IMG/VR virus record: IMGVR_UViG_3300017917_002374
Coordinates: 1-64,000 of that record
Length of the DNA: 64,000 nucleotides
Direction: 5' to 3' (one strand)
The translations under genes were made by a program, and so were the position numbers. Positions 1 to 64,000 of the stretch are shown here, piece after piece (the stretch's first letter is position 1; each line of letters begins with the position of its first letter). The notes below the pieces were generated by a model. That model was not told where the DNA came from. It ran no database searches and worked only from the letters and a program-made list of their open reading frames with translations.

Positions 1-1
1 C

Positions 2-1183
2 AAAGAGCTTTATGAGCGAGCAGAGCGTAATACCAAGCTGAGAAAGAAAACTTTCAAGGCTGCTGATTTGTTTAGTAGATTCATGCAGGAACGCAAAGAC
101 ACTGGTCGTATCTATCTTCAGAATGTGGATCATGCCAACACGCACAGTCCATTTGATGAAAGTGTGGCTCCGATCAAGATGAGTAATCTTTGCGCAGAAA
201 TAGATTTGCCAACTGTACCGTTGAACGATGTCAACGACGAGGATGGTAGGATCGCCCTGTGTACTCTATCAGCGATCAATTGGGGTAATGTAAAAGGCCC
301 CCATGACTTCGAGAAGATGTGTCGGTTAGCAGTGCGAGGGTTGGATGCACTATTAAGCTATCAAAATTATCCTATACGTGCCGCAGAACTAGCTACAAAA
401 GAATTTAGGCCTTTGGGTATTGGTATTATTAATTTTGCCTACTTCCTTGCAAAACATGATGTTAGTTATAGTGATCCACGAGCATTGGCTTTGGTTGATG
501 AATATGCAGAAGCATGGTCATACTATTTGATCAAGGCCAGCGCAGATCTTGCTGAAGAACAAGGCGCTTGTGAACGTTGGCAAGATCTCAAGAGTGCTCG
601 TGGAGTTTTACCTGTTGATACAAGAAAACCAGACGTGGATGAACTGGTGCCCTACCAAGAGCGCATGCCTTGGCAATCACTACGCGAACAGATTCAACGC
701 ACAGGTCAGCGTAATGCTACCTTGATGGCATTGATGCCGGCAGAAACCAGTGCGCAGATTTCAAATGCCACCAATGGCATTGAGCCACCACGTTCTTATG
801 TGTCAATCAAAGGCAGTAAACATGGACAACTCAAACAAGTGGTGCCAGAGTATCGTAGATTGAAAAACAAATACGAACTGCTGTGGGATCAAACTAGTCC
901 AGAAGGCTATCTCAAACTGTGTGCAGTGCTACAGAAATACATTGATCAAGGTATCAGTGTGAATACTAGTTACAACCCACAGTTTTACGAGGACGAAAAG
1001 ATTCCTATGAGTGAAATGTTGCAGCACATTCTCATGTGTTACAAGTATGGAATCAAACAGTTATATTATTTCAACACCTTTGATGGGCAAGGCGAAATCA
1101 ATGTGGACAAACTAATGGAAAGTCGTCCAGTTGAAGTGGAGCAAATGTCCGATCAAGAAGATTGCGACAGTTGTGTGATCTAG
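2..1183 (+). CDS. nrdA: Class Ia ribonucleotide reductase alpha subunit, 5'-truncated by the window
   Basis: SNLCAEI catalytic loop, ALMPAETSA, LYY, C-terminal CxxC (DCDSC); frame is open from base 2. Confidence 0.97.
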   Translation, partial: KELYERAERNTKLRKKTFKAADLFSRFMQERKDTGRIYLQNVDHANTHSPFDESVAPIKMSNLCAEIDLPTVPLNDVNDEDGRIALCTLSAINWGNVKGPHDFEKMCRLAVRGLDALLSYQNYPIRAAELATKEFRPLGIGIINFAYFLAKHDVSYSDPRALALVDEYAEAWSYYLIKASADLAEEQGACERWQDLKSARGVLPVDTRKPDVDELVPYQERMPWQSLREQIQRTGQRNATLMALMPAETSAQISNATNGIEPPRSYVSIKGSKHGQLKQVVPEYRRLKNKYELLWDQTSPEGYLKLCAVLQKYIDQGISVNTSYNPQFYEDEKIPMSEMLQHILMCYKYGIKQLYYFNTFDGQGEINVDKLMESRPVEVEQMSDQEDCDSCVI

Positions 1184-1191
1184 GAAGTCAA

Positions 1192-1641
1192 ATGAATCTA
1201 AGAAAACTTATGGACTTGGTAGAACAGGCCGGCGCAGGAATCTCTGATGCATGGTTTCAGGATGGAGCATTTGAAACTTATAAAAAACCAAATCCTGAAA
1301 AATACGAGATCGCACAGCAAGACGGTGTTATTCAGACACTAGAAGGTCCTGTGAATTACAAAGCAGGATACTATATCTTAACCGGACCCAAAGGGGAACA
1401 GTATCCTATTCCTCCAGAAAAGTTTCATGAACTCAAGGACGACGCTGGCAATGGTATCTGTTATCCTAAGAAAATTATAAAATTAGCCAAATTGGCTGAT
1501 CATGACGGTTCGGTTGCAACCAGCTGGGGAGAAATATTAAACTATACCACTGGGCAAGATGTTATTGTTAGACATGGCTCTAATGATTACGGTGTAGTTA
1601 AAAAAGATATTTTTGCAAAAACTTATACACAGGAAAAATAA
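1192..1641 (+). CDS. PGDYG-like protein with an internal tandem duplication
   Basis: IQTLEG..GYYILTGPKGEQYPIPPEKF and second copy VATSWG..QDVIVRHGSNDYGVVKKDIFAKTY; ATG at 1192 follows the nrdA stop. Confidence 0.6.
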   Translation: MNLRKLMDLVEQAGAGISDAWFQDGAFETYKKPNPEKYEIAQQDGVIQTLEGPVNYKAGYYILTGPKGEQYPIPPEKFHELKDDAGNGICYPKKIIKLAKLADHDGSVATSWGEILNYTTGQDVIVRHGSNDYGVVKKDIFAKTYTQEK

Positions 1642-2768
1642 TGAGCGTATTTAATATTAATAATAAAAAAGATCATACCAAATCTCTAGCATTTTTTGAC
1701 GAGACTGGCGGAGCGCCAATTCAACGTTATGACGTACTAAAGTACAGACAGTTTGACAAACTAACAGACAAACAACTGGGGTTTTTTTGGCGCCCTGAAG
1801 AAGTTGATGTATTACGTGACGCCAAAGATTTCAAAGACCTGACCCCTTATGAGCAACACATTTTCACCTCAAACCTTAAACGACAAATACTTTTGGACAG
1901 CGTACAAGGTCGTAGCCCCAACCTGGCTTTTCTTCCTGTTGTATCATTACCTGAGTTGGAAACATGGATTCAAACTTGGAGTTTTAATGAAACAATCCAT
2001 AGCCGTAGCTATACTCATATCATTCGCAATGTTTATTCTGATCCTAGTGAAATATTTGATCAGTTATTGGACATTGGTGAAATCGTTGAATGCGCTACCG
2101 ATATCAGTAGATACTATGACGATCTCATCCAAGCCAATCAATGGTATCTGTTGCTCGGACCCGGAACACACACAGTGAATGATAAAACTGTTGTAGTAGA
2201 CGAATACGAACTAAAGAAAAAACTGTGGCTGTGTCTTAACAGTGTGAACGCACTGGAAGGCATTCGTTTCTATGTTAGTTTTGCTTGTAGTTGGGCGTTT
2301 GCTGAACTTAAAAAGATGGAAGGCAATGCCAAGATCATCAAGCTGATCGCACGAGACGAAAACGTACATTTAGGGTCTACGCAAACCCTTCTCAAATTGC
2401 TACCTCAGGATGATCCAGATTATGTTCGTATCAAAGAAGAAACTCGTGCAGAGTGCGAACAGATATTCTTGGCTGCTGCTGCTCAAGAAAAAGCCTGGGC
2501 ACGGTATTTGTTCAAGGATGGTAGCATGATTGGTCTTAATGAACAACTGCTATGCGATTACGTAGATTGGTTGACCTGCAAGCGCATGACCGCAGTTGGT
2601 CTCAAGTGCGGTATCAAGACCGGTAGTAATCCACTGCCTTGGACAGCCAAGTGGATCGCAGGTGCAGAAGTTCAAGTTGCTCCACAGGAAACAGAGATAA
2701 GTAGTTACGTGATTGGTGGCACCAAACAAGATGTCACTACCGAAACTTTTAAAGGATTTACATTATAA
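1641..2768 (+). CDS. nrdB: Ribonucleotide reductase beta subunit
   Basis: FFWRPEEV, ETIHSRSY, LEGIRFYVSF, RDENVH, APQETEISSY. Confidence 0.97.
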   Translation: MSVFNINNKKDHTKSLAFFDETGGAPIQRYDVLKYRQFDKLTDKQLGFFWRPEEVDVLRDAKDFKDLTPYEQHIFTSNLKRQILLDSVQGRSPNLAFLPVVSLPELETWIQTWSFNETIHSRSYTHIIRNVYSDPSEIFDQLLDIGEIVECATDISRYYDDLIQANQWYLLLGPGTHTVNDKTVVVDEYELKKKLWLCLNSVNALEGIRFYVSFACSWAFAELKKMEGNAKIIKLIARDENVHLGSTQTLLKLLPQDDPDYVRIKEETRAECEQIFLAAAAQEKAWARYLFKDGSMIGLNEQLLCDYVDWLTCKRMTAVGLKCGIKTGSNPLPWTAKWIAGAEVQVAPQETEISSYVIGGTKQDVTTETFKGFTL

Positions 2769-3011
2769 ATGCTCACTGTGTATTCAAAGAACAACTGTCC
2801 CTTCTGCGTACAGGCCAAACGTTTGTTAGAAAGTAAAAATGTTCCTTACGAGGAAATCAATATAGAGAATCAACCTGAGGCAAGACAAATGCTATTGGAT
2901 CGTGGACTAAGAAGTGTACCACAGATCTTCAATCAACAAGAACTTGTGCCTGGTGGGTTTCAAGGACTGAGTAAACAACCCGCAGAATTTTTTAATCAAT
3001 TTCAAGGATAA
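2769..3011 (+). CDS. Glutaredoxin
   Basis: CPFC active site, RSVPQIF, GG; directly after nrdB. Confidence 0.93.
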   Translation: MLTVYSKNNCPFCVQAKRLLESKNVPYEEINIENQPEARQMLLDRGLRSVPQIFNQQELVPGGFQGLSKQPAEFFNQFQG

Positions 3012-3013
3012 AA

Positions 3014-3328
3014 ATGTTAATTTCAAACAACAAGTATGATGATGGTGATGTGGTCAGTTTTAAATTGGTCAACGGTGACGAAATCGTGGCCAAAATTGTT
3101 GAAGACCGATCAGATGCTTGGGTATTAAGCAAACCTTGTACAGTACTACCCAGCCCTAAGGGTATTGGTTTGGTACAAAGTTTATTCACTGCTGATCAAA
3201 ACAAAACTATCACACTTAAAGAACAGCATGTGATGATGCATCAATTGTGTGTTAAAGAAGTAGGCAATCATTATTTTGAAGTTACAACAGGTATCAAGCC
3301 TGTGACAAGTGGGAGCATAGTAATCTAA
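3014..3328 (+). CDS. Conserved phage hypothetical protein (possible Sm/SH3-like beta fold)
   Basis: Tightly packed ORF; FKLVNGDEIVAKI pattern. Confidence 0.6.
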   Translation: MLISNNKYDDGDVVSFKLVNGDEIVAKIVEDRSDAWVLSKPCTVLPSPKGIGLVQSLFTADQNKTITLKEQHVMMHQLCVKEVGNHYFEVTTGIKPVTSGSIVI

Positions 3329-3588
3329 TGCCAGGTGCAGTAAGACAAAGTCAAGACAGTGCAGGTGGAGTACTTGTAGCAGGCAGTCCAAATGTTATTA
3401 CAAATGGAACTCCGCAAGTGCGTATTGGCGATGCAGTTCAAGGACATGCACCGCCGCCTCATGCAGCACCAGTGATGGCCGAAGGTAGCCCCAACGTGAT
3501 TGTGAATGGTATTCCTGCATGTCGTGCAGGAGATAAGGCCACATGTGGACATCCAGCGTCAGGCAGCCCTAATGTGATTATTAACTGA
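3328..3588 (+). CDS. PAAR-repeat spike-tip protein (T4 gp5.4-like)
   Basis: Three GSPNVI repeats, PQVRIGD / PACRAGD, His/Cys ligands. Confidence 0.92.
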   Translation: MPGAVRQSQDSAGGVLVAGSPNVITNGTPQVRIGDAVQGHAPPPHAAPVMAEGSPNVIVNGIPACRAGDKATCGHPASGSPNVIIN

Positions 3589-3589
3589 C

Positions 3590-5425
3590 ATGACATACTC
3601 TGCATCACAACTTATAGCAGTAAGCGGATTCAGTCAAAATCTGGGTCTGCAGGTATCATCTGCTATGTTGAACCGAATCGCAGACTGTCAAGACATCACG
3701 GTACTGTCTGGGAAACTCAGACAGATGCTAACTCATCCTAACAGCACAAACAATGTGGTGACCATATGTAGAACCAAAATTCCAGGAATCAGCATGACAG
3801 TGCCGGCATCATTTAGCACAGTTCCTGAAGGATTTGTGTTTTCTAATCTATCCGACAGTGTCAAAGAACTGGCAGAAATTTATTTTAACAATGGAGTTGC
3901 AGGATATCTAAATCGTCTTGGGCAAGCAGCCAACGCTTGCAGAGCAGCAAGAGATATTCTTGGCAGTGTTTACTTTTTAGAAACCGAAGGATTCAGCGGA
4001 GTCGCGCCAGACGTGAGCAATCACAATGACTTGGTCACTGGTGGTATTACCAGCAAGTTTGGTCCGCTGGCAGTGGGCAGTCAAGACTATTTGCGAGCTT
4101 CAGGATTGTACACTGGAGGAAGTGCGATTTCAGCTACATCTGCAGATATAAAAAGAAGCATAGAATCTGTAGCAGATGCCATTGACAATCTTGGCACTTT
4201 GTACGATTTCACAAGATTAGAATCTTTAGGCACAGCCTATGGGCTGATCAATAATCTGTTGCTGCAAGGCCTGATAAAAACTGAATTCATACAAACTTTT
4301 GAAAATCAAAATGTTGATGTCAATGCACTACAACAAGCAAGCGAATCAGTTTTGATTTCTATCCTAGAACAAATTCAAGGAAAAGATGTACAAAGAATCA
4401 TAACCGGCACAGGCCTTAAACAGCCCACCAATTCCATTATACAAAATGCAGCAGATCTACTTAAAACTGACAAAGTGATAACCATAGCTGCCATAAATGC
4501 TATTCCTGGTGGCAAACTGACTGACTTGGCTGCTGCACTGATCAGTCTTAATGTAAACTATGAAACCAAGGAAGACTTGGTTACCACTTTAAGAAACATT
4601 GAACTGTTGGACACACCAACTCTGTCATCTTTGTCCAAACCAGTGCCTACTGTGGACACACAATCAATTAGATCTTCATTTCCTTCAGGATCAGGAGATT
4701 TTGGTTCGCCGTTTATTCAAGAAATTATTGGAACTCCGTCTGGCTACATACACACCGACACATTTTCAACTGTGTTTAGAGTGTGCAGCTCCATCGCAAG
4801 CACAGCCGAATCTATCGCGCTGATAGCTGCCTGCAACACTGTGTTGGCTGCTTATGATGCTGACGCTGATCCAACTGCGGCAGAAAATGCATTTGAAACA
4901 GCAGTGGATAACTTGATTGCTTTATCTTCTATCAGTAGTTTGCTAGACGAAGCTGACACAGCGATAGGTCTTTCCACAGCTCAGGTGATACTAGAAGAAA
5001 ACAATCAACTCAAAGGCGGCATTGACATTCAAAGTTACATACCGGGTAGTGCCACGTTGAGTCAATTGACTTCGTTGCTTACCACATTAGGCACAGACTC
5101 TTTTAACAGTGGCGCTACTTCTATGTTGCTGGACATGCTAACCGATGACATCTATGGTGAGGCAACAAGAGCAGTATTGCTTCAAGGAAAAAATGAACAA
5201 ACACTCAAACTGATTGGTAAAGAAACCATTGGTATTTCTGATATTGAAAGATTGGCATTGGGTGTACGTGCAGCAGAAGGCGAAGGGCTCACTGCACAAC
5301 AAAGAGAAAACGTGATTGACGACGCAAGATCAAGAAATCTTGATATCAACACAGCATTGGCTAATGCTGCTTTTTATGGATACAATAATCAATATTATAC
5401 CAGTAGAGGTTACCCAAAAGCATAA
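3590..5425 (+). CDS. Probable virion (baseplate/tail) protein
   Basis: 611 aa, Ser/Thr/Ala-rich, next to the PAAR gene; no catalytic motif. Confidence 0.5.
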   Translation: MTYSASQLIAVSGFSQNLGLQVSSAMLNRIADCQDITVLSGKLRQMLTHPNSTNNVVTICRTKIPGISMTVPASFSTVPEGFVFSNLSDSVKELAEIYFNNGVAGYLNRLGQAANACRAARDILGSVYFLETEGFSGVAPDVSNHNDLVTGGITSKFGPLAVGSQDYLRASGLYTGGSAISATSADIKRSIESVADAIDNLGTLYDFTRLESLGTAYGLINNLLLQGLIKTEFIQTFENQNVDVNALQQASESVLISILEQIQGKDVQRIITGTGLKQPTNSIIQNAADLLKTDKVITIAAINAIPGGKLTDLAAALISLNVNYETKEDLVTTLRNIELLDTPTLSSLSKPVPTVDTQSIRSSFPSGSGDFGSPFIQEIIGTPSGYIHTDTFSTVFRVCSSIASTAESIALIAACNTVLAAYDADADPTAAENAFETAVDNLIALSSISSLLDEADTAIGLSTAQVILEENNQLKGGIDIQSYIPGSATLSQLTSLLTTLGTDSFNSGATSMLLDMLTDDIYGEATRAVLLQGKNEQTLKLIGKETIGISDIERLALGVRAAEGEGLTAQQRENVIDDARSRNLDINTALANAAFYGYNNQYYTSRGYPKA

Positions 5426-5438
5426 TCTGGGTATATAA

Positions 5439-5479
5439 CCGCCGTAATAACCCACTAGATCCACCGTAATATGCCCACT
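5439..5479 (+). repeat. Tandem imperfect direct repeat with 22-bp period
   Basis: ccgccgtaataacccact (5439) and ccaccgtaatatgcccact (5461). Confidence 0.5.
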
Positions 5480-5503
5480 TTATGGGCTTGAACGATATTT
5501 AAG

Positions 5504-5557
5504 TTGACATAGCACAACTTATATTGTATTATTACCTGGATCCTGTGTTCTTAAATA
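5504..5557 (+). promoter_or_regulatory. Sigma70-like promoter plus late TAAATA motif upstream of the cell-wall hydrolase
   Basis: TTGACA(5504)-17-TATTAT(5527); inverted repeat aagttg/caactt overlaps -35; TAAATA at 5552. Confidence 0.55.
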
Positions 5558-5590
5558 TCACTACGTCTAAAACTAAGGAGGAAGTAAATT

Positions 5591-6181
5591 ATGACTCTGA
5601 CCAATAGATCTTGGCAACGATGGATTCCAGGCATTACCAAACTGGTAATCGGAATCGCAGGATTTACATTTTGTGCAACCATGGCAGTAAAAGTCACGAC
5701 CGCCAAAATGAATCAACTACGTGAAGCAAACAATCAGGCACAAACCGTTTTTGTGACTGCTGCCACACGCGAAAGACAGTTAACCTGTCTAGCAAGAAAT
5801 ATCTATCACGAAGCAGGTTTTGAACCTTTTGAAGGCAAAGTGGCTGTAGCACAGGTAACACTGAATCGTGCTGCCAGCGGACAGTTTCCCAATGACATCT
5901 GTGCTGTGGTGTATCAGAAAGGTGTGATCTACGACAAGGTGATTTGCCAGTTTTCCTGGTACTGTGAACAGCCCGGCAAGATGCGCCCAGTGAATCCTGC
6001 TGCCTATGCAGAAAGCTATGCTGTGGCCAAAAAGGTATTGCTGGAAAATTTCCGTCTTGACGGATTGAAGCATGCATTGTATTATCATGCAGACTATGTG
6101 AACCCACAGTGGGGCAAGGAAAAAATTGCCAAAATTGGGCGACATATTTTTTATTCAGATCGTAAAGCAAAAGGCACATGA
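5591..6181 (+). CDS. SleB/CwlJ-type cell wall hydrolase (Hydrolase_2) with N-terminal membrane anchor
   Basis: CLARNIYHEA, VAVAQVTLNR, ICAVVYQ, CQFSW, ALYYHADYVNPQW, IGRHIFY. Confidence 0.92.
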   Translation: MTLTNRSWQRWIPGITKLVIGIAGFTFCATMAVKVTTAKMNQLREANNQAQTVFVTAATRERQLTCLARNIYHEAGFEPFEGKVAVAQVTLNRAASGQFPNDICAVVYQKGVIYDKVICQFSWYCEQPGKMRPVNPAAYAESYAVAKKVLLENFRLDGLKHALYYHADYVNPQWGKEKIAKIGRHIFYSDRKAKGT

Positions 6182-6498
6182 TGAAAAAGTTTAGTGTTGA
6201 GCAATTTCGTGAGGGCACACTGGCCTGGTTCCGTGCGCACCTTACCCATGTAAGTGCCGAAACGCTGGGCTGGATGGCCAGCTTGTTTATTCATTTCAGT
6301 ATCATTCCCAGTCTGCTAGCAGCCATGGCAGGACTCACTGATAAAATGCCTCCTGTGGACATGGTGCTGTTCTGTTGGGGCGCATTGGCCCTGCTGTTTA
6401 TCAAGGCTGTGATGATGCGTGATCGTTTGAACATTCTTACAATTGGCGCAGGCTTTATTGTACAGTGTGTTCTTATGGGGCTCATGTTATTCAAATAA
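6178..6498 (+). CDS. Small membrane protein, about 3 TM helices
   Basis: Three hydrophobic segments; coupled to the hydrolase (ATGA overlap). Confidence 0.6.
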   Translation: MMKKFSVEQFREGTLAWFRAHLTHVSAETLGWMASLFIHFSIIPSLLAAMAGLTDKMPPVDMVLFCWGALALLFIKAVMMRDRLNILTIGAGFIVQCVLMGLMLFK

Positions 6499-6528
6499 AT
6501 AATGTAGCAGTTTAGGAGGCTGCAAAAC

Positions 6529-6777
6529 ATGAGCAAAATCTCCCAAGAAGAACAAGAGCAAGAACAAGAACTGAGCCTGGAAGAAGAACTAGGCATTGAC
6601 GACGAAACTGATTATGGTTTTGTTATAGGCGCAGATGGTGAACTCAAACACCTGTTCACTCCAGATCAGTTCTACCTAGATCCGCCCCCAGTAGTGCGCA
6701 AGATACTAAAACTGCTGGGTATCAAAGATATCAATCTTGTGGCCACAGACAGCGCACCCAGCGACAGCATACACTGA
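6529..6777 (+). CDS. Acidic hypothetical protein
   Basis: SD aggagg and upstream TAAATA. Confidence 0.6.
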   Translation: MSKISQEEQEQEQELSLEEELGIDDETDYGFVIGADGELKHLFTPDQFYLDPPPVVRKILKLLGIKDINLVATDSAPSDSIH

Positions 6778-6820
6778 TTATAGTTTACACCGTGATTTTG
6801 CTATGGTTAAATAGTATATT

Positions 6821-7318
6821 ATGGCCATAGATGCAAACTTATACCCTAATTCCAGTGGACTTGTTCTAAATCGTTTTCTTGGAGTTTTTGCCAACACAGA
6901 CACGATTGATGATTCTACCGGAGCCCTGCAGGTCTGGGGCGGGGTGGCGATTAAAAAAAATCTATATGTTGGCGGCAATACTGTAATTCAAAACACTTCT
7001 CTTGATAATCTCACAGCAAACCTAATCAGTGTAAGCAACGTTGTTGTTGCCAACCTAACAGCTACAACAACCAGTACGCTATCTACTTTGGCTGTGATTG
7101 GTAACATTTCAGCAGCAAACGTTTCAACTGGTAATATAACAGTTTCAGGTAATATTTCAGCTAATAATCTGCTGTCTGATACACTAAGTACACAAAATAT
7201 ACTAGTGTCGGGAAACATTCAAGCTTCAAATGTGATTATCACAGGCACCGGTACCAATCCTCTGGCTGCAATCACACGGTCAGAAGCGTTTGGGTTGAGC
7301 ATTGCGTTTGGACTCTAG
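6821..7318 (+). CDS. Probable virion fibre-like protein
   Basis: STGALQVWGGVAIKKNLYVGG tail-fibre-type motif, GNI repeats; late motif upstream. Confidence 0.65.
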   Translation: MAIDANLYPNSSGLVLNRFLGVFANTDTIDDSTGALQVWGGVAIKKNLYVGGNTVIQNTSLDNLTANLISVSNVVVANLTATTTSTLSTLAVIGNISAANVSTGNITVSGNISANNLLSDTLSTQNILVSGNIQASNVIITGTGTNPLAAITRSEAFGLSIAFGL

Positions 7319-7348
7319 TTCAAACTAAATAGCTTAAAAGGATCAGTT

Positions 7349-7678
7349 ATGAAAGTTGCAGATATTATCCGTGGAGTTCTAGATCTTCTAGATGGGGAAG
7401 ATCGTCCTGTACACGCACAGGGTACCATAGTATTAGGTCCTAAACCGGACACTGTAGAAATTAATCAAGTTGATGATGAGAATGAACTGATCAGGCTCAA
7501 ACAAATTGCTGGATTGATAGGCTCGGGCAATACAGAATTTTCTAACAGTCCTGAAGAAAAAATTGCTGGAATAGAAGCAGTTATACAATCTGGTGATGAT
7601 GTACATCACAGCAAGCATCCTAGTGATATTCGTAGTGACAGCGTGAGCATGTATCCTATGTATCAGAGTAGACCATAA
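7349..7678 (+). CDS. Hypothetical late protein
   Basis: TAAATA upstream; ELIRLKQIAGL motif also echoed in the 34476 ORF (DDLKKKAGL). Confidence 0.6.
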   Translation: MKVADIIRGVLDLLDGEDRPVHAQGTIVLGPKPDTVEINQVDDENELIRLKQIAGLIGSGNTEFSNSPEEKIAGIEAVIQSGDDVHHSKHPSDIRSDSVSMYPMYQSRP

Positions 7679-8088
7679 TGTATCTATTAGTGCAAAGCTA
7701 TCTACAAAGTGCTAGAACTGTGAACCTTACTGTGAACAGTTCAGACACTATCAGCAGTGTAAAAGTTCAGATGTTCACAGCAGAGGGATTTAGTCCTGCT
7801 TACATGGAAATGTACTATAATGGCACCTTGTTGGCAAATGCCAATACTTTGAGCAGTTATGGAATAATATCCAATGATATCTATATCAAGACCAGCAACA
7901 ATATTGCCACATTGGCCACTAGAGAAGCCAGACAAAAGGCCAAGCTGGATCTTGCTGCACTACAGCGCACAGAGTGGGGTCGTCCAGACACCTATGATAT
8001 CACAGAGCTACCCACACAGTACAGCGGCAACACCGTGGTAGACAATCCCAATGCTGGAGGCCTGATAGTTGGTCGCCCATGGAGTTGA
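7678..8088 (+). CDS. Ubiquitin-like (beta-grasp) domain protein with C-terminal extension
   Basis: TVNLTVNSSDTISSVK..EGFSP..NGTLL...TLSSYGI aligns without gaps to ubiquitin residues 12-61 (19/50 identities, hand count). Confidence 0.8.
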   Translation: MYLLVQSYLQSARTVNLTVNSSDTISSVKVQMFTAEGFSPAYMEMYYNGTLLANANTLSSYGIISNDIYIKTSNNIATLATREARQKAKLDLAALQRTEWGRPDTYDITELPTQYSGNTVVDNPNAGGLIVGRPWS

Positions 8089-8091
8089 TCC

Positions 8092-9714
8092 ATGAGTAAT
8101 CCACGCACCAACACAACCAATTATGCTCATCCACAAGAGACCAATCTCTTAAACGTTCACAAGGCCATGGAGTATGACCTTGCTGGCAAACCCATGCTTC
8201 GTGTGGCAGCACAACTGTCAGGCCCCAGCATTGCTGGACAGGTGTCGGCATTTGGTGAACCTCTTGCTATCAGTCCTACGGCAGTTATACAACTAGATGC
8301 TATCTACGGCACTACTACAGATGTAATACAGACTTTTACCAGTGGCACAGGATCATCAGCAGGAGCAGATACACAACTGTTCCGTGTACAGTCAGGAACT
8401 ACCCAAGGCGGATATGGTGTGCTACGTTCAAAGCGTTTCATGCGTTATCGACCAGGACAAGGTATCGTGTGTAGACTCACCGCGGCATTTACAACAGGTG
8501 TGGTAGGCAGTGGTCAGTATGCAGGATTGGCAAATCAAGAAAATCGTGTGGCATTTGGTTGGAATGGCAATCGTTTTGGAGTTGTTCGCAGTACCGGTGG
8601 CAAAGCCACAATATATCTTATGACCATGACAGTGGCACCCAATGCCACACAGACAGCGACTATCACTCTTAACGGTGTTGCCTACACAGTTACTTTGAGT
8701 AACACTTCATCTGACGTAGCTGTACAAACTATTGTGAATCGTGCGGGAGGGTATGGCGGCTGGTTGTTTCAACAAACAGACGGTGCTATGTTATGGTTGG
8801 CGCCCACACTGGGGCCAATGAACGGTACATTCTCGTTTACCAGCACTGGCAATGCTCAGGCAACATTTATACTAAAACAGGTAGGTGTAGCACAAACAGA
8901 CAACTGGACCTATCAAGAAGACTGGAACGTTGACAAGCTGGATGGTACTAACACTATTACAACCAATCCCAGTGGTATGCTGTTGGATCATACCAAGCTG
9001 AATGTTTACCAGATTGGCATGCGTTGGTTAGGTGCTGGAGTGATCAGTTATGCTGTTGAAGATCAAGCATCAGGTGCCATGGTATATGTGCATAGAGAAC
9101 ACTATGTGAATCAACACACCACACCACACACTCTAAATCCCAGTTTTAAAATAACCTATGCTGCCTTTAACACCACTGGCAATACCAGTGTCACAGTAAC
9201 TGGTGCAAGTGTGTACGGCGCAGTAGAAGGCACTATATTCCAGAATGAACTCACCCGCAGCCACAGTGCATCAAAATCCAGCCTCACACAAAATGTCACA
9301 CATCATATGATGACTATTAAAAATTCTGTGGTCACTAACGGACTGGCCGGTGCAAACAATGGCAACTATGTGTTGAATACCAAAGAAGCCATCGTCAAAA
9401 GTTTGAGTGTGTCGGTGCAGGCCACAGATCCGTCACAGGTGTTTTTGTTTTTTGAACCCACTAGTTTTTCTAGCACTCATTTGTACTTTAACATACCGAA
9501 CTGCAACGAAGTGTACAGTGAAGCAACAGGCACATTGAACCTTGCTGTGGACACTCCAGTCTACACAGGTTTGCTTGCCATTAACGGAACTATCAACATT
9601 GATCTTAGTCCCTATCGTATAACCGTTCCGCCAGGTAGTCAGGTCAGCATCGCAGTGCGCAGTACAAATGGTATCACGCAGGCCACAGTGGCCCTGGTTT
9701 GGTCAGAAGATTAA
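8092..9714 (+). CDS. Probable virion structural protein (beta-rich, Thr/Ser/Gly-rich)
   Basis: 540 aa; composition typical of tail/fibre proteins; lies in the late cluster. Confidence 0.6.
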   Translation: MSNPRTNTTNYAHPQETNLLNVHKAMEYDLAGKPMLRVAAQLSGPSIAGQVSAFGEPLAISPTAVIQLDAIYGTTTDVIQTFTSGTGSSAGADTQLFRVQSGTTQGGYGVLRSKRFMRYRPGQGIVCRLTAAFTTGVVGSGQYAGLANQENRVAFGWNGNRFGVVRSTGGKATIYLMTMTVAPNATQTATITLNGVAYTVTLSNTSSDVAVQTIVNRAGGYGGWLFQQTDGAMLWLAPTLGPMNGTFSFTSTGNAQATFILKQVGVAQTDNWTYQEDWNVDKLDGTNTITTNPSGMLLDHTKLNVYQIGMRWLGAGVISYAVEDQASGAMVYVHREHYVNQHTTPHTLNPSFKITYAAFNTTGNTSVTVTGASVYGAVEGTIFQNELTRSHSASKSSLTQNVTHHMMTIKNSVVTNGLAGANNGNYVLNTKEAIVKSLSVSVQATDPSQVFLFFEPTSFSSTHLYFNIPNCNEVYSEATGTLNLAVDTPVYTGLLAINGTINIDLSPYRITVPPGSQVSIAVRSTNGITQATVALVWSED

Positions 9715-9722
9715 TTTTAACA

Positions 9723-10508
9723 ATGAATCATTTTTATGAATCCATATATGGTTGGAGTCATTATCTAATGCCCTGGTACAAGTACATAGTACCATTGTTG
9801 CCTGATAATCCGCAGGTGGTAGAGGTTGGCTGCTGGCACGGTCGTAGCACAGCATGTTTAGCAGTAGAATTAATTAATCATAAGCAAACTTTTAATCTCT
9901 GGGCAGTGGATCATTGGCTAGGTTGTAATGAACCATTTTATTTTCAAAACATCATTCTTGAAGAACTAGCAGAAGATCAGCCTTACAAAATATTCTTAAA
10001 AAACATGGAACCTGTAGTCGATCAACTGAACATCATTAGAGAGACCAGTGTACGAGCAGCAGAACAATTTGAGGATAACAGTTTGGATCTTGTGATACTA
10101 GACGACGACCATGTGCAGGAGGCTGTGGCAAATTCTATCATGGCTTGGTGGCCCAAATTAAAACCAAATGGAATACTATGTGGTGATGATCATGACAGTA
10201 ATTACCCTGGCGTGATAAATGGAGTAAGAAACATGTTTGGCAGCGATCCAGGCAGCTATGCTATCTATACCTATCTAGGCTTCGCTGAAATAGAAAGCAC
10301 CGGAGTGTGGGTGGTACAAAAAACTCCAGACAGACAATTATTAGATCAATCCTTGCCAGAAGATTTTTGGCAATATAAGATTCCTTACAAATCCAACGAT
10401 CACGTTGAACACGAATCAGAAATCATTTGTCAAGATTGCTCTAGCAAAGAAGAAAAAATTATTCCAATTAGTCGCTTGCAAAATCCAAAGAAACATAGTA
10501 TAATTTAA
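9723..10508 (+). CDS. Class I SAM-dependent methyltransferase (Methyltransf_24-like)
   Basis: VVEVGCWHGRS, SLDLVILDDDH, LKPNGILCGDD. Confidence 0.85.
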   Translation: MNHFYESIYGWSHYLMPWYKYIVPLLPDNPQVVEVGCWHGRSTACLAVELINHKQTFNLWAVDHWLGCNEPFYFQNIILEELAEDQPYKIFLKNMEPVVDQLNIIRETSVRAAEQFEDNSLDLVILDDDHVQEAVANSIMAWWPKLKPNGILCGDDHDSNYPGVINGVRNMFGSDPGSYAIYTYLGFAEIESTGVWVVQKTPDRQLLDQSLPEDFWQYKIPYKSNDHVEHESEIICQDCSSKEEKIIPISRLQNPKKHSII

Positions 10509-10532
10509 AATCTTACACCAATAAATAGATCT

Positions 10533-12524
10533 ATGTTTTTTGGATATCTCATTCTTTTAATTGCCATTCTTATTTCGGCGATAGCGGCATACTACTCTGT
10601 GGTAGGACTCACAGCGATATTTGCTGCGGCAGTGCTGCCCGTAATGATCATGGGCGGCGCACTAGAAGCCGGCAAGATTGTGGCCACAGTATGGTTACAC
10701 AATAACTGGCAACGCATAGGATGGGCATTCAAAACCTATCTAGTGCCTGCTATCGTATTTCTCATGCTGCTCACCAGCATGGGTATCTTTGGATTCCTTA
10801 GCAAAGCACACAGTGACCAAGGACTGGTCAGTGGTGACAGTCAAGCCAAACTGGCCATATATGATGAAAAAATTAAAACCTCTCGTGATAACATCGAAAC
10901 CAACCGCAAGGCTCTTAAACAAATGGATGAGGCTGTGGACCAAATCATGGGTCGCAGTACAGATGAAAAGGGAGCCGATAAGGCAGTGGCAGTGCGCCGG
11001 AATCAACAAAAGGAACGTACTAGGCTCCTTGCTGAAATTGACGCCGAGCAGAAAAAGATTGCTCGCCTTAACGAAGAAGCAGCGCCAATACGAGCAGAGA
11101 ATAGAAAGATTGAAGCCGAGGTAGGCCCAATCAAATATATCGCTGCACTGATCTATGGTGACAATCCTGATGCCAATCTACTGGAAGCAGCAGTGCGCTG
11201 GGTGATCATATTGATTGTGATTGTGTTTGATCCTTTGGCACTAACCTTGATTCTAGCTGGTAACAAACAACTGGAGTGGGCTCGCGAAGATCGTCGTAAA
11301 CAAGATCAAGAGTTTGATGAGAAGTATGTGGAAATACCCACAGAGCCAGCCAAGGAGTTTAGCCTATTCCAGTGGACCAAGCCAGAAGAAATTCCTCCTG
11401 AAGAAGAAAAGTCTGTTGAAGTGGCACAAAATGTACAAGACACGCCACCACCTCCGGAGGATCTTGGGTTGTGTCCAAAATGTGATACGCCTATACAGTC
11501 AGCACCGGGTATCGGCCCATTCTGCCCTAATAAAGACTGCGATGTAGTAGATGGGTTAGAACAGGCTAGAAAAGAATTGGCAGACAAAGAACAAGAAGAA
11601 TTTTTCTTCCGCAGCCGCATGATTGCCAAAGGCCTGGACGCAGAAGAACAAGAACGCATGATCACTGAAGCCAACACTGCTTTGGCGGCTATTGGCGATC
11701 AAGACTATGACATTGAGTCTGTGGTAGAACAAGCAGAAAAAATCAATGCCTACGAACAACAGATTGCCGGTCTAGCAGAAGAAAAAGAAAATCTAGCAAT
11801 TGAAAAAAACAAATTGCAAGAAGCACTGGATCTGTTGGCAGTGGAATTTGAAAGAGTAAACAACCACCTGCCTGATGTAGAAGTGTATAGAAACCAACTA
11901 GAACAGCAGGTGGCGCAACTGTCGGCTGAAAAATACATCATTGAACGAGAACTGGTTAGCACAAAAGAAACTCTTGAGTCCACAGTGCAAAGACAACAGG
12001 AACTAGAACAGTTTTTGGACACACTGCCTCCTCAATTGGATCAGCTGGAGACAGTAAAAACTCAACTGCAAACTGAAATTCAAAGTCTGTTGACTGACAA
12101 TCGTCAGTTGAGAGAATGGGTGGATCAACTGGAAAAAGATCTTAAAGAAGCAGTTGAACTAGCACAGCAAAAAACCCAAGCACTGGCACAAGTTCAAGAA
12201 CCGCAGGTGGCTGTGACAGCCGACAACGATGACGGCACTCCCAATGACACCAAGGCAACTTTTGGTACAGAATTTCCTAAAAATCAAAAGAAAGGTGATC
12301 TTTTTCTAAGAGTGGATTATTTGCCCAGCAGACTGTTCAAGTGGAACGGAACCAAGTGGATTGAGATTGATAGAGATCAAACCGATCGCTATGCCTATGA
12401 CAGCGCATATATAAGAATGCTGGTAGAAAAACTGCAATCAGGCGAATATGATATTGATGATTTAAACGAACTAGAAAGATCACAAGTAAGCACATATCTA
12501 AACGATCCTCGTACGGATGCATAG
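10533..12524 (+). CDS. Multi-pass membrane protein with coiled coils and a C4 zinc ribbon
   Basis: N-terminal TM helices, further TM near aa 225, CPKC...CPNKDC, long heptad region. Confidence 0.7.
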   Translation: MFFGYLILLIAILISAIAAYYSVVGLTAIFAAAVLPVMIMGGALEAGKIVATVWLHNNWQRIGWAFKTYLVPAIVFLMLLTSMGIFGFLSKAHSDQGLVSGDSQAKLAIYDEKIKTSRDNIETNRKALKQMDEAVDQIMGRSTDEKGADKAVAVRRNQQKERTRLLAEIDAEQKKIARLNEEAAPIRAENRKIEAEVGPIKYIAALIYGDNPDANLLEAAVRWVIILIVIVFDPLALTLILAGNKQLEWAREDRRKQDQEFDEKYVEIPTEPAKEFSLFQWTKPEEIPPEEEKSVEVAQNVQDTPPPPEDLGLCPKCDTPIQSAPGIGPFCPNKDCDVVDGLEQARKELADKEQEEFFFRSRMIAKGLDAEEQERMITEANTALAAIGDQDYDIESVVEQAEKINAYEQQIAGLAEEKENLAIEKNKLQEALDLLAVEFERVNNHLPDVEVYRNQLEQQVAQLSAEKYIIERELVSTKETLESTVQRQQELEQFLDTLPPQLDQLETVKTQLQTEIQSLLTDNRQLREWVDQLEKDLKEAVELAQQKTQALAQVQEPQVAVTADNDDGTPNDTKATFGTEFPKNQKKGDLFLRVDYLPSRLFKWNGTKWIEIDRDQTDRYAYDSAYIRMLVEKLQSGEYDIDDLNELERSQVSTYLNDPRTDA

Positions 12525-12873
12525 CAATTTTATTACTCCACCAGATTTCGTTGACAACAACTTACCAACTATATTGGTAGTTGATGCTGCTTGGGATGAT
12601 ATAGAAACTCTAGCATTGTATTGTCAAAATTCAAATTATCTTTATAATGTGTATATCTATCAAGATGTGATGTTCGATACCGAATGGCTGCAACAAGCTG
12701 CACTAAGATCACATGCCATAATCATGAACTCAGATCAAAGTGCATGCACCAACGAAAAAAATAAATTTTTGAAAGAATCTAAAACTTGGTATTACGGTCC
12801 TAATCGTTATCTAGGCAACAACAATCAGTTGCAATCTTTGATTGAATTTTTTATAAAACATAATGAACAATAA
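12517..12873 (+). CDS. Hypothetical protein
   Basis: Overlapping packing with both neighbours. Confidence 0.6.
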   Translation: MHSNFITPPDFVDNNLPTILVVDAAWDDIETLALYCQNSNYLYNVYIYQDVMFDTEWLQQAALRSHAIIMNSDQSACTNEKNKFLKESKTWYYGPNRYLGNNNQLQSLIEFFIKHNEQ

Positions 12874-14071
12874 TGTACACCATGTGCTGTGCAATTTTTG
12901 TGGTAAAAGTCGCAGCGAAGTAGACAAACTTATCGTGGCCAATGACGCCGGTATATGCAACGAGTGTATTGAGTTTTGTGCAGATCTCTTGAATCGCGAA
13001 CGTATCAAAAATATTCAATCTGATAAGAAAATTTCAAGATCACTTGATGCAGTCAAACTCAAGAACTATCTTGATGAGTATATTATTGGTCAAGAGCAGG
13101 CCAAGATAGCTCTAGCAGTGGCAGTGGTCAATCACTACAAAAGAATTTATTTTCAACCCGACATAGAACTAGAAAAAAGCAATCTGCTGATATATGGTCC
13201 TACTGGTGTTGGTAAAACCATGCTGGCAAAAACTGTAGCCAAATATCTAAATGTGCCATTTGTGATTGCTGATGCTACCACTCTTACTCAGGCAGGATAT
13301 GTAGGCGATGATGTTGAAAGTGTGATTTCAAGATTGTTTAGCGAAGCAGATTTTGACATTGACAAGTGCCAACAGGGCATAGTGTTTATTGACGAAATTG
13401 ATAAAATCAGTAGAAAAAATGAAAGCAGTAATCTGCACCGTGATGTAGGCGGCGAGGGTGTGCAACAGGCCCTGCTCAAGCTGGTCGAAGGTACCAAATG
13501 CACTGTGAGTGTGGAGTCAAGAAAAAAACACCCCAGTGTTGATACTGTGGAAATAGACACAAAAAATATTCTTTTTGTTGCAGGTGGAGCATTTGACGGG
13601 CTGGAAAAAGTGGTATCCGCTAGAGCCAAAGGCAACAGCATAGGATTTACATCTCAGGCTGTGGAAAATTCTTCTGGCCAGGTGTTGGCCGAAGATTTTA
13701 TCAACTACGGCATGATTCCTGAATTTATAGGCAGATTTCCTGTTACAGTAAGTGTTAATGCACTGGGACTAGAAGATCTAACAAGAGTGCTAGTTGAACC
13801 TAAAAGTAGTTTACTGCAACAAATGCAGTGGTATTTCAACACCGATGACATTGAGTTAGAGTTTGAAGATCAAGCAGTTCTAGCTATTGCACAACAGGCT
13901 CTGGACAGAGGAATTGGAGCAAGAGGACTTAAAACCATTTTAGAGCAGTGTCTTATGCCTGTTATGTATTCTTTGAACGAACTGAAAACTCAAGGTATAA
14001 GTAAAGTGAGGATTACTAAAAAAGTAATTACAGAAAATCAAAAACCGGAATTTATTAAACATGAGAGATAA
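12863..14071 (+). CDS. clpX: ClpX AAA+ unfoldase
   Basis: CNFC/CNEC zinc domain, GPTGVGKT, GYVG pore loop, DEIDK, RKKHP, IGF loop, GARGL. Confidence 0.96.
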   Translation: MNNNVHHVLCNFCGKSRSEVDKLIVANDAGICNECIEFCADLLNRERIKNIQSDKKISRSLDAVKLKNYLDEYIIGQEQAKIALAVAVVNHYKRIYFQPDIELEKSNLLIYGPTGVGKTMLAKTVAKYLNVPFVIADATTLTQAGYVGDDVESVISRLFSEADFDIDKCQQGIVFIDEIDKISRKNESSNLHRDVGGEGVQQALLKLVEGTKCTVSVESRKKHPSVDTVEIDTKNILFVAGGAFDGLEKVVSARAKGNSIGFTSQAVENSSGQVLAEDFINYGMIPEFIGRFPVTVSVNALGLEDLTRVLVEPKSSLLQQMQWYFNTDDIELEFEDQAVLAIAQQALDRGIGARGLKTILEQCLMPVMYSLNELKTQGISKVRITKKVITENQKPEFIKHER

Positions 14072-14297
14072 ACCACCTTTTTTAAATGGATCCATTGTTG
14101 TGGTTGTAAACGACAACGTGGAAAAAGCTCTGCGCAAGCTGAAAAAGAAAGTGCAAGAAAGCGGCATTCTTCAAGAGTTGCGTGAAAGAGAACAGTACGA
14201 AAAACCAACCACTTCTAGAAAACGAGCCAAAAACGCAGCACGTCGTCGTTGGCAGAAAAAACTGGAAAGCGAGCAGTTGCCTAAAAAACTGTTCTAA
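14061..14297 (+). CDS. rpsU: Ribosomal protein bS21
   Basis: VEKALRKLKKKVQESGIL.ELRERE.YEKPT. Confidence 0.93.
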   Translation: MRDKPPFLNGSIVVVVNDNVEKALRKLKKKVQESGILQELREREQYEKPTTSRKRAKNAARRRWQKKLESEQLPKKLF

Positions 14298-14548
14298 TGT
14301 ATATTGAATTTTGGTTGCCCAGCGGTGCAGGAGGTGTTGCTGCTTCGTATGCTAGCAGTGTGATACAACGAGAGATCAAGTCCTGGGCATCAAAATACAA
14401 TGTGGTCTACCGAACCAAGATAGTAAAGTACACTCTTAGACTATCGTTCAATAACAGTGAAGACTATGTGCATTTCCAGTTGAGCTGGAATCCTGACAAT
14501 GTTTTTGCCACTCGTTACTCCATTATAGAACCTGGCCAAATAAATTGA
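14297..14548 (+). CDS. Hypothetical protein
   Basis: TAATG coupling to rpsU. Confidence 0.55.
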   Translation: MYIEFWLPSGAGGVAASYASSVIQREIKSWASKYNVVYRTKIVKYTLRLSFNNSEDYVHFQLSWNPDNVFATRYSIIEPGQIN

Positions 14549-14603
14549 CTTTTGAGAGTCAATCATGTATAAATACACATGTAAGATGCCTACGGGGTCT
14601 TGC
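14545..14603 (+). promoter_or_regulatory. Composite early/late promoter and structured leader of hsp20
   Basis: TTGACT(14545)-17-TATAAA with full TATAAATA (14568); hairpin with c(UACG)g loop at 14581-14603. Confidence 0.6.
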
Positions 14604-14637
14604 AAGCCAATTACTTGCTTATTGAAAGGAGAAAAAA

Positions 14638-15075
14638 ATGGCTACTATTCTAACTCTAGATCTACCTACGCTGCATCGTCGTTTTATTGGTTTTGATCAA
14701 TTCTTTGACGAAATAGAGCGTACATTTAATGTGCAAAAACAAGACAACTATCCTCCTCATAACATAGTGCGTATCAATGACACACATTTCATGATTGAAT
14801 TAGCTGTGGCAGGATTCGCCGAGGACGAGTTAGATGTTAGTTTGTACAACAATAAATTGATTGTTAAAGGCGAACGCAAGCGAGACATTGATGAAGCTTG
14901 GCAGTATCTACACCGAGGTATTGCCAGTAGAGACTTTGAACGCAGCTTTCCTCTTAACGAAAATGTTGAAGTCAAACAGGTTACTGTGCAAAATGGTATC
15001 ATGACTATTAATTTGGAATTGGTTGTTCCTGAGGAACAAAAAGCCAAAAAGATAGCAATTACCTTTGCCAAGTAA
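14638..15075 (+). CDS. Small heat-shock protein Hsp20 (IbpA-like)
   Basis: IGFD, NYPPHNI, ELAVAGF, YLHRGIASRDFERSF, NGIMTINL. Confidence 0.95.
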   Translation: MATILTLDLPTLHRRFIGFDQFFDEIERTFNVQKQDNYPPHNIVRINDTHFMIELAVAGFAEDELDVSLYNNKLIVKGERKRDIDEAWQYLHRGIASRDFERSFPLNENVEVKQVTVQNGIMTINLELVVPEEQKAKKIAITFAK

Positions 15076-15122
15076 TATAATAGTGGGTGCAACATCGCAC
15101 CCACTATATCAAAGAGGAAACA

Positions 15123-15446
15123 ATGGGAAACGCAGATACTTTGACCAAAACACAAAGCAGTCTTAAAATTGAACCAAAATTAAATATTCCTGAACCACGG
15201 TTATGGAAAGTGATTTTTATCAATGATGAAATCACTACCATGGAATTTATCATAGAAGTTCTAAAAAACATATTTGATTACGACGAAGATCAAGCTCAGA
15301 ACATGACCATGAGAATACACCAAGAGGGTGCAGGTGTAATCGCAATTTATCCGCATGAAATCGCAGAACAAAAAGGTATTGAAACCACTTTGCTTGCAAG
15401 AAACAATGGATTCCCACTACAGGTTAAACTAGAACCAGAAGGATAA
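15123..15446 (+). CDS. clpS: ClpS N-end-rule adaptor
   Basis: WKVIFINDEITTMEFI, IHQEG, EIAEQK, GFPL. Confidence 0.92.
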   Translation: MGNADTLTKTQSSLKIEPKLNIPEPRLWKVIFINDEITTMEFIIEVLKNIFDYDEDQAQNMTMRIHQEGAGVIAIYPHEIAEQKGIETTLLARNNGFPLQVKLEPEG

Positions 15447-15448
15447 TC

Positions 15449-16006
15449 ATGGATGTAATGTTGGACTTAGAAACTCTAAGCACAAGACCCGAAAGCGTTA
15501 TTCTTACCATTGGTGCAGTAAAATTTGATCCTTGGGGCGAGGATGTGGATGCAGAACACGGACTTTACTTTCGTGTGAACGTTGATCAACAACTTGCTCT
15601 CGGGCGTCATGTGCAAGAAGAAACTATACAGTGGTGGAGTAAACAACCAGCAGAAGTTTTTGAAGAAGCCATGGGCGAAAATGATCGTGTGGGTTTAGAA
15701 GATATGACTGCTGGACTCAATCGTTTTCTAGTAGGAGTAAACAACATCTGGTGCCAAGGTCCTGCATTTGATATTGTGATTCTAGAAAATCTTTACAGAC
15801 AATTGGTCAAGCCCACTCCCTGGCAGTTTTGGCAAATTCGCGACAGTCGTACACTGTTTGGTGTACACGGCGATCCAAGAGAAAAAGATCGTAAGGCAGC
15901 ACATAATGCACTCATGGACTGTTACTATCAAGCCATTGGTGTACAGCAGATATATAAACAGGCAAAAGTGCCCAACCCCAAGGAGAGAGCTTATGCCCAT
16001 GTATGA
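15449..16006 (+). CDS. DEDDh 3'-5' exonuclease (DexA/Rv2179c-like)
   Basis: MLDLETL, FDIVIL, RDSRT, HNALMD. Confidence 0.9.
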   Translation: MDVMLDLETLSTRPESVILTIGAVKFDPWGEDVDAEHGLYFRVNVDQQLALGRHVQEETIQWWSKQPAEVFEEAMGENDRVGLEDMTAGLNRFLVGVNNIWCQGPAFDIVILENLYRQLVKPTPWQFWQIRDSRTLFGVHGDPREKDRKAAHNALMDCYYQAIGVQQIYKQAKVPNPKERAYAHV

Positions 16007-16211
16007 AGACAGCATAATAGAGAAACTGGAAGAATTAGCCAGTTTGATACGAGTATTAGACACACGAATTCAATTTGTGCAGCAGGACATAGAAGAACTG
16101 AAACAAGGTGAACTAACTGCTATAAAATTGTGTGTTGAACAGTTGGCTCAAAAACAGTTAGAAGAAGTTCATGATAACACAGCCAAACGATGGACTGTAG
16201 AAAGACTATAA
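15999..16211 (+). CDS. Small coiled-coil hypothetical protein
   Basis: Fills the gap between neighbours; start uncertain. Confidence 0.45.
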   Translation: MYEDSIIEKLEELASLIRVLDTRIQFVQQDIEELKQGELTAIKLCVEQLAQKQLEEVHDNTAKRWTVERL

Positions 16212-16546
16212 TGCAAATAGTATTTGGAAAAGAAACAGTAGAGCAACTGAAAGAAAAATACACTGTGTTGGAACTGGAAAAAATTTCCACACCAAGTGGA
16301 ACTCTTGAACCATATTGCGTGATTCCTGTTGAACAGATTGCTCTTAATCTGTCACACATTGAGCATGATATTCAACTACACGAGAAGTTTGTTCAAGCTA
16401 TTAAAGACAATGATGTAAAATTGTGTTTGGATCTGCATGAACATCTTGTTGGTAAATTTGGTGGCGAACTAGACAGCTTTTACGACATTGTAACACAACG
16501 TTGCCGAGACACTGGCAGCGCACAATTGGTACTACCGCAGCAGTAA
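16211..16546 (+). CDS. Hypothetical protein
   Basis: Coupled ORF (TAATG). Confidence 0.6.
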   Translation: MQIVFGKETVEQLKEKYTVLELEKISTPSGTLEPYCVIPVEQIALNLSHIEHDIQLHEKFVQAIKDNDVKLCLDLHEHLVGKFGGELDSFYDIVTQRCRDTGSAQLVLPQQ

Positions 16547-16624
16547 TCATAAACATATTACATTTAGATTACAAGTCATGAAATATATACTGTATGGGTA
16601 GATTTGACTGCCCAGGGGTGTTTC

Positions 16625-16966
16625 ATGAAAAATTTACTAGCTGCCATCTTACTGGCCACTCTAGCCACGGCAGCTAACGCAGAGCCAAGACCTAGAAAAA
16701 TTCAAATGATGTGTGGCAGCTTTGAGGATGTTGAAGCTACCATGAACAAATACGGCGAAAAAATGGTTATTGCCACACAAGCGCCTAACGAGCAAACAGT
16801 TAACATGCTGTATGCGAATTTTGAAACACAAACTTCCAGCTGGTTTATTCATGACCTACAAACCGATGAGTACTGTATGGTTGGTGTAGGAAAAGCTGTG
16901 TATATACCAGATGATAGTGCCCTACAAAAAGGCACCGGAGTTGGATTAAAAGTAACTTACAAATAA
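16625..16966 (+). CDS. Secreted hypothetical protein
   Basis: Signal peptide MKNLLAAILLATLATAANA. Confidence 0.65.
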   Translation: MKNLLAAILLATLATAANAEPRPRKIQMMCGSFEDVEATMNKYGEKMVIATQAPNEQTVNMLYANFETQTSSWFIHDLQTDEYCMVGVGKAVYIPDDSALQKGTGVGLKVTYK

Positions 16967-16989
16967 GCCTGGAAATTCCAGGCTTTTTT
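16965..16989 (+). terminator. Rho-independent terminator
   Basis: aagcctgga-aat-tccaggctt followed by T run. Confidence 0.75.
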
Positions 16990-17009
16990 ATGATCATAAG
17001 GAGCATGCC

Positions 17010-17087
17010 ATGAGCTGGTTTTCACATAGACCCAAACGAAATCCACCAACTCCACCGCAGCCCACACATCCTCCGCACAGAATGTAA
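17010..17087 (+). CDS. 25-aa proline-rich peptide MSWFSHRPKRNPPTPPQPTHPPHRM (not in ORF track)
   Basis: SD aaggag 6 nt before ATG; 8 of 25 residues are Pro. Confidence 0.55.
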   Translation: MSWFSHRPKRNPPTPPQPTHPPHRM

Positions 17088-17152
17088 ATAAATACTGTTG
17101 TTTTCAACGATTCCTGCCCTTCAAAATAATAACAAAATGGAATCAATGAGTC

Positions 17153-17929
17153 ATGGATCCGTTAACACTGTTTGCACTGGCAAATGGCGCGGTCAAACTT
17201 GTAAAGGAAGGCTGTAAACTTTACAAGGACATAAAAGGAGCTGCCGGGGACATTAAAGATGTACTCGCAGATCTTGATGACCAATTTCACAACAAATTCC
17301 GAGATCGTGCTCCTACTGTCGCGGAAAAAAATCAGTTCATCACTGAAAAAAATCGCATAATTGAACTTAACAAAAAGGCCGGCGACACTACCAACATCTA
17401 CACAGAAATTGGTCAGCAGTTGGGTGCATACTTTGACAACTACTACAAGTGCAAGGCTATATTTGAAGAAGAAGAACGACGTAGTAAAACAGAAGTATAC
17501 CACGGCGAAGATAGTATAGGCAAACGTGCATTACAACGTGTTTTGCTAAAAAAACAGCTTCAGCACATGGGCGAAGAACTGCGTGAAATCATGGTCTATA
17601 ACAGTCCGCCAGAACTGGGTGCTTTATGGACTGAAGTAGACGAAATGATGCAAAAAGTTGGCAAGGAGCAAGCAGGTGCTATTGCCATACAAATGAGAGC
17701 AGATGCTGAAGCTAAAAAACGAGCCTATCGTCGTAGAAAGAAAATACAGTACAAGATCATGTGCTGGACTATGAGCACTGTGGGTGTGTTATATTTGGTA
17801 TGGTTGATCTGGGCAGTGGTACAAGTGCGCATAGAAAAATATCCTGAACTAGGCGTGTGTTTGCTGCCCAAAGGAACACCTGGGTATAATTTTTATAATA
17901 ATTTAAAATGGGTAGACTGCGATAAGTAA
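17153..17929 (+). CDS. Helical hypothetical protein with C-terminal TM
   Basis: 258 aa; TAAATA upstream. Confidence 0.65.
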   Translation: MDPLTLFALANGAVKLVKEGCKLYKDIKGAAGDIKDVLADLDDQFHNKFRDRAPTVAEKNQFITEKNRIIELNKKAGDTTNIYTEIGQQLGAYFDNYYKCKAIFEEEERRSKTEVYHGEDSIGKRALQRVLLKKQLQHMGEELREIMVYNSPPELGALWTEVDEMMQKVGKEQAGAIAIQMRADAEAKKRAYRRRKKIQYKIMCWTMSTVGVLYLVWLIWAVVQVRIEKYPELGVCLLPKGTPGYNFYNNLKWVDCDK

Positions 17930-18126
17930 ACTTACAGAGATTGCTTATGCCAATTTTTATTAATTTTTTTAGTTTTTGGATATTGATGACCTGGACCTTG
18001 CATCGCGGTGATCCAATTGGCGCAGTGTTAACTATAATTACTTTCCTCATAATGCATGGTTTCTGCGAAGAACTTGTAGACAACAGCACTGGTTTATCAT
18101 AGTATTAGACTTTTTTGACAAGCAGA

Positions 18127-18954
18127 ATGATGCGAAAACTACTAGCCTTCTTTTTACTTTTTTGTACACAAGCAGCGGCTGCCCCTTTAACTGCAAAAAG
18201 CTGGTTGGTCACAGATGGCGAAGGAAATTTCATAGCCGGCGAAAACATGTTTGATGTTAGAAGCATTGCCAGTGTTACCAAGCTGATGACCGTGGTTACC
18301 ATACTGGACAGCAAGCTAGAACTAGACAGTCCACTCAATATCAAACTTACCACTTATAGTAAAAAAAATCGCAAGGTCAAATCCAGTCCTTACGACAATA
18401 CTACTAGACGCCAGTTGATTGATCTAGCCATGGTACGCAGTGACAATAATGCTGCACGTTTGTTATGTACCACTTATCCCACAGGATACGATGGTTGTAT
18501 AAGAGACATGAATATCAAGGCACGCAGTTTGGGCATGATCAACAGTGTGTTTTATGATCCTACAGGGCTAGATGATAGAAACAACAGTACCGCCAAGGAT
18601 CTGGTTCTTCTGGTACAATCTGGACACTTGCACCCAGAAGTTGTGTCCGCCAGTCAAAAAAGCAAAATACAAATCAAGATCAAAAAACGCTGGTTTTTAG
18701 GAAGAAATACCAATCCCTTGATTGGTACCAAACATGACATTCAAGTGAGCAAAACCGGTTGGACCACTCGAGCCGGTGGGTGTATTGTGATGCTCATGGA
18801 TACAGATCGCGGTCGCCGCATAGTGATAGTGTTGGGCAGTCGCAGTATCAAAACCAGAATTCCCGAAGCAGAATTTATTTCAACAATTGAAGGTTCTCCT
18901 GAAGAAAAACTACAACAACAAGAACCTTCAAACTTGTGGCGCCGGTGGTTTTAG
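18127..18954 (+). CDS. Peptidase S11 D-Ala-D-Ala carboxy/endopeptidase (PBP7-like)
   Basis: Signal peptide; SVTK (SxxK), SDN (SxN), KTG. Confidence 0.92.
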   Translation: MMRKLLAFFLLFCTQAAAAPLTAKSWLVTDGEGNFIAGENMFDVRSIASVTKLMTVVTILDSKLELDSPLNIKLTTYSKKNRKVKSSPYDNTTRRQLIDLAMVRSDNNAARLLCTTYPTGYDGCIRDMNIKARSLGMINSVFYDPTGLDDRNNSTAKDLVLLVQSGHLHPEVVSASQKSKIQIKIKKRWFLGRNTNPLIGTKHDIQVSKTGWTTRAGGCIVMLMDTDRGRRIVIVLGSRSIKTRIPEAEFISTIEGSPEEKLQQQEPSNLWRRWF

Positions 18955-19009
18955 TTTGCTCACCCATAATTCTTTGAACCCTATATAAATATTATTAACG
19001 AGGAGCATC

Positions 19010-19735
19010 ATGGGGTTTTTAGAATATTCTGACATCAGTTTTAGAGCATTTTCATCTAGTACAAAAAAACAAGATATCATACAGCGCAAAAACAGCATTC
19101 TAGATGAAGTACATCGGCATCATAGAATGACTCCGCAATCAATATTATTTGTGGGATTTAATCCTGCACTGTTTGGATCTACAGTATCTGATATCTATGT
19201 TACAGAAGTTGACGACGAAGCGTTGGCCTACATCCAGTCTCAAAACGCACAAGTTAAATTTGTGAGCATAGACAATCTTTTCAACTACGAAAAACATTTT
19301 GATGTAATTGTAGCACTAGAAGAGTTCTTTACTTTTAGCGACAGCGAAAACAATCAAAAAGTTCAATTTGAAATGATTTGTCGCGCCAGTAAAAAACTAG
19401 TGATAACTACACTTAGGGACTATAAAAATCAAGAATTCAAAGATAGAGAATTTAGCATTCCTGCTGTGATCAAAAACGATGACAGCACTAATGTGTATCT
19501 TGAATATCATGATTATGATGCAACAGATCGTAACGCATGGTGCAGAGTGGTGTACGAAGTAGAAGGCAGAACATTGACCTACAACGGACCTTTTGAATGC
19601 AGAAACATGTATTTTAAGCAGTGTGCAAAATTTGGCTATGACATGGGAGCCAAAGAATTCTTGATACATAAGAACATCATGTACAAGAGTTTGATCAAAA
19701 AGAATTATGAACATGTGATTTCAATTTTATTCTAA
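19010..19735 (+). CDS. Methyltransferase-like fold protein
   Basis: SILFVG, FDVIVA pattern with degenerate SAM motif; TATAAATA and SD upstream. Confidence 0.45.
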   Translation: MGFLEYSDISFRAFSSSTKKQDIIQRKNSILDEVHRHHRMTPQSILFVGFNPALFGSTVSDIYVTEVDDEALAYIQSQNAQVKFVSIDNLFNYEKHFDVIVALEEFFTFSDSENNQKVQFEMICRASKKLVITTLRDYKNQEFKDREFSIPAVIKNDDSTNVYLEYHDYDATDRNAWCRVVYEVEGRTLTYNGPFECRNMYFKQCAKFGYDMGAKEFLIHKNIMYKSLIKKNYEHVISILF

Positions 19736-19738
19736 TAT

Positions 19739-21001
19739 ATGGACGTAACAGCACAGGTAGACAGCATAGTTGAAAATCTTGTACGTGGTATTGAAACCAG
19801 ACTTGAAGCTAGACTAGAACAAACAGTAACAGCTTTTTTGCAAAGCAAACTTGACGCAGTTGATGTTGATAAAAAACTCAACTGGCTGGCCAGTGTTAAA
19901 CTTGACAATCTAATTGGTGCTTTGAGTATTGATCAATCCACAGTGCAACAGCGAGTGGAAGCAGTCACAGACACAGTGGTCAACGGCATTGAAGCAGAGT
20001 GTAGGAAAACCAGTCTTGAAAGAATAAGACATCGCATCAACAGTGAACTGGATATCAACAAGTTGGTCAAAGAAGTGTTGTCCAGCGAACTTGAATCTAA
20101 AATAACGCAGTTGAATTTTCCTGCAAAAAGCATACCATCAGAAGCTATTGAGTTTAAAGGATTACAACTCACCGGAGACAACATTGTTGGCGGCATAATC
20201 AAAAACTTTGGCAGTTCAGGCATACAGGATCTCAGCGAGAATGTACAACTGACCTTGCTTGACGAAGCCGTGGTGATAGAAAACAATGTGGTAACACTGG
20301 GCCTACAGGTAAAAGGAACCACAGTGCTAGAAGGCGATGTGGTAATCAACGGCAACGTGCCTCCCGAAAGTCAATTCTATTCCAGCTTGATCAGCAATGC
20401 AGTGGATGGTGTAAAGCGCAGCATGAATCAAGAGTTCTTTGGTGATTATGCAGAGGTAATCTTTGATCGCATTCGCCAAGAAGGCTTGGATCTCAATCGC
20501 ATTACACTGAATGGTACAGAAATCATAACTGGTAACAAACTGAACTATGGAATCACTGACACCAATATCTCCAGACTGGGCATGGTCAAGGATCTCCAAA
20601 CCGCAGGTGAAACCTATCTAAGCGAAGTGCTGTATGTTGGCAAGAACCGTGTGGGAATCAACACACTGGAACCAGCAAACAGTCTAAGTGTTTGGGATCA
20701 AGAAGTTGAACTGGGTATGGGCAAGCGTAGTAAAGACGTGGGCTGGATTGGTACTACTAGACGTCAGGATTTTATACTCAGTGCCAACAATCAAGACAAC
20801 CTTACACTCAAACAAGATGGCACAGTGAGTGTTCAAAAACTACAGGTCAACAAGATCACTATCATGAGCAGTGCAGGAACACCTGCCGGCGATGAACCTC
20901 GTGGCACAGTGGCATTCAATGAAAATCCAGCTCCTGGACAGCCTATCGGATGGGTGAGTTTAGGTAATGGCGCATGGTCTAAATTTGGCACAGTTGGTTG
21001 A
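19739..21001 (+). CDS. Hypothetical protein (N-terminal coiled coil, beta-rich C-terminus), possibly virion
   Basis: NRVGINTLEP and PIGWVSLGNGAWSKFG are fibre-type motifs. Confidence 0.55.
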   Translation: MDVTAQVDSIVENLVRGIETRLEARLEQTVTAFLQSKLDAVDVDKKLNWLASVKLDNLIGALSIDQSTVQQRVEAVTDTVVNGIEAECRKTSLERIRHRINSELDINKLVKEVLSSELESKITQLNFPAKSIPSEAIEFKGLQLTGDNIVGGIIKNFGSSGIQDLSENVQLTLLDEAVVIENNVVTLGLQVKGTTVLEGDVVINGNVPPESQFYSSLISNAVDGVKRSMNQEFFGDYAEVIFDRIRQEGLDLNRITLNGTEIITGNKLNYGITDTNISRLGMVKDLQTAGETYLSEVLYVGKNRVGINTLEPANSLSVWDQEVELGMGKRSKDVGWIGTTRRQDFILSANNQDNLTLKQDGTVSVQKLQVNKITIMSSAGTPAGDEPRGTVAFNENPAPGQPIGWVSLGNGAWSKFGTVG

Positions 21002-21032
21002 CAATTCAAGTTACAAAAATTAAAATCTTATA

Positions 21033-21737
21033 ATGCTATTCTTATTTGATGTAGATGGTACTCTTACACCCAGCCGAGGTACCATGGATCCAGAATTCAA
21101 ACATTGGCTGTGGCACGAGTTCAAACATCCTATTAGGCTAATCACTGGCAGCGATCCAGAAAAAACTCAAGAACAAATTGGCATGGATTTCTGGAGTGAT
21201 TGTTTTGTGTACAATTGTGCTGGCAATCATGTGTTTGATCACGGTAAAGAAATTTTCCGCAGCGAATGGCGTTTGCCTGCAGATCTAGAATGGATTCTAC
21301 AGGCCAAACTGTTTGCCAGTCCTTGGTTGATTCGCACAGGCAAGCATCTAGAACATAGGACCGGGCTGTGCAACTTTAGTATTGTGGGGCGTAACGCCAC
21401 TCCTGAACAGCGCAAAATGTATTACGATTGGGACTGTATAACTAAAGAACGAGAAATTCTAGCCAAACTGATCAACATGGTTTGGGGAGCCACAGTTGAA
21501 GCCACAGTAGCAGGCGAGACTGGCATTGACATATATCAACGCGGGGCAGGCAAGGATCAGATTTTGGACCAAGTGACAGAACTAGGACCTATCCATTTTT
21601 TTGGCGATCGGCAAGATCCAGCAGGCAATGATTACAAACTAGCACAAGTTATCTTGACAAAAAATGCAGGTCAGTGTTATCATGTTAAAAACTGGCAACA
21701 CACCTGGGATCTTTTGAAAGAACTTAATGACAATTAA
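21033..21737 (+). CDS. HAD-IIB phosphomannomutase-like enzyme
   Basis: FDVDGTLT, TGSD, NFSIVGRNA, FFGD...GND. Confidence 0.88.
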   Translation: MLFLFDVDGTLTPSRGTMDPEFKHWLWHEFKHPIRLITGSDPEKTQEQIGMDFWSDCFVYNCAGNHVFDHGKEIFRSEWRLPADLEWILQAKLFASPWLIRTGKHLEHRTGLCNFSIVGRNATPEQRKMYYDWDCITKEREILAKLINMVWGATVEATVAGETGIDIYQRGAGKDQILDQVTELGPIHFFGDRQDPAGNDYKLAQVILTKNAGQCYHVKNWQHTWDLLKELNDN

Positions 21738-22758
21738 ACGCATTGGCTTTGCTTGTAAATGGCTCACAGATCCAGCAGAAGTTGCTGGTGCTAAACCTGC
21801 TGCCACAGACCACAACACTCGTTCAACCACTGTGGCCTGGCTTAACCGTCAACCCAAAGATGAAGCTGTGCAAAGACTTTGGGATATTGTTCGTCATAAC
21901 ATTGCAGCAACACAACGTCTTGTAGAAAGGGTAGGCAGCTATGATCTCTCACGTCGCATGGTTCGTATTGGCAGCGATATTCTGCCTATGTACACTCAGC
22001 CTGATTGGAGCTGGTTTTATCAGCAACCGGATGTTAGAGCTTATGCCGAGAAGCATTTTGCTGATGTGGGGCGGGTGGCTCGCGCCCTTGATGTGCGCCT
22101 CAGTTTTCATCCTGGCCAGTATTGTGTTCTTGCAAGTGAGTCTGATAACATCGTTGAACGTAGTATTGAAGAATTTGAGTACCATGTAGACATGGCTCGC
22201 TGGATGGGCTACGGTGCCACCTGGCATGAGCATGGTTTTAAAATTAATGTGCATTTAAGCGGGCGCGGTGGTCCCGACAAATTTCTAGCCACACTGGGAA
22301 GGCTCACACCAGAAGCTAGAAATTTAATCACCATTGAAAATGATGAGATGAAATATGGACTTGATTATACTCTTGCTGTCAGTAAACATGTGGCTCTTGT
22401 TCTCGATCTTCATCATCACTGGGTCAACTCGGGGGAGTATATTGTGGCGACAGACGATCGTGTTCAGCGTGTTATTGACAGCTGGCGTGGTTCTCGTCCT
22501 GTTCTGCACTACTCTGTTAGTAGGGAAGATATTCTTGTGGATCATTGTACCCGATCTAGGCCCGATCTTCACGCACTTATTGGAAGAGGCCATAAGAAAC
22601 AGCAGCTTAGGGCGCACAGCGACTTCTATTGGAATGAAGCTGTGAACGAGTGGGCGTTGGAATTTGGTGATGAGTTTGATACCATGTGTGAAAGCAAGGC
22701 CAAAAATTTAGCCAGCTTCGCATTATACGAACTGGCTAAATCCAAGAACATAATCTAG
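21727..22758 (+). CDS. uvsE: UV damage endonuclease
   Basis: RIGFACK, RLSFHPGQY, TIENDE, LDLHHH, RAHSD, ESKAKN. Confidence 0.92.
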   Translation: MTIKRIGFACKWLTDPAEVAGAKPAATDHNTRSTTVAWLNRQPKDEAVQRLWDIVRHNIAATQRLVERVGSYDLSRRMVRIGSDILPMYTQPDWSWFYQQPDVRAYAEKHFADVGRVARALDVRLSFHPGQYCVLASESDNIVERSIEEFEYHVDMARWMGYGATWHEHGFKINVHLSGRGGPDKFLATLGRLTPEARNLITIENDEMKYGLDYTLAVSKHVALVLDLHHHWVNSGEYIVATDDRVQRVIDSWRGSRPVLHYSVSREDILVDHCTRSRPDLHALIGRGHKKQQLRAHSDFYWNEAVNEWALEFGDEFDTMCESKAKNLASFALYELAKSKNII

Positions 22759-22759
22759 A

Positions 22760-23059
22760 TTACTTCTTGGTTTTTGGCTTGGCAGTTTTTTTGGCTGCTG
22801 TTTTAACTTTGGCTACAGTTTCTTTTGCCTTGCGAGTGGTCTTTTTAACCACTTCAACCGCATCAGCTGCATCAACTTTGCCATCCTTGTTTACATCAGC
22901 AACTTGTGCTACGGTTTGCGTGAGCACAGGTGCAACGCTCAAGGCATCTTTAGCATCAACTTTACCGTCCTTGTTTAAGTCCAGAGGCTTTTTGCTGTTA
23001 TTCACGTAAAGCAGATAGCCCACTACTACAAATACAACTAGGCCAATTAGAATTTCCAT
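22760..23059 (-). CDS. Membrane-anchored protein with two EF-hand/dockerin-type Ca loops and Lys-rich tail
   Basis: N-terminal TM; DLNKDGKVDAKD and DVNKDGKVDAAD; SD and TAAATA upstream on the minus strand. Confidence 0.75.
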   Translation of the reverse strand: MEILIGLVVFVVVGYLLYVNNSKKPLDLNKDGKVDAKDALSVAPVLTQTVAQVADVNKDGKVDAADAVEVVKKTTRKAKETVAKVKTAAKKTAKPKTKK

Positions 23060-23231
23060 TTAAATCTCCTTGTAAGGTATAAAATATTTAGCGATCAAAT
23101 TAAACACACAAAATCTTAATCTGGGCAGATAAAATTTGCTGCGCTGCAATAAATACTATATAATGATGCATGTGATGCCCAGGTGGGGTCATTTCAGCAT
23201 TATGGAACATTTCGTCTAAAAGGAGAAACTC

Positions 23232-23510
23232 ATGTTCAACGCATACGAAACAGTAATTGACGCAGTTACCGCTGCCAAAAAAACCGCAATCGCAACTTTT
23301 GTAAGAAACGACACTGTGGCAGACAGTCTGACCAAATGGACTGATACTGAAGCAGCCGTGGCCAAAAATATCATCAAGGCCAGTGTGGAAACAGCCACAG
23401 TGATTGGTACTGAAGTTACCAAGGCCGTGCAAGAAGCTGCCAAGGTTGACCTGAGCAAAGGTTTTACGACCTGGGCACAGGATGTGCAAAAGACCAGCAA
23501 AGCCAAATGA
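23232..23510 (+). CDS. Ala-rich amphipathic helical protein (phasin-like, tentative)
   Basis: Strong SD; composition only. Confidence 0.5.
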   Translation: MFNAYETVIDAVTAAKKTAIATFVRNDTVADSLTKWTDTEAAVAKNIIKASVETATVIGTEVTKAVQEAAKVDLSKGFTTWAQDVQKTSKAK

Positions 23511-23665
23511 TTTTTAAAATTGTAGAGCATATTGCAGATCAATTTCGTCCAAATCTCCAAAGTGATTTGGAAAGATGGTTACAATATCAAAATCCAACAA
23601 ACGGCGCAGATCTTGAACGGTTGATCAAGGAATACACCTACAAAGATCTAGGCATGCGGTTGTAA
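23507..23665 (+). CDS. 52-aa protein (DUF3563-like, tentative; not in ORF track)
   Basis: ATGA coupling; LERWLQYQNPTNGADLERLIKEY. Confidence 0.5.
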   Translation: MIFKIVEHIADQFRPNLQSDLERWLQYQNPTNGADLERLIKEYTYKDLGMRL

Positions 23666-23735
23666 AAAAAGCAACGAAAACGGGCAGAAATGCCCGTTTT
23701 TTATGGTTGACCTAAATTCTTGCTTTTGCTAAAAT
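23659..23735 (+). promoter_or_regulatory. Terminator + early promoter cassette
   Basis: gttg-taaaaaaag-caac box, hairpin cgggca-gaaa-tgcccg-T6, TTGACC(23707)-17-TAAAAT. Confidence 0.7.
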
Positions 23736-23760
23736 AAGGTTGTGTTTAAATTTTAAGAGG

Positions 23761-23970
23761 ATGATCATGAACATCAGAATGCAAAGTGTTAGCGGATTTG
23801 TAATTGTTTTGATTCTTGCAATATTAATAATTTTGCTAGCACCCTTGGCAGTGATCTGGGCTATTAACACTCTAGTGTCCACAGCGGCTATTCCTTACAC
23901 TCTGGAAACCTGGGCAGCCAGCATTATAATTTGCAGCGTGTTTGGTGTGGGCAAGGTAAAAACCAATTGA
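23761..23970 (+). CDS. Small 2-TM membrane protein
   Basis: Hydrophobic segments; follows the early promoter. Confidence 0.55.
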   Translation: MIMNIRMQSVSGFVIVLILAILIILLAPLAVIWAINTLVSTAAIPYTLETWAASIIICSVFGVGKVKTN

Positions 23971-24025
23971 CTTTTTTGCCCAAAAGTGTATAATAACATT
24001 GTTATCAATATGTTGGACTGCGATC

Positions 24026-24178
24026 ATGAATCTAGCAAACAAAACTCCTGTAAAACAGTCTCGCACACGAGCACATCGGGTATTGTTTCTCAACGACAGT
24101 CCGTTTCGTTCTCGCACTGTTGAAAATAAAAAACAGTTTCGTCGTCAACCCAAGCATCGTTTTCAACAACCACTCTAA
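24026..24178 (+). CDS. ArfA-like alternative ribosome rescue factor, 50 aa (not in ORF track)
   Basis: MNLANKTPVKQSRTRAHRVLFLNDSPFRSRTVENKKQFRRQPKHRFQQPL compared with ArfA [27 protein letters not shown]; own promoter TTGACT(23967)-16-TATAAT. Confidence 0.55.
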   Translation: MNLANKTPVKQSRTRAHRVLFLNDSPFRSRTVENKKQFRRQPKHRFQQPL

Positions 24179-24188
24179 GGAGAAATCC

Positions 24189-24356
24189 ATGAGCAATTCC
24201 TTTTACAACACCGTGATGACCGTGGCCGATGAAGCTATCTTTGTACGGCAGCTGAACACAGAAGCAGCCATTAGGTATATCATAAACAAAACCGAAGCCA
24301 ACCGCGATATGGCGGCAGAAGCTCTGCGTCAGGTTGTGACTTTTTACAAACAATGA
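24189..24356 (+). CDS. Hypothetical protein
   Basis: SD aaggag before ATG 24189. Confidence 0.6.
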   Translation: MSNSFYNTVMTVADEAIFVRQLNTEAAIRYIINKTEANRDMAAEALRQVVTFYKQ

Positions 24357-24643
24357 CCAGACAGTTTATTTTCGCGGCGTTGATGGCCACTGGCAGCATG
24401 CAAGTGTTTGCTCAAACTGCAGGTTCTGCATCCAGTCTGGGCATTCAGCCCATGACCATAGATTGTGCTCAGGCAGCTGCCATGAGCCAAGAGCTTGAAG
24501 CTATTATTGCTGAACCCGGCAAACGCAACGCCACATGGGATCCCACGCTGTCATGGGTGGGCGGTATCAACTCTGCACAACAAAGGTTGGCCAGTGCCAA
24601 GACTGTGTTATGGAACATAAGAACACAATGCCGCGGATTTTGA
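24353..24643 (+). CDS. Secreted hypothetical protein
   Basis: Signal peptide ending VFA. Confidence 0.6.
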   Translation: MTRQFIFAALMATGSMQVFAQTAGSASSLGIQPMTIDCAQAAAMSQELEAIIAEPGKRNATWDPTLSWVGGINSAQQRLASAKTVLWNIRTQCRGF

Positions 24644-25191
24644 TTCTCCTGCTATTGGTAGCGGGCACTGCGCAAGCAGACTGTTACTATCGCAGCAGCA
24701 ACATCAGCCGACTGCGGGCACCCATTGAACGCATTGCTGATCTAGAGCGTACAGTGATGCCAGTAGGACAGGATCAAAATCGTTGTCGTGTGACATTTAG
24801 AGCCTTGATACAGAATCAATGGCACACAGTGGAAGGTGAAAGCACTGGTCCAATCACTACCAGTTTGGATCAAATCTGTGGGCAGGCTCTTAATCTTGGA
24901 CGCACTCAAATCTTAGATCGTGTGGCCGGTACAGATATCACAGCAGCTCAAGAAATGATCTGTACGGATCAACCTATTCCACGCACAAGAGATCTTGTGG
25001 CAGTGGGCGATACAGTGCGCGAAAGCGAAGTTCAACCGCATCCTGTGCATCGCAGAAGTTTTGGATATAGAGGTAGCGAGTGTAAATGGTTTGTGGAAAG
25101 TCGTCCAGAAAGCGGGCGGGTTGACATGAATCAAGGTATCATTTGTCGCGGATCCAAAGAACAGGATTGGCGAGTGGTTGACAAATGGTAG
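24628..25191 (+). CDS. Secreted Cys-containing hypothetical protein
   Basis: MPRILILLLLVAGTAQA signal; 6 Cys in the mature part. Confidence 0.65.
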   Translation: MPRILILLLLVAGTAQADCYYRSSNISRLRAPIERIADLERTVMPVGQDQNRCRVTFRALIQNQWHTVEGESTGPITTSLDQICGQALNLGRTQILDRVAGTDITAAQEMICTDQPIPRTRDLVAVGDTVRESEVQPHPVHRRSFGYRGSECKWFVESRPESGRVDMNQGIICRGSKEQDWRVVDKW

Positions 25192-25247
25192 ATTTTTTAG
25201 TAAACTGTGACAGTGGTAATCTTTATCAACTTCCGAAAGGAAACAAA

Positions 25248-26081
25248 ATGAAACGTATTATAGCAATCAGTGCAGTATCTGTAATTCTTGCAGCATGTAA
25301 CAGTGCGCCCAAACGTGCGGAGGCACCGCCCATTCCTAGTCCTACGCCGCCTGTGACCAAAGATGTCACGGTGCCTGTGCAAGGCAAAGTGGATGCTCCG
25401 CCTACTCTGGACATTCCAGCATGGTACATCAAGGCACCTGCCAGCACAGACGACTATGTGTTTGTCACAGGCACTGCGGTGAGTTCCGATCTTGCCATGA
25501 GCCGTACCAAGGCACTGCTGGACGCACAAGTACAGTTGGCTGACAAGATCAATGGCATGCTCAACGCCATAACCAAGCAAACTCGTAAGGATGACAGTGG
25601 ACAGGTTGGCATTGACCGTACCAGTCAAACTGTGAAAAAGCTGATCATTGACACAGCTCTCACAGGCTATCATCTAGAGGACAGTCGTGTGATGAGCGAA
25701 AATCGCAACTATCGTACCTTTGTGCTGGTGCGCTATCCGCTGGGCGATGCTAACCGTTTGCTCAAAGACAAACTGCAACGCGAACGTCAGGACAAGGACG
25801 ATGTTGACAATGCCCTAGATGAGCTGGAACGTGAAATCAACTCACGCAAGAAAAAGCCGGCTGCACCTGCTGCGCTTGATGACAAACAGAGTCAAGTGCA
25901 AGACGACAGCACTGTTCTTGCTCAAGCGGATCCTGTAAAACGTCCGCTGACCATAGATGAAATTGTGGCTATTGAAAAACAGCACAATCTAGTGGATACC
26001 AAAAACATGGATCTGCGCCGTCGTAGAGCCGAAGCACTTACCAAGCCCGGAGCAACTGTGCAGAGATTTACTGTGCAATAA
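25248..26081 (+). CDS. Lipoprotein, LPP20-like
   Basis: Lipobox LAAC; IPAWY, GTAVSSDLAMSRTKALLDA. Confidence 0.75.
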   Translation: MKRIIAISAVSVILAACNSAPKRAEAPPIPSPTPPVTKDVTVPVQGKVDAPPTLDIPAWYIKAPASTDDYVFVTGTAVSSDLAMSRTKALLDAQVQLADKINGMLNAITKQTRKDDSGQVGIDRTSQTVKKLIIDTALTGYHLEDSRVMSENRNYRTFVLVRYPLGDANRLLKDKLQRERQDKDDVDNALDELEREINSRKKKPAAPAALDDKQSQVQDDSTVLAQADPVKRPLTIDEIVAIEKQHNLVDTKNMDLRRRRAEALTKPGATVQRFTVQ

Positions 26082-26095
26082 CAGCTCTGCTCAAA

Positions 26096-26131
26096 AAAGC
26101 CCTCCTCGGTGTAAATACCAAGGGGGGCTTT
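26096..26131 (+). terminator. Terminator-like hairpin with a late promoter (TAAATA) in its loop
   Basis: aaagccctcctcggt-gTAAAT-accaaggggggcttt. Confidence 0.6.
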
Positions 26132-26134
26132 CTT

Positions 26135-26620
26135 ATGGCTAGACCAAATCCTATACGACGTATCATGCAATCCGCGCTGCCTAGTGTTACATATCAGCGA
26201 CAGAAACTTTTTAGGCCCTCTCCAAAAGATGTAAAATATGCGTATAAAATAATCAACAGGCATGTGTTTAACAATCAGCTGAAACTGCCACCTATCCAAC
26301 TGGGCGTGACCAGGGGCTATTGGGGCATGTGTATTGGGTTACACGAAGAAACTAGTCCTAACACTTTGTGCAGTCTAAAACTCAGCGACAAATACTTTTG
26401 TGTGCAATGGTTCATGAACACTCTGGCACACGAAATGGTACATCAATATCAATGGGACATCAATAGTGAATACAGACAGCAGCACGGACTGGAACCTTTG
26501 ATGAGCCACGGTCCTAGTTTTTTTGCCTGGCGTGATGTCATGGACTACTATGGACTGAGCTTGAAAACTGCACATGGACAGCGACGTTGGTTTGCACATC
26601 AAGATTTCAATAAGTGTTGA
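26135..26620 (+). CDS. SprT-like zinc metalloprotease
   Basis: TLAHEMVHQYQ, HGPSF. Confidence 0.85.
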   Translation: MARPNPIRRIMQSALPSVTYQRQKLFRPSPKDVKYAYKIINRHVFNNQLKLPPIQLGVTRGYWGMCIGLHEETSPNTLCSLKLSDKYFCVQWFMNTLAHEMVHQYQWDINSEYRQQHGLEPLMSHGPSFFAWRDVMDYYGLSLKTAHGQRRWFAHQDFNKC

Positions 26621-26670
26621 CAAACTTCCCGCAGTTCTCTATAATTGACTCTAGTTAACCAGGAGTCAGT

Positions 26671-27261
26671 ATGCCCCATTTTGTACCTACCGTATTAGAA
26701 AAAACCAGCAACGGCGAACGTGCGTATGATATTTACAGTCGCCTGCTTAAAGATCGTATTGTGATGCTGGACACAGATGTAAATGAACATTCAGCCAGCC
26801 TTGTGGTTAGCCAATTGTTGTTCCTAGAAAGTGAAAACCCTGATGCAGACATTCTTTTCTATATTAACAGCCCTGGTGGCGTGGTTACTGCTGGCATGGC
26901 TATCTATGATACTATGCAGTACATTAAACCTGACGTATCTACTATTGTAATGGGCCAGGCCTGCTCCATGGGCAGTTTGTTAGCACAAGCCGGCGCAGCA
27001 GGCAAACGCTATATTCTGCCCAATGCACGTCACATGATACACCAACCGTCAGGGGGTGCAGGTGGGCAAGCCACAGACATGGAAATTCAGGTGCGTGAGA
27101 TACTCAAAATGAAGCGTACACTTACAGAAATCTATGTCAAGCACAATAGTGCAGGCAAAGTGTATGACGAAATCCTAGCAGACATGGAACGTGATTTCTT
27201 TATGAGCGCACATGAAGCTGTGACGTATGGACTGGCAGATCAAGTGATTGAAACCAGATAA
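26671..27261 (+). CDS. clpP: ClpP protease subunit
   Basis: [24 protein letters not shown] (Ser), MIHQP (His), ERD (Asp); promoter TTGACA(26617)-17-TATAAT. Confidence 0.97.
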
Positions 27262-27282
27262 TACCTAAAACTGTACCTGCGG

Positions 27283-27318
27283 TAAATAATAGGAGACAGT
27301 TTGTCTCCTATTTTTTTA
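27283..27318 (+). promoter_or_regulatory. Late promoter TAAATA overlapping the 5' arm of a terminator hairpin at the head of the modular-protein cluster
   Basis: TAAATA 27283; aataggagaca-gtt-tgtctcctatt plus T run. Confidence 0.65.
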
Positions 27319-27323
27319 TTATT

Positions 27324-28991
27324 ATGCGTCTAAACGAATTTGAATCACTGGATCTTGCTGTTAATTTTCATGACGAATTGAACCCAAAACTATGGGATGA
27401 CAATCGCATGCGTCCCGAAGTACGTGCAGCACTCATGCGTATCGCAGAAAATTTCAAAGATTTCTTGGGTGTTGATATCTATGATTTACTGGATATCACA
27501 GTAAGTGGTAGTAATGCAGCATATACCTATACTTCACACAGCGACATTGATCTACATCTTGTGGTCATGATTCCTGAAGCACACGAAACCGAACTCAAAG
27601 AACTGTTCACAGCTAAAAAATATCAGTACAATGATCAACACGATATCAAGGTACGTGGATTTGATGTTGAACTGTATGTGCAAGATGCAGAAGATCCGCA
27701 TCACAGCATGGGCATCTACAGTGTGCTCAACGATCGCTGGATCAAGCAGCCTAAAAAAGTACGGGCACAAATTGATGATATAGAAGTACAAGAAAAATAT
27801 CGCAGCATCAAACACAGAATCAATCGTGCTATTGTTAGCGACGACTACGACAGTGTGCAGCAGGTTTGGAACAGTGTGAAAAACATGCGCCAGACTGGTC
27901 TAGAACAAGGTGGTGAATTCAGCCCTGAAAATCTTGCATTCAAGATTCTGCGAGCAGACGGTACCTTGGAAAAACTCAAGCGTCATATGGGCAATCTCAA
28001 AGATGCCGAACTCAGCATACACGAAGCCACTAATGCTCCTAAAAGAAAAAGTGAAGTGTATCTAGACATGGATGGTGTGTTGGCAGATTTTTTTGCAGAG
28101 TATGCAAAACTGGCGGGCGTTCAAGGAACCTATAGAGACATACCTCCTGCCAAGACTGACCCTACCTTGAACAAAATGGTAGGTACTGATTTTTTTGCAC
28201 GATTGCCTAAGTTTGGATCCGCAGATACCTTGGTCAGCATGGTGACAAGTATATTTGGTCACTATAACATCTGCTCCAGTCCACTGCGCGGAGATCACGC
28301 CAACAGTGAAAAACAAAAACGTATTTGGATCGCAAAACATCTATCACCACAGCCTAAAGATATCATTATAACACCACGTAAAGAACGTCATGCAGTACAA
28401 GAGGATGGCACTCCTAATGTGTTGATTGATGACCGCGGTGACAACATTACCAAGTGGGAAGCAGCTGGCGGCGTGGGAATAAAATATCAAGCAGATGAAG
28501 ATGGTCTTGACACTGTGACTCGTGGATTAAAACGTGCTATGAAAATCATTGCAGGCAAAAAGCAGCTGGTGCCGCAAAAATTAAAAAGTCTAGATCGCAG
28601 CATGCCAGTGGCCACACAGGACGACCCCAAGCCTCTACAGGAAACCGTTAACCAATCAGAAGTGGTCAATTTTATTAAATTTGTTTATGACAGACTGCAT
28701 ATAGACGCTCCGCTACCACGCATCAAACTGCAACAGGAAAAAGAATCTCCAGATCAAAATCGCACTGGTTGGTATAACCCTGATACAAATGAAATGTGGG
28801 TGTACACAGGCAACAGAAATTTGATTGATATTCTACGCACGGTGGCTCACGAACTGGCACATCACAAACAAAGACTAGATGGTGACACTGCTGCCAACAC
28901 TGAACTGACAGACCTAGAAGGACAAGCAGATCAAGTGGCAGGCATAATTATGAAAATATATGTAAGAAAGCATCCGGAGATTATTGAATGA
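27324..28991 (+). CDS. Fusion protein: Pol-beta-type nucleotidyltransferase + HAD 5'(3')-deoxyribonucleotidase + HExxH zincin
   Basis: GSNAAY..SDIDLH / VELYVQD; YLDMDGVLAD..LIDDR; TVAHELAHH; domains joined at IHE and LQE. Confidence 0.8.
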   Translation: MRLNEFESLDLAVNFHDELNPKLWDDNRMRPEVRAALMRIAENFKDFLGVDIYDLLDITVSGSNAAYTYTSHSDIDLHLVVMIPEAHETELKELFTAKKYQYNDQHDIKVRGFDVELYVQDAEDPHHSMGIYSVLNDRWIKQPKKVRAQIDDIEVQEKYRSIKHRINRAIVSDDYDSVQQVWNSVKNMRQTGLEQGGEFSPENLAFKILRADGTLEKLKRHMGNLKDAELSIHEATNAPKRKSEVYLDMDGVLADFFAEYAKLAGVQGTYRDIPPAKTDPTLNKMVGTDFFARLPKFGSADTLVSMVTSIFGHYNICSSPLRGDHANSEKQKRIWIAKHLSPQPKDIIITPRKERHAVQEDGTPNVLIDDRGDNITKWEAAGGVGIKYQADEDGLDTVTRGLKRAMKIIAGKKQLVPQKLKSLDRSMPVATQDDPKPLQETVNQSEVVNFIKFVYDRLHIDAPLPRIKLQQEKESPDQNRTGWYNPDTNEMWVYTGNRNLIDILRTVAHELAHHKQRLDGDTAANTELTDLEGQADQVAGIIMKIYVRKHPEIIE

Positions 28992-30292
28992 GGTACCAAG
29001 ATTTTTTAGCGGAAGGCATACTGTTTGAATATGATAGAACAATCACTGCCAAGAACTATGGAGACAAGATTTTACTTGTAGCAGCCAAAGACCGTTGGCT
29101 GGTTGATCAAATTGCAGGACGCAATCGTCTAGGCATGAGCTTTCAAGAAGCAGTGAAAAAAGATCCTGCCATGATCATAGATGCTATTTTAGAAATACTA
29201 GAACGTGGCGATCCCACCCGCAATAAAGAATACACACAGGCCATTGCCAAGATGTATGCCAATGGTGGCATCATGGCAGAGGATGTGGTATCCACTCTAG
29301 CAGACTACCTGGCTAAGTTTGACAAGCTGAAACGCCGGAAGAAAATTCCGCCGCCACGTAACGACTTCAATCGTTACAAGAGCAAGGATGATTTCTATGA
29401 TGTGGTGGATGAATATCCTGACGAAGAAGCAGAAGACAAACCAGAAGAAAAAAAGAACGCTACGGAACTGTATCGTGATAGCAAACTGATTGTGACCATA
29501 CCCAATGATGTGGAAGCTGCCTGTTACTATGGACAGGGCACACGCTGGTGTACAGCGGGCAAGAACAATAACATGTTTGACTACTATACCAAGGGAGGCC
29601 GTCCACTGTATGTGATCATTCCACGACAGCAGGAGTACCCAGGTGAAAAGTATCAGTTTCACTTCGAAACCAAGCAGTTCATGAATGAACAGGATCGTCA
29701 GATTGGCGAAGACGGCATGCGCAAGCTGGTCAAGCGTTTTCCACAGTTGCCCAAGATCCTGCAGAAGCCTGCAGAGCAGTTCATGATTGCACCACTACTG
29801 TCGCAGGAATACAAGAACATCGTGATAGAAAGCACAGAAGAAGTTCAGAAGGCCACTGTGCAGTTGATCAATCAGTATGCTGACCGTATCATTGCATTTG
29901 GATTCAAGAGTTTGGATGGCTATGGTGTGCAATTGCCAGACGCAGCAAAACAGACCATTGCAGACAGCATGCGTGACTACTTGGCTGACTGTGTGAAAAA
30001 CATGGGCAGCTTTTGGCAGGAGATTACTGCCAAACCAGAACTGGCTCGTGATGAAGACAAGATTGAAAGCCTGCTGAGTGCCAACAGAAATCTACAGGCA
30101 GTGGCAGATAAAAGCGCAGCGGTGGACCAGCTGAAAGCAGCACTGGCACAGACCGGACAGAAGATTCACAAGGATGCAATGGCACACATTATTGAACTCA
30201 CAGTGCGTGATCCACTGTTCCGCTTCATGATGAAACAGGTGGCCAAACTGTACACCGCTAAACTACAGGAGCAGGGCCATGCGCTACAGTGA
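28988..30292 (+). CDS. Putative head-packaged protein with YGxGTxWC domain (PcfJ-like, tentative)
   Basis: N-terminus MRYQDFLAE; AACYYGQGTRWCTA, KYQFHF. Confidence 0.55.
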   Translation: MRYQDFLAEGILFEYDRTITAKNYGDKILLVAAKDRWLVDQIAGRNRLGMSFQEAVKKDPAMIIDAILEILERGDPTRNKEYTQAIAKMYANGGIMAEDVVSTLADYLAKFDKLKRRKKIPPPRNDFNRYKSKDDFYDVVDEYPDEEAEDKPEEKKNATELYRDSKLIVTIPNDVEAACYYGQGTRWCTAGKNNNMFDYYTKGGRPLYVIIPRQQEYPGEKYQFHFETKQFMNEQDRQIGEDGMRKLVKRFPQLPKILQKPAEQFMIAPLLSQEYKNIVIESTEEVQKATVQLINQYADRIIAFGFKSLDGYGVQLPDAAKQTIADSMRDYLADCVKNMGSFWQEITAKPELARDEDKIESLLSANRNLQAVADKSAAVDQLKAALAQTGQKIHKDAMAHIIELTVRDPLFRFMMKQVAKLYTAKLQEQGHALQ

Positions 30293-32141
30293 ACTGATTG
30301 AAAACACAGACAGCGACGATGATTTGTTTGCTAAACCATTGGCGGATAGAATTCGTGCTCGTTTGGCAGAGTTAGAAGATCAGGACTTTATGGAACCTGA
30401 GGACATGATTGACCAGGTGGCTGAGGAGTTCAATCTAGAAGTAGAACAAGTTTATGATCTACTGGATGACGAAGTATACGAAAACACAGATGACGATGAT
30501 CTGTTTGGCGGCAGTGATCGCGGGACGCCCTCTCCTGAGAAGGCAGTGGCCAAGTTCAAGATGTTTTTTCCTATAAACAAGCGTGTGAGCTGGAGTAAGA
30601 TGCATTTTGGAACCGTTGACCGCTTGTTTGGCTTCTCCACCGACTCACGTTTTCACGCAGGAGCCAGTTATGACAGACACAGCTACTGGGGCACACAGGC
30701 CTATACCAATCGCCAGACTGGCCTAGGCTTGCTGATCTATGAAGACAGTGGTCAAGGTACCTGGGCATATCTAGGCGCACAGAGTCGTGAGGATATGGCT
30801 CACATGATACAGCAGTTGATTGCAGCAGATCAGTTGGAAGATCCTGAGGCAGCAAAGCAACGTCGCCTGGCCAAACAACAAGGCCGTGCTGCTGCCGCTG
30901 AGAAAAAAGGCATTCGTGTGGGCGCCAAGATACGAGTACCCTACCAAGGACAAACTGCCACAGCAGAAGTGGTCAGCATTTCCAAGGCTGGTAAACTGAA
31001 CCTACGCATGATAGATGGACCAGATGCAGGACAACTGCACTCCTGGCAGCCCTCCGCACACAGCGTTAGAAAAGCAGATGTGCTAGGTGAGAATGATGAT
31101 GACGATGACGAGCTGTTTGGTGAGCCAAGATCCTACATGTTCATTGTGGCAGCTCCAGATGATGAAATAGTAGGAAACTACAAAAATATTGAAGATGCTC
31201 TAGACGCAGCACGATTTTTAGTAGATGATTATCTAGAGGCAGGCTATGAGGACACTGATGCTATTAGAGTTATGAAATACAAAACAGACAGTGATGGCAT
31301 GGTTGATTTTGACGAAGCAGGGGTCACAGTTGGCACTATCTATCTAGGCACAGGAGAACTGGCAGAAAATTTTGACGACGATGATATGTTCGCTACCCCC
31401 ACAATCAAGTTTGCTGACTTGTTCAACGAGTACGACGAGGATCAATTAATGGCACAAGGTTTTCAATATGGAGACCATCCTGAGCAGGACATTGAAATAC
31501 TCAACGACTATTTAGAAGACTATAAAGATTTCCGTGTGGTTGGTATCAGTGGCGGCGAGCATGACCTAGTGCTGCATCTAGACCGCAGCAGCAAACTAAG
31601 AGAAACAGACGATGATGAACTGTTTGGTTCACTAGCACTAACCGCTGCCAAGATTGGTAAACTGTTAGGTGCAGCAGGCATAACCAGTGGTGAAATCGTT
31701 GATCCTGAAAGCGTAAATCTAGCCTTGCACAGAATTGCGGCACTGGACAAGTATCGTATCCGGGCAGAAATCATGCAGCAGCAGTGGTTGAACATGGATG
31801 AAGACACTGCCTGGAACATGGTAGATGACATAGCCAATGTGGTATACGACATCAACGGTGACGGCTGGGAACCAGAAGACACCATCTACAACGAATCAGA
31901 TGATGAGCTGTTTGGTAAAAAGTGGCATGAGCGCATCAACATGAGCAGCATTGAGTTGGACGGCATAGATCGCAGTGACAGTCCTGACTTCTCAGATGCT
32001 CATGTGAGCTATGCAGAGTTTGACGACGGCAAGCCACTGAATAATGAACAGTTGGAATGGCTGACCAATGAGCTGGGCAGCACAGGTGAATTGCATGAGC
32101 TGGTCTGGGACAGTTTGCACGAGGGCCAGCATGCGTTATAA
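30279..32141 (+). CDS. Modular acidic polyprotein-like protein, 6 xE-DDDLF linkers
   Basis: LIE-NTDSDDDLF, VYE-NTDDDDLF, LGE-NDDDDDELF, LAE-NFDDDDMF, LRE-TDDDELF, YNE-SDDELF. Confidence 0.75.
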   Translation: MRYSELIENTDSDDDLFAKPLADRIRARLAELEDQDFMEPEDMIDQVAEEFNLEVEQVYDLLDDEVYENTDDDDLFGGSDRGTPSPEKAVAKFKMFFPINKRVSWSKMHFGTVDRLFGFSTDSRFHAGASYDRHSYWGTQAYTNRQTGLGLLIYEDSGQGTWAYLGAQSREDMAHMIQQLIAADQLEDPEAAKQRRLAKQQGRAAAAEKKGIRVGAKIRVPYQGQTATAEVVSISKAGKLNLRMIDGPDAGQLHSWQPSAHSVRKADVLGENDDDDDELFGEPRSYMFIVAAPDDEIVGNYKNIEDALDAARFLVDDYLEAGYEDTDAIRVMKYKTDSDGMVDFDEAGVTVGTIYLGTGELAENFDDDDMFATPTIKFADLFNEYDEDQLMAQGFQYGDHPEQDIEILNDYLEDYKDFRVVGISGGEHDLVLHLDRSSKLRETDDDELFGSLALTAAKIGKLLGAAGITSGEIVDPESVNLALHRIAALDKYRIRAEIMQQQWLNMDEDTAWNMVDDIANVVYDINGDGWEPEDTIYNESDDELFGKKWHERINMSSIELDGIDRSDSPDFSDAHVSYAEFDDGKPLNNEQLEWLTNELGSTGELHELVWDSLHEGQHAL

Positions 32142-34479
32142 CGAGATCATTGAAAGTGCGGATGATGACGATGACCTGTTTGGTCGCGGTCTGCATCATC
32201 GTATCGCTGCGGCTCTACTGGCACAGGCCGAGGAAGACCAGCGTATCGCAGATGAAGAACGCGGACTAGGTGACCAGATTCATCGTAATGTGCAAAACGC
32301 AGATGAGTTTGAAGCACAAGCTAGAAACTATCGTTACATAGCAGACGCTTTTAATCAAAGCATGGCTCAGGGAGTTAAAGTTTATCGCAGTCTAGACCGC
32401 AGCTGGAAAGGTGCAGTGGATGATGTTGTGGACATTGAGCTTGACATGGACTTCCGCGACTATGTGAAACAGATTCCAGAAAGTGCGGATGACGATGACT
32501 TGTTCTCTACCAGTCCAAAGTTGGATCGCCGTCAAGAGCTGAAAGCCAAGGCCATTCGTCGCATAGAAAAGCGTGACGCACTGAACATACAGCCAGGCAC
32601 ACGACTCATGGTCAAATGGGACAATGGCAAATACTACAAAGGCAAAGTGGTCAGACTCACTCCCAGTGGCCGCGTGATAGCACAGGTAAAGTTTCACAAT
32701 GTGGGCTGGCCCTTGGAAAAGAACATCAGTCCACGTGACATCAAGCCTGAACACATCTTGAAAGAAACAGATGATGACATGTTTGCCAAGAACAGTCAGA
32801 TGAGCCAAGACATCAAAACCAAGCTAAAACAAATTGATGATCCTTATCTGCGCACTGTACGCAAGATTCGTGAGTTGGCAAAAACCAAATATGGTGCAAA
32901 AATTCGTGTGAGTGGTGCACCCAAGACATCGGCCCGCGGCAGAGCAACTGTTTGGGTGGGCGACTATGATGCAAATTATCAAATTCCAAAAACTACCCCT
33001 GAGGCCTATGCTGTAAAAAACGATTTAGAACAGATGGGATTTGAGTGTCGTTTTACAGACGCAGGTTGGCTCAGTGTCAAGGTTCCGCCAGTGTTCTCTG
33101 ATCTAATCAGCGAAGAAAGCGACGACGAGCTGTTTGGGCAAGAAGATGGCGCTCGTCTGGCACTGAAACTATTGAAACTGTTACGAGCAGCAGTGGCTCG
33201 CGATCCTCGTGGTGTGGGTGAAATGCTGAAACAGTACAGCAATGAAAACAGCACTCTGGCACAGAGAGTAGATTATACCTTGGATTACATGGCACAGGCC
33301 GTGGGCATGCCACGTGAGATATTTGACAAATACGCAGATGACTTTTTCATACTGCCATGGCCCACAGGTGTGGACATAAACCGTCCATGGCAGATCTGGG
33401 ATGCACAGGTGTTGGACCGAATCATTGAGACCATGCGACGAGTGGTTTATGGCCGGGACATGAATGAAAGTGATAATGACGATGACCTGTTCAGCCATAG
33501 TGTGCATGAAGAAGTGATATATCGTGTGGAAGAATATAAAAAAGGTCTTGAAAAACATCTAGAAGTAGTACAGCAGGCAGATCCTGAAGACGCAGAATAT
33601 CTTGAGGATGTGATCAATGATGTGAATCAAGTGTTGGCCAAATTGCAGAAAAATTGGATAGAAGGCATGGATGCACTGCTACAAGCATCAGATAGCGAGG
33701 ACTGGGCAGAAAATATCATGCACGAACTCAAGGCAGATAATATACCGTTGAACAGATACTACCGCGCACCTTGGCTGCGCGAAGACGCAGACGATGATGA
33801 ACTGTTTGGTGAAACTACCTTGGCAGATCGTGTGGCTGATTTAATCAAGCACAAGCAACGTGTACGCATTCTAGTACCTGGTGCCATGGGCTTTGTGCGA
33901 GCTGTATTTCATGGCAGCACTGCTATCAGTCGCAGCATGAAGAGCACTACACGCTACGCCTGGCCAGGACTGCACGGCGAACGAGCTAACGGCCTTGAGT
34001 TGGTACAAAATCCTGCCACACGCACCTGGGACATTGTAGAGCGAGACCAGGCTGTAAACATGCGTAAATACACAGAAGACATTGGTGACGATGAACTGTT
34101 TGGCAGCGGCTACAGTGCTGTGCAAAGACAGATCTATGAAACAGGCCGGCAAATGTTGCAAGCACTGAAAGACAGTTGGAAACAGGATTCTGTGCGCAGC
34201 GAATTTCAAACTTACATGGATGCCGACGATGGCGACGCTATGTTTGATCTTGTGCAGGATGTGACCAGAGTGCATGGTTGGCCAGCACTGGTAGTAGACA
34301 CTGTGATTCGTGAATACACTACCATGGAAGGACTCAACGACTTTGGCTGGATGCTGGAAGAAGGCAGCTTCAACGACCTAGAGGAAGCCTGGGAAAGATT
34401 TAGAACAGATAGAGAAATCAAAAACGAACCCTGGTTCCAAGCGGAAGCAGACAGATTTATGAAAAGAAAACTAAGATGA
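32131..34479 (+). CDS. Modular polyprotein-like protein, 7 xE-DDDLF linkers
   Basis: Start MRYNEIIE at 32131; IIE-SADDDDDLF, IPE-SADDDDLF, LKE-TDDDMF, ISE-ESDDELF, MNE-SDNDDDLF, LRE-DADDDELF, YTE-DIGDDELF. Confidence 0.75.
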   Translation: MRYNEIIESADDDDDLFGRGLHHRIAAALLAQAEEDQRIADEERGLGDQIHRNVQNADEFEAQARNYRYIADAFNQSMAQGVKVYRSLDRSWKGAVDDVVDIELDMDFRDYVKQIPESADDDDLFSTSPKLDRRQELKAKAIRRIEKRDALNIQPGTRLMVKWDNGKYYKGKVVRLTPSGRVIAQVKFHNVGWPLEKNISPRDIKPEHILKETDDDMFAKNSQMSQDIKTKLKQIDDPYLRTVRKIRELAKTKYGAKIRVSGAPKTSARGRATVWVGDYDANYQIPKTTPEAYAVKNDLEQMGFECRFTDAGWLSVKVPPVFSDLISEESDDELFGQEDGARLALKLLKLLRAAVARDPRGVGEMLKQYSNENSTLAQRVDYTLDYMAQAVGMPREIFDKYADDFFILPWPTGVDINRPWQIWDAQVLDRIIETMRRVVYGRDMNESDNDDDLFSHSVHEEVIYRVEEYKKGLEKHLEVVQQADPEDAEYLEDVINDVNQVLAKLQKNWIEGMDALLQASDSEDWAENIMHELKADNIPLNRYYRAPWLREDADDDELFGETTLADRVADLIKHKQRVRILVPGAMGFVRAVFHGSTAISRSMKSTTRYAWPGLHGERANGLELVQNPATRTWDIVERDQAVNMRKYTEDIGDDELFGSGYSAVQRQIYETGRQMLQALKDSWKQDSVRSEFQTYMDADDGDAMFDLVQDVTRVHGWPALVVDTVIREYTTMEGLNDFGWMLEEGSFNDLEEAWERFRTDREIKNEPWFQAEADRFMKRKLR

Positions 34480-36722
34480 AAAGCAAAGATTTCCTAAATG
34501 AAAAGTGGAGCCAGAAGTACAAGAAGAGCATCAACTGCTCTAACCCCAAAGGCTTCAGCCAACGTGCGCACTGTGCAGGCCGCAAGAAAAACGAAAGTGT
34601 GGAACTGGATGAAATTGATCGCAGAGGATTCCTCAAGGGCCTTGGTGCTGCTGCACTGGCAGGTGCAGGTGGCGCTGCCATGGCAGGAGATCTAGAAGGT
34701 CAGATAGGCCCACTGCCCATCATGGCTACTATCAAAGTGCAGATGCCAGACGGCACTGTGAAAACAAAAAAGATTGATCTTGGTCATGAGTACGACTACA
34801 GACTGGATGATGCCAAGAAAGAAATTGAACAGATCCTGGATCGCAAGGGCGTGAAGAACTATACCATTCACTTGGACAGATACAAGGACAATGAGGCATA
34901 TCTGGATCGTGAACAGATGAAGCCGCAGTCAAAGACTGACAAAAACGACTACATGGATCGTAAACCCTATCAGCCCAAAGGCGGCAGTGGCAGCTATGTG
35001 GACAACACACCTGCCCGGGCCAGCGGCAAACACAACTACATGGATCCTGCCAACTACGAAGAAAGTTTACAGGAATACGGCGATACTGCCCGAGGTCAAA
35101 AGCAGTTGACCCGGGTTCACAAACGTGCAGTTGATCGTCTAATCAAGGCAGATGACCAAAACATGTTAGAGCCAGATTATACCAAAAGAGATTTAAAAAC
35201 AGTAAGAAAGAATGCAGACACTGCTAACCGTGCTTGGGATAGATTCACAGATCTGGATTTAGATGAAGCATCAGTTTATAAAAAAGATCAAGACCTAAGC
35301 AGTATTCCTACTCAAGAACTTGAAGCATTTGTTAAAAAACATTGGGGTGGTGGTATTCCAACTTATGGCCAAGGCAAAAGTGTTCAACGAGCCATGCGAG
35401 AATTGCGCCGCAGACAAAAGCAAGGTGTGGCGGAAGGCTCTGCTGGAGCAAAATACAAAATAAAAAGCATTGGCAAAGACAAGAACGGTGATTACTACAT
35501 CAGCCCTAACACAGGCAAAAAAGTTTACAAGAATGCTAAAGTGGGTGATCACGAAACTCCACGCGGGGAAGTAAAACCTAAGGTGACGGAAAACAATGAC
35601 AGTGATGAAGAATTGTTTAGCGTGTCTCAAACGCCACCACGAACAGCACAGGCACTATACCATTGGAGCCGCATGGATCCCAACAGATACAGTTTTCGTG
35701 CCATAGCTGAATTTGCCTTGAGTAACAAGCTGACCTTAAAGCAGGCACTGGAAGTTACTTCAAGGTTTGACGAGTACAACGAACAGATGCAAGATGAATA
35801 TGGTGTTGATGATGATCAAATGAGTGATCTGTTTGGCGCATATGAAGAAGTGTGTGATGCATGGAACACTGATCCAACAGGCGATACCAGTACAAATGAC
35901 TCCTGGGAAAAACTACGAGAAGCAGATGCAGAACTAGCAGAACCACCTGAGCGTCCACGCAAAACCACAACAAAGACCAAGACCAAACCTGATATCAAAT
36001 TTGATATTCCGTTCCAGCAAGATCAAGATCGTCCTCTGGCCAAAACAGATCCACTGGATGACTTGAAAAAGAAAGCTGGACTAGGTGATGAGCCTAAGGT
36101 CAACATTAAGAAGGCCAAACAAAAGGATACCTTGAGCAAAACCGCAGGCATTGGCAGTGATGACATGGCAGACATGCTGAGTCGCATGCGTAACATTGAA
36201 ATAGATCGTGATCTAGAAGCCTATCCAGAGCCAGAACCACCAGAGCAGTTGCCATCAGTGGAAGTGAACACAGCCAATTTGCCAGCAGTGGCAGGGCAGG
36301 CATTACAAGCCGCAGGCGTGCAGAATCCAGATTTCCATCAAGTGGCTAACCTGCCAGGCAACATGGCAGACCAAATTCGCCAGCTGGGCAAGAGTCTGTT
36401 TGGCAGTCTAACCATGACACCTACCAAGCGTATTCACGTGGTGGCCAATCTAGGCGGACAAGGCCCTAACAGCTCAGCAGAAGTAAACGCAGTGGCCGGC
36501 TTCCTAAAAGACCACGGTAAAGATCTAGGCCCAGGCGACATTGACTTTGACAATGTCATGCCAGGCTACAAGGCACAAACACACATGTTCTCAGCAGCAG
36601 GCATTCGCTGGATGCTGGTAAAAGACTTTGCCGGACAGTACATCTACTGCTGGCCAGAAGAAGACAGCCATGATGCAGTGGATGCGATTGGCCAGGACAC
36701 GGACGTTAAAAGACTAAAATGA
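34476..36722 (+). CDS. Modular polyprotein-like protein with internal Tat-like signal
   Basis: MKSKDFLNE; LDE-IDRRGFLKGLGAAALAG; QGVAE; VTE-NNDSDEELF; further LQE/LDE/LRE joints. Confidence 0.7.
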   Translation: MKSKDFLNEKWSQKYKKSINCSNPKGFSQRAHCAGRKKNESVELDEIDRRGFLKGLGAAALAGAGGAAMAGDLEGQIGPLPIMATIKVQMPDGTVKTKKIDLGHEYDYRLDDAKKEIEQILDRKGVKNYTIHLDRYKDNEAYLDREQMKPQSKTDKNDYMDRKPYQPKGGSGSYVDNTPARASGKHNYMDPANYEESLQEYGDTARGQKQLTRVHKRAVDRLIKADDQNMLEPDYTKRDLKTVRKNADTANRAWDRFTDLDLDEASVYKKDQDLSSIPTQELEAFVKKHWGGGIPTYGQGKSVQRAMRELRRRQKQGVAEGSAGAKYKIKSIGKDKNGDYYISPNTGKKVYKNAKVGDHETPRGEVKPKVTENNDSDEELFSVSQTPPRTAQALYHWSRMDPNRYSFRAIAEFALSNKLTLKQALEVTSRFDEYNEQMQDEYGVDDDQMSDLFGAYEEVCDAWNTDPTGDTSTNDSWEKLREADAELAEPPERPRKTTTKTKTKPDIKFDIPFQQDQDRPLAKTDPLDDLKKKAGLGDEPKVNIKKAKQKDTLSKTAGIGSDDMADMLSRMRNIEIDRDLEAYPEPEPPEQLPSVEVNTANLPAVAGQALQAAGVQNPDFHQVANLPGNMADQIRQLGKSLFGSLTMTPTKRIHVVANLGGQGPNSSAEVNAVAGFLKDHGKDLGPGDIDFDNVMPGYKAQTHMFSAAGIRWMLVKDFAGQYIYCWPEEDSHDAVDAIGQDTDVKRLK

Positions 36723-38998
36723 GATACAACGAACTGATTGAAAACGATGATGAGGACATGTTTGGCGCCAGCGAACGTGTGGATCGTGACCTGCGTCGCG
36801 CTACCTTCAATGCCAATATACCAGAAATGATTCGTCGTGTGCAGCAGGGCCTACTGGCCAGTGCAGATCGTCAGGCGCGAGCCATGGCCATGGAGTTTGT
36901 TAGAGAAGCCAACTATCTTGAAAAAGAAGAAGTGTATGGACTGGCTCGCGAGATATTCACACACGATGCACCGCAGCATCTGCATCAGGCCTTTGCTATT
37001 GTGAGTGAGGATCCTGCCATCATTGCAGATGAAGATATGCTGAGTGACGTCTTGATGACCAACAACATATTCACCAACATACGCAAGGACAGCGATCTGT
37101 GGATCTATGCAACAGAAATGATAGAAGATTTTGCTGAAGGTGACGAGGAACTGGAATATCACCTGGGCATGGAAATAGAAGGCACAGTGGGCAATCTAAT
37201 AGTACGGCTCATGCAAGACGCATTTGCCAATGTGCGAGCACTGGGTGAGAATAGCAAGCCAGGTGTGCCGCAACCAGGGCCAAGTTCTGGGGCTCCTAAG
37301 AAATTTGGCTCTGATGCTAAAATACAAACTCGCCAGATGACGGTAAATGATATTATATCATCTGTGCCTGGTGTTCCCTATTACAACAATGTGGTGGATG
37401 ATTGGGACGCCAAAGATTACAGTTGGGGCGTGACCAAAAAGGTCATAGAGTACGCAACCTACTTGAAGGATCATCCAGAAAGTCTGGCACAGTTACCGCC
37501 AGCAATAGTGTTGAATGGCAAGTTTGAAGATGGTGCCCACAGGGTATCTGCCATATGGTTGCTGCAACAAAGAATGGATCCTAAAAATCCCTTATGGAAA
37601 CGTGCCAAATTAAATGTTCAGTTTGTTGAGCAAGGTGTCACAGAAGCCACAGACGACGAACTGTTCAGCAAATCACGTGAGCGTCCTGTGAATCGTTTTA
37701 CCATTTATGTTAATAATAAACCACTGCGCACCATGATAGATCTGGAGCAGGCGGCAGGTGTGGCAGAGGACTTGATAAACCAAGAAACCCGGCGAGTGAA
37801 TGTGCAGGTGGTCAACGCCGTTGATGGTGAAATACTCTGGAGTGGCGGCACTGACCGCATGGGCAAATGGTATGGTGCTTATGCAGCTTATCTTGAAGAA
37901 ACAGAAGATGATGACGACTTGTTCAGCAATCGCCCCAACGGCAAAGTAATAGCACATGATCTAGAACTGTGGCTGCGTCGCAGACAGTCAGGCAGTCGTC
38001 GTCCGCTCAGCAGCTATTCTGCAGATGCCATAACGGAAATTATAGCAGCGTTTAATAAAAGTTTTGCAGCAGGTGTGCAGGCCTGGGACGTGGCGCCAAT
38101 CATTGCAGATCTAAAATACGACATTCGCGAGTACATTGGCAGCAGTCAGCACATTGATCTTGCTGACCATGTGCAAGAACTCAATGAAGCTCCTCTAGCA
38201 GACTACGAGCCCATGGGTGACTTTGAAAAGCCAGGCCCCTTTCGTGGCGCAGATAAGAAATTAATTCCTCATCCTACCAACAAGCTCAAGACCGCACGTT
38301 TCTTTGAACAAACACCCTATGACTTTAGACTGTTCTTCAGCAACATTCCTGGCACCGGTCGTTACAGCGAATACGGTCCAATGGAACCACGGGTCATACA
38401 AGAGATATTCAAGGATGCTGCTGAACAGATTCTAGCAGGATCAGAAAATGCCATTACAGTGGTGTTTGTGGGCAACAAAGGTGACAGCAAGGTCATGCTC
38501 ACACCCTGGATGATGGCGCATAGAATTGGACATGCTGTGCAAGCCGGCACAAGATTAGCAGGTGGACGCGGCGCCTGGCGCGAAGCAGAAAATCATTTCT
38601 TCCGTGGCATCAATCAATTGCTCAAAGACTTCTATGGCAAGAGCAGCAACAATCGTTACGACGGTGAAGCCAACTGGGCCATGAGTCAAGAATATGCAGC
38701 ACTGTTCAATGCCATTGGCACACAGCGCAGTAGCCGCAAAGGTGAGATCAAAAGACCATACGAATTTCTGTATGAATTGTTTGCACAGTATCTGGGCACA
38801 GGACGGATTGAGCTCAATCCACTGCCACAAAAACAATCCTATGGTCGCAAGGTGTTTGGTCGCAGCAGTCAAAGTCTACGCATGACACCTGGCGCAGAAG
38901 AGGAATCAAAATACACAACTGAAGTCTTAGCACGTGACATGGAAATCATGTTCAGCGATGTGCTGAGTGAACTGGTTGGGAAAGTGTTGGTGATGTGA
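36719..38998 (+). CDS. Modular polyprotein-like protein with a ParB/Srx-like module and an HxxxH module; 3 xE-DDDLF linkers
   Basis: MRYNELIE-NDDEDMF; LPPAIV..EDGAHR; VTE-ATDDELF; LEE-TEDDDDLF; MAHRIGH. Confidence 0.7.
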   Translation: MRYNELIENDDEDMFGASERVDRDLRRATFNANIPEMIRRVQQGLLASADRQARAMAMEFVREANYLEKEEVYGLAREIFTHDAPQHLHQAFAIVSEDPAIIADEDMLSDVLMTNNIFTNIRKDSDLWIYATEMIEDFAEGDEELEYHLGMEIEGTVGNLIVRLMQDAFANVRALGENSKPGVPQPGPSSGAPKKFGSDAKIQTRQMTVNDIISSVPGVPYYNNVVDDWDAKDYSWGVTKKVIEYATYLKDHPESLAQLPPAIVLNGKFEDGAHRVSAIWLLQQRMDPKNPLWKRAKLNVQFVEQGVTEATDDELFSKSRERPVNRFTIYVNNKPLRTMIDLEQAAGVAEDLINQETRRVNVQVVNAVDGEILWSGGTDRMGKWYGAYAAYLEETEDDDDLFSNRPNGKVIAHDLELWLRRRQSGSRRPLSSYSADAITEIIAAFNKSFAAGVQAWDVAPIIADLKYDIREYIGSSQHIDLADHVQELNEAPLADYEPMGDFEKPGPFRGADKKLIPHPTNKLKTARFFEQTPYDFRLFFSNIPGTGRYSEYGPMEPRVIQEIFKDAAEQILAGSENAITVVFVGNKGDSKVMLTPWMMAHRIGHAVQAGTRLAGGRGAWREAENHFFRGINQLLKDFYGKSSNNRYDGEANWAMSQEYAALFNAIGTQRSSRKGEIKRPYEFLYELFAQYLGTGRIELNPLPQKQSYGRKVFGRSSQSLRMTPGAEEESKYTTEVLARDMEIMFSDVLSELVGKVLVM

Positions 38999-39258
38999 TG
39001 CTCAAACTATTGGTTCTCAGCGTGGCACTGAATGCGGCAGAATTGCCATATAGAGAGTTGGAAAAGTACTACTGGGACTGCGATACCCTGTTCATGAAAG
39101 GTGAACTGGGCGGGCAGGACACCTGGAGTTGTCTGGCTGTCACTGACGAGTTCCAAACCTATTTTGACAGCAAAGAAGATTTCATGATCTATTGGCACGA
39201 ACACAGAATGCAACAGTGGCAGAGTCGTGGTTATTACCCTAAGGCAGAGATATACTAA
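38998..39258 (+). CDS. Small secreted hypothetical protein
   Basis: Short signal-like N-terminus. Confidence 0.55.
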   Translation: MLKLLVLSVALNAAELPYRELEKYYWDCDTLFMKGELGGQDTWSCLAVTDEFQTYFDSKEDFMIYWHEHRMQQWQSRGYYPKAEIY

Positions 39259-39259
39259 A

Positions 39260-39985
39260 ATGAGATACCACGAAATAGTAGCAAAAGATTCACCTGCTGA
39301 GGATAGGCATCCTAATGATCGTCCATATGGACCAGAAGCCAAACCTACCATGCCCAAGGGCACAGTTAGAGTGGATGTCAGCGACGTGTATGATTGGTAC
39401 AAGCTGGGCATGAACATCAGTGATCTTAAAAAAGCCAACAAGAGTCAGTTTGGTAAAGGTCCTCCTAGCACCATAGTTTCTTTTGGTGACGAAAACACTG
39501 AACACAAGTATATCAAGGATCTTGAAAATCTTGGACTTACGACCACTGACATAGATCCTGTTGATCCCAATCAGCCCCGAGGCATGCCGCGTCAGAAAGT
39601 TGATCCCACATTCAATGTAGATGAAAACTTTGCTGATGGCAAAGTAAAAGGCAAGAGTCGTCCGGGCCGTGTGAAACGTGCAGGCGCAAGTTGCAACGGG
39701 TCAGTAACTGATCTACGAGCTCGTGCCAAGAATGCTAGCGGTGAAAAGGCAAAAATGTATCACTGGTGTGCAAACATGAAAAGTGGTCGTAAGAAAGCCA
39801 ATGAAGCCAGCCCCACAGGACTAGAGTTTAAAGGTTACCCATGCACCAAGGACTGTTCAGGACATCAAGCCGGGCATGATTGGGCAGAGCGTTGGGGTAT
39901 TGAAAATCCAGATTCTTGTCCTTACAGCAACAACAGTTTCTGGGAGGGCTGTCTAGCTCGCACAGACGACTTTCAAGATGAGTAA
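39260..39985 (+). CDS. Modular protein with three E-joined modules, two of them Cys-rich
   Basis: MRYHEIV start; VDE-NFADGK..SC..HWC; ANE-AS..GYPCTKDCSGH. Confidence 0.65.
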   Translation: MRYHEIVAKDSPAEDRHPNDRPYGPEAKPTMPKGTVRVDVSDVYDWYKLGMNISDLKKANKSQFGKGPPSTIVSFGDENTEHKYIKDLENLGLTTTDIDPVDPNQPRGMPRQKVDPTFNVDENFADGKVKGKSRPGRVKRAGASCNGSVTDLRARAKNASGEKAKMYHWCANMKSGRKKANEASPTGLEFKGYPCTKDCSGHQAGHDWAERWGIENPDSCPYSNNSFWEGCLARTDDFQDE

Positions 39986-39993
39986 ATAAGCAT

Positions 39994-41349
39994 ATGAAAA
40001 TTACAGAAATTACCAAAGGTCGCACATTAGGCGGATTCCCAGTCCAAGTGTTAGACATACAAAACAGCGAAGTAGACGAAAATCAATATCGCCGCGAGTT
40101 TAAACGCAACGAGCTAGAACATGAGCTAGGACACGAAACAAACAACTATTCCGTTAGTATTAATGGTAAAAGTTGGAAAGTGTTTGCGAGCAAAGCACAT
40201 GCCGAAGCAGTGGCTCGCAGTGTACAAATGAAAAATCCTACCAAAAAAGTAGGTGTGCATGAGACTGGTGAATCAGTCTCAGAAGCACTCAAGCTGAACG
40301 CTCCGCAGCGTCGCATGAGTAGAGATGAGTTACAAGGCTATGCTGATCGTATTAAAACAGGTACTAAAACCAAACAAGATAAATTTGCACCAATTATTCA
40401 CGGGAGTAATATCAAGGCAATCACGCAGAGCGACAATCCTGATGACAAATGGGATCTGGATGATCTAGCGGCGCAGATTACAAAACGTCCTTCTAAAATA
40501 CTTGGCACCAATGCCAAAATGGAAAAAAGCCGTACAGAAGGCGAGATTGTGTATGACCTTACGCTACCAGCACTTTCCGGCATAGTGGTGGATGAAAGTA
40601 ACGGCGACTTTGTGGAAATCACAACCTGCCCAGGTGCAGGTGAATGCCAATTGTATTGTTATGCTCGCAAGGGCGGATATGTGATGTTTCCTGCCAGCTC
40701 CATGAGTGCGGCACAGGCCTTGAACTTCTTGGTTAATGATCCTGAGGGATACATGGCCATGGTGAATCGCGAAGTTAAAGCACTCAAAGGCAAAACAGAC
40801 AAGCATGGGATTAGACTGGTAGTACGTTGGCACGATGCAGGCGACTTCTTCAGCAAAGAATATTTAGATCTAGCCTATAAGGTAGCAGAAGCCAATCCTG
40901 ATGTGAAGTTTTATGCTTATACCAAGATGGGCGAAGTGGCAGTAGGAAACAAGCCGGCCAACTTTATTGTGAACTTCAGCACAGGTGCCAAGAGTCGTGA
41001 AGTGAAAAAAGTTACCTTACACAAACAAGCAGGCAACATTGTTAAGGACGCCATCACTGTGCCTAAGGACATGTTCCGCAACCTGTTTGTAACAGATGCC
41101 AAAGGCAAGTATGTGAAGGATGAAAAAGGTCGTACACAGGTGCGTGGCGAAGCGGAATGGAATCAATTCAAACAGCAGTTGGGCGCCAAGTATGACATTG
41201 ATCCAGACACCATTATTACATATGACCAAATGCTAAAGATTCCAGAAGGGCCTACGCCCAAGTGGCATGTGGTTATTTTCCCTGCAGGGCATGGCGATCG
41301 TGCTGCAAACAGACTGGACGTGATCAACAGTTTCTTAATGTTTCATTAA
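39994..41349 (+). CDS. Phage GP88-like Cys-cluster protein with N-terminal extra modules
   Basis: TCPGAGECQLYCYA, VRWHDAGDFFS, FYAYTK. Confidence 0.75.
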   Translation: MKITEITKGRTLGGFPVQVLDIQNSEVDENQYRREFKRNELEHELGHETNNYSVSINGKSWKVFASKAHAEAVARSVQMKNPTKKVGVHETGESVSEALKLNAPQRRMSRDELQGYADRIKTGTKTKQDKFAPIIHGSNIKAITQSDNPDDKWDLDDLAAQITKRPSKILGTNAKMEKSRTEGEIVYDLTLPALSGIVVDESNGDFVEITTCPGAGECQLYCYARKGGYVMFPASSMSAAQALNFLVNDPEGYMAMVNREVKALKGKTDKHGIRLVVRWHDAGDFFSKEYLDLAYKVAEANPDVKFYAYTKMGEVAVGNKPANFIVNFSTGAKSREVKKVTLHKQAGNIVKDAITVPKDMFRNLFVTDAKGKYVKDEKGRTQVRGEAEWNQFKQQLGAKYDIDPDTIITYDQMLKIPEGPTPKWHVVIFPAGHGDRAANRLDVINSFLMFH

Positions 41350-41354
41350 CAAAT

Positions 41355-41457
41355 TAGCAAAAAAGCAACAAAAAACCCTAGTATTTGCTAGGGTTTTTTT
41401 ATGGTTGACCAAAAACACCCATTTCTATATAATATGGGTTCAATAACAAATTAGGAG
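41355..41457 (+). promoter_or_regulatory. Terminator + early promoter + SD cassette (start of early region)
   Basis: gcaaaaaagcaac box, aaccctag-tatttg-ctagggtt plus T run, TTGACC(41405)-17-TATAAT. Confidence 0.8.
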
Positions 41458-41462
41458 CAAAC

Positions 41463-41693
41463 ATGGAAGTAACAGAATTTCGTGGTCGTGTGTACGATCA
41501 GCGTCATGGCGGTGCATTTGATCGTGGCAGTGCTGACAGTTATTACGGTCGCCCGCGTCGCCCGCATTATTTTGAAGGTGCTACTCATGCCAGCAAGGAA
41601 ATCATTCCTGAGCCAGGTAGCAAAGAATACCAGGATTACATGGCTGGCTATGAGCAGAACGAACTCTACGGTGACAAAAAGGACTGGGGTTAA
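41463..41693 (+). CDS. Small early hypothetical protein
   Basis: SD; RHGGAFDRGSADSYYGR. Confidence 0.7.
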   Translation: MEVTEFRGRVYDQRHGGAFDRGSADSYYGRPRRPHYFEGATHASKEIIPEPGSKEYQDYMAGYEQNELYGDKKDWG

Positions 41694-41696
41694 AAC

Positions 41697-41753
41697 GGTT
41701 GACCAAAAATACCCATTTTTGTATAATATAGGCATACGTTAACAAAAAGGAGC
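41697..41753 (+). promoter_or_regulatory. Repeated early promoter-leader-SD cassette
   Basis: ggTTGACCaaaaatacccatttttgTATAATataggcatacgttaacaaaaAGGAGc. Confidence 0.9.
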
Positions 41754-41757
41754 ACAC

Positions 41758-42036
41758 ATGGACATCAAGCAAATCAACTCCGCTATCATGTTTGGCACAT
41801 GGACCAATGCAGAACTCACTGCAATGGGCGACGCTATCAAATTCAACCGGGCTCAACTGGCCAAGCAGGTCAAGCGAAGCATTGTAGTAGGTGACAATGT
41901 GGAGTTTACCTCCAACAAAAATGGTCGTCGCATGCGCGGCTTTGTGTCTAAAATTGCAATCAAGTATGTGACCGTGAACACAGGTGCAGGCTTGTGGCGG
42001 GTGCCTGCTAACATGCTGGAGCCTGTAAATGCTTAA
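41758..42036 (+). CDS. Small early protein with SH3/KOW-like C-terminus
   Basis: VGDNVEF..GFVSKIAIKYVTV..WRVPANML. Confidence 0.65.
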   Translation: MDIKQINSAIMFGTWTNAELTAMGDAIKFNRAQLAKQVKRSIVVGDNVEFTSNKNGRRMRGFVSKIAIKYVTVNTGAGLWRVPANMLEPVNA

Positions 42037-42250
42037 GGAGTGGGTACTGATCATTGAACTGCTCAGTCCGGGCGGCGACTACATGGACAAGGTCACTGTG
42101 ACCATGCCTACCAAGGCCGCCTGCGAGCAGGCCAAGCGAGATCTAAAACGAGAACCTGAGCATCCTTTGGGCATACGATTTCAAGGTAAATGTGTTACAA
42201 AAGCACACTGGACCGGCAAGCAAACTATGAAGGATGTGCCTCTTGATTAA
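42029..42250 (+). CDS. Hypothetical protein
   Basis: Coupled ORF. Confidence 0.55.
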   Translation: MLKEWVLIIELLSPGGDYMDKVTVTMPTKAACEQAKRDLKREPEHPLGIRFQGKCVTKAHWTGKQTMKDVPLD

Positions 42251-42458
42251 TACTGTGCTGAAATGGGTGGCCTGTGCTGTGACACTGTTTGGTGCCTTGT
42301 GTACCAGTCTACAGATAGATCCACTGAACATCTGGCTGTTGAATGCTGGCGCACTACTGTATCTAATCTGGAGTTGGAGAATTAGAGAATGGAGCCTGGT
42401 AACCATTAATTTTGGGTTGCTGGCAATTTATTTGGTTGGATTGGTTGTAAGGAGTTGA
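42234..42458 (+). CDS. Small membrane protein
   Basis: Three hydrophobic stretches; start uncertain. Confidence 0.55.
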   Translation: MCLLINTVLKWVACAVTLFGALCTSLQIDPLNIWLLNAGALLYLIWSWRIREWSLVTINFGLLAIYLVGLVVRS

Positions 42459-42459
42459 T

Positions 42460-42750
42460 ATGGAAAAAGGAACTTGTCCAGTTTGTAATGGTAGCGGCAG
42501 AGCCGCAGTGCCGATCAGTATGGAGCGATACAAGAATGTTATCACTGGCTATGACAAGGACACAGACACCCTACCCTGCACCAATTGCGGTGGACAGTAT
42601 ATGTTCGGATCGCCAAAAGGTCAAGTCCGTCTCAACCGGGATGGTGAACCCTGTCACCACAAATACTCCAGTCAGACGGTGGGACGATGCCTGACCGAAT
42701 ACACCTGCGAGTTTTGTGGAGATCGTTTTCAAATTGACTCAGGAGATTGA
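42460..42750 (+). CDS. Zinc-finger protein
   Basis: CPVCNGSG, CTNC, CHH, CEFC. Confidence 0.7.
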   Translation: MEKGTCPVCNGSGRAAVPISMERYKNVITGYDKDTDTLPCTNCGGQYMFGSPKGQVRLNRDGEPCHHKYSSQTVGRCLTEYTCEFCGDRFQIDSGD

Positions 42751-42752
42751 AC

Positions 42753-43160
42753 ATGGGACTGGACATGTACGCATACGTGGCCTCTAAGGCAGGACAGAAC
42801 GACGAGTACTGGGAACAGTATGATCTTCCAGAAGAAGAAAAGACTGTGGAGAAGCCACGTGAAATTGCCTACTGGCGTAAACATCCTAATCTGCATGGCT
42901 GGATGCACCAACTGTGGCGTAGAAAAAACATAGATCCTAGTGCAGATCCTACGTTCAATGGTGTGGAACTAGAACTCTCCTGGGAAGACCTAGACGAACT
43001 AGAACAGACTATTGAAAGTGGCAATCTACCAGCCACACAAGGATTCTTTTTTGGTGATAATGCAGATGAGTACTATCGCGAACAGGATCTTGAGTTTATT
43101 AAAACCGCAAGAAGTGAACTGTTCTGCGGACTGCGAGTGTTTTACAACTCCAGCTGGTAA
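42753..43160 (+). CDS. Conserved phage hypothetical protein
   Basis: MGLDMY, YWRKHPNLHGW, GFFFG, YNSSW. Confidence 0.7.
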   Translation: MGLDMYAYVASKAGQNDEYWEQYDLPEEEKTVEKPREIAYWRKHPNLHGWMHQLWRRKNIDPSADPTFNGVELELSWEDLDELEQTIESGNLPATQGFFFGDNADEYYREQDLEFIKTARSELFCGLRVFYNSSW

Positions 43161-43382
43161 TTATCTTGAATAGCGGCGCACATGATGGAACACTGGATGT
43201 CGTGCCTGTCGTGTGCCCGGATCACCGCCTACGGTGAGTCGTAGTGCAGGATCAATGCCGCGACTGAGATAGTGAATCAGATGTGCCATGTACCCGTCTG
43301 TGGTATAAAGCAAACAGGAGCCAGCGTCGTTGCATACCATGTAAGTGGTTATACCATTTTCGTCTTGGTTTCTAATAAGCAT
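43161..43382 (-). CDS. Hypothetical protein
   Basis: Fills the gap; TAAATA on the minus strand at 43404-43409. Confidence 0.5.
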   Translation of the reverse strand: MLIRNQDENGITTYMVCNDAGSCLLYTTDGYMAHLIHYLSRGIDPALRLTVGGDPGTRQARHPVFHHVRRYSR

Positions 43383-43413
43383 TTGTTGTTATTATTATAA
43401 CCATATTTATTGA

Positions 43414-43465
43414 TTGACCAAAAAGACCCATTTGTGTACAATACTGATATTGAACATTAAAGGAG
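43414..43465 (+). promoter_or_regulatory. Early promoter of rIIA
   Basis: TTGACC-aaaaagacccatttgtg-TACAAT; SD aggag. Confidence 0.75.
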
Positions 43466-43471
43466 CAGACA

Positions 43472-45646
43472 TTGATTCTCAATAACGCACCGCAGCACGA
43501 AGCTGTTCTGTCTAACGTAGGCGAGATTGGCGAGTTCCGTATTCGTAACTCAGCCAAGGCATTTTCCATTCTTTCGTCAGGACTTTACGCTAACAAAATT
43601 CGTGCAATTATCCGCGAACTATCCTGTAATGCTGTGGACAGTCATGTGGCTGCTGGTCGCAGTGATGTGCCTTTTGATGTGCATCTACCCAACAACCTGG
43701 ACCCTACCTTTCGCATCCGTGACTATGGCACTGGCCTATCTCACGACCAGGTGTTGAACATCTACACCACCTACTTTGAGTCAACCAAGACCGAGAGCAA
43801 TCAGTTTATTGGTGCGCTGGGTCTTGGTAGCAAAAGTCCTTTTTCTTACACCGATAACTTTACTGTTACCGCTATCAAGGACGGCACTCGCAATGTATAT
43901 TCGGCTTTTATCAACGGCGAAGGCGTGCCTTCTGTTGCACTCATGCACAGTGAGGCCAGTACGGAATCAAACGGTGTAGAAGTACAATTTGCTGTCACAG
44001 ATCGTTGGGACTTTGACAAGTTTTATGACGAAGCACGACAGGTGTACACCTATTTTGCTCTGCGCCCTAATGTGTTAGGTGGCGATCGCGAGTTCAAGTT
44101 TCGCGATGTAGAATACAAAGATCGCAACATCATTCCTGGTGTACACTATGTGGGTCGCGGTGCCAGCCGGGCAATAATGGGCAATATTGCCTATCCTATT
44201 GACATGCCCAATGCAGACACCAACCTTGGCGAACTGCATCGGCTGTTGGGCTGCGGTCTAGAAATGCACTTTGACATTGGCGAACTGGACTTCCAGGCGT
44301 CGCGTGAGGGTCTTTCTTATATCCCTAGCACCATTGAAGCAATCAAGCAAAAACTGATTGCTCTTAATGCTCAGTTGGCAGTGCATCTAGAAATGGAAGC
44401 CAGTGCTATCACCAATGACTGGGAAAAGGTCTACTTCCTGCAGAAAAAGGTGCATGAAGATCTCTGGGCAGGTGCCACTCGTGCCTATATCACAGCCAAG
44501 CAACCTCCCATGATGGATTACACTAACCTGCACTATGTTCGTGCTCAGGCACCAAAGATCAGCTTGAAAGAACTGGCCTCACGACACAATATCTCTATTC
44601 TGGCCTTTAACAAGACTCGTCACAGTGTTACCTGCCACGAGATCAAACCGCACAAGGATTTCACTGATCGTGCGCTGAGCCAGTACGAAGAATCTTGGCA
44701 GTTCAGTGTGGATGCTGGCACCATCTTTGTCAAGAATGATCTCAAGGTAGGTGCACTGACTCGTGCCAAGTACCATTGGCGTCATGCTGCCAGCAAAGGC
44801 GTTAAACTGCCCAGCGAAGGTTACAGTCATAATGTGTATGTGCTAAGTCCTGCTACCAAGGGTCATGCCATGGACACTGTGGGTTTCTTTGCTGCTCTCA
44901 ACATGCCACCTGAGAACCAGATTGTTAAGGCCAGTGACCTGATTGAAAAAGAACGCAAGGTCAGCTCGGGCAATCGCGCCAAGGATGTGCGCATTGTACG
45001 TCTGGAACGCAAGGATTATGGTCGTCGTGGCTATGAAAATCTAGTATGGGGCGAAGCGGGTCGTGCAGATCAATACGATACAAGCAAGAACTATTATTAT
45101 ATTCCGTTGAGTGGATACACTGCTATTGACTGCAAGATGGACCCAAAAACTCTGCAGGACAAAATGGCCAATAGTGGTATTCCTGCACTGGCTGTGGATG
45201 TGTATGGTGTACGAAAAGGTGACATTGAATTTATTCGTACTCAGAAGAACTGGATCCCGTTGGAGACTCATGTGAGTGCGGTGCTCAACAATCTCAGCGC
45301 CAAAGATCTGGGTAATTTGGCCTTGAATGAAATTGACAATGGCGCCCTGTTTCGTTATAATAAGACCATAGCGCACAACATCACCAATCGTAACAGTGCC
45401 TATCTTGCATTGATTAGTAAATTTGAAAATCTCAGCAAGGTTCGCTACAGCAAGCATGCATTGGAGTATTTGTTTAAAACCTATGCGCCCGGTGTGGGTG
45501 TTCAGCCCACCATTGACGCATTGGTAGCGGAACTGGATGCTGTGAAACGTCGTTATCCGCTGCTGGATTCAATTCGTGATTACTCCATTCCTGAATTGGC
45601 AGTGGCACAGTATATTAACTTGATTGACAACTCGAAAGGCAACTGA
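43472..45646 (+). CDS. rIIA: rIIA protein (GHKL ATPase N-terminus)
   Basis: IRELSCNAVDSH, IRDYGTG, STK, IGALGLGSKSPFSYTD, SREGLSY; precedes rIIB. Confidence 0.9.
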   Translation: MILNNAPQHEAVLSNVGEIGEFRIRNSAKAFSILSSGLYANKIRAIIRELSCNAVDSHVAAGRSDVPFDVHLPNNLDPTFRIRDYGTGLSHDQVLNIYTTYFESTKTESNQFIGALGLGSKSPFSYTDNFTVTAIKDGTRNVYSAFINGEGVPSVALMHSEASTESNGVEVQFAVTDRWDFDKFYDEARQVYTYFALRPNVLGGDREFKFRDVEYKDRNIIPGVHYVGRGASRAIMGNIAYPIDMPNADTNLGELHRLLGCGLEMHFDIGELDFQASREGLSYIPSTIEAIKQKLIALNAQLAVHLEMEASAITNDWEKVYFLQKKVHEDLWAGATRAYITAKQPPMMDYTNLHYVRAQAPKISLKELASRHNISILAFNKTRHSVTCHEIKPHKDFTDRALSQYEESWQFSVDAGTIFVKNDLKVGALTRAKYHWRHAASKGVKLPSEGYSHNVYVLSPATKGHAMDTVGFFAALNMPPENQIVKASDLIEKERKVSSGNRAKDVRIVRLERKDYGRRGYENLVWGEAGRADQYDTSKNYYYIPLSGYTAIDCKMDPKTLQDKMANSGIPALAVDVYGVRKGDIEFIRTQKNWIPLETHVSAVLNNLSAKDLGNLALNEIDNGALFRYNKTIAHNITNRNSAYLALISKFENLSKVRYSKHALEYLFKTYAPGVGVQPTIDALVAELDAVKRRYPLLDSIRDYSIPELAVAQYINLIDNSKGN

Positions 45647-45648
45647 TC

Positions 45649-46488
45649 ATGGCATACTCATATCTCATTCAAGGCAAAAACATTGTTGTGGTAATTGACA
45701 ACAAGCCTTATACTATTACTTCAACTCATATTGGCTACGAGAAGCTGAAAGAAGCTATCAAGGCTGGTGATTGGGATACTGTAAAGTCAGTGGTTGATCC
45801 AGTTAAAGAGATTCTCAACTACGGTAAGGGTCTGGTGGCTGTGCAAGGTTCCAAAGTGTTCTACAAGGACCGTGAGATGGTGGGTGTGATCACCCAGCGT
45901 CTGATTGACATGTATCAGGAAGGCTTTCCTGTGGAGCCCTTGATCCTGTTCATGGAGAACTTGATGCAAAATCCCTCCAAGCGAGCTGTGGAAGAACTGT
46001 ACACCTTCCTGGAAAAAGGCAAACTGCCCATCACTCCAGATGGACACTTTCTGGCATACAAGAAGGTCCGTGCAGACTTTCTGGACATTCACTCGGGTAC
46101 TATGAACAATGCTCCTGGACAGATTGTGGAGATGGAACGTAATGAAGTAGACGATGACGCTAATCGTACCTGTTCCGCAGGCTTGCACTTCTGCTCCAAA
46201 GAGTATCTAGACCACTTTGGTGGCAGCGACAGTCGTACAGTGATCCTCAAGATCAACCCTGCTGACGTGGTTAGTATTCCAGCTGACTACAATGCAACCA
46301 AGGGTCGTGCCTGCCGTTATGAAGTGTTGGGTGAGTTGGGTGTGCATCCAGATGAAGCATTTATTGCACCTGTACAAACAGAAGCAGTGAGCAAAGATGT
46401 AAGCAACGAAGAACTGATCAAAGCCGCTGTGGATGCTGCTGTAAAGGCCGCACTTGCCGCGGTAAGAAATGGAACTGATCACAAATGA
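45649..46488 (+). CDS. rIIB: rIIB protein
   Basis: PITPDGHFLAYKKV, MERNEVDDD..TCSAGLH, INPADVVSIPADY..KGRAC.Y. Confidence 0.9.
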   Translation: MAYSYLIQGKNIVVVIDNKPYTITSTHIGYEKLKEAIKAGDWDTVKSVVDPVKEILNYGKGLVAVQGSKVFYKDREMVGVITQRLIDMYQEGFPVEPLILFMENLMQNPSKRAVEELYTFLEKGKLPITPDGHFLAYKKVRADFLDIHSGTMNNAPGQIVEMERNEVDDDANRTCSAGLHFCSKEYLDHFGGSDSRTVILKINPADVVSIPADYNATKGRACRYEVLGELGVHPDEAFIAPVQTEAVSKDVSNEELIKAAVDAAVKAALAAVRNGTDHK

Positions 46489-46724
46489 TGAAACACTACG
46501 ACTTTGAACTGGCAATGGGTGCCACTATTTCTGAATCGGTAGTACAAGAGATGGTGGCATCTGTTGTGGAAAAACAAACAGGTAAGAAAATCAAGAACAT
46601 AGACGCTGTGTACACAGATGGCAAGTTTAAAGGATACACAGCGACCTTTTATACGGACATTAAACCACAACGATTCAAGCCTAGCAAGGAATTTATTGTG
46701 GAAAATTATGGAGCAGAAGAATGA
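46485..46724 (+). CDS. Hypothetical protein
   Basis: ATGA coupled at both ends. Confidence 0.6.
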   Translation: MMKHYDFELAMGATISESVVQEMVASVVEKQTGKKIKNIDAVYTDGKFKGYTATFYTDIKPQRFKPSKEFIVENYGAEE

Positions 46725-47791
46725 GTCATTTTATTCGTAACGGTAATACCTGGCGGGTGGCCGACGAAGCCGCAATGGATCTTCACAAGCAACTGCCACC
46801 TGGTAATTATGTGGTCAAGCAGGATCAGTTTGGCAATTTGTTTTTAGAACAAGTGGACCACTTTGAACTCAAAGGCAAACGCTACGGTGAAAACGATAGC
46901 AATCGTGATCGTATCTATAGCACCTTTATGGACCGTTCAAGTTCAACTGGTGTGATGCTCACTGGCGAAAAGGGTTCAGGTAAAACCATGTTGGCCAAGA
47001 GTCTGGCTATTCAGTGTGCAGAAAACGGGCATCCTTGTATCTTGATCAACAGTGCCTGGCACGGAGATTCATTTTCTAAACTGCTGCAAGATATTCAACA
47101 GCCTTGCATGGTGTTGTTTGACGAGTTTGAAAAGGTGTACGACAATGATGAGCAGGAACAGATGCTCACACTGTTGGACGGAGTATTTCCTAGCAAGAAA
47201 CTGTTTGTGCTAACCTGCAACGACAAATGGCGAGTGAATCAACACATGCGCAATCGTCCTGGTCGTATCTATTATATGTTAGATTTTAAAGGACTGGACG
47301 AAGATTTTGTGACGGAATACTGTCACGATAATCTTAAAAATCTAGCCAACATTGACGGAGTGCTGACTGTGGCAGGTCTATTTGCCGAGTTTAACTTTGA
47401 CATGCTCAAAGCTCTTGTGGAAGAAATGAATCGTTACAACGAAACTGCTCAAGAGGCCATGCGCATGCTGAATACCAAGCCTGAGTTCGGCGACGGCGGC
47501 GAGTACAAGGTAACCTTGATTCCTGTGGGTCGTGGTCCGCTGAACACCAAGGAGTTTGACGAAGACGATTGGGAAGGCAATCCGCTTACATATCGTCGTG
47601 GCTGGCACTACGGCTACGACCCAGATCCTGAAAACGACAAGGAAGATTGGTATCGCATGCAGTTCACTTACCAAGACCTTAAAAAGGTTGAGGGCAAGGA
47701 TGGCAAGTTTGTTTATGTAAACAGTGTAGGCGACACCCTGATCCTTACACGCAAGAAGGATCGTTATAGCTATCATTGGAATGCGTTCTAA
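46721..47791 (+). CDS. AAA ATPase
   Basis: GEKGSGKT, LFDEFEK, LLDG, NRPGRI. Confidence 0.9.
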   Translation: MSHFIRNGNTWRVADEAAMDLHKQLPPGNYVVKQDQFGNLFLEQVDHFELKGKRYGENDSNRDRIYSTFMDRSSSTGVMLTGEKGSGKTMLAKSLAIQCAENGHPCILINSAWHGDSFSKLLQDIQQPCMVLFDEFEKVYDNDEQEQMLTLLDGVFPSKKLFVLTCNDKWRVNQHMRNRPGRIYYMLDFKGLDEDFVTEYCHDNLKNLANIDGVLTVAGLFAEFNFDMLKALVEEMNRYNETAQEAMRMLNTKPEFGDGGEYKVTLIPVGRGPLNTKEFDEDDWEGNPLTYRRGWHYGYDPDPENDKEDWYRMQFTYQDLKKVEGKDGKFVYVNSVGDTLILTRKKDRYSYHWNAF

Positions 47792-47793
47792 AA

Positions 47794-47911
47794 TTGTTGC
47801 AAAAAAGCAACAAAAACACCCTGTAAACCCTAGCATTTGCTAGGGTTTTTTTTTGGTTGACCAAAAATACCCATTTTGCTATACTATAGGCATACGTTAA
47901 CAAAAAGGAGC
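47794..47911 (+). promoter_or_regulatory. Palindrome + terminator + repeated early promoter cassette
   Basis: ttgttgc-aaaaaa-gcaacaa; aaccctagc-attt-gctagggtt plus T run; TTGACC(47857)-17-TATACT; 57 nt identical to 59188-59244. Confidence 0.9.
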
Positions 47912-47916
47912 CCAAA

Positions 47917-48180
47917 ATGAAAGCACTTCAATCATATGTAGAGCAAAAAAACAAATGGTATGCCTTGTTTAATAAGCAACCTAATTATTTGGACCTGAGC
48001 AAAACTGCGGATCGTCAGCGTATTGCCAACATGATAGACTCTGAGCTGAGCCCAGAAAATCTCACCTGCGATGGCGAATTGAGCCGCGCTCAGGTACAGG
48101 CACGTTACAACACCTTGACCAAGGTTGCAAAAGAATTGCAGCAACTGGATCCGTCTGTTAAATTTTACGAATTCGCTTAA
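47917..48180 (+). CDS. Small early hypothetical protein
   Basis: LSPENLTCDGE; follows the cassette. Confidence 0.7.
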   Translation: MKALQSYVEQKNKWYALFNKQPNYLDLSKTADRQRIANMIDSELSPENLTCDGELSRAQVQARYNTLTKVAKELQQLDPSVKFYEFA

Positions 48181-48391
48181 GGAGAAAAACATGATTGAAC
48201 TCACTTGTGCAAATGTACCTGGTGGCTGGCAAACAGAAATCAAAGCCAGTGGTTACCGGTTTGGTCCTGTGTTTAATCGTATCAACGACCTTTGGTCTTG
48301 GCAGCGAGAGTTCATTTACGCACAAAATTGATTTTGATTGACAAGTATTTGACCTTTTGCTATACTTTAGACTCCAAGTAAGGAGAATATT

Positions 48392-48877
48392 ATGAAACGC
48401 TTAATTGTTACTGCTGCTCTGATTTCTGCTGCTGCCGGTGCCCAAGCTCAACAGAGCAATTGGATAGCGGAAGGTATTGGTGCGGTAACTGGTGCTGTGC
48501 TGTGTAGCGAACTAGGCGGCGGCAATGCCAGATATGTGGCCAGCGGTGTGTGTGCATACGCAGGCGCTCAAATTGCTCGCAAGTTGACCACGCCCAACAC
48601 GCCACCAGTGTATCCTGTACAGCCTGGTCAGCCTGGCATGGTGTACGCACCGCCTCAGCCGGTATATCAAGACAACTGTTTGACTGATGGTTATTTCAAA
48701 GGCGAATACAATCCAGCTGCGGCACGTGCCTACTGCCGTGGTGCAGTTGAAGCCCAGCGTCGTGCTGCTATTGCTGCTGAACGTGATGCCTACTATGAAG
48801 GCCTGCGTAGCAGCCAACAGCTGGAGCGTGATGCCCATCGTTGGGGTGCTGCCAACAACATGTACACCGGTTACTAA
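48392..48877 (+). CDS. Secreted glycine-zipper protein
   Basis: Signal peptide; GIGAVTGA..GGGNAR..GAQI; promoter TTGACA(48338)-17-TATACT. Confidence 0.65.
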   Translation: MKRLIVTAALISAAAGAQAQQSNWIAEGIGAVTGAVLCSELGGGNARYVASGVCAYAGAQIARKLTTPNTPPVYPVQPGQPGMVYAPPQPVYQDNCLTDGYFKGEYNPAAARAYCRGAVEAQRRAAIAAERDAYYEGLRSSQQLERDAHRWGAANNMYTGY

Positions 48878-49045
48878 GGAGACCTTATGAATTTCTTGAT
48901 TGACATTGATTACGATCCAGTTAGTGGTGCGTACATGGCTTGTTTTGCAGATGGACAAAACATACTGTTAGGTGCCACCAGTTATGAGGATGCTGTGCTG
49001 GAAGCAGACATGATTGATCTAGATCTTTACGAGCTAGGTTAACAC

Positions 49046-49258
49046 ATGGTCCGCAAAACTGCCAAACCAGTTGTTGAATCTAATGAAGACTTTGGTCCGC
49101 CCATGACCTACTTTGTATGCGATACCTGTGCTCATCAGTATTATGATCTAAACAATTATTTTTATGATACCAAGAGTTCCAGATGCATGTGGTGTACCAA
49201 ATTTCCAAAGGCTAAAAATGAACGATCAGTTAAACCAAGCAGTGATACATCTGCATGA
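49046..49258 (+). CDS. Small zinc-ribbon protein
   Basis: CDTC...CMWC. Confidence 0.5.
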   Translation: MVRKTAKPVVESNEDFGPPMTYFVCDTCAHQYYDLNNYFYDTKSSRCMWCTKFPKAKNERSVKPSSDTSA

Positions 49259-49617
49259 TATAGCAAGATTGATTGAAACGGATATTGGAAGCGGTCAGCT
49301 GAGTGAAGATGTACGTGAGTGTGCGGATCGTTTGCATAGTCTTTTACAACCATTAACAGTTGAACAGGATATAGAATAATGGGAAACTTTCTGCTAGGAT
49401 TTCTTTTGGCCTGCGCTATCATGAATCCTGTGCAGACCAAGGCCTTCTTGAGCAAGGGTGTGGACGCTGTGCATCATGTGTACAAGGCCACAGTGAAAGA
49501 GGCAAAGTGATTTGGTAAAATTGCCTACCAGAAATTGGTTGACACAATTTCAAAATGGCAATACAATAATGGTAAGCTACATGGTGTGGCTGACTTTTAA
49601 CTAAACTAGGAGTATGT

Positions 49618-49944
49618 ATGTCTGACAAAATGTTTACTATCGCTGGTGTTTCTAAACTCAAAGGCGCTTACAAGGTTCGTTTCGCCAACGACATGACTCG
49701 TGTAAAGGTGCTGGCCAAGACCGGTCACACTGAGATTGAGCTGATTGAGCTGCCCAAGGCCATGGACAAGCCTGCAATCGTTACTTTCCTCAAGGGCTCT
49801 GAGCTGTACAAGCGAGCCGAGTTCCGTGCTGCCATTGATGCAGCTGATGAGAAGTATAATGCAGCTGGTACTGTGAAGGTTGCTGGTGTTAAGGTCAAGG
49901 CTCCTGCCAAGGCTCCTGCTACCAAGGCCAAAGCCACTGCCTAA
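49618..49944 (+). CDS. Conserved phage protein with Lys/Ala-rich tail (possible nucleic-acid binding)
   Basis: YKVRFAND, IELIELPKAM, KAPAKAPATKAKATA; own promoter and terminator. Confidence 0.7.
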   Translation: MSDKMFTIAGVSKLKGAYKVRFANDMTRVKVLAKTGHTEIELIELPKAMDKPAIVTFLKGSELYKRAEFRAAIDAADEKYNAAGTVKVAGVKVKAPAKAPATKAKATA

Positions 49945-49963
49945 GCGTTTACACACGCTCTCC

Positions 49964-49990
49964 AAAGCCCGCTTACATGCGGGCTTTTTT
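49964..49990 (+). terminator. Rho-independent terminator
   Basis: aaagcccgc-ttacat-gcgggcttt plus T run. Confidence 0.8.
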
Positions 49991-50013
49991 ACGATTGTAA
50001 AAATAAATATAGA

Positions 50014-50145
50014 ATGGGTGTTGAACAACTGTACTTTATAATAGGATTCCTACTTGGTAGTATTTTTGTAGGTTGTTTTTGTGTGGTTGGATTTGTACTA
50101 TGGTACGAGTGGGTTTTTCAACCGCCCAAACGAGACCACGAATGA
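50014..50145 (+). CDS. 43-aa single-TM protein (not in ORF track)
   Basis: TAAATA-N4-ATG; MGVEQLYFIIGFLLGSIFVGCFCVVGFVLWYEW; ATGA-coupled to the next ORF. Confidence 0.5.
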   Translation: MGVEQLYFIIGFLLGSIFVGCFCVVGFVLWYEWVFQPPKRDHE

Positions 50146-50330
50146 AAACAGTTTGGATCATGGTCGTGCTAGTAATAGCAGATGGTGAATGGAGAGAGTG
50201 GGATCACCATTACGCTAGACTAGAAGAATGCCTTGAAGCCAAAGAAATACTCACACATCGCAGAGAACATCTTTTAACCATACGCTGCGAACCAAGACAA
50301 GTAAAATCACTTGACATTCCTGAAAAATAA
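50142..50330 (+). CDS. Small protein with N-terminal hydrophobic segment and Cys pair
   Basis: MKTVWIMVVLVI...EEC...RC. Confidence 0.55.
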   Translation: MKTVWIMVVLVIADGEWREWDHHYARLEECLEAKEILTHRREHLLTIRCEPRQVKSLDIPEK

Positions 50331-50345
50331 ATATACACTGTAATC

Positions 50346-50717
50346 TATTGCTGTATGAAGCAGATTGAAAGGCGTTCTGGACGCGGGTTCGACTCCCGCC
50401 TGGTCCACCAAAAGTATATTACTAAGAGTCCAGGTTCAGAGCGTGGCATAATATACTTCTGATGGGCCAGACATGGTTTCGACAGGGTGATGAGTAAGGA
50501 AGTGGACAGCACGGCAATGCGAAAGCCGTAGGACAGGGGTAACCCGGTCGTAGAAGCAAACCAAGTAAATGCAAAAGCATCTACAACAGAGAGCGCAGTA
50601 AAAGTAACCAAAGCACGTGGTTTCCGTTTCGGCGGTGCTCGTGTTGCGGCAGCTGACGCTGCTTTCGCCTAATCAGCGAAAACTCCGGGGCAGTTATGCC
50701 TTGTAACCCAAAATAGC
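50346..50717 (+). ncRNA. ssrA: Circularly permuted (two-piece) tmRNA
   Basis: Acceptor piece with T-arm gcggg-ttcgact-cccgc and ctggtcc-ACCA ends at 50410; coding piece starts gggccag at 50464; 7-bp acceptor stem with G3.U70; tag ORF 50571-50672; promoter TTGACA(50311)-17-TACACT; outer ends approximate. Confidence 0.92.
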
Positions 50718-50741
50718 AAAACGGCCTTCGGGCCGTTTTTT
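50718..50741 (+). terminator. Terminator after tmRNA
   Basis: aaaacggcc-ttcg-ggccgtttt plus T. Confidence 0.85.
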
Positions 50742-50758
50742 CTTTTATAAATATCTGC

Positions 50759-50959
50759 ATGTGGGTATTAATCATCAGCTTGTATTTGCCGCAGCCTTTA
50801 GGATTCACTCAGAGCAAAGGCATCATTCAGGCTCCACAGCCCAGCTACGAAACCTGCATGCGCGAACGCGACAGAATCAAAGCCACTTGGTACACAGACG
50901 GCTATCGTGTGAGTCCACGTTGTGTGTACATCAAATACTACGATCCTCGTGGCAGTTAA
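50759..50959 (+). CDS. Small hypothetical protein
   Basis: TATAAATA-N5-ATG; MWVLIISL, Cys pair. Confidence 0.55.
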   Translation: MWVLIISLYLPQPLGFTQSKGIIQAPQPSYETCMRERDRIKATWYTDGYRVSPRCVYIKYYDPRGS

Positions 50960-50982
50960 AATATTTTTGCCAAACCACCATT

Positions 50983-51000
50983 TTGTAACACGCTTGTAAT
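50983..51000 (+). promoter_or_regulatory. Putative Pho box
   Basis: TTGTAAC-acgc-TTGTAAT, 11-bp direct repeat upstream of pstS. Confidence 0.6.
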
Positions 51001-51058
51001 CTTAAGATGTTTAAATATTTTTGTGCAATGCACATAATAATATCTTAAGGAGATACAA

Positions 51059-52069
51059 ATGAAACAACTCGTAGCGGCGCTATTGGCCATGTTGGCAATC
51101 AGCGCACAAGCGGCCGATATTACCGGCGCAGGAGCAACATTCCCTTTCCCAATCTACAGCAAGTGGGCAGAAGCCTACAAGGCGCAAACAGGAATTGGCC
51201 TTAACTATCAATCAATTGGATCAGGTGGCGGTATTCGTCAAATCAAAGCCAAGACAGTGGATTTTGGCGCTAGCGACATGCCACTCAAATTGGAAGATTT
51301 AGAAAAAGATGATCTGGTGCAGTTTCCGGTAATTATTGGAGGTGTGGTGCCAGTGGTGAATGTAGAAGGCATTCAGCCAGGACAATTAAAACTAACCAGC
51401 GATGTTGTAGCTGGTATTTTTTTAGGAAAAATTACCCGGTGGAACGACACTGCAATTGCAGCACTGAACCCTGACACAAAATTGCCTGCTCAAAACATCA
51501 CCGTGGTTCATCGCAGTGACAGTTCAGGCACAACATTCTTGTTCACAGACTGGCTGAGCAAGACCAGTGCAGAATGGCGAGACCAAGTGGGCGCAGGTGC
51601 AGGAGTCAAATGGCCCGTGGGCGTGGGTGGCAAAGGCAACGAAGGTGTGGCCACACAAGTGCAACAGGTTAAAGGAGCCATTGGTTATGTGGAGTATGCG
51701 TATGCCAAACGTAATAAGATTCCGCACACACAGCTCAAGAACCGTGATGGCAAGTTTGTACAACCAGACGATCTTACTTTTAAAGCAGCCGCTGATGGTG
51801 CAGAATGGAGTGGCACCAATGGCATGTATACTCTGCTCACAGATCAAAAAGGCCAAAATGCTTGGCCAATCACGGGTGCATCGTTTATAATCATGCACAA
51901 GAAACAACAGGACCCTCTAGTGGGTAGAGCTGTGCTGAAGTTTTTTAGTTGGGCATTCAACAACGGCGGTAAGATGGCCGAGGACTTGGACTACGTACAC
52001 TTGCCAAAAAGTTTACAAGACAAAGTTCGTGTTGAATGGACAAAATTTAACCTAGGAGAAATCAAATGA
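51059..52069 (+). CDS. pstS: Phosphate ABC transporter substrate-binding protein
   Basis: GAGATFP, YQSIGSGGG, DFGASD, RSDSSGTT, GAIGYVE, WPI. Confidence 0.97.
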   Translation: MKQLVAALLAMLAISAQAADITGAGATFPFPIYSKWAEAYKAQTGIGLNYQSIGSGGGIRQIKAKTVDFGASDMPLKLEDLEKDDLVQFPVIIGGVVPVVNVEGIQPGQLKLTSDVVAGIFLGKITRWNDTAIAALNPDTKLPAQNITVVHRSDSSGTTFLFTDWLSKTSAEWRDQVGAGAGVKWPVGVGGKGNEGVATQVQQVKGAIGYVEYAYAKRNKIPHTQLKNRDGKFVQPDDLTFKAAADGAEWSGTNGMYTLLTDQKGQNAWPITGASFIIMHKKQQDPLVGRAVLKFFSWAFNNGGKMAEDLDYVHLPKSLQDKVRVEWTKFNLGEIK

Positions 52070-52626
52070 AGTTGGTAAAATATCTAGCAGTCGCACTGCT
52101 GTTGACAGCAGGTGCTGCACAAGCACAGTTGAAATATTATGGAACTTATGAATTCACTGATGAAGAAAATCGCGTGACAGATGCTAACAAGCAGAAAAGT
52201 GGTTTTGTGCTGGGTGGCAAAAATGCTCAAGGTTGGGACTTCAGTGCCAAGTTTGACATGGGTCATGAGTCAGGCGCCAGCAAGGGTGCAGAAGTGCGCA
52301 TTCGTAAAAACTGGGCCAATGCTGTTGGCACATTGAGCCCATGGTTGGGAGTGCGTGGTGGCGAAGCCATCACCACAGATGACAACTGGACCTACTATGC
52401 ACTGGAGGGTGGCGTTAAGTTTCCCATCGTGGGCGCACTCACAGGTGATGTAGGGTACCGTTATCGCAACGCAGTGGAACAGAGTCGTGCATACCAAACT
52501 GATCGTTATTACGGCATGGTCAGCTATGCGTTAACCAAACAGGACAGTGTGGGCTTGCGCTATGCTCGCAGCTACGGAGACAGTGAAACCAATGCTTGGC
52601 GATTGAGTTATACACGCAGTTTTTAA
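52066..52626 (+). CDS. Outer-membrane beta-barrel (porin-like)
   Basis: Signal peptide, alternating strands, C-terminal YTRSF. Confidence 0.8.
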   Translation: MKLVKYLAVALLLTAGAAQAQLKYYGTYEFTDEENRVTDANKQKSGFVLGGKNAQGWDFSAKFDMGHESGASKGAEVRIRKNWANAVGTLSPWLGVRGGEAITTDDNWTYYALEGGVKFPIVGALTGDVGYRYRNAVEQSRAYQTDRYYGMVSYALTKQDSVGLRYARSYGDSETNAWRLSYTRSF

Positions 52627-52649
52627 AAAAGGCCCGCAAGGGCTTTTTT
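52625..52649 (+). terminator. Terminator
   Basis: ggccc-gcaa-gggct plus T run. Confidence 0.75.
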
Positions 52650-52782
52650 AATGGCCGCGCTTAAACCCAGTGTATTATTTTTTACAGAGACTGCTTAAAT
52701 AATCAAAAGGAGTCTCTGTTTTTCAATTAATGCCACTTCAATCAACTCCATAACAAAAGGGTACGAAACCCAGGGAGTATAA

Positions 52783-53238
52783 ATGAAGAAAAAAATACTA
52801 GCAAGCATTATGATATTTGCTGCTGTTGGAGCGAACGCAGCAGATCCTATAGTAACCGATAGCACCAGCCGCAGCACATCAGAAACCACAATTAAATCAC
52901 CACCACCAACAGCAATTGCGCCCGGAATTACCAGCATGAATACCGACTTGTGCGCAGTGGGTGTAAGTGGTGCAGCACAAACACAAATACTAGGCATTGC
53001 TATTGGATCTACATTTGTAGACAAAAATTGCGAACGTCTAAAATTATCCAAAACACTATATGACATGGGCATGAAAGTGGCAGCAGTGGCTACCCTGTGC
53101 CAAGACGAACGAGTGTTCACTGCCATGATGAATGCTGGCACACCTTGTCCAGTGGATGGTAAAATTGGTGCTGAGGCCAAAGAAATATGGGACAACAATC
53201 CACAGCGCCAGCCACAAAAGGTCAAGAGTAAAGATTAA
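52783..53238 (+). CDS. Secreted Cys-containing protein
   Basis: Signal peptide; DLC, NCERLK, LCQD, AGTPCP. Confidence 0.7.
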   Translation: MKKKILASIMIFAAVGANAADPIVTDSTSRSTSETTIKSPPPTAIAPGITSMNTDLCAVGVSGAAQTQILGIAIGSTFVDKNCERLKLSKTLYDMGMKVAAVATLCQDERVFTAMMNAGTPCPVDGKIGAEAKEIWDNNPQRQPQKVKSKD

Positions 53239-54743
53239 TGAAAAAACTTTTTGCAATTCTAGCATTCCTGTCATTGCCGGCATTTTCTGTTGAACCAACA
53301 GTGGGAGAAAATGCACTGATCAACGGCGCACTAAATGGTAATGCCACAGGATGGACACAAAGCGGCATGGCAGGCGGAGCGGATGGCAACGGCGGCGGCG
53401 GTTATACTTTTAGTTTTCAAAGCGGTACCATATCTCAAACCTATGCTATCAATCAGGCACTGCAAGGAACTGGCATTCAGATACATGGATTCAATTATGG
53501 ATTTGAATATAGATTCAATTGCGGTCAACGCATTGGTGCCAGTTGTGACAGCAATTCGTTACAAGATACATTGAATGCCACAGTTAGCATAACCAACAAC
53601 AGCGGTGCTACAGTGTATTCTCAGTACTATGGATTAGGTGCTAAAAATGCTGCCGACGGTAACAGTGCCTATAATCCAAATTGGCAAAGTGTGGCCACCG
53701 AACAAAGATTTACCAATCCCTATGACATTGCCAATCTGGGCACTTTTACCATGAGTATCACTGGCATGGACGCAGGCTTCTGGGGCGGTAACTATGGTCC
53801 TAGTGTTCGTAACGCATATTCAAGACCTGTGTACACACAGAATGTTTGTACTACCAATCCATTGAGTTCGCCAGAATGCCCTGGATACGAGACAGCATAT
53901 TTGAATCTTCAGTGCAGTATGAATCCAGGATACAGTCCAAGCTGTCCAGGATATTTTACACATCAATGCTCTGCGAATCCTTTGTTTAATGCAAGCTGTC
54001 CAGGATATGCCACTGCCTATCATACCTTGCAATGTAGTACGAATCCGTTGTATGCCACTGATTGCCCTGGATACAAACAAGCATACTTCTTAGAACAGTG
54101 CAAAAAAGACAGTTTATACAGTCGCGACTGTGAGGGTTATAGTACAGCTTATGCAATAAAGAATTTAGTGGCGTTGGAAGTTGATAGCAGTTTGATCAAT
54201 CAGTCTCTGGCCACAACTGCGGCCAGCAGTCCGGCAGTGGTGCAAAAGCAAGCTGAAGCGCAGGCTACCACGGCTAGTGCAACTGTGTCGCCAACTTCAG
54301 TAACTTCTGTTAACTCTGTTGTGAGACCATCCGTGACATCAACTCCAGAAACTCGCACACCGCCCAAAGAAGAACGACGTGAAACAGCCAGCAATCCAGA
54401 AACACGTACTCCTCCTAAAGAAGAGAAACGTGAAACAGTGGCCAAGAAAAATACAGAAAATAAAAAGAACGCTGAAACCGCAGCAAGAGACATTACAAAA
54501 GCCAAAAAACAAGAAGACATTGTGGCAATTCAAAATGTCATAGTATCAGGCATGGGCATATTACCAGGGTTTGAAGCCTATCAGTACAATGCACTACCCG
54601 ACGGAATGTTTTATAAGCCAAAGGAAATGTACGCCAATCAAAAAAATGTGGACAATAGAAATGCCCAAAGATTTTTAGGTGGCGCAAGCGATGCCCGTCA
54701 TCAACAGATGATAGAACAACAATACCAATTAGGAGAAAAATAA
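53238..54743 (+). CDS. Secreted protein with beta domain and five CxxNPxxxxxCxGY repeats
   Basis: Signal peptide; tandem Cys repeats; duplicated PETRTPPKEE. Confidence 0.7.
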   Translation: MKKLFAILAFLSLPAFSVEPTVGENALINGALNGNATGWTQSGMAGGADGNGGGGYTFSFQSGTISQTYAINQALQGTGIQIHGFNYGFEYRFNCGQRIGASCDSNSLQDTLNATVSITNNSGATVYSQYYGLGAKNAADGNSAYNPNWQSVATEQRFTNPYDIANLGTFTMSITGMDAGFWGGNYGPSVRNAYSRPVYTQNVCTTNPLSSPECPGYETAYLNLQCSMNPGYSPSCPGYFTHQCSANPLFNASCPGYATAYHTLQCSTNPLYATDCPGYKQAYFLEQCKKDSLYSRDCEGYSTAYAIKNLVALEVDSSLINQSLATTAASSPAVVQKQAEAQATTASATVSPTSVTSVNSVVRPSVTSTPETRTPPKEERRETASNPETRTPPKEEKRETVAKKNTENKKNAETAARDITKAKKQEDIVAIQNVIVSGMGILPGFEAYQYNALPDGMFYKPKEMYANQKNVDNRNAQRFLGGASDARHQQMIEQQYQLGEK

Positions 54744-55376
54744 ATGGCAGAAGAAAAAGTTGACGTAAACAAAAAAATTGACGATCTTGAAGCAGCATCT
54801 AAAAAATATGCTAGTAAAGACACAGTGATCAGTATTGGCGGGTATGAATTTACTCCAGCCAAATTAATGGTGGCATTTACTTTGGTGAGTTCTGCACTAG
54901 GCGGCCTATATGGATGCTTTGAAGTGTACAAAGACTACATGGGCATGAAGAAAAAGATTGCTGAATACGTGAGTCCTGATCTAACAGAAGTTTATAAAAA
55001 GTTGGAAGTGCTAGAAGCCAACACCAACAAAACCGTAGAATACAGCCAAGATATCAAGAACGATCTTAAAAGCGACATTCGCAGACTTGAAGGTGTGGTA
55101 GAAAGTGTAGAGCGTGACAGCAAGGTAGCACAGCGAGATACAGATAAAAGTGTGCAGGATGCACGTAAAGATGTGCGTGAAACCAAAGCAGAAGTAGACA
55201 AAATAACTCGTCAACTGGAAAAAGACACTACCCAGCAAAACAAAGAATTGCAACGCAGTGTTGACAATGCAGTGCGACAGTTACAAAAAGAAAACGAAGC
55301 CGAGCTCAAGTCCATACGCAGAGAGCTAGACGACAAAATCAAAAAAGCTCTGGACAATCCACTCAACAACAAATAA
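54744..55376 (+). CDS. Membrane-anchored coiled-coil protein
   Basis: One TM then long heptads; ends ALDNPL. Confidence 0.7.
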   Translation: MAEEKVDVNKKIDDLEAASKKYASKDTVISIGGYEFTPAKLMVAFTLVSSALGGLYGCFEVYKDYMGMKKKIAEYVSPDLTEVYKKLEVLEANTNKTVEYSQDIKNDLKSDIRRLEGVVESVERDSKVAQRDTDKSVQDARKDVRETKAEVDKITRQLEKDTTQQNKELQRSVDNAVRQLQKENEAELKSIRRELDDKIKKALDNPLNNK

Positions 55377-55383
55377 AACCCAC

Positions 55384-55419
55384 TATAATAAAAAAGCCCG
55401 CAAGGGCTTTTTTATTATA
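55384..55419. terminator. Bidirectional terminator
   Basis: tataataaaaaagccc-gcaa-gggcttttttattata perfect inverted repeat. Confidence 0.85.
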
Positions 55420-55447
55420 AGACAGTTGTCCACTATAAGTAAATTCT

Positions 55448-55699
55448 ATGCTAGATTATGCCTTGACATTCTTTTCCATTTTTTTTCTTGATATTGTGTA
55501 TACATACTATCTAAGATGTGTGGCCAAAGAGCATGTGTTGGGCGCCAGTTTTTGGAGTGTGGCCTGTTATCTACTGGGCAGCATTGCAGTAATCAGCTAT
55601 ACCACAAATCATTGGTTGATTATTCCTGCGGTGATTGGTGCTTTCTGTGGGACCTATGTAGGGATGAAGCTGAAAAAGCTGAATTTTTTAACAGAGTAA
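55448..55699 (+). CDS. Small 3-TM membrane protein
   Basis: Hydrophobicity pattern. Confidence 0.6.
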   Translation: MLDYALTFFSIFFLDIVYTYYLRCVAKEHVLGASFWSVACYLLGSIAVISYTTNHWLIIPAVIGAFCGTYVGMKLKKLNFLTE

Positions 55700-55707
55700 A
55701 TACTGTT

Positions 55708-56352
55708 ATGAAACCTACCATTGCCATGTTTTTGTATCAGCCTCGTGCAAGTGTACAATGCGGTAATGCAATGATGGAGGCTCTATCTGACTACTACCGA
55801 TTCAAGATCTTTACCAAGCAAGAAATGGAAGAAGATTTTTTTGATGATGTAGACATTGTGGCTTTTCCGGGTGGTGACGGCGATAGTGAAAGCTATCGCT
55901 TTTTAATGAAACATCACCAAAAACGCATTCAAAATTTTGTTGCCAATGGCGGGCGTTATTTGGGCATTTGCATGGGCGCATACTGGGCAGGATCACATTA
56001 TTTTAATATTCTACATCATGTGGATGCTGTGCAGTATATCACTCGTCCTGGCACAGACACACGTAGACCTCATGCCAAGGCCTGCCCAGTGAACTGGCTT
56101 GGTGAACCCATGCGCATGTATTTTTACGATGGATGTGCATTGGTTGGAGACGAGCGTAGATTTGAAACAGTGGCTCGATACGCAAACGGTGACCCAATGG
56201 CCATATTTCAGGATCGTGTTGGAATCATGGGTTGCCATCCAGAAAGTCAACAGTGGTGGTACAACATGTACAACTATCTCAAGCCACACTATCATAATGG
56301 TTACCATCATCGTTTGCTGTTGGATTTTGTTGACCAACTCATGCGTCAATAA
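55708..56352 (+). CDS. BPL_N / class I glutamine amidotransferase-like protein
   Basis: FPGG, YLGICMGAY, HPE; likely start MKPTI at 55708. Confidence 0.8.
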   Translation: MKPTIAMFLYQPRASVQCGNAMMEALSDYYRFKIFTKQEMEEDFFDDVDIVAFPGGDGDSESYRFLMKHHQKRIQNFVANGGRYLGICMGAYWAGSHYFNILHHVDAVQYITRPGTDTRRPHAKACPVNWLGEPMRMYFYDGCALVGDERRFETVARYANGDPMAIFQDRVGIMGCHPESQQWWYNMYNYLKPHYHNGYHHRLLLDFVDQLMRQ

Positions 56353-56437
56353 GTTTTTTCTATTCAATTCATAAAAATATATTTGGTAAAAACCTATGGA
56401 AAATGCCTAGACAATAGGCATTGTAGTCATATATAAT
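56349..56437 (+). promoter_or_regulatory. Putative OxyR-type site and promoter of ahpC
   Basis: ATAA-N7-CTAT-N7-ATAA ... TTGG-N7-CTAT next to TAGACA(56408)-18-TATAAT. Confidence 0.5.
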
Positions 56438-56473
56438 TGTTTTATGCACTGCAACATTATTCAAGGAGATAAA

Positions 56474-57007
56474 ATGAAAACCGTAGGTGATAAGATTGAG
56501 AAGTTTGCCGTTACTGGTGTGAACCCAGGCAAGGATGATTTCTTTGCCATTACAGATGAGAGCTTTGCTGGCAAGTGGAAAGTGATTGTTTACTATCCAA
56601 AAGACTTTACCTTTGTGTGTCCAACTGAAATCGTGGCATACGACAAACTGTTCCAGGATTTTGCTGACCGTGACGCTGTGCTGCTCACAGGCTCAACAGA
56701 CAACGAGTTCTGCAAGTTGGCATGGCAGAACGCACATGAGGATCTGAAAAAGATTCGTCACATTCAGTTTGCTGACACTGCTCGTGATGACAACAGTCTG
56801 ATCAATCAACTGGGCGTGTTCTATGCACCAGCTGGTGCAGCACTACGTGCCACCTTTATTGTTGATCCAGAGGGTGTGATTCAGCATGTGACCGTGAACA
56901 ACCTCAACGTTGGTCGTAGTCCAGAAGAAACACTGCGTGTGCTGGATGCACTGCAAACAGGCGAACTGTGTGCATGTAACCGTAACATTGGCGGCGAAAC
57001 ACTTTAA
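56474..57007 (+). CDS. ahpC: Peroxiredoxin AhpC
   Basis: YPKDFTFVCPTE, RATFIVDP, GRSPEETLR, ELCAC. Confidence 0.95.
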   Translation: MKTVGDKIEKFAVTGVNPGKDDFFAITDESFAGKWKVIVYYPKDFTFVCPTEIVAYDKLFQDFADRDAVLLTGSTDNEFCKLAWQNAHEDLKKIRHIQFADTARDDNSLINQLGVFYAPAGAALRATFIVDPEGVIQHVTVNNLNVGRSPEETLRVLDALQTGELCACNRNIGGETL

Positions 57008-57019
57008 TAGGAGGCTCAA

Positions 57020-57424
57020 ATGCTAGAATGTTTGATTGTTGGAGACAGTATTGCAGTAGGTGTAAGTCAAGTAAGACCTGAATGCCGGTCCATTGCGAAA
57101 AGTGGAATTAATTCTGCCAATTGGAACAAGCAGCATTTGAACAAACTGCAACCAACCAAGACCATGATTATCAGCCTGGGTGCAAATGACCTAGGGGTGA
57201 ACACTGAAGAAAACATTCGCCAACTGCGTGAACGTGCGCAGGCTGATAGAGTGTTTTGGTTGTTGCCCAGTCAGCGACTGAAACCTGATCAGGTACGAGC
57301 TGTAAAATTTGTTGCCATAGACTACGGTGATACAGTGATACCAAGGCCCGAGCGAGACATCAGTGCTGATGGGGTGCATCCTACATATAAAGGATATAAA
57401 GTTTTAGGAGAATTAACACGATGA
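57020..57424 (+). CDS. SGNH/GDSL hydrolase
   Basis: GDSI, LGAND, DGVHP. Confidence 0.85.
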   Translation: MLECLIVGDSIAVGVSQVRPECRSIAKSGINSANWNKQHLNKLQPTKTMIISLGANDLGVNTEENIRQLRERAQADRVFWLLPSQRLKPDQVRAVKFVAIDYGDTVIPRPERDISADGVHPTYKGYKVLGELTR

Positions 57425-57933
57425 GTTGGTTAGAACAGATCAAGTCAGGACTTCCTGACTACGCAAAAGATACTAAATTAAATTTAGATGCTGTGATACT
57501 TCGCAGTACCTTGGATCCAGTTGAGGCAAACGCTGTTGCATTAGCAGCGGCCATGGCTACAGGCAATGGCAAGTTGGTGACCTTTATTCAAAGCAACATT
57601 GAAGATGCCAAGGAACGTGATGCTGCCCTGACAGCGGCCGCTATCATGGCGCAGAACAATGTATGGTATCCGTATGTTGAAATGACCGACGATGAAAATC
57701 TCAAAGGCTTGCCTGCGCAACTGCGTATGAACGCCATTGCCAGCCATGGTGGTACAACCAAGGCTCGTTTTGAAGCATATAGTCTTGCTGCCAGCATTGT
57801 GGGCAAGTGTCATTTCTGTGTGAAAGCGCACTATGAAACTCTCAAACAGGAAGGCTACACAGTTGAACATCTTCGTGACATTGGACGTATTGCAGCCGTA
57901 ATCACCAGTGTGGCTAGAGTGCTGAATTCCTAA
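57421..57933 (+). CDS. ahpD: Alkyl hydroperoxidase AhpD
   Basis: LPDYAKD.KLNL, MAQNNVWY, LRMN, GKCHFCV.AH. Confidence 0.93.
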   Translation: MSWLEQIKSGLPDYAKDTKLNLDAVILRSTLDPVEANAVALAAAMATGNGKLVTFIQSNIEDAKERDAALTAAAIMAQNNVWYPYVEMTDDENLKGLPAQLRMNAIASHGGTTKARFEAYSLAASIVGKCHFCVKAHYETLKQEGYTVEHLRDIGRIAAVITSVARVLNS

Positions 57934-58046
57934 AGAAAATCACGAGTACAAAATCATGATGTACTGGATACGAAATGTCCAAAATTCATCGTATAATTCA
58001 GATACATACTGTTGCAGTATGTTAATTTTAATCAAGGAGAAATAAC

Positions 58047-58121
58047 ATGGCATGGACTACACCTCAAGCAACCGACCTTCGGTACGGTTTTGAAATTTCA
58101 ATGTATATCGCCAACCGCTAA
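58047..58121 (+). CDS. pqqA: Coenzyme PQQ precursor peptide MAWTTPQATDLRYGFEISMYIANR (not in ORF track)
   Basis: 24 aa; W..P...DLR.GFE...YI.NR with the ExxxY core; SD aaggag. Confidence 0.93.
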   Translation: MAWTTPQATDLRYGFEISMYIANR

Positions 58122-58139
58122 TATACATTTGAAATAAAG

Positions 58140-58616
58140 TTAGCCCTCTTGTAGGGCTTTCTTTTTGGCTCTTGTTTCTGCAAGAGTGCGTCTAATTTTT
58201 TCTCTGGTTTCTTCTGTTACGGCATGTCCTTTTCTAGATGCTGCCCAATTGGCTAAATGCTCGGGAGATTTAGTTTTACCTTTATGAGATTCAGATCGTT
58301 TCTTATTTGCGTTAAGCAAGGTACCATCAGCTCGTTGTCGTTCAGTTCGTTTGGTACATGCTTCTTTCATTTTAGCAATGGCTTCGGGTGTGTGTTTCTT
58401 GCCTTTCATCCCCATACCTTGTTTCATCCTTAACATTTCTTCTTGTCCTATTCTTTTAGAAAGTGCAAGCCAAGCAATTTTATCTTGTATATTTCCATGC
58501 TGCTCGTACAATACACGATGAGCTTCCGCATGCTCCTCTACTGTAAGCTCTACTAGATTACTCGGATCGTCTGTGCCGCCCATGTATTTGGGTATGATAT
58601 GGTGTATGTGTTTCAT
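58140..58616 (-). mobile_element. Free-standing HNH homing endonuclease with NUMOD3-type tail
   Basis: HHIIPKYMGGTDDPSNLV..EEHAEAH; GKKHTPE, GKTKSPEH, VTEETREKI; likely start MKHIH at 58616. Confidence 0.85.
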
Positions 58617-58733
58617 GTAATTATTTAGCAATCGTGACTTCAAAACCTAGTGTTAAAAAATCAAGATCTTTTTGGTTGACCATTTTGTTCACATGCACTA
58701 CAATACAAGCTCTATCACTTGATTCTCACAATT

Positions 58734-59186
58734 ATGACTTTGCTAATTCTAGTTTTGATCTTTGCTGCGATCATACGCTGGTACGAAACCAACGAATATT
58801 TTTGGATACTAGCGTGGCCGGGCACTATCATGCATGAACTGCTACATGCCGTGGTTGGATTTGTGATGTTGGCACAGCCCAGCAATTTCAGCATTCTACC
58901 TCGCCGCACAGAATTTGGTATGGAATTGGGCAGTGTGGGATTTGATAACCTCACCTGGTACAATAAACTGCCCATTGCAGTGGCGCCGTTGCTGGCTATA
59001 CCCATTGTTTTTATTGCAACTAATAGTATTACATTTTCAACAACTGTTACAGGATTTGCAACTGTTTGGATTCTAGCAAGCATGTTGAGCCAGTGTATGC
59101 CCAGCAAACAGGACTGGCAAGTTGGGTTCAGTAGCCCTGTGGGTGTAGCAGCCTGGGCAGGTGTTGCATATTTGCTAATTCGCTAA
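58734..59186 (+). CDS. Membrane zinc metalloprotease (M50B-like)
   Basis: PGTIMHELLH, APL, PSKQD, TM helices; promoter TTGACC(58676)-17-TACAAT. Confidence 0.7.
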   Translation: MTLLILVLIFAAIIRWYETNEYFWILAWPGTIMHELLHAVVGFVMLAQPSNFSILPRRTEFGMELGSVGFDNLTWYNKLPIAVAPLLAIPIVFIATNSITFSTTVTGFATVWILASMLSQCMPSKQDWQVGFSSPVGVAAWAGVAYLLIR

Positions 59187-59187
59187 C

Positions 59188-59244
59188 GGTTGACCAAAAA
59201 TACCCATTTTGCTATACTATAGGCATACGTTAACAAAAAGGAGC
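59188..59244 (+). promoter_or_regulatory. Repeated early promoter-leader-SD cassette
   Basis: Identical to 47855-47911. Confidence 0.9.
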
Positions 59245-59249
59245 GATAA

Positions 59250-59573
59250 ATGGCCAAACTGCTGATCACCACCCAAGTGTTTGAAAACTATGCCTGGCGC
59301 GAAGATGGCACTCTGGGCACAGGTGCTGATGCCTACTGGAAGGCCAAAGGCGGCAACGACTACGTGGTCAAGAATTTCAAGGGCAATGAGCAGGATGCCA
59401 CTGTGGCTGTGATGGCCCTGCGTGAGCAGATTGAACAGGCCAACGACGGCTACATGGAGCACATTGTTGATTTTACTATTGTGGCTGACGACCACCTTAC
59501 CGAGTTTGAGCGTAGCCAACTGGAGTACGAGGGCTGTATTACATTTCCTGCAACAGAATTGCAATTTGCCTAA
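59250..59573 (+). CDS. Small early hypothetical protein
   Basis: ENY..YWKAKGG..FERSQLEYEG. Confidence 0.7.
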   Translation: MAKLLITTQVFENYAWREDGTLGTGADAYWKAKGGNDYVVKNFKGNEQDATVAVMALREQIEQANDGYMEHIVDFTIVADDHLTEFERSQLEYEGCITFPATELQFA

Positions 59574-59575
59574 CA

Positions 59576-59631
59576 GTTGACCAAAAAGATCCGTTTTGCT
59601 ATAATATAGGCATACGTTAACAAATAGGAGC
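59576..59631 (+). promoter_or_regulatory. Repeated early cassette
   Basis: TTGACC(59577)-17-TATAAT-ataggcatacgttaacaaatAGGAG. Confidence 0.88.
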
Positions 59632-59635
59632 TCAT

Positions 59636-59872
59636 ATGATACTAGCAGACACTGTTACAACTCTTACAACCATGACCCCAAAGAGCCTGGCTAAAACGCT
59701 GGACACCAGTGGTTACAAAGATTGCAAGTTTGACACCGCTAAATTTTTGGGCTTGACCAACGGTAAGCAATTCTGCTACTCTGTGACTTTTGTTGAAGAC
59801 GGACAGGTGCAGACCAGCAAGGTGTTTGTGCGTTACGATTCTGCTACGGGCTTTATCACTGCTGATTTCTAA
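59636..59872 (+). CDS. Small early hypothetical protein
   Basis: Follows the cassette. Confidence 0.7.
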   Translation: MILADTVTTLTTMTPKSLAKTLDTSGYKDCKFDTAKFLGLTNGKQFCYSVTFVEDGQVQTSKVFVRYDSATGFITADF

Positions 59873-59875
59873 AAC

Positions 59876-59931
59876 GGTTGACCAAAAATACCCATTTTGT
59901 TATAATGTTGTTATCGTAACTGATAAGGAGC
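59876..59931 (+). promoter_or_regulatory. Early cassette with variant leader
   Basis: TTGACC(59878)-aaaaatacccattttgt-TATAAT; SD aaggag. Confidence 0.85.
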
Positions 59932-59937
59932 TCACAA

Positions 59938-60321
59938 ATGGCTTATATTTCCGCTCAAGATGTTGCAGCAATTCGCGCAGAACTCAAGCAATCCTTTCCT
60001 GGTTGGAAGTTTAGTGTTCGCAAAGGCTCAGGCTCGTTGAGTGTGGATGTTACTATCCTGCAAGGTGATGTGGACTTTAGCGAGAACTTGGACCACGGCT
60101 ATTGCCAGGTGAACCAGTATTGGATCAATGATCATTGGACCAATCCAGCGGCTCGTGATGCACTCACCCGTATCAATGATATCATGCACCATGCACCGGG
60201 TCGTGCAGGTGGCAAGAAATACTTTGATGAAAGTGACGCCATGACCGATTACTTTCACACTGCATTCTACACTCATCTGAGCATTGGTGACTGGCGCAAA
60301 GAATACGCACTGGTGAAATAA
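59938..60321 (+). CDS. LPD29-like protein
   Basis: IRAELKQSFPGWKFSVR...FDESDAMTDYF. Confidence 0.65.
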   Translation: MAYISAQDVAAIRAELKQSFPGWKFSVRKGSGSLSVDVTILQGDVDFSENLDHGYCQVNQYWINDHWTNPAARDALTRINDIMHHAPGRAGGKKYFDESDAMTDYFHTAFYTHLSIGDWRKEYALVK

Positions 60322-60322
60322 C

Positions 60323-60508
60323 ATGACACCAGACTACTCACCCAAACAATATTATATCGTGAATCAAACCAATCTGCGCCGTGAAGCAATTGATGCACTG
60401 CTACAAGAACTTCATGCGCAACACGAACAGATGATAGAGCAGGCGCTGGCATACAGCGACATGCAACAAGCACGTGATGTGATCAAATGGATACAGGAGA
60501 AATCGTGA
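60323..60508 (+). CDS. Hypothetical protein
   Basis: Tightly packed ORF. Confidence 0.5.
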   Translation: MTPDYSPKQYYIVNQTNLRREAIDALLQELHAQHEQMIEQALAYSDMQQARDVIKWIQEKS

Positions 60509-60738
60509 TGCAGTTGGAATTTGAAAATATCCAAAGCGCAGGTTTTCAAGGCAATGGCTTATACAGCGAGAATCTCATGAATGAAGTGTATGCGCGAGTC
60601 ACTGAACTGGAAGAAATCGTAGAACTGTTAGATCTCTCTCCTTCCGTTCGTGCCAACATACAGTACGAACTGAATCGTTGGACCAGTGTGATAGAGGACG
60701 AACTGGACCGTGCTGCTCAACAGATGAGGACCAAGTGA
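60508..60738 (+). CDS. Hypothetical protein
   Basis: TGATG coupling. Confidence 0.5.
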   Translation: MQLEFENIQSAGFQGNGLYSENLMNEVYARVTELEEIVELLDLSPSVRANIQYELNRWTSVIEDELDRAAQQMRTK

Positions 60739-60923
60739 TGAGTATCACACTAGATGGTGAAACTGCGGATCGTATCACTGCACTTACACTTGCAGAGCAT
60801 CGTGAGTTCATGGTAGAACAGTTGGACAACGAGGCATTGCATGACGAAGACCGTGGCAGATACACTCGCTATATCAAGGCCATTGATACCTTGCTAGGCG
60901 AATACTTTGAGGTGCCGCGATGA
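60738..60923 (+). CDS. Hypothetical protein
   Basis: TGATG coupling; MSITLDGETADRIT. Confidence 0.55.
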   Translation: MSITLDGETADRITALTLAEHREFMVEQLDNEALHDEDRGRYTRYIKAIDTLLGEYFEVPR

Positions 60924-61282
60924 AATACTTTCAAGAAGTAACAGAATGGAGCGACGGCTCTAATGCCAATCACATCTATCTGCTAGACGACAGCAAAGGC
61001 AAAATGTATGCGTATGTACCCAAGGACACAGATCAATTGGTTCAGTTCAAAAACCCAATCAAAATTGACATCCGTGGACGCAAATTCAAGCCGGTGGCCG
61101 CTAGGTGGCACTACGTTGGTGCAGACGAGCCCAAGTTGGGGCCAAAAGAAAAACACGTGGTCAAAGGCAGCAACGGAAACGAGTACGTGGTGGAAAAAGT
61201 AGACAGCATATATACTTGCACCTGCCCGGGCTACAAATACCGAGGCGATTGTAAACATGTTAAGGAGTTTGGTAGTGAATAA
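60920..61282 (+). CDS. SWIM zinc-finger protein
   Basis: CTCPGYKYRGDCKH. Confidence 0.8.
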   Translation: MKYFQEVTEWSDGSNANHIYLLDDSKGKMYAYVPKDTDQLVQFKNPIKIDIRGRKFKPVAARWHYVGADEPKLGPKEKHVVKGSNGNEYVVEKVDSIYTCTCPGYKYRGDCKHVKEFGSE

Positions 61283-62600
61283 ACAGAATGCACCCTGGGA
61301 TGTGATTGCTAGGCTAGAAGCTGATAACAGTCGTCTGGCCAAAGAGCAAATCATTCGTGTGGAAGCAGAAGCTGGTAACACAGAATTTTTTCGTGGCTGC
61401 CGTGCTGCGCTGGACAGCATGATCACCTATGGTGTTAAACAAGTAGAACCCAAATCTGGTGATGGTAAAGGATTGCGATCTGAAACCTTTTGGCGTATTG
61501 CACAGGAACTGGCCGAGCGTCAGCTCACAGGCAATCAAGCCTTGTTCACCATCAACACCTTGCGAGCACAAGCCACCGAAGCCGAATGGAATCTTTGGTA
61601 TCGTCGCATACTGATCAAAGACCTGCGTTGTGGTGTAAGCGAAAAAACAATCAACGGTGTGGTGAAAGATATCCGTGAAGATTATTCCGTTCCTGTTTTT
61701 ACTTGCCAGCTGGCTCACGATGGAGCTAATCACGAATCCAAAATCACCGGTGAGAAACTGGTGGAAGTCAAGCTGGACGGAGTTAGGGTTGTGGCTGTCG
61801 TGTATCCTAGTGGTGTTGTCAATCTTTTCAGCCGCAATGGTAAAGAGCTGAACAACTTTCCGCACATTGAAAAACAGTTGAGCAAACATGCAGTGCTGTT
61901 TGCAGAACCCACTGTGCTGGACGGAGAGATCATGAGTGCCAGCTTTCAGGATCTAATGAAGCAGGTGCATCGCAAGGACAATGTGCAGGCCAATGATGCT
62001 GTGCTTCATCTATTTGACATGCTGACCTTGCGTGAGTTTCAAGCAGGACGCGGAGAACATAGACAGATTGATCGCAGTTATACTCTGCAGGCCTGGCATA
62101 GTCACATCAAAGACCATATGCCCAACGTGACCACTGTGGGATGGGAACTGGTAGATCTACGTGAAGCTGCTGGCCAAGCTCGCTTTGCTGAGATCAATAA
62201 TCTGGCTATACGTCGTGGTTATGAAGGCATTATGATCAAGGATCCAGAGTCTGTTTACGAATGTAAACGCAGCACTGCCTGGCTCAAGCAAAAGCCTTTT
62301 ATTGAAGTCAGCCTTACTGTGGTTGGACTGGAAGAAGGTACAGGCAAGAATGCTGGACGTCTTGGTGCTCTAATCGTGGAAGGCGAAGACGACGGTAAGT
62401 TCATCCGTACCAATGTGGGTTCAGGACTGACCGATGCTATGCGCGAAGAGATCTGGGCAAATCAAAATGGTGTGCTTGGGCAGATTGTGGAAGTGCGAGC
62501 AGATGCTGCCACACAGAATCAAGACAGTAACGGAGAGTGGAGTCTACGTTTTCCACGTTTCAAAGGCTTTCGTGGATTTGGTGCAGGTGAAAAATTGTAG
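61275..62600 (+). CDS. ATP-dependent DNA ligase
   Basis: EVKLDGVR, LDGEI, FDML, EGIMIK, WLKQK, VGSG, SLRFP; GTG start after aaggag. Confidence 0.95.
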   Translation: MNKQNAPWDVIARLEADNSRLAKEQIIRVEAEAGNTEFFRGCRAALDSMITYGVKQVEPKSGDGKGLRSETFWRIAQELAERQLTGNQALFTINTLRAQATEAEWNLWYRRILIKDLRCGVSEKTINGVVKDIREDYSVPVFTCQLAHDGANHESKITGEKLVEVKLDGVRVVAVVYPSGVVNLFSRNGKELNNFPHIEKQLSKHAVLFAEPTVLDGEIMSASFQDLMKQVHRKDNVQANDAVLHLFDMLTLREFQAGRGEHRQIDRSYTLQAWHSHIKDHMPNVTTVGWELVDLREAAGQARFAEINNLAIRRGYEGIMIKDPESVYECKRSTAWLKQKPFIEVSLTVVGLEEGTGKNAGRLGALIVEGEDDGKFIRTNVGSGLTDAMREEIWANQNGVLGQIVEVRADAATQNQDSNGEWSLRFPRFKGFRGFGAGEKL

Positions 62601-62911
62601 ATACCATGGCCGAGATCATACCGTTTCCTGGACGCAAACAAATTGACTCGGTAGAGCTGGCACGATTACGAGCCAAACTATTAGAGCTGCATGATTGCAG
62701 AGAAGCCATACAAAGAGAAATAAGACTGACCAAGGACCTTATTAGACTGTACGAAAGCGGTGAGAGCAAATGACTAGATTAATCATAATTTTTTGTTGTG
62801 CAACACTAACAGGTTGTGCTATAGTAAAAGATGCTCGCAACGAACTGCGAAAAGAGGTAGTGGGATTCAAAGACAACTGGGATCGCTATGTACTCAAAAA
62901 GGATGCTGTAA

Positions 62912-63217
62912 ATGAACGAACGAATTAAAGAACTAGAAAAACAATGCTGGAGTCATCGAGTTAATGGTACTCTAGTAGACGGGCAATTACATTTTGATAC
63001 AAAAAAGTTCGCCGAGTTAATAGCCGAGTATTGTGCCCAATTATGTGGAAGTCAAGCAGATAAGAAAAACATTCGCAATGCGTTTGGAATATCTGTTGGC
63101 AGCGATGTAAAATATCCTGGACCAGAAGCACACAACAGCGTGGTATCACAATACACAAGAGAATACAATATACCTAAAGTCTTGACATTAGATAAAGATG
63201 ATAGCAAAATAGTGTAG
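62912..63217 (+). CDS. Hypothetical protein (MNERIKEL..KFAELI family)
   Basis: N-terminal pattern common in phages. Confidence 0.6.
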   Translation: MNERIKELEKQCWSHRVNGTLVDGQLHFDTKKFAELIAEYCAQLCGSQADKKNIRNAFGISVGSDVKYPGPEAHNSVVSQYTREYNIPKVLTLDKDDSKIV

Positions 63218-63510
63218 GAGACATTTTTATGAAACTAGGAATTATAGTACTAGGTTTATTTGTTTTGATAGGCTTGTTTTTGTTTGTTTGGTATCATATT
63301 GAACGCATGCAAGACGAGCTTGAACAAATAAATCATTTGGATCATAAGGACCAAACATGATAGCAGAAATGATTATCTGGGGATTTTTTAGTGCGTGTGG
63401 ATGGCTCACCGCCAACTGGATCAAAGAAGAAATATGGCCTGAACCGCCTGCTCAACAGCAACCTGCAGAAAAAGCCGAGCAAGGAGTAAATACCAAAAAG
63501 GCCACTTCAA

Positions 63511-63723
63511 ATGACCCAGGACGATAAAGAAATCAAAGCACAGTTAAAGAAACTTAAACCCAAGAAAAAGTTAGCAGTGCCCGCAGAGTTTTTGGACAAT
63601 GCCAAAAGCTACGAAGACAAATTGGGATTGGTACAAGTGTTAACAGAAAAAGAAAAAGGCCGTGTGCTGTTGATCATCAAAAGCATGCTAGCCGATGCAG
63701 TTAAATCAAGAAATCGTAAATGA
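63511..63723 (+). CDS. Basic hypothetical protein
   Basis: TAAATA upstream. Confidence 0.55.
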   Translation: MTQDDKEIKAQLKKLKPKKKLAVPAEFLDNAKSYEDKLGLVQVLTEKEKGRVLLIIKSMLADAVKSRNRK

Positions 63724-63947
63724 AAAAGAAAAGAGAACTTGCTGCCAGCAGAGAAGATGATTCAGGCACTGTGATTTTTCGTGCCGGCAACTGGTTAGAT
63801 GATGACAGCGAAATGTTGAAAATTGCCAAGGACGGTTTTTGGGTTAGAGGTGTGAAAGTACCACAAGACGAACGTGAAGCCCAGCATGTGTACAGTGCAT
63901 TTAAAGAATGGTTGACCTGGTCAGCCTTGTCAAGGAAAAATCAATGA
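63720..63947 (+). CDS. Hypothetical protein
   Basis: Overlap-coupled ORF. Confidence 0.5.
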   Translation: MKKKRELAASREDDSGTVIFRAGNWLDDDSEMLKIAKDGFWVRGVKVPQDEREAQHVYSAFKEWLTWSALSRKNQ

Positions 63948-64000
63948 GTGTAACCAATCAAAATGTAAAACGCATAGGCCAAGAAGTTGGCATATACATG

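What the first reader, a model, noticed from the sequence alone, without database searches (positions are those of the whole stretch)
50311..50741. Permuted two-piece tmRNA with an unusually long tag
Seen: the CCA-ending acceptor piece comes before the 5' piece. The 53-nt spacer forms its own stem (aagtatatta/taatatactt). G3.U70 is present and the pieces pair (cagggtg/cgttctg, acagc/gctgt). The tag after the typical gtaaat-GCA context is AKASTTESAVKVTKARGFRFGGARVAAADAAFA (33 codons), ending AFA rather than LAA. Known: permuted tmRNAs occur in alphaproteobacteria, some cyanobacteria and some betaproteobacteria, and the E. coli encoded tag is 10 aa. Inference: the tag may direct rescued proteins to the phage's own ClpXP, or away from host SspB/ClpXP.
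Basis: partly seen in the sequence, partly recalled or inferred. Interest (0 to 1): 0.75.

Follow-up and report, generated by a model that had tools for sequence, protein, structure and literature searches.

The report
Phage two-piece tmRNA, long tag
A 355-kb freshwater jumbo phage carries its own split (two-piece) ribosome-rescue RNA whose peptide tag is about three times the usual length; the tag is conserved as a peptide and belongs to a wider, apparently undescribed set of long-tag tmRNAs in large phages.

Summary
ARAGORN and two Rfam models (RF04321 at 90.6 bits, RF01850 at 87 bits) call a permuted tmRNA at 50311-50745 (+) with a 33-codon tag. The acceptor stem with G3.U70, the T arm, both inter-piece helices, the resume context, helix 5 with the stop codon in its loop, the promoter and the terminator are all present.

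The long frame is real. Three environmental relatives keep 33 codons. They show synonymous-only changes in an invariant 14-aa block and in the terminal AAFA, and they have a variable 7-codon linker.

RNA-library contigs match the coding piece exactly but do not cover the flanking genes.

The phage encodes ClpX, ClpA-like, ClpS, ClpP and a small heat-shock protein. It has no SmpB, SspB, Lon or AlaRS, so it must use host SmpB and AlaRS.

The tag is not unique. Of 85 distinct permuted tmRNA genes found in viral contigs, 25 have tags of 23-31 aa, and a close relative has 34 aa. All 14 bacterial tmRNAs of the same type have 10-aa tags.

Long tags co-occur with phage ClpA/ClpS/ClpP rather than with ClpX. 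Phage-specific ClpXP targeting remains untested.

Verdict: a new variant of a known kind.

The parts
50311..50339 (+). Sigma-70-type promoter: TTGACA, 17-nt spacer, TACACT. The predicted transcription start is near 50346.
   Evidence: 10 of 12 matches. The Rfam beta_tmRNA model aligns its own promoter-like columns here. A -10-like box sits at the same place in L171 and L129.
50346..50410 (+). Acceptor piece (5' end inferred). It holds the 5' strands of the two inter-piece helices, the T arm, the 3' strand of the acceptor stem, discriminator A50407 and the encoded CCA at 50408-50410.
50383..50399 (+). T arm: stem GCGGG/CCCGC with loop TTCGACT.
   Evidence: Compensatory variants GTGGG/CCCAC (L135), GGGGG/CCCCC (L128) and CCGGG/CCCGG (L132) appear.
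50411..50463 (+). Intervening spacer of 53 nt, removed on maturation (inferred). Basal stem 50412-50421 / 50449-50458.
   Evidence: The stem is kept with compensatory changes in L135 and with a different sequence in L171, while spacer length varies from 53 to more than 200 nt.
50464..50745 (+). Coding piece. It runs from G1 of the acceptor stem through the D-loop-like stretch, the 3' strands of the inter-piece helices, two hairpins, the tag frame, helix 5 and the 3' hairpin to the terminator.
   Evidence: RNA-library contigs are identical to 50474-50586.
50464..50470 (+). 5' strand of the acceptor stem (GGGCCAG). G50466 pairs with T50404 to give G3.U70, the alanine identity pair.
   Evidence: L171 has GGGGGTG/CACCTCC, with three compensatory pairs and G3.U70 kept.
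50483..50511 (+). 3' strands of the two helices that hold the pieces together: 50483-50489 pairs with 50373-50379, and 50507-50511 pairs with 50349-50353.
   Evidence: Compensatory changes occur in L171.
50512..50549 (+). Two hairpins between helix 2 and the resume codon (the PK1 region). The first is 50512-50515 / 50525-50528. The second is an extra hairpin at 50532-50549, found only in part of the family. A pseudoknot was not resolved.
   Evidence: covariation CGGC/GCCG versus CGGG/CCCG in L168, and GAC/GTC versus GAT/ATC in L135.
50565..50584 (+). Small hairpin containing the resume codon. It is invariant at nucleotide level across the whole AKAST tag family.
   Evidence: -5.6 kcal/mol, z = -4.4; invariant columns.
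50571..50672 (+). Tag reading frame of 33 codons plus TAA. Zones: codons 1-5 A(K/N)AST; codons 6-8 variable; codons 9-22 invariant block AVKVTKARGFRFGG; codons 23-29 variable linker of fixed length; codons 30-33 AAFA.
50663..50681 (+). Helix 5 (50663-50668 / 50676-50681), with the stop codon in its 7-nt loop.
   Evidence: cofold. The stop codon in the helix 5 loop is the canonical arrangement (PMC1168896).
50686..50703 (+). 3' hairpin followed by the conserved TTGTAAC stretch.
   Evidence: Covariation GGCA/TGCC, GGTT/AACC and GGTA/TACC. Aligned by RF01850.
50718..50745 (+). Intrinsic terminator: a 9-bp stem with a TTCG loop, followed by a T run.
12863..14071 (+). Phage ClpX (context; a candidate tag-recognising unfoldase, inferred).
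   Evidence: NF003745 at 510 bits; TIGR00382 at 471 bits, over the cut-off; motifs kept relative to E. coli ClpX.
14638..15446 (+). IbpA-like small heat-shock protein (14638-15075) and ClpS adaptor (15087-15446) (context).
26671..27261 (+). Phage ClpP of the true ClpP type, not a prohead protease (context).
   Evidence: PF00574 at 267 bits; NF001368 at 302 bits

Best explanation
This is a functional, phage-encoded two-piece tmRNA of the beta type.

How it most likely works:
1. It is transcribed as one precursor from its own sigma-70-like promoter to an intrinsic terminator.
2. The spacer is excised. RNase P cuts at G50464, and 3' trimming proceeds to the encoded CCA at 50410.
3. This leaves a roughly 65-nt acceptor piece and a roughly 280-nt coding piece, held together by the acceptor stem and two further helices.
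4. The phage has no AlaRS and no SmpB. Host AlaRS charges the RNA through G3.U70, and host SmpB/EF-Tu deliver it to stalled ribosomes.
5. Translation resumes at GCA 50571 and adds Ala plus 33 encoded residues.

The tag is modular. It has a resume-proximal A(K/N)AST, an invariant 14-residue basic and aromatic block, a 7-residue variable linker of fixed length, and a non-polar AAFA end.

Most likely AAFA-COOH is the degron that enters a ClpP-linked unfoldase. That unfoldase could be the phage's ClpA-like protein or ClpX, the host's, or both. The invariant block would be an auxiliary docking or enhancer element, playing the part that the SspB-binding half plays in the E. coli tag.

Shown: the identity and architecture of the RNA, peptide-level selection on the whole frame, and presence in RNA libraries.

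Inferred: the processing sites, use of host factors, proteolysis as the outcome, and which protease is involved.
For: RNA identity. Compensatory changes occur in every helix among relatives.

Frame:
- Four window-lineage sequences all have 33 codons and the same stop. They are the window, a variant in DNA run X9, L168-170 and L171.
- Codons 9-22 and 30-33 are identical as peptide. Synonymous changes occur at codons 10, 12, 14, 15, 17, 20, 22 and 31.
- In the core, pS is 0.15-0.34 and pN is 0-0.07 for pairs involving the window or L171; X9v vs L168 differ at no synonymous site there. In the linker, pN is 0.25-0.62 for those pairs (0.06 for X9v vs L168).
- Sister families show the same pattern, including a TCT-to-AGT serine switch.
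- The nearest relative, L135, has a homologous 34-aa tag.

Expression: contigs from RNA libraries X17 and X15 match 50474-50586 with no differences and reach depth of up to about 340. They give no cover on the flanking ORFs, which the DNA runs do cover, and no contig bridges the spacer.

Host dependence: no SmpB (also 0 of 24 related contigs) and no AlaRS.

Proteolysis context:
- The genome encodes ClpX, ClpS, ClpP, a ClpA-like protein and a small heat-shock protein.
- At least one of ClpA, ClpS or ClpP occurs in 7 of 7 long-tag lineages, against 4 of 12 short-tag lineages.

The bipartite SspB/ClpX reading of the E. coli tag is from PMC8138137.
Against: - No isolate, host, tagged peptide or degradation assay exists.
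- The RNA evidence comes from assembled contigs. It shows neither exact ends nor alanylation, and DNA carry-over cannot be formally excluded.
- AFA is not the canonical LAA end, and no data show that any Clp unfoldase accepts it.
- Phages with ClpAPS and ClpX can have ordinary 10-aa tags (G009), so Clp genes do not require a long tag.
- The single complex prediction gave no verdict.
- PK1 could not be drawn.
Confidence: 0.7

Rival explanations
1. The long tag with its AFA end is an orthogonal degron read by the phage's own ClpXP and ignored by host SspB/ClpXP. The phage would then run a private degradation channel.
For: The phage encodes a full ClpX and ClpP. The AFA ending is unique to this lineage among 65 distinct viral tags. 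There is a precedent for orthogonality: the long Mesoplasma florum tag is read by its Lon and is used as an orthogonal degron (PMC8138137).
Against: ClpX is absent from the other complete long-tag phages, G002 and G017. It is present in G009, which has a 10-aa tag. The phage ClpX pore loops, RKH-type loop and zinc domain look canonical. No phage SspB-like adaptor was found. The host is unknown, so avoidance of host SspB cannot be judged.
Confidence: 0.15
2. The tag serves a fate other than Clp proteolysis. Possibilities are hand-off to host Lon, FtsH or a chaperone, or sequestration with the phage small heat-shock protein. The basic, aromatic, alternating block would act as the recognition or aggregation element.
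For: Long tags with several determinants are typical where Lon reads the tag (Mycoplasma, PMC8138137). The block is rich in alternating hydrophobic and basic residues (read from the sequence). An IbpA-like small heat-shock gene lies between clpX and clpS.
Against: The phage has no Lon. The C-terminal non-polar end is conserved as in Clp-type degrons. Sister long tags end in canonical ALAA.
Confidence: 0.2
3. The RNA mainly titrates host SmpB or competes with host tmRNA, as an inhibitor of host trans-translation. Tagging would be incidental.
For: A phage tRNA-like-domain-only tmRNA (mycobacteriophage DS6A) resembles a molecule that inhibits tmRNA, perhaps by titrating SmpB (PMC4131195). This phage has no SmpB of its own.
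Against: The coding part is complete and under peptide-level purifying selection. Helix 5 and the stop codon are canonical.
Confidence: 0.05
4. The 33-codon frame is a prediction artefact. On this view, translation resumes near the end of the frame and only a short tag is made.
For: The RF01850 alignment places its consensus tag columns on the last 8 codons. A 33-codon open frame alone would occur by chance about one time in five (own estimate).
Against: The conserved TAAAT-GCA resume context lies at 50566-50573 and is aligned with high posterior probability by RF04321. There is no such context downstream. Synonymous-only variation across codons 9-22 shows that part is translated. Frame and length are kept in all relatives, including across a compensating +1/-1 indel pair.
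Confidence: 0.03

Closest known systems
Betaproteobacterial two-piece tmRNA (Rfam RF01850; Sharkady and Williams 2004, as cited in PMC9004378 and PMC11915505)
   Same: The gene order is circularly permuted. The tRNA-like domain, inter-piece helices, resume context, 3' hairpin and even the promoter and terminator columns align over the full model.
   Different: The bacterial examples examined here (Advenella and relatives, plus 4 of 151 sampled genomes of that order) all encode 10-aa tags ending LAA or IAA. This one encodes 33 aa ending AFA. It has an extra hairpin before the resume codon and lies in a phage.
Phage-encoded two-piece tmRNAs: OM43 phage Melnitz and marine myophages (PMC9004378); Stenotrophomonas Menderavirus phages and Xanthomonas jumbo phage XacN1
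   Same: Each is a complete permuted ssrA on a lytic-type phage genome that has many tRNAs and no smpB. XacN1 and the Menderavirus phages are of the same beta type (RF01850 at 92-108 bits).
   Different: Those tags are 12-14 aa. Melnitz is of the alpha type and carries a glutamine riboswitch. No long modular tag has been described for them in the papers I could search.
Long ssrA tags of Mycoplasma and Mesoplasma, read by Lon (PMC8138137; the 27-aa length and the YAFA ending are from my own knowledge of Gur and Sauer 2008)
   Same: The tag is much longer than 10 aa, ends in AFA, and carries recognition information spread along its length.
   Different: That is a one-piece tmRNA in organisms without ClpXP. 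Here the genome has ClpX, ClpA, ClpS and ClpP and no Lon. There is no sequence similarity beyond the last three residues.
E. coli ssrA tag with the SspB-ClpXP delivery system (PMC8138137)
   Same: The layout is bipartite: an upstream binding element, a spacer, and a C-terminal non-polar degron with a free carboxylate.
   Different: No SspB homologue is in the phage. The upstream element is 14 aa and unrelated in sequence, the spacer is 7 aa, and binding partners are unknown.

Membership tests
tmRNA (ssrA), permuted two-piece form | tRNA-like domain: a 7-bp acceptor stem with G3.U70, a T arm, discriminator A and CCA, and no anticodon arm. | tested here: met
   Covariation in the acceptor and T stems.
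tmRNA (ssrA), permuted two-piece form | Circular permutation: the CCA-ending 3' half lies upstream of the 5' half, separated by an excised spacer, and the two pieces are joined by helix 2 pairings. | tested here: met
   RF04321 at 90.6 bits and RF01850 at 87 bits are both over their gathering scores.
tmRNA (ssrA), permuted two-piece form | mRNA-like domain: an Ala resume codon in the conserved upstream context, an open tag frame, and a stop codon in the loop of helix 5. | tested here: met
   Peptide-level selection on the frame.
tmRNA (ssrA), permuted two-piece form | Pseudoknot PK1 upstream of the resume codon. | tested here: inconclusive
   Two covarying hairpins lie at 50512-50549, but I could not draw a pseudoknot. 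The Rfam models do not score pseudoknots.
tmRNA (ssrA), permuted two-piece form | Processing into two RNAs, alanylation, SmpB-dependent entry into stalled ribosomes, and tagging. | not testable with these tools
   Indirect only. RNA-library contigs cover the coding piece and not the spacer or flanks. SmpB and AlaRS are absent from the phage, so host factors would be needed.
ClpXP/ClpAP ssrA-type degron | A C-terminal non-polar tripeptide with a free carboxylate, recognised by the unfoldase pore (LAA in E. coli). | tested here: inconclusive
   The end is AFA and is invariant in 4 lineage members. Sister tags end LAA, IAA, FAV or VLA.
SspB-type adaptor-assisted tag | An SspB adaptor is present and an AANDxxY-like element sits at the tag's N-terminus. 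| tested here: not met
   No SspB in the phage. The tag begins AKAST. The host is unknown.

The most novel reading that the evidence does not exclude
A clade of large freshwater and soil phages has turned the tmRNA tag into a programmable address label. On this reading the tags are two to three times the bacterial length. Each is built of a lineage-specific invariant docking block, a linker of fixed length and a terminal degron. They route every rescued nascent chain to the phage's own ClpA/ClpS/ClpP (and, in this phage, ClpX) machinery. That would give the phage a private proteolysis and amino-acid recycling channel during infection, possibly coupled to read-through caused by its own amber suppressor tRNA.
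Probability: 0.2. Interest if true: 0.8.

Novelty: new variant of a known kind. Interest (0 to 1): 0.6.

Why it matters
tmRNA tags are the textbook example of a short, nearly universal degron, and 10 aa is the commonest length (PMC11915505). Here a phage lineage keeps a tag three times longer under clear peptide-level selection. The same tendency recurs in about 30% of the distinct permuted tmRNA genes found in viral contigs, while all bacterial tmRNAs of the same RNA type that I examined keep 10 aa.

This suggests that phages use trans-translation for something beyond what their hosts do. It also yields concrete, testable peptides: an invariant 14-aa block, a 7-aa linker and an AFA end. The candidate partners (ClpX, ClpA-like, ClpS, ClpP, small heat-shock protein) are encoded in the same genome.

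If the tags prove protease-specific, they would also be a source of orthogonal degrons for synthetic biology, as the Mesoplasma tag and Lon pair already is.

Practical point for annotation: ARAGORN missed several of these genes that have long spacers, and Rfam RF04321 found them.

Tried and rejected
1. Complex prediction of the tag with the dimeric zinc-binding N-domain of the phage ClpX plus Zn. It gave no verdict (score 0.01) and is not evidence either way.
2. Metagenome pattern scan for tags beginning AKASTT[ED]. It returned 15 chance hits and no tmRNA.
3. Megablast of 20 kb around the locus against cultured phages. No match. By ClpX and the ClpA-like protein, the nearest cultured phages are only 41-49% identical. 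The host was therefore not identified.
4. The conserved 186-aa gene downstream of many of these tmRNAs was considered as a cofactor. Its relatives are annotated as opacity-protein-like outer-membrane proteins, so it was dropped.
5. Contigs fetched through homologues of that gene lacked the tmRNA region or had no DNA available. Fetching through PstS homologues worked.
6. Search for similarity of the tag to the phage's own proteins or C-termini. Nothing was significant.
7. The spacer stem's fold energy is not significant on its own (z = -0.9). Its support comes from covariation only.
8. PK1 could not be resolved.
9. I found no published statement of the maximum natural tag length. I therefore do not claim a record, and relative L135 is in any case longer at 34 aa.

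Full report
WHAT IS THERE

The window is the first 64 kb of a complete 354,959-bp viral record with direct terminal repeats. It has 42.7% G+C and 30 tRNA genes.

ARAGORN calls one permuted tmRNA at 50318-50763 on the + strand. Its 33-codon tag runs from GCA at 50571 to TAA at 50670-50672. Against all of Rfam, the only hits over threshold in the window are tmRNA_permuted (RF04321, 90.6 bits, E 3.9e-16) and beta_tmRNA (RF01850, 87 bits, E 7.9e-25, full model length).

I checked each helix base by base:
- Acceptor stem GGGCCAG / CTGGTCC, with G3.U70 = G50466.T50404, followed by A and the encoded CCA (50407-50410).
- T stem 50383-50387 / 50395-50399.
- Inter-piece helix 50373-50379 / 50483-50489.
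- Inter-piece helix 50349-50353 / 50507-50511.

The spacer is 53 nt (50411-50463), with a 10-bp basal stem at 50412-50421 / 50449-50458. Helix 5 (50663-50668 / 50676-50681) carries the stop codon in its loop, which is the canonical arrangement (PMC1168896). A promoter, TTGACA-17-TACACT at 50311-50339, and an intrinsic terminator at 50718-50745 bracket the gene.

IS THE RNA REAL AND CONSERVED?

Relatives were obtained in three ways: pattern scans of viral contigs, Rfam on loci that ARAGORN missed, and contigs fetched through homologues of the neighbouring PstS gene.

Alignments show compensatory changes in every helix:
- The acceptor stem becomes GGGGGTG / CACCTCC in L171, with G3.U70 kept.
- The T stem becomes GTGGG / CCCAC in L135.
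- The inter-piece helices change in L171.
- The hairpins upstream of the resume codon change in L168 and L135.
- The 3' hairpin changes across the family.

The spacer varies from 53 nt to more than 200 nt, yet its basal stem is kept by covariation. I could not draw PK1.

IS THE 33-CODON FRAME TRANSLATED?

An open frame of this length is not improbable on its own, so I looked for coding constraint. Four members of the window's own lineage are available: the window, a diverged variant in DNA run X9 reconstructed from the listed differences, L168-170, and L171.

- All four have 33 codons and the same stop.
- Codons 9-22 (AVKVTKARGFRFGG) and 30-33 (AAFA) are identical as peptide. Synonymous changes occur at codons 10, 12, 14, 15, 17, 20, 22 and 31.
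- Between the window and the X9 variant, codons 1-22 and 30-33 carry 7 synonymous changes and no non-synonymous change.
- Over the core, pS is 0.15-0.34 and pN is 0-0.07 for pairs involving the window or L171; X9v vs L168 differ at no synonymous site there. In codons 23-29, pN is 0.25-0.62 for those pairs (0.06 for X9v vs L168), and a +1/-1 indel pair restores the frame.
- A variant seen in an RNA library shows three further third-position changes.
- Sister families behave alike. The same peptide is encoded by different codon strings, including a TCT-to-AGT serine switch.
- The nearest complete relative, L135 (78% identical over 268 nt), encodes a homologous 34-aa tag.
- The resume context TAAAT-GCA and codons 1-5 are invariant at nucleotide level and form a small hairpin (z = -4.4).

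I conclude that the whole frame is translated from the predicted resume codon. With the alanine carried by the charged RNA, 34 residues would be appended.

EXPRESSION

Near-identical copies of this tmRNA occur in pond, lake, river and soil metagenomes.

In two metatranscriptome runs, assembled contigs match 50474-50586 with no differences. That stretch includes the lineage-specific extra hairpin. Summed depth reaches about 340. The flanking ORFs have no cover in those runs, although the DNA runs do cover them. No RNA contig crosses the spacer.

This fits an abundant, separate coding piece. It remains contig-level evidence without exact ends.

GENOMIC CONTEXT

The phage encodes the following:
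- ClpX (12863-14071; over the TIGR00382 and NF003745 cut-offs)
- an IbpA-like small heat-shock protein (14638-15075)
- ClpS (15087-15446)
- a true ClpP (26671-27261)
- a 763-aa ClpA-like ATPase at genome position 110495-112786 (TIGR02639, 824 bits, one full-length stretch, below the cut-off)

Compared with E. coli ClpX, the phage ClpX keeps the zinc finger, GYVG, the pore-2 loop, a basic RKKH stretch at the RKH loop, and the IGF loop.

The genome has no SmpB, SspB, Lon or AlaRS. The tmRNA must therefore work with host SmpB and AlaRS.

THE WIDER PICTURE

Beta-type permuted tmRNAs are annotated in Stenotrophomonas Menderavirus phages and in Xanthomonas jumbo phage XacN1, with 12-14-aa tags. Two-piece tmRNAs in marine phages have been described (PMC9004378), and huge phages are known to carry tmRNAs (PMC7162821).

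A pattern built on the tRNA-like domain found 113 stretches in IMG/VR. In one genome each of 185,579 bacterial and archaeal species it found only 11 stretches, mostly in Advenella.

Among the viral hits there are 85 distinct genes. Sixty of them have tags of 9-15 aa, and 25 have tags of 23-31 aa, of which two are dubious calls. The long tags typically start ANA[DNS]TF or AKAST. Many end in a complete canonical ANDxxFALAA, as if an extension had been added in front.

All 14 bacterial tmRNAs of this type that I examined encode 10 aa.

The tmRNA neighbourhood is shared among many of the viral contigs. It includes rIIA, PstS, an outer-membrane-protein-like gene, a GATase-like gene and a peroxiredoxin. 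These are therefore related large phages, and the tmRNA is inherited within the clade.

LINK TO PROTEASES

I searched 24 large contigs, plus this genome, for the relevant genes.
- SmpB is absent from all of them.
- ClpX occurs only in this genome and in G009, whose tag is 10 aa.
- ClpA-like, ClpS and ClpP are common.

Counting by distinct tag lineage, at least one of ClpA, ClpS or ClpP is present in 7 of 7 long-tag lineages and in 4 of 12 short-tag lineages. By my own arithmetic the one-sided Fisher p is about 0.007. Genome size and shared descent confound this result.

The association is suggestive. It points to ClpAPS rather than ClpX.

MECHANISM

The layout of the tag parallels the E. coli tag: an invariant block, a linker of fixed length, and a non-polar C-terminus. 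In E. coli an upstream element binds SspB and the terminal residues enter ClpX (PMC8138137).

I therefore favour a degron with an auxiliary docking element, read by ClpP-linked unfoldases of the phage, the host, or both. This step is inference.

The rival explanations are listed with their tests: a non-proteolytic fate or host Lon, an SmpB sponge, and a frame artefact.

VERDICT

The RNA is a new member of a known kind. The long, modular, peptide-conserved tag, recurrent in large phages, is a new variant that I could not find described in the searchable literature.

Noticed in passing
genome G000:C1:318225-318298 (outside the window): A tRNA with anticodon CUA (amber suppressor, encoded CCA) sits in a tRNA cluster. 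TAG ends 28 of 249 ORFs of 150 aa or more. XacN1, which has the same type of tmRNA, carries two such tRNAs. Suppressor tRNAs raise the load on trans-translation in E. coli (Ueda et al. 2002, listed in PMC8012679), so the two features may be linked.
   Followed up: partly
window 12863-16006 and 26135-27261: A proteostasis cluster. It holds ClpX, an IbpA-like small heat-shock protein and ClpS, followed directly by an Rv2179c-like 3'-5' exoribonuclease (15449-16006). That enzyme could trim tRNA or tmRNA 3' trailers down to the encoded CCA. An SprT-like protease (26135-26620) lies just upstream of ClpP.
   Followed up: partly
window 50411-50463; L135:2931-3013; L171 about 1060-1250; L175 about 1440-1650; L127: The excised spacer varies from 53 nt to more than 300 nt among relatives, but its basal stem next to the CCA end and G1 is kept by covariation. 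This looks like a processing determinant. ARAGORN missed the genes in L129, L130, L135, L137 and L175, and Rfam RF04321 found the four that I ran through it (L175 was not scanned; its gene was found by BLASTN and a resume-motif search).
   Followed up: partly
viral loci L011-L123 versus bacterial loci L138-L148: The same tRNA-domain pattern hits 113 stretches in IMG/VR but only 11 in one genome each of 185,579 prokaryote species (mostly Advenella). Only 4 of 151 sampled genomes of that order have a beta-type tmRNA over the cut-off. This RNA type may be more common in phages than in cells, which raises the question of which way it was transferred.
   Followed up: partly
window 52066-52626: A 186-aa protein whose relatives JGI annotates as an opacity-protein-like surface antigen. 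It lies directly downstream of the tmRNA in at least ten related viral loci, with both long and short tags. Its function in a phage is unknown.
   Followed up: partly
window 43472-45646, 51059-52069, 55516-56352, 56444-57007: rIIA-like, PstS phosphate-binding, BPL_N/GATase-like and AhpC/TSA peroxiredoxin genes. The peroxiredoxin is 76-89% identical across about 25 viral loci that also carry a tmRNA, which is unusually well conserved for a phage accessory gene.
   Followed up: no
window 50565-50584: The resume codon and codons 1-5 are invariant at nucleotide level across otherwise diverged AKAST-type tmRNAs, and they form a small hairpin (z = -4.4). This is an RNA-level constraint on top of the coding constraint.
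   Followed up: partly
L012, L028, L056, L115, L134 and others: Many long viral tags look like an N-terminal extension of about 13-18 aa placed in frame before a complete canonical ANDxxFA[LI]AA tag. This suggests origin by upstream shift or duplication of the resume region.
   Followed up: no

Follow-up and report, generated by a model that had tools for sequence, protein, structure and literature searches.

A lone pqqA gene in a complete jumbo phage genome, probably an auxiliary gene for the PQQ supply of its host

Methanol, ethanol and glucose dehydrogenases depend on the cofactor PQQ, which therefore stands where methanol oxidation begins, in lakes as well as in oceans. The precursor peptide of PQQ, PqqA, is consumed in PQQ synthesis, one peptide being destroyed per PQQ, and the Glu16/Tyr20 pair of the peptide is cross-linked during PQQ biogenesis and becomes the PQQ skeleton. 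To our knowledge, the regulation of pqqA is poorly understood in these bacteria. In Methylosinus trichosporium OB3b, approximately 11,900-13,900 reads were reported for pqqA versus 140-370 for pqqB-G (PMC3615186), and strain FJNU-6 contains five pqqA copies, three of which are stand-alone (PMC9851590). Among viruses, PqqA was described in T4-like phages of Lake Baikal, whose predicted hosts are Methylophilaceae (Coutinho et al. 2020, Microbiome 8:163; PMC7678222), and the gene was interpreted in that study as an auxiliary gene boosting the PQQ supply of a freshwater betaproteobacterial host. Because phage pqqA was already reported in 2020, the locus presented here involves no new principle; phage pqqA is widespread and not new in kind, and the details that are new are a 132-nt cassette, distinct signals, a sporadic occurrence in the clade and a polymorphic HNH neighbour.

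The window, that is, the whole stretch of 64,000 nucleotides that was analysed, comes from a record of 354,959 bp with terminal repeats (DTR; CheckV 100%), which is the complete genome of a freshwater jumbo phage. This genome encodes RIIA, DNA ligase and virion proteins and has a GC content of 42.7%. The RIIA protein is approximately 30% identical to those of PA5oct-like phages, a distant relationship that is too remote to hint at a host, and a megablast search of positions 55000-60000 against phage records returned no match. The initial annotation had stated that pqqB-E are missing from the window, and this holds across the complete 355-kb genome, in which neither PqqB, C, D or E, nor any PQQ-dependent dehydrogenase or other PQQ-dependent enzyme, nor any match to the AmoC/PmoC family (pmoC) was found. 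A PQQ_2 match at 299890-300507 was rejected as a quinoprotein, as it belongs to a 1,329-aa Mtd_N tail-fibre-like protein. Sequence near-identical to the phage region was present in metagenomes of about ten studies, pond and lake samples among them, contigs from runs X2 and X3 bridged both the ahpD-pqqA and the pqqA-downstream junctions, and the gene order around pqqA was the same in two relatives, L285 and L274. Since the same junctions were recovered in independent metagenomes and in relatives, pqqA is not an assembly chimera with a host contig, which had been named as one of the outcomes that would speak against the proposal; it is located inside a genuine contiguous viral genome, with viral genes flanking it.

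The pqqA gene (58047-58121, + strand) is an ORF of 24 codons ending in TAA, which encodes the 24-aa peptide MAWTTPQATDLRYGFEISMYIANR, and it is preceded by a Shine-Dalgarno (SD) sequence, AAGGAG (58034-58039, + strand), 7 nt 5' of the ATG. The peptide scored 28.4 bits against PF08042 (cut-off 21.1; E 1.6e-6) and 27.6 bits against TIGR02107 (cut-off 20), with positions 1-21 of the 21 model positions covered. When the six-frame PqqA scan that had been proposed as a check was run on the entire 355-kb genome, this ORF was the sole match above the cut-off, and a single genome-wide match at E 5.3e-6 per genome places it beyond chance. The W-x-x-P leader is present as Trp3...Pro6, and the Glu-X3-Tyr core is present as Glu16-Ile-Ser-Met-Tyr20, in a register equal to that of 119 viral and 120 bacterial copies. 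A GGAG-type SD-like element was also found just 5' of the ORF in nearly all of the 119 viral copies. The phage ORF thus has what marks the family, namely scores above curated cut-offs, Glu-X-X-X-Tyr and a short reading frame with a leader and an SD, and what it lacks is the association with pqqBCDE, which is typical yet non-obligatory for PqqA, orphan copies being common. The 24-aa ORF with an SD and the full PqqA signature that had been described from the sequence was accordingly recovered with every feature in place.

Co-folding of the phage PqqA with the PqqD of genome G002 gave an ipSAE of 0.52 versus 0.02 for the best control, in a scheme whose threshold 51 of 78 solved complexes and 2 of 108 mismatched pairs attain and in which passes of up to 0.60 are graded as weak support. 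The predicted PqqD contacts in this weak model were limited to PqqA residues 1-13. A pass of this kind is expected of any close PqqA relative, and the modelled result reflects PqqA likeness, not binding.

The pattern of substitutions indicates strong purifying selection on the peptide. In an independent variant from run X2, all six changed pqqA codons were synonymous (P ~1e-4), and the comparison with L285 gave 12 synonymous changed codons and 1 nonsynonymous one. Across phages, as many as 16 different DNA sequences encoded one and the same PqqA peptide. The ORF, the SD and the upstream hairpin were retained intact in relatives despite 20-30% divergence of the cassette and pqqA DNA.

The nearest bacterial PqqA, identical at 21 of 24 residues, is an orphan copy in seven freshwater Burkholderiales MAGs, and the phage gene can accordingly be described as a host-derived metabolic gene kept under selection. 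All five of the nearest-PqqA MAGs that were searched contained pqqE, together with 3-5 methanol/ethanol-family PQQ dehydrogenases per MAG over the TIGR03075 cut-off, and the orphan pqqA of the Burkholderiales MAGs heads a cluster that ends with a PQQ dehydrogenase. In a tally that includes one unpublished genome (G299), on which no individual claim depends, pqqA lay apart from pqqB-E at 19 of 120 bacterial loci, including the seven closest, and also in many multi-copy genomes. The phage peptide is of the ...GFEI[T/S]MYIANR type, which occurs across Burkholderiales, and not of the ...EVTMYVMNK type found in phages of Methylophilales; the loci with the nearest PqqA variants have a GC content of 48-59%, which is 6-16 points above that of the phage. 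The pqqE and PQQ dehydrogenases of the nearest-PqqA MAGs suggest that the phage host is very probably PQQ-using, as the initial annotation had proposed; methylotrophy of the host is plausible, with the peptide type and the GC difference as caveats.

A lone pqqA was found on at least 120 IMG/VR contigs and in six cultured methylophages, namely Melnitz and Venkman, which infect OM43 strain H5P1, P19250A, which infects IMCC19250, and MEP301, MEP401 and MEP402. The medium described for OM43 includes 1 nM PQQ (PMC9004378). All 119 viral ORFs that were extracted were intact, and none was flanked by pqqB-E. A PqqA annotation was absent from the records examined, both of the IMG/VR contigs and of the six cultured methylophages (0/6 annotated as such), which agrees with the earlier remark that gene callers miss this gene. 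Lone pqqA is therefore far commoner in phages than annotation implies. The genomic contexts included a recombination-module siphophage, T4-like and capsid-adjacent loci, and approximately 12 of the IMG/VR loci were T4-like, with RegA and clamp-loader genes adjoining pqqA. The peptide MWTTPAATEMRFGFEVTMYVMNK was encoded on many viral contigs and in the bacterial genome G183, and most phage copies have the sequence of a host peptide. Matches labelled 'Acinetobacter phage MD-2021a' were rejected as phage evidence, as they sit in a bacterial pqqABCDE operon.

Two viral contigs otherwise unrelated to this phage, L013 and the 166-kb L061, matched it by blastn over exactly 57992-58123 (+ strand) at 81% nucleotide identity, with unmatched flanks, and this delimits a 132-nt pqqA cassette consisting of a -10 box, a hairpin, the SD and the ORF. 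The -10-like box, TATAAT (57992-57997, + strand), is located 6 nt 5' of the hairpin. The TATAAT and the hairpin of the initial annotation are both present, but they do not amount to a full promoter: a sigma70 consensus scan identified no full + strand promoter at pqqA, because the -35 box is missing. The support for the TATAAT is its conservation in related cassettes, the similarity to L013 and L061 beginning exactly at this box. GTATAAT was enriched upstream of viral pqqA genes (22/122 versus 1 in controls), and TATAAT-N4-7-ACATAC occurs once in the phage genome, so that the TATAAT-N6-ACATAC of pqqA is unique. Promoters of the form TTGAC-N18-TATAHT number 24 genome-wide versus approximately 1 expected, none of them at pqqA, and the signals of pqqA, as far as sequence motifs can tell, are unlike the sigma70 promoters that belong to the phage itself (TTGACC-N17-TATAAT).

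The 8-bp hairpin ACATACTG-ttg-CAGTATGT (58004-58022, + strand) has a perfect stem (dG -7.7 kcal/mol, z -2.7), was flagged as terminator-like and is unique in the phage genome. Both arms were kept in eight related cassettes, with loops of approximately 2-12 nt and compensatory changes in one pair, a thin covariation in which six of seven pairs were invariant. Most likely, the pqqA mRNA starts with this hairpin as a 5' stem-loop; the hairpin could instead weakly terminate transcription of ahpD. Across viral pqqA loci, the mean folding energy between -62 and -12 did not fall below the value for a control window (P 0.24), and only perfect hairpins were counted there more often than in the control, which is a lenient comparison as the control is probably coding.

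Further upstream, the palindrome ATCATGAT (57953-57960, + strand) lies approximately 45-50 nt 5' of the presumed transcript start and is kept at an equal relative position in L285, L274 and L122. TAATGAT/AATGATT was found at 30 of 122 viral pqqA loci versus 0 controls, and (A)TCATGA(T) repeats were found 5' of native pqqA in multi-copy bacterial genomes (12/20) and also in L219 and L138. On the basis of this conservation and motif enrichment, the palindrome is a candidate for the site at which a host protein that regulates pqqA would bind. Downstream, an intrinsic terminator, AGCCCT-cttgt-AGGGCT with a TTTCTTTT tail (58142-58166, both strands; dG -11.7, z -2.4), starts 21 nt past the pqqA stop and overlaps the last codons of a convergent HNH gene; a perfect-stem terminator was present within 70 nt of the ORF in 42 of 117 viral pqqA copies. 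A terminator and putative signals of its own make it probable that pqqA is transcribed apart from ahpD.

Taken together, we consider it probable (approximately 0.7) that the phage-borne pqqA is an auxiliary metabolic gene that would supply the PqqB-E of the host with their consumable substrate. This role as a minimal auxiliary gene had been suggested from the outset, and it is supported by a genuine, stand-alone and selected PqqA. During infection, host RNA polymerase would make a short monocistronic pqqA mRNA of approximately 165 nt, beginning near 58004, from the -10 box and the upstream ATCATGAT element, signals that resemble those of host pqqA genes and not TTGACC-N17-TATAAT, and this transcript would have the 5' stem-loop at its start and the intrinsic terminator at its end. 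Host PqqD would then bind the leader of the peptide (residues 1-13), PqqE would make the Glu16-Tyr20 cross-link, and a host protease, PqqB and PqqC would complete PQQ. Because one peptide is spent per PQQ and bacterial expression of pqqA far exceeds that of pqqB-G, carrying pqqA would let the phage sustain the PQQ supply, and sustained PQQ may keep periplasmic alcohol, methanol and sugar oxidation, and the energy obtained from it, running as transcription in the host falls off. In two RNA runs compared with the region, pqqA was covered by no contig, and such contigs show presence, not absence; run X19 is probably DNA, and the sole phage-identical contig of run X20 is a 248-nt piece of ahpC. 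A search of RNA runs with the cassette alone gave 3 of 16 sampled words (0.19), in fragments only.

A more tentative proposal, which we regard as possible but doubtful, goes further and takes the pqqA unit as a self-contained mobile cassette that moves between unrelated phage lineages, its spread being aided by HNH endonucleases that home to the highly conserved pqqA sequence or its edge. The parts of such a unit would be a host-type regulator site, the -10 box, a stabilising 5' hairpin, the ORF and the terminator. On this view, the cassette keeps the control elements of host pqqA genes and would be switched on by the host PQQ/alcohol-oxidation regulon and not by the phage programme. If this were true, pqqA would be the signature auxiliary gene, largely unannotated, of phages that infect PQQ-dependent and methylotrophic betaproteobacteria.

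The genes upstream of pqqA would also fit a different purpose for additional PQQ. They encode an AhpC/Prx-type peroxiredoxin (56444-57007, + strand; PF00578 79.8 bits, TIGR03137 124 bits, below cut-off), a GDSL/SGNH-like hydrolase (57020-57424, + strand; PF13472 30.6 bits, below the 32.9 cut-off), which adjoins pqqA in relatives L122, L274, L285 and L106, and a CMD-family AhpD-like alkylhydroperoxidase with a CxxC motif (57421-57933, + strand; PF02627 43.4 bits, above cut-off; TIGR00778 28.3 versus 27.8; TIGR00777 123.6, below the 191.95 cut-off). The last of these lies directly upstream of pqqA, as had been noted. PQQ might thus be boosted alongside AhpC and AhpD as part of an oxidative-stress module and not for the energy supply of dehydrogenases; PQQ could serve as an antioxidant, or the peroxidases could clear the peroxide of the last step, catalysed by PqqC, which is known to release H2O2, and protect the oxygen-sensitive radical-SAM enzyme PqqE. 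The gene follows an AhpC/GDSL/AhpD cluster immediately in all three cases with enough flank (this phage, L285 and L274), and in L038, an unrelated contig, pqqA is directly followed by a second AhpC, which is only 32% identical. However, L282, L265 and L328 have AhpC-AhpD without pqqA, L122 has pqqA with AhpC and AhpD missing from the fetched flank, a peroxiredoxin is lacking in the neighbourhood of most of the 119 viral pqqA loci, and pqqA, with a terminator and putative signals of its own, is probably transcribed apart from ahpD, so we regard this explanation as unlikely.

Tyr13 and Ser18 of the phage peptide, which are shared with L285, were absent from all 120 bacterial copies, which were retrieved by a search pattern that permitted Ser at position 18, and Ser18 is located between the cross-linked residues. 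Together with the predicted docking of the leader on PqqD, these substitutions would fit a decoy, that is, a peptide that binds PqqD or PqqE, is poorly processed and lowers host PQQ, for example in order to redirect resources or to block a PQQ-dependent function that harms the phage. Against this, the phage peptide has Glu16 and Tyr20 at the usual distance, the two exchanges are conservative (Phe->Tyr and Thr->Ser), and the peptides of relatives L274 and L122 have Phe13/Thr18, as is ordinary. That phage peptides are mostly identical to host copies, as in the case of MWTTPAATEMRFGFEVTMYVMNK, also makes for a poor fit, and a decoy is improbable.

Downstream of pqqA and convergent with it is a gene for a free-standing HNH (NUMOD3-like) endonuclease (58140-58643, - strand; PF01844 24.1 bits versus 21.4; NUMOD3 15 bits, below the 20.4 cut-off). 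Contigs without this gene in runs X3 and X2 have joints 58123->58669 or 58063->58669, and the gene is present in L285 and absent in L274, a presence/absence polymorphism among phage variants; a homologue with 54% aa identity lies directly 3' of pqqA in the T4-like contig L104. The HNH motif, and the fact that the gene is present in some variants and absent from others at one position flanked by conserved genes, mark it as a homing endonuclease. The pqqA gene itself is patchy among otherwise syntenic relatives: it was found within the fetched flanks of 2 of the 80 closest ligase relatives and is therefore dispensable for the clade. With few relatives having it and a mobile HNH endonuclease adjoining it, the cassette is probably an accessory 'moron'. 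This rarity and the neighbouring HNH gene, polymorphic in natural populations, are also what would be seen if pqqA were a passenger that does nothing for the phage, a fragment of host DNA that was gained recently or brought in with the homing endonuclease and has yet to disappear. We consider this very improbable, because the reading frame, SD and hairpin survive the divergence described above with nearly all changes synonymous, pqqA is kept in variants that lack the HNH gene, and lone pqqA persists in many phage lineages.

Least credible is the explanation that the conserved element acts as a small RNA regulator or as DNA to which a protein binds, with the open frame incidental: the presumed 167-nt transcript folds better than 200 of 200 shuffles (z -3.7) and the hairpin arms are conserved, but variation is concentrated at synonymous positions, which points to selection on the protein, the peptide passes two curated protein models, and Rfam families gave no meaningful match for the element (best 18.5 bits versus a gathering score of 50).

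A phage gene that sustains PQQ synthesis would couple infection to the turnover of C1 compounds and alcohols. The blindness of gene callers to short ORFs conceals a recurrent auxiliary gene, and the structure of the cassette with its host-type upstream motif offers a handle on the regulation of pqqA. Since six cultured methylophage-host systems carry an unannotated pqqA, the idea is already open to laboratory experiments.

Among described systems, the cassette is similar to phage morons in that it appears to be a discrete unit with a -10 box and a terminator, present in few relatives and with signals unlike those of the surrounding phage promoters, although the classical definition of morons refers to lambdoid prophages and not to lytic jumbo phages. 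Chen et al. are said to have described, in Nature Microbiology in 2020, large freshwater phages of methanotrophs that carry pmoC; the likeness is that of a large freshwater phage with a single gene of a C1-oxidation pathway, whereas no AmoC/PmoC is encoded here and the link to C1 metabolism is indirect, via PQQ. Cyanophages with psbA (D1 protein) carry the component with the highest turnover and leave the rest to the host machinery. The logic of replenishing the consumable part is shared, but psbA encodes a protein subunit, whereas the phage PqqA is a 24-residue peptide that would be destroyed once per cofactor molecule. Bacterial PqqA differs in that the present copy is viral and the rest of the pathway is missing, and in residues 13 and 18; it has the same length, the W-x-x-P leader, the D-L-R-x-G-F-E-x-x-M-Y core, the SD and a small, presumably monocistronic unit with a terminator, and bacterial pqqA genes also have TCATGA-type upstream elements and pre-SD hairpins in common with it. 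The Baikal phages are T4-like, have a GC content of approximately 35% and encode methanol dehydrogenase, whereas the present phage is a 355-kb jumbo phage without a PQQ-dependent enzyme; what they share is a lone pqqA in a phage genome (PMC7678222).

The 24-codon pqqA ORF at 58047-58121 (+) encodes the peptide MAWTTPQATDLRYGFEISMYIANR, which passed both curated models for the PQQ precursor, PF08042 (28.4 bits; cut-off 21.1) and TIGR02107 (27.6; cut-off 20), so that the full PqqA signature claimed for it in the initial annotation was upheld. The W-x-x-P leader is present, as is the Glu16-X3-Tyr20 pair, the PqqA residues that are the source of PQQ. The six-frame PqqA search proposed in the same annotation was run on the whole phage genome and returned this ORF as the only match over the cut-off (E 5.3e-6); translation of the window was normal under table 11. 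The strong Shine-Dalgarno (SD) sequence, TATAAT box and hairpin reported near the gene were all found, as AAGGAG 7 nt 5' of the ATG (+), a box at 57992-57997 (+) and a perfect 8-bp hairpin at 58004-58022 (dG -7.7 kcal/mol), and an intrinsic terminator lies at 58142-58166 (dG -11.7).

The window covers the initial 64 kb of an IMG/VR virus record of 354,959 bp with terminal repeats (99 bp) and a CheckV completeness of 100%, which encodes RIIA, an ATP-dependent DNA ligase, virion proteins and 30 tRNAs, one of them with the amber-reading anticodon CTA (G000:C1:318225-318298, ARAGORN). Among cultured phages, those closest to it are of the PA5oct-like Pseudomonas jumbo type, with a RIIA identity of only ~30%. 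In IMG/VR at least 597 contigs encode a ligase relative with 59-72% identity, and many of these contigs are 200-374 kb long, which places the phage, by ligase sequence, in a large uncultured clade. Assembly chimerism, which the initial annotation had named as a possible refutation, was ruled out: metagenomes of ~10 studies, from pond, lake, river, soil and other freshwater samples, contain nearly identical DNA, contigs from two independent runs span the ahpD-pqqA and pqqA-downstream junctions, and the gene neighbourhood is the same in two relatives, L285 (on a contig of 78 kb) and L274 (144 kb). The reported lack of pqqB-E in the window extends to the full genome, in which no PqqB, PqqC, PqqD or PqqE, no PF01011 quinoprotein and no PmoC was found. 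The only PQQ_2 match in the genome, a weak one, is not a quinoprotein, being a 1,329-aa Mtd_N tail-fibre-like protein.

Nucleotide similarity to two otherwise unrelated viral contigs, L013 and the 166-kb L061, covers 57992-58123, beginning at the TATAAT and stopping 2 nt beyond the stop codon, with unrelated flanks. Eight related cassettes share one layout, a -10 box followed after ~6 nt by an ACATAC...GTATGT hairpin (loops of ~2-12 nt) and the SD; six of the seven hairpin pairs are invariant and one shows compensatory changes. Between -62 and -12, 62 of 116 viral loci have a perfect hairpin of 6 bp or more, versus 17 in the control window, a lenient comparison because that window is probably coding. 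TAATGAT/AATGATT was found upstream of viral pqqA in 30 of 122 loci versus none of the controls, with a peak at -90 to -80, and the palindrome ATCATGAT lies upstream of the phage gene at 57953-57960. Repeats of (A)TCATGA(T) precede the native pqqA of multi-copy bacterial genomes (12/20 by strict motif) and likewise the pqqA of loci L219 and L138, and look like an undescribed regulatory element of pqqA. In small multi-copy Burkholderiales genomes (L338-L357) the repeat occurs two or three times, in many cases with a hairpin directly ahead of the SD.

The phage's own promoter family is of a strong sigma70 type, TTGACC-N17-TATA(A/C)T, with 24 strict matches versus ~1 expected; as these promoters are of sigma70 type, the jumbo phage seems to depend on host RNA polymerase for the small + strand genes that they precede. 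Three of the 24 sites lie just 3' of pqqA and none at pqqA itself, whose signals, lacking the phage promoter family, look as if they were imported together with the gene. The family takes the form of an intergenic element, TTGACCaaaaatacccattttgcTATA(A/C)T...AAGGAGC, that recurs ahead of many small genes of the + strand, with copies at 59167-59244, 59554-59631 and 59873-59904, and at 41405, 41699, 47857, 101136 and 101671 among the 24 genome-wide.

In an independent variant contig, all six sites that differ within pqqA are synonymous (P ~1e-4 if changes were random), and against L285, with 79% DNA identity over the cassette-HNH region, 12 codons differ synonymously and one nonsynonymously. Up to 16 DNA versions of a single PqqA peptide occur across phages, a ratio inflated by the amino-acid-constraining retrieval pattern. 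As judged from these substitutions, conservation acts on the PqqA peptide and not just on the DNA. The gene was present in only two of the 80 closest ligase relatives, within the fetched flanks, and L328, L282 and L265 keep AhpC-AhpD without it; pqqA is an accessory gene in the clade.

Curated family models identified, 5' of pqqA, a BPL_N/GATase-like protein, an AhpC-type peroxiredoxin, a GDSL-like hydrolase (score under the Pfam cut-off) and the AhpD-like protein noted in the initial annotation. An HNH endonuclease gene lies 3' of pqqA on the opposite strand (58140-58643, -). It is missing from natural variants of the phage, in which 58123 or 58063 is joined to 58669, the former across 37 nt that contain another terminator; it is absent from L274 and present in L285. 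In L104, a T4-like contig, a homologue (54% identical) immediately follows pqqA (L104:1717-2190), its orientation relative to pqqA being the reverse of that in the phage. This polymorphism and the homologue beside pqqA in an unrelated contig suggest a homing endonuclease with a target at or near pqqA. In L328, which lacks pqqA, a different small cassette (L328:3723-3930) occupies the spot after ahpD, with a terminator, a TTGACG-N17-TATAAT promoter, an SD and a hydrophobic ORF of 27 aa; the site 3' of ahpD seems to be a hotspot for insertion of small genes. The unrelated viral contig L038, whose PqqA is of the Methylophilales type, has a peroxiredoxin immediately 3' of pqqA (L038:3918-4604) that is only 32% identical to that of the phage, a second and apparently independent pqqA-AhpC adjacency.

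The host was sought through the nearest bacterial PqqA, as the initial annotation had suggested, by scanning ~185,000 species genomes for G-F-E-I-[T/S]-M-Y-I-A-N-R. Among the matches listed (at least 120 in all), nearly all were from Burkholderiales/betaproteobacteria, and the closest peptide, 21/24 identical, occurred in seven genomes, four of them labelled freshwater Oxalobacteraceae, Burkholderiaceae or Pseudomonadota MAGs. GC content is 54-59% at these loci versus 42.7% in the phage. In the seven genomes pqqA is an orphan, while pqqB-E lie alongside in 101 of 120 bacterial loci listed; each of the five genomes searched encodes PqqE and, over the cut-off, 3-5 PQQ dehydrogenases of the methanol/ethanol family, and one has its orphan pqqA at the head of a cluster ending in such a dehydrogenase. 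A 301-genome sample of the order, including one unpublished genome (G299), held 84 genomes with a pqqA match, often multi-copy; in the small multi-copy genomes the peptide is of the ...EVTMYVMNK/...VCNR type, which is also that of most phage contigs and is only 52-65% identical to the phage peptide. Many Burkholderiales genomes have two divergent copies ~5-5.7 kb apart, as in G228:C5 14630(-)/20202(+), G186:C12 693328(-)/699041(+) and G249:C1 1504327(-)/1509367(+). The host is probably a PQQ-using freshwater Burkholderiales member; the claimed PQQ use is supported by the PqqE and PQQ dehydrogenases of these MAGs, and the suggested methylotrophy is plausible only.

PqqD binds PqqA, the radical-SAM enzyme PqqE cross-links it, and after trimming PqqB and PqqC complete the synthesis; each PQQ made uses up one peptide. 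Co-folding of the phage peptide with a bacterial PqqD (G002) gave an ipSAE of 0.52 versus 0.02 for the best control, a weak pass (as are all up to 0.60); 51 of 78 solved complexes attained the mark, as did 2 of 108 mismatches. Contacts in the model are limited to residues 1-13, leaving the core free. The pass, graded 'weak support', speaks for likeness to a PqqA and not for binding. Reads for the orphan pqqA of Methylosinus trichosporium OB3b, which is unannotated, are ~11,900-13,900 versus 140-370 for pqqB-G (PMC3615186), and FJNU-6, a methylotroph used for PQQ production, carries pqqA five times, in three cases stand-alone (PMC9851590); the published expression data fit a PQQ supply bottleneck at the peptide. 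The proposed minimal auxiliary metabolic gene feeding host PqqB-E is supported at the sequence level, and the phage copy would keep the host PQQ pathway supplied with peptide during infection. A 248-nt contig identical to phage ahpC (56716-56963) in a freshwater metatranscriptome (X20) is the only hint of transcription from the region, possibly DNA carry-over.

A tblastn search matched nine records covering six cultured methylotroph phages of OM43 and LD28 hosts, Melnitz, Venkman, P19250A, MEP301, MEP401 and MEP402, and also matched a Manatee Spring podophage; the PqqA ORFs are all intact, of 23-25 aa and with an SD. They include those of Melnitz-1 (L004:3001-3072; MZ577095.1 74882-74953), P19250A (L005:2998-3066; KX815270.1), MEP301 (L008:2998-3066; MW452941.1), Venkman (L009:2998-3066; MT375522.1), MEP402 (L010:621-689; OP830907.1) and the phage of MW202481.1 (L007:2119-2187). 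In these records the ORF is absent from the annotation or covered by a wrong-strand 'hypothetical protein', which agrees with the earlier remark that pqqA is too short for most gene callers. At least 120 IMG/VR contigs matched a degenerate PqqA-core pattern; all 119 extracted ORFs were intact, of 23-25 aa, nearly all with an SD-like element upstream, and no pqqB-E was found in their flanks. Next to these ORFs lie core genes of phages from several lineages, including YqaJ/Sak/DUF3310 recombination modules, T4-like RegA, clamp loader and Hsp20, and capsid genes. Records of 'Acinetobacter phage MD-2021a' (L006, CAKLQF020000010.1 104204-112275; CAKLQH020000055.1) were rejected as phage pqqA because their pqqA belongs to a chromosomal pqqABCDE operon beside ppk, and look like bacterial contigs mislabelled as phage; pqqA is unannotated there as well.

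The value of these results lies in the breadth of phage pqqA, the defined cassette and the cultured phage-host pairs that now permit a direct test. The Melnitz and Venkman phage papers do not mention PqqA, PQQ appearing in the former only as a medium supplement; a 2026 paper counted viral pqqA, pqqD and pqqE among phosphorus-cycling genes, and the literature search found no further paper tying pqqA to viruses of methylotrophs. Phage pqqA is already known as a kind, since Coutinho et al. 2020 (PMC7678222) reported that T4-like Lake Baikal phages of Methylophilaceae encode PqqA along with a methanol dehydrogenase, and proposed an auxiliary-gene role for it; how broadly it occurs, and that cultured systems have it, appear to be under-reported.
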